Shown here piece by piece: positions 1-16,455 of a DNA stretch of 16,455 nt. Numbering within the stretch: the first letter of the stretch is position 1; each line of letters opens with the position of its first letter. Location: assembly GCA_039815375.1 (NCBI GenBank), contig JBCBZJ010000042.1, forward strand, positions 1-16,455, read 5' to 3'. The notes under the pieces were generated by a model, which saw only the letters and a program-made list of their open reading frames with translations, did not search any database and had not been told where the DNA came from. The position numbers were made by a program, and so were the translations under genes. The stretch comes from Verrucomicrobiota bacterium (GTDB lineage: Bacteria > Verrucomicrobiota > Verrucomicrobiia > Opitutales > Coraliomargaritaceae).

Positions 1-857
1 ATATCACGCCCAGGTCGGACCGGTATTTCAACTGATGGCACCTTGAGACCTAATATCTCTATACTGTGTTCTTCCAGGCCGGTGCGCTCTTCGTGCATGC
101 CATGCGCCCAAATCATAAAATTAATAATAATATCAACACGCTTTTCTAGGCGGACCGAACGAACCCCGAAAAGCTCAGCAATGTTAATGATGCCCAGACC
201 ACGACACTCCATATAGCCACGGCTAAGCTCCGAGGATGTGCCCATAAGCTCGCGATCACTAAGCCGCTTTACATAGGTCAGATCATCAGCAACCAGGCTG
301 TGACCTCGCTCAATTAAAGCGAGCGCACACTCACTCTTACCGACCCCACTCTCACCACAGATGAGGGTGCCGATACCTTTAATATCGAGGAGCGTGCCAT
401 GAATGTGGGTGCGCGGGGCAAACTTATCCTCCAACAGGAGCGTAGCTTCGGTCGTGAAAGTCTTTGACTTGAGTGGACTGCGAATGAGGGGCGTCTTGTA
501 TTTGTTAGCGAGTTGCTTAAGCGTTTTGGATGGGGCGAGATGGCGCGAGACGATCAAGCAGGGCACCTTGCGCTCAAGAATAGCCGTCATGATGTCCTTT
601 TCCTCGGCCGCGCCCTTGTCTCTTAAAAAAGCCATTTCACCGGCACCGAGAAGCTGGATCCGTTTTGCTGCAAAAGCAGTAAAATAGCCAACCATGGCCA
701 GTGCCGGACGATTCAAGCTGCGCTCTCGAATGGTCTTATCCAAACCGGCTTCCCCAGCAACAAGTTCCATCTTCAGAGGCTCTTTGAAGGACTCGTAAAA
801 CTCTCGGACAGTGACCGACTCGACGAATTTCGTATTATTTTTATGCACATCGACCAT
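1..857 (-). CDS. hprK: HPr(Ser) kinase/phosphorylase, 3' end runs off the window
   Basis: Not in the ORF track; translated by hand from ATG at 857: [21 protein letters not shown]...[12 protein letters not shown]...RIQLLGAGE. Contains Walker [16 protein letters not shown] and the signature [16 protein letters not shown] lies 7 nt upstream. Confidence 0.95.
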
Positions 858-864
858 CTTAAAA

Positions 865-869
865 CCTCC
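865..869 (-). promoter_or_regulatory. Shine-Dalgarno site for hprK
   Basis: GGAGG on the minus strand (cctcc on +), between the lptB stop (873-875) and the hprK ATG (857). Confidence 0.75.
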
Positions 870-872
870 AGT

Positions 873-1613
873 CTACATATTGAAATCTTCGCCAAGGTAG
901 AACTCCCGGCTCTTTGGGTCGTTAATCAAAAAATCGCTGCTTCCCTCGCAGAGGACAGACCCCTGATGCAGCAAGTAGGCGCGATCTACAATGCTGAGAG
1001 TCTCACGCACATTGTGATCGGTAATAAGGACGCCAATACCACGTCTTGCGAGCTGGATAATAATCTTCTGCACTTCACTCACACTAATTGGATCGACGCC
1101 ACTAAATGGTTCATCCATCAGAAGGAACTTGGGCTCAGTAACAAGCGCACGGGAAATCTCCAAGCGCCGCCGCTCTCCTCCGCTCAACGTGTAGGCTTTT
1201 TGTTTCGCAAGATGAGTCAGGCCCAGCTCCTCAAGATGCTTCTCGACGCGCTCCTTGCGTTCGACCCGGCTTAAGGGTAAGGTCTCAGCAATTGCTCGAA
1301 TATTCTGCTCTACAGTCAGTTTGCGAAAGATTGAAGCCTCTTGGGGGAGATAGCCGATCCCGCAACGGGCCCGTCGATACATGGGCAAGTTGGTCAAGTC
1401 ACTGTCATCCAGAAAAACACTTCCTTCGGTCGCTGCAATCAGACCGACGACCATGTAGAAAGTAGTCGTTTTACCAGCTCCGTTTGGTCCGAGCAGGCCG
1501 ACAATTTCGCCTGCACTAACACTGATATCTACCTCGTTGACTACACGCCGCTTACCGAAATCGCGGACTAGACCACGGGTTTGTATCATCGGGGAAGCAG
1601 AATTCTCAGACAT
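873..1613 (-). CDS. lptB: LPS export ABC transporter ATP-binding protein LptB
   Basis: Walker A GPNGAGKTT, Q-loop YLPQEASIFRKL, LSGGERRR, LptB-type DEPFSGVDP, ITDHNVRETL and C-terminal YLGEDF. ATG at 1613 preferred over the track start at 1634. Confidence 0.95.
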   Translation of the reverse strand: MSENSASPMIQTRGLVRDFGKRRVVNEVDISVSAGEIVGLLGPNGAGKTTTFYMVVGLIAATEGSVFLDDSDLTNLPMYRRARCGIGYLPQEASIFRKLTVEQNIRAIAETLPLSRVERKERVEKHLEELGLTHLAKQKAYTLSGGERRRLEISRALVTEPKFLLMDEPFSGVDPISVSEVQKIIIQLARRGIGVLITDHNVRETLSIVDRAYLLHQGSVLCEGSSDFLINDPKSREFYLGEDFNM

Positions 1614-1679
1614 ATCTAGCTCGAACAAAAGCACTCACATCGAGTGGCGCAATGCATTCCTGCCGCCGAACTTGCAAAA

Positions 1680-3575
1680 TTAGTCCAATCCGCCCCCGGA
1701 TATAGCTGGAAGTGTAATCCGTGCACGCTCATTTTCAGGACCACCACCCTCAACAATAGCCCGGCGCTGTCCCTGCAAAAGTGTCATGCGAAAACCAGAA
1801 ACACGACCGCGCTCATCATTCACGACCGCGTCCTCTTCCAGGACAACTTTACCTTCCTGAGGCAGAATGAAAGCGCGCTCTGCTGTCGCGGTTCGGCCAG
1901 TTTGTTTAAACACGACGTTTTCGTGAGCCTCGATCCGGTCGACCTCAAGGCGTTCTGCTCCATTACTCGAAACTGCAGAGGAACTCTCCACTGCAACGAT
2001 GTCCAAGCGCTCACAAGTGGCTTCAAGGTTCGTCGCCACGACTCCCACAGATTCAGTAAAACGAAACAGGGTATGATCAGCTTCTTCAGTCATCCGTAGC
2101 AGTTGACTTCGGACAACGGTATTCTCGGATAGCGCCGAGGCTGCAACCTCCGGCTTTGTTTCAACCCCTTCGCCAGTAGCTTCAGCACGAGTCGGAGTAA
2201 AAGTTTCATAGCCCAAGTCAGGAAGTTCAGGCAGTTGCACAACTACGTCCATATCTCCATTACCCTCAACAATGGCCAATTTCGGCTGCAGCTCCATCCG
2301 ATGACCGGTGAGGATTGCCTCGTTATTTGTGATCTTTGGCGAACCGGTCAGCACAGCACGCTCTTTCTTCGGATAAAAAACCACCTTATCGCCTGTCGCA
2401 ACCTGACCGTTTTGTTCAATGCGAACCCCTCCTGCCGCCACCATACTACGAACCTCACCAACCTTAAGTGCATTCGTCTGCTCTTCATCGGTTTGGCCTG
2501 CCGCGGGAGAATTATCAGAATTGTTCGCCAGAATAGTCATACTGTCCGCATTAAGCATCACTGCACCCGACATCACTTCAACCCTTCCTTCAAAAAGAAA
2601 CTGATTCTCGGAATCCACCTCACGCATGGTGATTGTATCCGCCAGGACAATCGTCTCGTTGCTCAACGAGGACGCACCCTGGATGCCCAAACCACCCGTT
2701 TGCGTCAAAATCATTTGGGCTCTTCCTTCCGATGGGCTGCCTTCAATCACAATCTGCCCCTCTTGACTCCGAACAGAAACCCCGCTCAGGTAAGCTCCGG
2801 CAACCTCGATTTGAGGCTGACCGGACAAATCGGCTTTCATCTCACGTATCAGAAAAAGGGCTTTCTGGGAACGGACCGTGCGATCACCCTGAAGAATAAC
2901 AACATCATCGTGGGCAATGATCTTTTTTATCGTATCCAGCTTGCCGGAACCGAGATTCAAATCCTGATCATCGCGGTTTTTTGGTGCGTCGGCCAACGCA
3001 ATCAAAACTTCACTCTTCAGGTCCATTTCTCCCGAAACCGCGTGCACGGAACCGCTGAATTCGAAATTATACTCCGTCTCGGTCGTTTGCAGAACAAGTC
3101 GATCGCTCTTTATGATGGTTGAATTGTCTCCAACTGATCCATCCGTCGAAAGCCCACCTGAAATCGCCTGAGTGAACTCAACCACTGTGTCTGCCATGAC
3201 GACGATTTCTTTGCTTTCGCCTACCCATTCCCATCCGGTGCCGGAGATTCTAAAATTCGGACCTTCAATCACGATTGAGTCCTCTGAGAAAGCCCGATTC
3301 TCCTTCAGTTTCAAAGTCGCTTGCGGACTATCGAGGGTAAGCTCTTTAGCCATACGCTCATCTCCAGAATAAACTCGGAGAGCCATTTCTTCTACTCGAA
3401 TTTGCTCTTCGCTATCGTAGATACCCCTTTCGCCCTGGAGCACCCACTGAGTATAGCCATTCTCCCCGAAACGCGGGAATTTGAAATTTTTCACCGGAGC
3501 ACTCGGCGTCATCTGTGCAAACGCTCCGCTGCAAACAATCAAAGAAACTAAAAAAACTAAATTCCTTGAAGGCAT
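1680..3575 (-). CDS. Secreted multidomain LPS transport protein: LptC-like domain plus three LptA/OstA-like beta-jellyroll repeats (631 aa)
   Basis: Directly upstream of lptB. Signal peptide MPSRNLVFLVSLIVCSGAFA|Q from ATG at 3575. Three internal repeats carry LptA-like motifs (F.F.G.V, I.A...V...Q..R.A). The track start at 3689 would run through the predicted aspS terminator. Confidence 0.8.
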   Translation of the reverse strand: MPSRNLVFLVSLIVCSGAFAQMTPSAPVKNFKFPRFGENGYTQWVLQGERGIYDSEEQIRVEEMALRVYSGDERMAKELTLDSPQATLKLKENRAFSEDSIVIEGPNFRISGTGWEWVGESKEIVVMADTVVEFTQAISGGLSTDGSVGDNSTIIKSDRLVLQTTETEYNFEFSGSVHAVSGEMDLKSEVLIALADAPKNRDDQDLNLGSGKLDTIKKIIAHDDVVILQGDRTVRSQKALFLIREMKADLSGQPQIEVAGAYLSGVSVRSQEGQIVIEGSPSEGRAQMILTQTGGLGIQGASSLSNETIVLADTITMREVDSENQFLFEGRVEVMSGAVMLNADSMTILANNSDNSPAAGQTDEEQTNALKVGEVRSMVAAGGVRIEQNGQVATGDKVVFYPKKERAVLTGSPKITNNEAILTGHRMELQPKLAIVEGNGDMDVVVQLPELPDLGYETFTPTRAEATGEGVETKPEVAASALSENTVVRSQLLRMTEEADHTLFRFTESVGVVATNLEATCERLDIVAVESSSAVSSNGAERLEVDRIEAHENVVFKQTGRTATAERAFILPQEGKVVLEEDAVVNDERGRVSGFRMTLLQGQRRAIVEGGGPENERARITLPAISGGGLD

Positions 3576-3638
3576 AGAATTATGAAAAGCTACAGTGGAG
3601 CAAGTTCCCAACAAGAACAGATGCTGAACAGGTGTAAG

Positions 3639-3686
3639 GAAACAAAGAAAGCAGGACTGAAGGACATTCCTACTTTCCTGCTTTCT
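3639..3686 (-). terminator. Probable Rho-independent terminator of aspS
   Basis: Perfect 11-bp inverted repeat AGAAAGCAGGA (3646-3656) / TCCTGCTTTCT (3676-3686) with an inner AGGA/TCCT stem. On the minus strand it is followed by TTGTTT and starts 22 nt after the aspS stop. Confidence 0.7.
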
Positions 3687-3708
3687 CAATTAAATACTGA
3701 GCCACATC

Positions 3709-5502
3709 CTAAGTGTCGTCCTTTTTCGGAAGGATTGCTTTGATGTGAAGATCCCGAAGCTGCTTATCGGTCGCGATACCGGGGCTGGCCGTCATCATTT
3801 CCTGTCCTTTCTGGTTCTTCGGGAAGGCAATGACGTCGCGAATACTGCTTCGGCCTCCGAGAATAGTGACCATTCGGTCGAGCCCAAAGGCAATGCCACC
3901 GTGCGGCGGCGCGCCATAATCAAATGCACGAAGCATATAACCGAAGCGGCTTTCCACGACCTCTGGTTCGATCTTGAGCACGTCTTCGAAAACCTTCTTC
4001 TGCACTTCCGGCTGATGGATACGGATGGAACCGCCACCGAGTTCAACGCCGTTGAGAACAAGGTCGTAGTGCTGCCCGCGGACCTTCTTCGGATCGCTGT
4101 CGAGTAACGGAATATCCTCTTCGACCGGCGCGGTGAATGGATGGTGCGAGGCAACGAAACGGCCTTGCTCTTCATCAAACAGCATTAGTGGGAATTCAAT
4201 GACCCAAAGGAACTTGTAGTCAGCCGGGTCGATCGTGAGCTTCCCGCGCTTGACCAGCAACTGCGCCGCGTCGAGGCGAACACGGCCAAGAATCGTGCAG
4301 GCACGCTCCCATTCGGTAGCTGCAAAAAAGACAATGTCGCCCTCCTCGATGTTAAGCGTTTCCTTGAGTGCAGCCTTTTCCTCATCAGAGAAGAATTTAA
4401 GAATTGGTGATTTCCACTCACCGCCTTCTGACTTGATGAAGGCGAGGCCCTTCGCCCCGAGCGATTTAGCTGCATCTTCGAGGTTGCGTAGTTCACCCTG
4501 TGTGAGGTCGGCAAGCCCCTTCGCGTTGAAGGCCTTGATCGAACCACCGGAGTCGAGAGCACCCTTGAAAACCTTGAATTCCGAGTTGGCAAAAATCTCG
4601 GCACAATCCTGCAGCTCCAGACCGAAACGCATGTCTGGCTTATCAACACCGAAGCGGTTCATTGCATCGAAGTAGCTCATGCGAAGGAATGGTGTTTCCA
4701 AATCGATCCCGAGCACGTCCTTCCAAACACGTTTCATCAGACCTTCGATCAGCGCATACATGTCTTCGCGGTCAATGAAGGAGAGTTCGATATCGAGTTG
4801 GGTAAACTCGGGCTGCCGATCCGCACGCAGATCTTCGTCACGGAAGCAGCGGGCCAGTTGATAGTAGCGCTCGACCCCGGCAACCATCAGCATCTGCTTG
4901 TATTGCTGCGGACTCTGCGGAAGCGCATAAAACGCACCAGGGTTCATCCGGCTGGGCACGAGGAACTCGCGGGCACCCTCGGGGGTGCTTTTAAAGAGCA
5001 TCGGTGTTTCCACATCGAGAAAACCATTTTCATCCATGTAGTTGCGAACAGATTGGCTCGTCTGATGGCGCAACTTGAGTAGCTTCAGATTCGAGCTGCG
5101 GCGCAGATCCAGATAACGGTAAGTCATGCGGAGGTCTTCGCTCGTCTTGTCGGCCGAATCATCCATCGGGAAAGGAGGCGTCTTGGAGACATTGTGCACC
5201 TTAAGCTCGAAAGCGTGCACTTCAATGTCGCCCGTTTCCAGATTGGAGTTAACCGCTTCAGCGATACGCTCGCGAACTTCTCCAGCCACTTCGATCACTG
5301 ATTCCGGCTTAATTGAGCCGAATTGCGTTTCGAGGGCCGCATTACTAGGGTCGAGCACAATCTGGGTCAGGCCTTCGCGATCGCGAAGGTCGACAAAGAG
5401 AATACCGCCGTGGTCACGCACCGAATCCACCCATCCACTAAGCGTGGCGGAGGAACCGGCGTCGGATTTACGGAGTTGAGAGCAGTGGTGAGTGCGCATC
5501 AT
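3709..5502 (-). CDS. aspS: Aspartate--tRNA ligase (bacterial type, possibly non-discriminating)
   Basis: N-terminal MRTHHC, OB-fold RDHGG..FVDLRDREG, YRYLDLRR, TPEGAREFLVP, ALPQSPQ, motif 2 CFRDEDLRADRQPEFTQLD, HHPFT and motif 3 PPHGGIAFGLDR. Confidence 0.98.
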   Translation of the reverse strand: MMRTHHCSQLRKSDAGSSATLSGWVDSVRDHGGILFVDLRDREGLTQIVLDPSNAALETQFGSIKPESVIEVAGEVRERIAEAVNSNLETGDIEVHAFELKVHNVSKTPPFPMDDSADKTSEDLRMTYRYLDLRRSSNLKLLKLRHQTSQSVRNYMDENGFLDVETPMLFKSTPEGAREFLVPSRMNPGAFYALPQSPQQYKQMLMVAGVERYYQLARCFRDEDLRADRQPEFTQLDIELSFIDREDMYALIEGLMKRVWKDVLGIDLETPFLRMSYFDAMNRFGVDKPDMRFGLELQDCAEIFANSEFKVFKGALDSGGSIKAFNAKGLADLTQGELRNLEDAAKSLGAKGLAFIKSEGGEWKSPILKFFSDEEKAALKETLNIEEGDIVFFAATEWERACTILGRVRLDAAQLLVKRGKLTIDPADYKFLWVIEFPLMLFDEEQGRFVASHHPFTAPVEEDIPLLDSDPKKVRGQHYDLVLNGVELGGGSIRIHQPEVQKKVFEDVLKIEPEVVESRFGYMLRAFDYGAPPHGGIAFGLDRMVTILGGRSSIRDVIAFPKNQKGQEMMTASPGIATDKQLRDLHIKAILPKKDDT

Positions 5503-5619
5503 GGGAAACGCGCAAAGAAAACAGCTAAGCTAAGCAGAACAAGCATGAAAACAGCTCAATGATCGAGATGTGGCTATGTCCATTTGCAATTTCCGAATCA
5601 CTTGACAACATCATGCACC

Positions 5620-6069
5620 ATGAAACTTCGAACCATCACCACCGCTCTCCTCTTCGTATTCACTGCCAACTTTGCATCGGCTCACTGCCAGGTGCCCTGT
5701 GGTATTTTCAACGATGAGCTCAAATTCAGTGAACTTGAACAACACGTAGAAACCATCGCCAAGGCGGCACGCCTGATGAACGAGATTTCCGCAAAGGACG
5801 ATTCTGTTGCTTACGACCAGCAACAATTCGTTCGCTGGACCAAAACCAAGGAAGAGCACGCCCAAAAGATTATCGACGAAGCGGCTAACTACTTCCTGGC
5901 CCAGCGCATTAAAACTGACGCAGATCACTACGCCGAAAAAATCGAGCTACTTCATCACATTATGGTCAAAGCGATGAAAACCAAGCAAAGCACGGAGGCA
6001 GAAGCTTCCAAAGTCCTACTCGAAAAAATCGAGGCCTTCGAAAAGCTCTACCTCGACCATAAGCACTAG
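5620..6069 (+). CDS. sodN: Nickel superoxide dismutase precursor with signal peptide
   Basis: Ni-hook HCQVPCGIF (5683-5709; consensus HCxxPCGxY) directly follows the 21-aa leader MKLRTITTALLFVFTANFASA. Helical body contains RW..TKEEHA and YFLAQRIK. ATG at 5620 preferred over TTG at 5584. Confidence 0.92.
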   Translation: MKLRTITTALLFVFTANFASAHCQVPCGIFNDELKFSELEQHVETIAKAARLMNEISAKDDSVAYDQQQFVRWTKTKEEHAQKIIDEAANYFLAQRIKTDADHYAEKIELLHHIMVKAMKTKQSTEAEASKVLLEKIEAFEKLYLDHKH

Positions 6070-6072
6070 GCT

Positions 6073-8328
6073 CTAGCTCATATTCATCGGATCGACGTCG
6101 AGTAGATCAATAATTTCTTTGTCCATTTTAAAGTCGTTCCGCAGCTCGCGTATCGGGCCAATCACCTTCGAAGCACTGGACGCGAAATACCAGAGCTGGA
6201 AACGGTATTCGTCACGGATTTTCTCGATTGGAGCAGGCGCAGGGCCACGTATTTCAATCTGCTGTCCGAGCTTTGCCTTCAGCACCTTGAGCCAGTGCTC
6301 GATATAAAAGTTAATCTTCTCCGGGTTCCGGCCACGGAAAAGATGACGAATAAGATGCCGAAACGGCGGGTAATTGAACTCACGACGCTGGTCGAGTTCT
6401 TCGAGGAGGTAGCCTTCGAAGTCCGACTTTCGGGCAAACTGAATAGGCGGTGCATGTGGCGTATGCGTTTGAATCACGACTTCGCCGGCACGGTCTCCAC
6501 GACCGGAGCGTCCGGAGACTTGAACAATCAGTTGGAAGGTTCGTTCACCCGCTCGAAAGTCTTCGACATGTAAAGAACGGTCGGCATCGACCAAACCAAC
6601 AAGCGTGACGTTCGGAAAGTCCAAGCCTTTCGCGATCATTTGAGTGCCGACAAGGAGGTCGATTTTTCCAATACGAAAGTCATTTAGAATTTTCCGGTAG
6701 AGGTTCTTCTTTGACATCGAATCAGCATCCATACGAACGATGCGCGCGCGCGGAAGAATCTTCTGGATCACCTCTTCGATCTTCTGAGTGCCGAGGCCTC
6801 GTTTGCGAATATTCTCCGAATTGCATTTTGGGCACCTAGATGGCGCCTGACGTTGTTCATCACAGAGATGGCAATGCAGGCGCCCATCCGTCTGGTGATA
6901 GGTCATCGGGATACTGCAGTGCTCACACATCTCCACATGGCCGCAATCCGGACACATCATACTGGTGGAATAACCACGGCGATTCAGGAAAAGGATACTT
7001 TGTTCCTTCTTTTCGAACCGGTCGACAAGCTTGTCGGCGAGTGTTCTTGAAATTGGTGAAGCGCCCTTCCCTTGCAAAGCTTCACGGCGCATATCAACGA
7101 GATGTATTTTCGGAAGCTCACGGTCATCGACTCGATTTAGGATGCGGTCCACCCCGTATTTGCCACGATCCACATTGTAGAGTGATTCAAGTGACGGCGT
7201 GGCCGAGCCCAGCACGCAGACAGCATCATTTAATAGAGCACGATAGACCGCCACATCGCGGCCATGGTAACGCGGGGCATCCTCCTGTTTGTAGGAGGGT
7301 TCATGCTCTTCGTCGACAATCACGAGCTTCAAATTCTGAACGGGTGCGAAGACAGCCGACCGAGCACCAACAACAACACGGGCTTCACCACTGGCTAAAG
7401 CCTTCCATGCATCATAACGCTCACCTTCAGAGAGATGGCTGTGCCAAACGACTGTGTGCACACCGCGCGCCTCAAGTCGCGCACGAACACGACCAACCGT
7501 TTGGGGAGCAAGCGCAACTTCCGGGACAAGAAAGATCACTCCTCCGCCAGAAGAAACGACTTTTTCCACTGCGTTAAGATACACCTCGGTCTTTCCCGAT
7601 CCGGTCACGCCATGCAGAAGTCGGGTAGAAAAGGCACCTGAATCAATTGCAGTCTCAATCGACGTCACAGCTGCCGCTTGCTCATCTGTTAGCGCGTGGC
7701 GCTTCTCCGGCACGACGGTTTCCATCTTGCCGAGCTCGTCTTCATAAGCGACACGCTCCTCCTCGGTATCGGTCTCTCGCAGAAAGCCCTTGGCAACCAG
7801 TCCATCACACGCGGAAGCGCTGATTTTCATCCGTTTCAAAATCTGGACTTTGGGCAATGGCTTAAATTGCTGGCGAATGAAGCGCAAAAGCTCGGCCTGT
7901 TTCGGTGCACGCTTTTCCAGCAAAAAAAGCTCTTCTGCCGTAGGTTCTTTTGCGGCCGCGATGTAGAGGCGGGTCTTCGCCTTCATGCCTTTGCGAATCG
8001 CAGCAGGAATCATTGCCTCCAGCGTCGCCTCGGGCGTAGCAGAATAGTATTCCTTAACCCACTGGTAAAGACGCATGACATCCGGCGGCAAAACAGGATA
8101 TGGCTGCACCACATCGTAAAGCATTTTGAGTTTTCCCGGGGGAATTTCCTGATCCGTGCCGAAGCGCAACACGACTGCCAACTCGCTCCGACGCCTTAAA
8201 GGAATTCGAACCAATGAGCCAATGGCTATCAAATCTAAACTGGTTGGAGGCACAGCATAAGCCAACGAGGTATCGAAGCCGGAAAGAGCAATTACCTCAA
8301 CGATGCTTTTGTCGTGCTTACTTGGCAC
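6073..8328 (-). CDS. priA: Primosomal protein N' (replication restart helicase)
   Basis: Walker [44 protein letters not shown], four CxxC (CPDC, CEHC, CHLC, CPKC), [23 protein letters not shown] start. Confidence 0.97.
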
Positions 8329-8339
8329 TTCTCCGTGAG

Positions 8340-8702
8340 TTAGTCGCCCACTTCTTCCAGAAGCTTTTGATAAGGTGGATAACTCTGCATCACAACCAGA
8401 TCCGGGTCGTGGTGCATCCAGTTGAAATCATGATAGCCGAGTGTGATCGCCGTGCGCAGAACCTTAAGTGCATCAGCCTTCCGCCCTTTTAAGGCCAGAC
8501 TACAGGCGAGATTGTAATGCGTCAAAGGATCTTCCGGCTGTAAGCGAACGAGTTTACGATCCATCTGCAGACCCTTATCGATACGACCCGTCTTCGTGTA
8601 AAGATGAGCAAGCACTGAGACAACCCGCACATCCGAGGGCATTCTCTTTTGCAAGCTCTCAAAGAAACTGAGCTCGAAATCAAGGTTCTCGCTTTTCGAC
8701 AT
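8340..8702 (-). CDS. Small TPR-repeat protein
   Basis: TPR-like helices [15 protein letters not shown] and [19 protein letters not shown], ending GY...DPDL. Sits 11-12 nt from both neighbours. Confidence 0.8.
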
Positions 8703-8714
8703 CCTTAAGACTGA

Positions 8715-9182
8715 TTAACTATCAGCAGGACTATTCTCGGCACTCCGGGATCGAGCGGTGACTTGAAGCCGTTGGCTCACTACCTCAAGTCCAAGCTTAT
8801 CTGCAACAGTTTTACCATACCATTCCATGAAGGGGGCATCAATTTCGTAGATCTTATCAGAGTCCAAACAAATGACCTGTGCCTGAAAGGTCGTGGCATT
8901 CTTGTTGGCCATGTAGAACTTGTAGTCCCGGCCCACATCAACTTCGCGAATCAAGCCGCTCTCGGTTAGGATGGGGAGTGCTCGATAAACGGTTGCCCTG
9001 GAAACGGAATCATCGATTTCACGCGCCCTGTCCAACAGGTCCTCAGCGGTGAAGTGGTCCGTGTTTTCGTAAGCGGCATCGAAAATTGCCAAACGCTGAT
9101 TTGTGACACGCAGGCCCTTGCTGCTGAGAAAGTCTTTAAAGGTCTCGCGAATATCGGTGTTTTCAGAAGTAGATGTTGGCAT
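8715..9182 (-). CDS. Fur-family transcriptional regulator with atypical metal sites
   Basis: N-terminal Fur winged helix [11 protein letters not shown]...HFTAEDL...[18 protein letters not shown]-terminal domain has [10 protein letters not shown] where Fur has HLICxxCGKVIE. ATG at 9182 preferred over the track start at 9248. Confidence 0.88.
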
Positions 9183-9194
9183 TATAGATCTTAT

Positions 9195-9213
9195 TGAGAC
9201 TAAAATGAGACTA
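9195..9213. repeat. Direct repeat TGAGACTA x2 with 11-bp period, upstream of the Fur-like gene; candidate operator
   Basis: TGAGACTA at 9195-9202 and 9206-9213, within the 67-nt gap before the ATG at 9182. Confidence 0.5.
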
Positions 9214-9249
9214 GATAGGCCTTCTTGCAAGCCCACTTTGCAATTCAAC

Positions 9250-10305
9250 TCATTCTTTTGGCCAATAGATGCGTTGATTGCTGCTACTCAAAGACTCGTT
9301 AACCATTTCAGTAAAAGTCATATAACGGACGCCTTGATCAAATGCAGTCAACTTCACAGGCGCACCTTCTCGAATCGAACGCACAAAATCTGCCTCTACC
9401 TGCCAGCCTCGACTCTCCTCACGCGAAAGCGTGATCTTTTTCTCTTCCGCGGAACCTGCCTCGGCAAAAAGAAGCTGAGACTGGAAAGCATCAAAACGCA
9501 GCGCACCTTTTGAACCGTTAAGACGAAACTCCATCCGTGCCTTACCCGATTCCACACCGCTAAAGTGATAGATCAAACGGGCTCCACTTTTCTCAAAACG
9601 GCCAAGGATGCTGATACTGTCGGGGATGCTGATCGTCTTTGGTATGCTCTCTCCGGCATAATAACGTTGTTCATTGGATACCGCGCCATCGGCCAATAGC
9701 CAGGCAGGCTCATCTTCGACCCAACGCTGCACCGTCTCGTGCATGATCCCCATAGTCAGAATGTTCTTTCCGCTATACTCAAGGTCCTGCCTCCAGGTCA
9801 TCGGCGTGTCCGGTGAGGCCGCTTGACCGCCGGTATGCACGACGCGCACTTCGAGTAGCGAACCAAGCTTTCCACTGCGTAGCATCTCTCGAATTGTGGC
9901 GTCAAAATCCAGCGAGAACGGAGCAGGAACGATCTGTGCGACTAGATTCGGGTGCGCCTGAGCTGCTGCCTGCATTTGTTTAGCCTCATCGAGATTCATT
10001 GCCATTCGTGCTTCGCACAGCACATGCTTACCATTTTCGAGGGCAGCAATGGTTGCTTCCGCATGAAGGTAAGGCCAGGTCCCGATACAGATGGCATCAA
10101 TCTGAGGATCCTTCACAACTTCCTGCCAACTTCCGGCGACCCGTTTGATACCGTCTTTCTTGGCAACGACTTCTGCTGATTCAGTAGTGCGATTAGCGAC
10201 AACACTGAGCTCAACGTTCTCCAGCTTAACGAAACCTGGAATGTGCATTTTACGCGTATTTGCACCCGCGCCGATAAACCCAATTCGAAGTGTTCGCTCG
10301 CTCAT
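9250..10305 (-). CDS. Gfo/Idh/MocA family NAD(P)-dependent oxidoreductase
   Basis: Rossmann start [40 protein letters not shown] (variant of the EKP motif) and MGIMH. Confidence 0.9.
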
Positions 10306-10317
10306 TTCTAAACCATG

Positions 10318-10992
10318 TTACGCAAGCCTACCAAGATGCAAGGTCAACTGGCGATGCGTGCGCCCAGCAAATTCAGCATTATGTGTGACCAAAATCAGGC
10401 TCTTTTCCTCCTCGGAAGTCATTTGCAGGAGGAGTTCCATAACCGCTTCTCCCGTTTTCTCGTCCAGATTACCAGTCGGCTCATCAGCCAGCAAGACTGC
10501 TGGATCATTGATCAAAGCCCGTGCGACAGCAACACGCTGGCGCTCTCCACCGGAAAGCTTAGTTGAACTATGCCTTAATCGATGGCCCATGCCAACCTTT
10601 TCAAGAAGCATAGCCGCCCGATCCTTCGTTGCACTGTCCACACTGCCTTGAATACGGGCAGCAAGCAGCACGTTCTCCATCGAGTTCAGTTCCGGAGCCA
10701 GATAGTAGGCCTGAAAGACAAATCCGATCCGCGACGCACGTTCCGCTGCAAGTGATGAAAGAGATAGAGATGAAACTTTTCGCTCGGACCAGAAAAGATC
10801 GCCTGAATCTGCCGTTTCCAGCCCGGAAAGCACATTCAGCAGTGTCGACTTACCTGAGCCAGATTCGCCCCTGATACTAACGCTCTCTCCCCGACCCAGT
10901 GAGAAATCGACACCATCAAGAACGGAGATCGCTTCATCGGCTGAATGAAATGACTTCGTCAGGCCAGACGCTTCTATTAAGGGCGCTTCCAT
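10318..10992 (-). CDS. lolD: Lipoprotein-releasing system ATP-binding protein LolD (LolD/MacB-type ABC ATPase)
   Basis: [45 protein letters not shown] and VTHN. ATG at 10992 lies 1 nt after the permease stop; an overlapping GTG at 11001 is an alternative start. Confidence 0.85.
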
Positions 10993-10993
10993 A

Positions 10994-12226
10994 TCACTCA
11001 CTGCGTAACGCATCGGCAGGTTTGAGGCGTGCGGCCCGGAAAGCCGGCAAGAGACCGGCCAAGGTAGAAACACCAATAGCAAAACAAGTCACGGTGACAA
11101 AGTCAGAGCTTAGGTAGTGCACCGGTATTTCGTAAACGTCATAGACACCGAGAAAGTTTACCTCGGATTGCGTCAATTTGCTATAGCCTGTCAGAATTGG
11201 ACGGCGAAAGTGAAGACAAAGCACCGCCATCGCGATACCAAGCAAAGTGCCCAGAGCGCCTATCACAAAACCCTGAAAGCAGAAACTGAGCGCAACCTGC
11301 CTCGGACGCGCTCCCATTGCGACGAGAAGCCCAATTTCCCGTGTTTTCCGAATCACAGCCATCATCAGGGCAATCGCAATGGAGAAGGATGCCACCAAAA
11401 TAATAAAAATTAGAATGAAGGAAATGACGCGTTTTTCCTGCTCCACAACAAAAAGAAAATCCCGATTCGACTCAAGCCAACTGACCGCCCGGAGACCCGG
11501 CCGAAGCAGCCCACCCTCAAGTTCTTCCGAATATTGGAAAGCATCCACTCCAGGCCGGAGCCTGAGAACCAGACCATGGACACCATCTTCAAGGCCGTAG
11601 AGCTCCTGCATGACGCGGAGCGTGGAGATCATTGTATTGCCATCGACCTGAGGAGAGCCTGTCCGGAAAAGGCCGACGACTTTGAACTCTCTGGGCAAGA
11701 GGACCTCATCCTCTTTCAGACGTTCCAGCATCAAGGGTGTAAAAACCTCAACAATCGAGCCAGGCCCAGCTTTTAAAGCGTAAGCTAGGCCTTCGCCTAA
11801 AAAGACCCCCTCATCATCGAAGTCGTCAAGATCACCGACAGTAATAAATTGTTCCATCGGGACCACATCCTCGCCGGTTAGCGGGTCGATACCTCGGATT
11901 ATAGGGAATTGCGGGCGGTTCTGATGCTGCAGCATGATTACGCCTTCCGCAAAAGGCGAAACCGCAAGAACATTTTCCTGTCCTTCCAGTCTATCGAAAT
12001 ACACCTCCCAGTCGAGGATCACCTCGCTTGATCGAATCCGGATATCCCCCTCCGTCTTTACCAGCCTCTGGCGAATCCCTTCGCCGAACCCATTCATCAC
12101 GCTCTGGACAATGATAAGCACACAAACGCCTAGCATTACCCCCACGATCGAAACGAATGAGAAGAAAGAAAAAAAGCGCCCCGAGGGAAAAAGCTGCTTC
12201 AGGGCATGGTAAAGATACCAAGGCAT
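10994..12226 (-). CDS. Lipoprotein-releasing ABC permease, LolC/E family (single permease gene)
   Basis: [22 protein letters not shown] (TM1), large periplasmic domain, [13 protein letters not shown] and [17 protein letters not shown]. Coupled to lolD. ATG at 12226 (MPWYLY) preferred. Confidence 0.9.
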
Positions 12227-12307
12227 CCAATCAGTTCTCGACGATAGAACTCCGGAGGCAAAGCGAAAAACACGTCGAATCGCGAAATTCGGAAATAATT
12301 TTGAAAC

Positions 12308-12337
12308 TTCACAACGAATAAAAACCATATATAACAT
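12308..12337 (+). promoter_or_regulatory. Possible sigma70-type promoter for the DUF1800-DUF1501 operon
   Basis: TTCACA (12308-12313), then 18 nt, then TAACAT (12332-12337), in an AT-rich divergent gap 17 nt before the ATG at 12355. Confidence 0.3.
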
Positions 12338-12354
12338 GTAAAAGACGACGAATC

Positions 12355-13857
12355 ATGGCCACGCCATTGCCTACCCCCTCCTCCTTCAGCGTAAAAGACG
12401 CTTGGAAACCATTGCCCAAAGGTGCTTGGAATGAAGTTCATGCGGCGCATCTTTTGCGCCGTATAGGCTTCGCCGCGACTCCTGAATTAGTGCAGTCCGC
12501 ACTGCAGACAAACGTCGAAACAACCATTAGCAAAGCCTTCAGGGATGCCGAGCCACTGGTTAAAAGCAAAGCACTTTCCGAATTTGCGGCTACGGCAAAC
12601 GAAAACTACCGCGCCATCTATCGAGACCTGAAGACTCAGGAAGAGAAAAGGGATCGGCGTAATGAGTTACGTAAAGAGGACAACAAGCTTTTCCGGGAAT
12701 ACGGGATGAGCTGGTTCAGGCATGCCCGCAAACAAAGGAACAGTGCCACCGAAAAACTGGTCCTCTTTCTCCAGGATGTCTTTGTCGTTGACCGGCGCAC
12801 CATTCAGGACACTCCCTCCCTTTTCAACATGCAGCAAATCCTCCGTGAAGGATTGGGCATGAAATACGATGATTTGTGCAAGTGGGTAAGCCGTGAACCG
12901 GCTATGATTCGATATCTGGATCTGGACAAGAACACGGCTCGCAAACCCAACGAGAACTTCGCTCGTGAACTCTTTGAACTCTTCACCCTCGGTGAAGGCA
13001 ACTACACGGAGACCGACATCAAGGAAGCTGCGCGTGCCTTCACTGGCTACCGAGCGCGTAATCGCTACGAGTTCTACTTCCAGCGTAAACTGCACGATAC
13101 AGATAGAAAGACCGTCTTTAACGAAACAGGTAATTGGGATGGCGACGACATTATCGACATCACCTTCCGCCAGCCTGCAGCCAAAACCTACCTGATCAAA
13201 GAACTCTTTAAATTCTATCTTACTGAAGAAACAGTTCATAGGGAATATGTAGAAGAGCTCGGTAACATGTGGGCCAACCATGACTTCGAGCTGAGCTATC
13301 TTGTTAACACCTTCTTCGGGAGCCAATTGTTCTATCATCCGGCTTTCCAAGGCAACTTGGTCAAAAGCCCGGTTCATTTCTATCTTGGCCTCTGTCAGGA
13401 CTTGCGCCTCGACGTGGTGCCCTTCGAATCACGACTCCTACGCAGTATGGATGTGATGGGCCAATCCTTTTACAATCCGCCAAATGTCCAAGGGTGGCTC
13501 TATGGTGAATACTGGATCAACTCCACCACCATTAGTGCCAGACGGCAACTCGTCGACTATCTCTTTACAGCCCTAAACGAAGAAAAGCTAAACGGCAACG
13601 ACCAGAAATCACTAAAGATCGCCCGCAACGAAGGCAGAGGCGACTTTCTAGTTACACAGGACCGTCTTACACAACTCACCAGTTTGGAGCCTTCTGAAAT
13701 AGCGACTCACCTAACCAAGTATTTAATCACCGCACCTTCACGCCCTACCTATAAACCAGTCCTTCAGAATCTCCTGAGAAGCAGCGATAGCTTGGATAAC
13801 AGCATTCGCTATGCGATCATCGCCCTCCTTCAGTCACCCGCCTACAACCTCTGCTGA
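12355..13857 (+). CDS. DUF1800 family protein
   Basis: AAHLLRRIGFA, PAMIRYLD, NENFARELFELFTLGEG.YTETDIKEAARAFTG, KSP, PPNVQGW and C-terminal LLQSPAY. Typical pairing with DUF1501. Confidence 0.9.
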   Translation: MATPLPTPSSFSVKDAWKPLPKGAWNEVHAAHLLRRIGFAATPELVQSALQTNVETTISKAFRDAEPLVKSKALSEFAATANENYRAIYRDLKTQEEKRDRRNELRKEDNKLFREYGMSWFRHARKQRNSATEKLVLFLQDVFVVDRRTIQDTPSLFNMQQILREGLGMKYDDLCKWVSREPAMIRYLDLDKNTARKPNENFARELFELFTLGEGNYTETDIKEAARAFTGYRARNRYEFYFQRKLHDTDRKTVFNETGNWDGDDIIDITFRQPAAKTYLIKELFKFYLTEETVHREYVEELGNMWANHDFELSYLVNTFFGSQLFYHPAFQGNLVKSPVHFYLGLCQDLRLDVVPFESRLLRSMDVMGQSFYNPPNVQGWLYGEYWINSTTISARRQLVDYLFTALNEEKLNGNDQKSLKIARNEGRGDFLVTQDRLTQLTSLEPSEIATHLTKYLITAPSRPTYKPVLQNLLRSSDSLDNSIRYAIIALLQSPAYNLC

Positions 13858-13859
13858 TT

Positions 13860-15092
13860 ATGAATGAATTACCCTTAACTCGCCGCGAATTCATACGTCG
13901 TTCGTCAGGAGGTGGCCTCGGTTTTTTGGCCTTCAGCGGAGTGGCCCCCTCATTCCTTGCCAAGAGCGCACTTGCTCAGACTCCTGGGCCCGAGCGCGAC
14001 CGCACCATATTGGTTGTGATCCAGCTTGCAGGGGGAAACGACGGACTGAATACCGTCGTCCCCCACACCGACGATAATTACTTCAACCTGCGCCCAAAAC
14101 TCGCCATCCGTAAGGGTCTTCTTCCGATTAACGAAGACCTTGGCTTCAACCCTGCCTGCCGCAAGCTACACCAGCTCTTCAACGAAGGTCAGCTATCCAT
14201 CATTCAAAACGTCGGCTATCCGAATCCGAATCGTAGCCACTTCCGTTCAACTGAGATATGGGAAACCGCTTCCTCAAGTGAAAATGTGCAGCGAGAAGGC
14301 TGGCTTGGCCGCTATTTTGACAATGCATGTTCCGGTAGCCCGGACGAAGATGCTGATCCAACCGCCGTTCATCTCAGTGACATGATTCCTCAGAGCTATC
14401 TTTCAGAGAAATCACATAGTCTGTTCGGAATGAAGTCATCTGGGCGCTTCGACAGGGGCACTGACCCTGCCGATCTTGCTTACGAAAAACTGCTTCAGGC
14501 TGAACATATCGAAGGCAACGCCAGCTATTTGCAGCACACTATGATGAACACACTCGTCACCGAAAGACGGGTAGAAAAGATTATCTCCCGCTACAAGCCG
14601 ATGGCACGATATCCGGGCAATAAGCTTGCTCAGTCACTCCGCCGCGTGGCCGCTTTGATTCATGCCGACATGGAAACCCGAGTGTACTACGTCTCTCAAG
14701 GCGGTTATGATACCCACTCGGGACAACTTAGTAGGCATACTCGACTACTGGCGGAGCTATCCGGAGCGATGCAGGCCTTCCAACAAGATTTGGTTGCTCA
14801 CAAGAAGGACGATCAGGTCATGACAATGACCTTTTCAGAATTTGGCCGTCGCCCATCCGAGAATGGTAGTGCAGGCACGGACCACGGAACTGCGGCACCA
14901 CTCTTCGTTATGGGTTCCAAGGTTAATGGCGGACTGATGGGAAGCGCTCCAGATCTAAACATCGGAGAAAACAAAGATCTCAAATTCAGCACGGATTTTC
15001 GAAGTGTTTACAGCAGCGTGCTGGACCGCTGGTTTGATGCCGACTCCAGCTCCATACTAGGTGAAAAGTTTGATCACTTGCCATTTGTCTGA
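13860..15092 (+). CDS. DUF1501 family protein with twin-arginine (Tat) signal
   Basis: TRREFI plus a hydrophobic stretch and ALA|Q. Motifs LVVIQLAGGNDGLN, PNRSHF, GWLGR, GGYDTH, FSEFGRR and GTDHG. Starts 2 nt after the DUF1800 stop. Confidence 0.92.
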   Translation: MNELPLTRREFIRRSSGGGLGFLAFSGVAPSFLAKSALAQTPGPERDRTILVVIQLAGGNDGLNTVVPHTDDNYFNLRPKLAIRKGLLPINEDLGFNPACRKLHQLFNEGQLSIIQNVGYPNPNRSHFRSTEIWETASSSENVQREGWLGRYFDNACSGSPDEDADPTAVHLSDMIPQSYLSEKSHSLFGMKSSGRFDRGTDPADLAYEKLLQAEHIEGNASYLQHTMMNTLVTERRVEKIISRYKPMARYPGNKLAQSLRRVAALIHADMETRVYYVSQGGYDTHSGQLSRHTRLLAELSGAMQAFQQDLVAHKKDDQVMTMTFSEFGRRPSENGSAGTDHGTAAPLFVMGSKVNGGLMGSAPDLNIGENKDLKFSTDFRSVYSSVLDRWFDADSSSILGEKFDHLPFV

Positions 15093-15197
15093 CCCGCAGT
15101 TTTCACGGATCCCTACCAATCCTTGCTGAATGGCCTGAGCATCAGAGTTGTCAAATCTGTCGCTGCATTCCCAGTCTAAGGATAGAATGTTACTAGC

Positions 15198-15647
15198 TTA
15201 TTCGTGATGGTATTTCGAGCCACTGTTAATAGAAACAGCTCTGTAAAGCTGCTCGCAAACAAGCATGTGCGCGATCTCGTGAGTAAAGGTCAGTGGCGAA
15301 AGCGAAAATAACTCATCTGCCCGCAGCTTGACTGCATCACTTAAGCCATAGGCTCCTCCGATAATAAAAACCGCCGGCTGCCCCTGTAACTTGAACAATT
15401 CAGCGGCAAGTTCAATCGAACTCCGCGTCTTGCCCTCTTCTGCCATCGCATAAATGCGCGCTCCACGCCGCTGGTTCAAAGCTTCAAGGATGCGCTCACC
15501 TTCACTTTCGACATCCCCGTCTTTCAATTGCAGAAGCTCAAAATTACCCTGCCGCTTCAATCGCTTGCTGAAGTCGTCACATAGTGCCGCCAGGGAACGA
15601 TTCTTCATTCGGCCGACTGCCATGACTGTGTAACGAAACATAACCAT
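15198..15647 (-). CDS. rlmH: 23S rRNA (pseudouridine1915-N3)-methyltransferase RlmH
   Basis: AVGRMK, EEGK..SS.ELA, SPOUT motif FIIGGAYGL, SLSPLTFTHE, EQLYRA and C-terminal KYHHE. Confidence 0.95.
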   Translation of the reverse strand: MVMFRYTVMAVGRMKNRSLAALCDDFSKRLKRQGNFELLQLKDGDVESEGERILEALNQRRGARIYAMAEEGKTRSSIELAAELFKLQGQPAVFIIGGAYGLSDAVKLRADELFSLSPLTFTHEIAHMLVCEQLYRAVSINSGSKYHHE

Positions 15648-16154
15648 TCAAAGCTCAAGAACAGATCGAGCCAGATAAATAGAAAATTGTTTGCCTGACA
15701 AATTGAGCATCAAGAAAGTTTTGCTTATTAATTTGCAAATTCTAAAGCTAGAAACCGCTAGCTTAAAATCCATTTTCTGATGCCTTGAATTGTGAATCCA
15801 ACCGTCGAGAAATGGTTTCTTAAAAGTAAAATGGAGATTCATACCTATCAACGCACATGTGGAGATCTATCACAATCAGCTGGCCCCAAAAGGTAGACTC
15901 ATGCATGGGCGTTATGGTGTTGAAAAAAGGTATAAGCAAAATGTTAATTTAAATGCCTGCCTATTCCTCTCTCACTATTGAAGATATCAAAATGGGTTCT
16001 ACGATCTATACTGCCTTGATTTTAGGCAGAGAGCCCCAGCCAGATTACGATAAAAAAATCCTTCATGGTAGGCACGTTTGGTCTCTCTAATAAGAAACAC
16101 TTGCCTTAACCCCAAACCGCGCAAGATAGATCAGCATTCTGCTCGAGTGCCTGA

Positions 16155-16455
16155 CTAATTATTCTTCAAAGACTTTTTTTGAGTATTCAAGCCCTCTAAT
16201 TCAGGTGGCACAGTCACTTTTTTCCCTCGAACCTTTAACTGGCGCACCCATTCGAATTGCTGCTCTACCTGACCAGGGCCTGTGGCATTGCCTCCTTGAA
16301 CAAATTCACCGTAGGGGCGTTGCTCAAAGGTTTTTAACACGGAAGTCAGCTGCTGCTGCATTTCCCTCAGTTTAGATTCATGTTCCGGAGAGGATGCCAG
16401 GTTGCTCATCTCTTTCTCATCACGGGTCAAATGATAAAGCTGGTCCTCATACCAG
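16155..16455 (-). CDS. 3' end of a probable sulfatase-family hydrolase (5' part outside the window)
   Basis: The frame is open to the window edge: WYEDQLYHLTRDEKEMSNLASSPEHESKLREMQQQL resembles the sulfatase C-terminal motif LYDLxxDPxExxNLA. The catalytic CxPxR motif is not visible in this window. Confidence 0.7.
   Translation of the reverse strand, partial: WYEDQLYHLTRDEKEMSNLASSPEHESKLREMQQQLTSVLKTFEQRPYGEFVQGGNATGPGQVEQQFEWVRQLKVRGKKVTVPPELEGLNTQKKSLKNN

Follow-up and report, generated by a model that had tools for sequence, protein, structure and literature searches.

A natural LptC-LptA-LptA-LptA chain as candidate one-piece segment of the LPS transport bridge in a family of Verrucomicrobiota

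In a 16,455-nucleotide stretch of contig JBCBZJ010000042.1 from a Coraliomargarita-like member of the Opitutales (hereafter the window), a single open reading frame encodes an LptC-like domain followed by three LptA-like domains, designated A1, A2 and A3. We propose that this C-A-A-A protein is a one-piece LptC-LptA-LptA-LptA segment of the LPS transport bridge, a reading to which we assign a probability of roughly 0.8. As the units are covalently joined, a ratio of one C to three A would be set by the gene and not by self-association of LptA. Such a natural chain would define the stoichiometry throughout an entire bacterial family.

The fusion gene forms one intact frame directly upstream of lptB

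The fusion gene (P0002) lies on the minus strand at positions 1680..3575 and comprises 631 codons plus the stop codon (1680-1682), as concluded from the open reading frame, its translation, matches in Pfam and NCBIfam, and orthologues of 40-71% identity. According to the ORF scan, the frame on the minus strand is open from 1680 to 3689. ATG 3575, yielding a protein of 631 aa and about 65 kDa, is the likely start because homology begins only at the hydrophobic N-terminus; TTG 3689 was ruled out, since the 38 residues it would add are absent from every homologue. The start position assigned to the homologues differs between database records.

Following a gap of 45 bases, the fusion gene is succeeded by lptB (873..1634, minus strand), which encodes the LPS exporter ATPase (TIGR04406, E 8.8e-107, 355.8 bits vs a cut-off of 240), and the placement directly ahead of lptB claimed in the preliminary description is thereby borne out. 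Both genes are likely read as one transcript. The upstream neighbour is aspS (3709..5502, minus strand; NF001750, E 4e-242). Among the 21 fetched loci of the Coraliomargarita-like family, aspS is found upstream of the fusion gene in 15, and lptB is the next gene downstream likewise in 15, the locus studied here included; in the genomes of the remaining 6/21, lptB is missing from the 1.5 kb downstream of the fusion gene. Scans for promoters, terminators and tRNAs around the fusion gene returned nothing informative.

One LptC-like and three LptA-like domains are detected by profile searches

The LptC-like beta-jellyroll domain occupies positions 3162..3512 on the minus strand (aa 22-138). When the whole protein was scanned with Pfam, the LptC model PF06835 matched aa 36-117 (E 1e-9, 38.7 bits vs a cut-off of 21), and the LptC model TIGR04409 also scored above its cut-off (42.4 vs 38 bits). 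Together the LptC profile matches span aa 28-117, corresponding to profile positions ~75-162 only. The domain shows 63% mean identity across 37 orthologues, among which the mean identity of each of the four domains amounts to 50-63%. The order of LptC-like domain, LptA-like domains and then lptB is also that expected of LptC by gene order.

A variable linker (C-A1; 3120..3161, minus strand, aa 139-152), which measures 13-25 aa in the orthologues and shows 17% identity, leads to A1 (2685..3119, minus strand, aa 153-297). A1 was recognized by the LptD_N model, by a custom repeat HMM (E 2e-52) and by BLASTP matches to A2 and A3. It is separated from A2 by a short, conserved junction (2655..2684, minus strand, aa 298-307), which is exactly 10 aa long in 37/37 orthologues and shows 47% identity. 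A2 (2211..2654, minus strand, aa 308-455) has the most canonical sequence of the three (PF03968, E 2.8e-21; TIGR03002, E 2.6e-14). A second variable linker (A2-A3; 2121..2210, minus strand, aa 456-485; 15-48 aa in the orthologues, 18% identity) precedes A3 (1701..2120, minus strand, aa 486-625), which on the evidence of structure, profile search and tree resembles the stand-alone LptA of the sister families most. Indeed, stand-alone LptAs align to aa ~480-630 of the C-A-A-A protein, i.e. to the A3 region.

Pairwise BLASTP comparison yielded 26% identity over 136 aa for A1 and A2 (E 2e-12), 26% over 142 aa for A2 and A3 (E 2e-7) and 27% over 151 aa for A1 and A3 (E 3e-8). At the level of sequence, the three domains are more alike than by chance and are homologous repeats. 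In the Pfam scan of the whole protein, the LptD_N/LptA model PF03968 matched aa 312-430 (E 2.8e-21, 76.3 bits vs a cut-off of 20.4). When the repeats were scanned singly against LptD_N, A1 (E 9e-5, 23.1 bits) and A2 (E 4.2e-12, 46.7 bits) scored above this cut-off, and A3 (E 1.8e-3, 18.9 bits) remained slightly below it. The cut-off of the LptA equivalog model TIGR03002 was not reached either (53.3 vs 71.7 bits). The A domains are therefore divergent, and we class them as LptA-like members of the OstA/LptD_N family and not as LptA equivalogs.

Taken together, Pfam and NCBIfam matches, single-repeat scans, HMMs and the structural model presented below agree on the C-A-A-A composition that had been suggested from the sequence letters. 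The repeat motifs quoted in support of that suggestion can all be located in the translated protein (aa 153/308/486, 171/326/504 and onward), and the repeat starts read by eye (3119, 2654 and 2120, equivalent to aa 153, 308 and 486) coincide with the boundaries given by the HMMs and the model.

The predicted structure superposes on solved Lpt jellyrolls

The AF2 model of the C-A-A-A protein has a pLDDT of 85.4 and a pTM of 0.77, and the ESM Atlas provides a model of its own with a pTM of 0.73. Superposition with VIA-align on solved structures of LptC, LptA and the LptD N-terminal domain gave Z-scores of 13-16, in line with the Lpt jellyroll folds that had been expected for all domains. For the LptC-like part of this predicted model, the best values were obtained with LptC 6mit_C (Z 15.4, rmsd 2.3 A, 143 residues aligned), followed by the LptC chains 6mjp_C (Z 14.3), 4b54_A (Z 13.2) and 3my2 (Z 13.1). 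A3, again as a predicted model, superposed on E. coli LptA 2r1a_C with Z 15.8 and rmsd 2.0 A over 128/135 aligned residues, on 2r19_B with Z 15.6 and on LptH 4uu4 with Z 15.4. For A2, a match to E. coli LptA 8gak_A was found (Z 11.2, rmsd 2.2 A, 98 aligned). The LptD N-terminal domain 5iv9_A aligned with Z 14.3 and 2.8 A over 162 residues. Within the model, the match to LptC extends over aa 23-186 and those to LptD over aa 33-249 and 41-270; all of them thus cross the C/A1 junction, as expected from one continuous jellyroll.

Identity between the C-A-A-A protein and the superposed solved chains is 10-15%. A phmmer search of the PDB sequences with the single sequence returned no Lpt chain and a chance match to Pal (E 0.22), and a search of the same sequences with the family profile matched LptA via A3 (E 2.4e-4 to 4.4e-4). 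When Foldseek was employed with the whole 631-aa model, LptD, teneurins and further chains rich in beta structure aligned poorly at the global level (TM 0.1-0.2, rmsd > 30 A); the per-domain ranges of VIA-align were used instead. Full-length neighbours among predicted structures are other LptC-(LptA)n chains, with TM values of 0.66-0.76.

Confidence of the model drops in the two variable linkers, with a mean pLDDT of 58 for aa 141-150 in the C-A1 linker and a pLDDT below 50 for aa 462-467 in the A2-A3 linker. As these linkers are variable and poorly modelled, the chain need not form a rigid in-line rod.

Complex prediction for A3 (aa 480-631) and the N-terminal domain of LptD from the same genome lent weak support to a contact, with a score of 0.54 and 0.00 for the best of three controls; this is a textbook pair, and the score may mirror likeness to solved Lpt complexes. 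The score mark applied is attained by 116/157 solved complexes and by 2/215 mismatched pairs, with scores at 0.60 or under coming from only 18/157 solved complexes and from both mismatches. At least 97% of contacts were shared between the prediction runs, and the pLDDT of the partners was at least 79.

The N-terminus resembles a signal peptide that can be cleaved off

Canonical LptC is defined by a single N-terminal membrane helix, which anchors the protein in the inner membrane. The N-terminus of the C-A-A-A protein, judged by eye, looks like a cleavable signal peptide and not like the LptC membrane helix. The predicted Sec signal peptide, MPSRNLVFLVSLIVCSGAFA followed by Q, is encoded at positions 3513..3575 on the minus strand (aa 1-21), and was recognized by eye from its residue pattern: an R in the n-region, a hydrophobic run of ~15 aa and a small-x-small motif, after which the conserved QMTP follows. 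Homologues keep this pattern with variable sequence (22% mean identity), and aa 3-18 form a helix in the AF2 model. Export of the protein to the periplasm is thus predicted, although the hydrophobic run might instead persist as an uncleaved anchor. We also considered a lipoprotein, given the residues LIVC, and set this aside; the position of the Cys is not conserved in the homologues and the small-x-small|Q site is.

The triplication is old, and further fusions differ in repeat number

The C-A-A-A fusion is present in 21/22 sampled genomes of the Coraliomargarita-like Opitutales family. Apart from the genome studied here, one full-length orthologue of 40-68% identity was found in 20/21 family genomes; no match was obtained in the remaining one (G204), of which 8,000 bases lay outside the search. 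At all 21 fetched family loci the four domains reside in a single ORF. In a phylogenetic tree, each of the groups A1, A2 and A3 is set off from the rest by a single branch (support 99/98, 99/94 and 91/93, respectively), and A3 lies with the stand-alone LptAs. The repeats are orthologous by position across the family, and therefore the triplication is old. Genomes from sister families (10 genomes) carry separate ORFs for C, A and lptB, in that order. In the ancestor of the family, adjacent lptC and lptA genes probably fused, with two domain duplications in addition.

Other families of Verrucomicrobiota possess fusions of C with four and with about five A domains; a gene of the C-A4 type came up in an 'uncultured Opitutales bacterium' MAG in a search with a single protein. 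The three repeats of genome G159, and likewise those of protein P0148, cluster among themselves in the tree and not with A1, A2 or A3 of the family. Judging from these sequences, at least some LptC-(LptA)n fusions, with 3, 4 or about 5 LptA domains, arose independently. An origin from Verrucomicrobiota is supported, and so is the variation of repeat number by lineage, with a range from a single separate lptA up to 3, 4 and about 5 fused domains.

A proposed path for LPS through a one-piece bridge

The genome, which is 99.9% complete, further contains lptB, lptF, lptG, lptD, lptE, lpxC and kdtA. A second LptC or LptA homologue was not found in the genome: PF03968 and PF06835 match only the fusion gene and LptD, and family-specific HMMs, searched against the 23,062 ORFs of the genome, matched only the C-A-A-A frame. 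Both searches uphold the presumed absence of separate canonical lptC and lptA genes. As lpxC, kdtA, lptD and lptE are present and the C-A-A-A protein is the sole LptC/LptA homologue, no other periplasmic carrier would be left for LPS export.

If the homologous Lpt system of E. coli and its PEZ model are taken as a guide, the protein would be exported by Sec with cleavage at AFA|Q, and its LptC-like domain would then meet, as the N-terminal module, the periplasmic jellyroll of LptF/LptG edge to edge; by analogy, we infer that it docks LptF/LptG and takes up LPS. The three LptA-like domains would extend the groove head to tail, and A3, as the last domain, would dock the N-terminal jellyroll of LptD. 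LptB2FG would extract LPS at the expense of ATP and push it through one continuous hydrophobic groove to LptDE. In LptA, such a groove takes up the lipid A part of LPS.

Does the number of LptA modules set the length of the bridge?

The number of LptA modules per gene might in addition act as a molecular ruler, by which the gene dictates how long the bridge is and matches, or co-determines, the distance between inner and outer membrane. In E. coli, a bridge with one LptA is estimated at 16 nm (PMC5575297), and a rough extrapolation would put the C-A-A-A bridge at about 24-28 nm. We regard the ruler as doubtful. An almost even chance, by comparison, is given to a bridge segment that is no fixed-length ruler: the fusion would secure assembly and the 1:3 stoichiometry, for instance by preventing runaway LptA oligomers, width would be set otherwise, and the linkers would serve as hinges or slack. 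The low pLDDT of the C-A1 and A2-A3 linkers, together with their spread in length (13-25 and 15-48 aa, respectively), fits this explanation. Moreover, purified E. coli LptA is reported to oligomerise readily, which hampers in vitro work and prompted an engineered fusion (PMC12065857), and E. coli is reported to tolerate monomeric LptA (PMC5575297). However, between three and five LptA domains were fixed repeatedly in independent lineages, the A1-A2 junction does not deviate from 10 aa in any of the 37 orthologues and the pTM of 0.77 points to a defined arrangement of the whole chain, all of which speaks against this explanation.

It is improbable that the gene encodes a polyprotein, from which periplasmic cleavage within the variable linkers would release separate LptC-like and LptA-like proteins that assemble as in E. 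coli. Two linkers are indeed unconserved and predicted to be disordered, and separate proteins suffice in the sister families. Yet A1 and A2 are connected by a conserved junction of just 10 aa, structural matches bridge the C/A1 junction as one jellyroll, and the several independent fusions would be hard to explain if their products were cut apart after export. We know of neither a protease site nor a precedent for Lpt proteins, which also counts against such processing.

Even less probable is that the protein transports surface lipoproteins, a different glycolipid or some further non-LPS cargo. A parallel is offered by the Lpt homologues of Borrelia, which have been proposed as lipoprotein carriers (bioRxiv 10.1101/2022.12.21.521298), and the divergence of the domains from the LptA equivalog model would be compatible with it, but the presence of lpxC, kdtA, lptD and lptE next to a single LptC/LptA homologue argues for LPS.

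Finally, it is hardly conceivable that the long frame is an artefact of assembly or annotation, produced by a hidden frameshift or by merged genes: the source is a 66-contig draft assembly, and database records differ in the start, but the same stop-free four-domain frame recurs at 21/21 fetched loci, complete single-contig genomes included. The intact frame in the window and the fusion in 21/22 family genomes, as read from assembled sequence, thus speak against the hidden stop or frameshift that had been considered earlier.

Comparison of the C-A-A-A protein with known Lpt systems

The proposed one-piece bridge segment shares with E. coli LptC (YrbK) and LptA (YhbN) the succession of PF06835 and PF03968 just before lptB, and its model superposes with Z 13-16 on the E. 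coli LptC and LptA folds (3my2, 2r1a, 2r19) and on 6mit_C. In contrast to the single chain with three LptA units described here, E. coli employs separate proteins and an LptA multimer, referred to as 'of unknown length' in PMC5575297. A further difference to E. coli LptC is the signal-peptide-like N-terminus in place of the membrane helix, combined with an LptC-like domain of ~117 aa only. According to PMC5575297, LptC is still functional without its membrane helix.

A covalent link between the two proteins has been engineered in E. coli, and this LptC-LptA fusion is described to assemble stably with LptB2FG and to support the transfer of LPS to LptD in vitro (PMC12065857). It is likewise covalent, but man-made and equipped with one LptA (PMC12065857), whereas the C-A-A-A protein is natural and has three. 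The Thermotoga maritima protein G4FGC1, a 'pABC permease' proposed as intermembrane lipid carrier, is also a natural single chain of Lpt modules; it combines parts resembling LptF/G, LptA and LptD in an organism free of LPS (PMC10160955). The C-A-A-A protein differs from it in that only the periplasmic LptC and LptA are joined, and in that its host makes LPS and has lptF, lptG and lptD as separate genes. In Borrelia burgdorferi, LptC is reported to lack the canonical membrane helix as well, and the length of a modelled bridge has been compared with the width of the periplasm; there, LptC is a predicted lipoprotein, LptA is a separate protein with an enlarged single domain, and lipoproteins are the proposed cargo (bioRxiv 10.1101/2022.12.21.521298).

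The C-A-A-A protein is an attractive single-polypeptide sample for structures of a complete periplasmic bridge. Together with its separate-gene, four-domain and about five-domain relatives, it constitutes a natural series in which bridge length can be compared with periplasm width. If the ruler were true, envelope width would be readable from the genome, and one-piece bridges would give the LptA count across the periplasm for these organisms, a count that is still open for E. coli. The series also shows that, beyond the model Proteobacteria, an essential machine of the envelope was shaped by repeated fusion of genes and duplication of domains.

A full-text literature search, which did not cover subscription-only papers, found no description of natural LptC-(LptA)n fusions. 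Further chains of this kind, built from the same types of modules as the C-A-A-A protein with differing repeat number, were detected in Verrucomicrobiota, Lentisphaerota, Planctomycetota, Acidobacteriota and Aminicenantota, often directly before lptB, and are labelled in databases as "LptA/OstA family protein", LptA/OstA or LptC.

A single gene encodes an LptC-like domain joined to three LptA-like domains

One intact, conserved gene on the minus strand of the window (1680–3575) encodes an LptC-like domain (C, aa 22–138) followed by three LptA-like domains (A1, A2 and A3), and it is the sole LptC/LptA homologue beside a full set of Lpt and LPS genes. Every motif quoted in the preliminary description was found in the translated protein, designated P0002, and the repeat starts proposed there (3119, 2654 and 2120) fall at residues 153, 308 and 486. 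The frame is open from 3689 to 1680, and sequence common to homologues begins only at the hydrophobic stretch following the ATG at 3575. Because homologues share nothing upstream of this stretch, 3575 was taken as the start, yielding 631 residues. Database records for many orthologues begin at the conserved M22 (MTPNAP...; 597–607 aa), while the record of the window itself begins at V28 (604 aa; start region 3494–3575). Both of these starts remove the signal-peptide-like N-terminus, so that an Lpt protein would remain cytoplasmic; initiation at the upstream ATG is more plausible. At the N-terminus of P0002 and of both fused and unfused homologues, a basic residue and 10–16 hydrophobic residues precede a small-x-small motif and then a conserved Q-M-T-P; by eye, this region reads like a Sec signal peptide. 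Canonical LptC possesses a transmembrane helix at this place instead; E. coli LptC is reportedly functional without it (PMC5575297).

The Pfam LptC model matched aa 36–117 (38.7 bits, cut-off 21) and the LptD_N/LptA model aa 312–430 (76.3 bits, cut-off 20.4). P0002 also scored above the cut-off of the NCBIfam LptC model (42.4 vs 38 bits), but stayed below that of the NCBIfam LptA equivalog model (53.3 vs 71.7 bits). When the repeats were scanned singly, LptD_N matched A1 with E 9e-5, A2 with 4.2e-12 and A3 with 1.8e-3, the last being slightly under the cut-off at 18.9 bits. Pairwise comparison detected 26% identity between A1 and A2 (136 aa, E 2e-12), 26% between A2 and A3 (142 aa, E 2e-7) and 27% between A1 and A3 (151 aa, E 3e-8); judged by these alignments, the three repeats are homologous far beyond chance. 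A single-sequence search of solved chains with P0002 matched no LptA; a 43-member family profile matched the LptA chains 7zax, 2r19 and 4uu4 through A3 (E 2.4e-4 to 4.4e-4).

Predicted structure of the fused chain

An AlphaFold2 model based on a 43-sequence alignment (mean pLDDT 85.4, pTM 0.77) consists of four all-beta blocks, with low confidence in the linker at aa ~141–150, the A2-A3 linker (462–467) and two intra-repeat loops (203–213 and 358–366). A separate model of the protein in the ESM Atlas has pTM 0.73. Upon superposition of the predicted model by VIA-align, A3 matched E. coli LptA (2r1a_C; Z 15.8, rmsd 2.0 Å, 128 aligned residues) and Pseudomonas LptH (4uu4; Z 15.4, rmsd 1.9 Å, 130 aligned), while A2 matched LptA 8gak_A (Z 11.2, rmsd 2.2 Å, 98 aligned). 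Residues 23–186 matched LptC 6mit_C (Z 15.4, rmsd 2.3 Å, 143 aligned) and residues 41–270 the N-terminal domain of LptD 5iv9_A (Z 14.3, rmsd 2.8 Å, 162 aligned). The latter two matches cross the C/A1 junction at low rmsd, as a continuous jellyroll would give. From this model, we infer the in-line geometry, groove continuity and length of the chain.

The fused protein is the only candidate LPS carrier of the periplasm

The fused gene is preceded by aspS and followed, 45 bases downstream, by lptB (TIGR04406, 355.8 bits) and then hprK. In the source genome (66 contigs, 99.89% complete; 3,511 bases outside the searches), the only PF03968 matches were the fused gene and, on contig 2, the LptD frame, and PF06835 matched the fused gene only. 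HMMs built from the family detected no further ORF among 23,062 ORFs of at least 60 aa. As lptD, lptF, lptG, lpxC, lptE and kdtA were all found beside this one LptC/LptA homologue, the organism, by its gene content, makes LPS and possesses one Lpt machine. By these searches the fused chain is its only candidate periplasmic LPS carrier.

By analogy to the E. coli system, the fused protein would be exported, its C domain would dock on LptF/G and A3 on the N-terminal jellyroll of LptD, and ATP hydrolysis in LptB2FG would push LPS along a continuous groove. Complex prediction for A3 with the organism's own LptD N-terminal domain supported this contact weakly, with a score of 0.54 (best of three controls 0.00). 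Of the 157 solved complexes 116 attained this mark, as did 2 of the 215 mismatches; just 18 of the solved complexes and both mismatches did so at or below 0.60. Since this is a textbook pair, the score may stem from likeness to Lpt complexes already solved.

No paper on natural LptC-(LptA)n fusions emerged from full-text literature searches. Among the closest parallels is a man-made LptC-LptA fusion in E. coli, whereas the chain of the window is natural; the engineered protein works with LptB2FG in vitro, indicating that covalent linkage is compatible with function (PMC12065857). A Thermotoga protein differs in fusing LptF/G, LptA and LptD (PMC10160955), and in the Borrelia model LptC is a lipoprotein and LptA a protein of its own (bioRxiv 10.1101/2022.12.21.521298). 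Outer-membrane genes of Planctomycetes and Verrucomicrobia have been surveyed, with LptD covered but neither LptA nor LptC (PMC3422733). The family assignment is not new, because databases already label such proteins LptA/OstA or LptC, but there seems to be no description of the fixed multi-module architecture, of its phylogenetic pattern or of what it implies.

The triplication is older than the radiation of the family

A word-indexed search returned 289 relatives of P0002, of which the best 120 have 597–726 aa and 51–71% identity; those with names are annotated as 'LptA/OstA family protein' and come from Coraliomargarita, Thalassobacterium, Puniceicoccaceae or Opitutales. In a sample of 301 genomes of the phylum, each at least 90% complete, the window's family is represented by 21 genomes besides the window's own, of which 20 have a single full-length orthologue; the exception is G204, in which none was matched and 8,000 bases lay outside the search. 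C-A-A-A occupied one ORF at all 21 fetched family loci, the window's included. lptB follows directly at 15 of these 21 and is absent from ~1.5 kb downstream in six genomes (L015–L019, L024); the linkage to lptB is broken in part of the family. In ten genomes of sister families within the same order, C, A and lptB are individual ORFs, arranged in this sequence, and in 25 of 26 genomes of family f3 the C-like and the A-like match were separate.

Each of the four domains is conserved among 37 orthologues, with a mean identity of 63% for C, 50% for A1, 50% for A2 and 54% for A3. The A1-A2 junction invariably comprises 10 aa, whereas the C-A1 (13–25 aa) and A2-A3 (15–48 aa) linkers vary in length and sequence. 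In a maximum-likelihood tree of 96 LptA-type domains, a branch set apart each of the family's A1, A2 and A3 groups (UFboot/SH-aLRT 99/98, 99/94 and 91/93), and A3 was placed among stand-alone LptAs. This grouping by position argues that triplication preceded the radiation of the family.

Other repeat numbers and independent fusions

When 1.84 billion cluster representatives were searched exhaustively with HMMER, 768 matches were obtained. The best 150, some short ones being fragments from short contigs, comprised C only (44), C-A-A-A-A (32), A only (29), C-A-A-A (24), C-A (11), A-A (7), A-A-A (2) and none (1). Family f7 encodes C with four A domains, its frames measuring 870 and 909 aa, and an 'uncultured Opitutales' MAG also has this architecture. 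In four-repeat forms (e.g. P0156, P0164, P0178; locus L051) the third repeat consistently matches no more than the initial ~100 of ~154 HMM positions, and a long spacer comes after it, which suggests that this module is truncated or remodelled.

C-A-A-A is also encoded by one f3 genome (G159:C8, ORF 3242–5164; L045), whose three repeats cluster together (99/94), as do those of P0148 (100/98), likewise a C-A-A-A protein. Since these repeats group among themselves and not with A1, A2 or A3, they represent independent triplications, and the tree points to their being more recent than that of the window's family. Genome G278 has a C gene followed by a separate A-A gene. In family f19 and one f26 genome, frames of 740–1,132 aa directly before lptB contain LptC and 3–4 significant Pfam LptD_N stretches (4–5 by our own HMM); these are putative single-chain bridges longer than that of the window. 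Those of 839–1,132 aa are L052 (G006), L053 (G010), L054 (G115), L055 (G052) and L058 (G127). At L048 (G188:C1, 3739–5265), upstream of lptB-hprK, a C-A frame (338 aa) adjoins a further A frame (170 aa) with an in-frame TAG between them; this arrangement may reflect a split, a fusion that has broken or an error in the sequence. Full-length structural neighbours in the ESM Atlas (TM 0.66–0.76) fall in clusters of 858, 658 and 631 aa, in which Lentisphaerota, Planctomycetota and Aminicenantota, respectively, are the most frequent phylum, and a search by features gave a 676-aa cluster commonest in Acidobacteriota.

Repeat number and bridge length

Laguri et al. estimate a length of ~16 nm for a bridge of LptFG, LptC, one LptA and LptDE, against a periplasm of 21 nm, and describe an LptA multimer of unknown length (PMC5575297). 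With two more LptA units, the bridge would span very roughly 24–28 nm. The number of LptA units, fixed by the gene, might set bridge length and act as a ruler for periplasm width, as the preliminary description had proposed. That 3–5 units have been fixed independently and repeatedly makes a length requirement plausible. However, the linkers are variable, and stand-alone LptA in sister families is able to oligomerise. Coraliomargarita akajimensis has been suggested to be without peptidoglycan (PMC3422733); if this applied to the window's family, a covalent bridge of fixed length might matter more for envelope spacing.

Other genes of the window

Positions 10318–12337 (minus strand) carry a lolD-like (TIGR02211, E 6.9e-69) and a lolC/E-like gene (TIGR02212, E 6.7e-74) of a lipoprotein-release ABC system, both scoring under the equivalog cut-offs. 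Their ORFs overlap by 89 bases (10994–11082), so one start is probably mis-set. An adjoining pair of DUF1800 (E 6e-87) and DUF1501 (E 2.2e-29) genes lies at 12355–15092 (plus strand). A nickel superoxide dismutase (Sod_Ni, E 1.9e-29) is encoded at 5584–6069 (plus strand), flanked by aspS and priA, to which it runs antiparallel.
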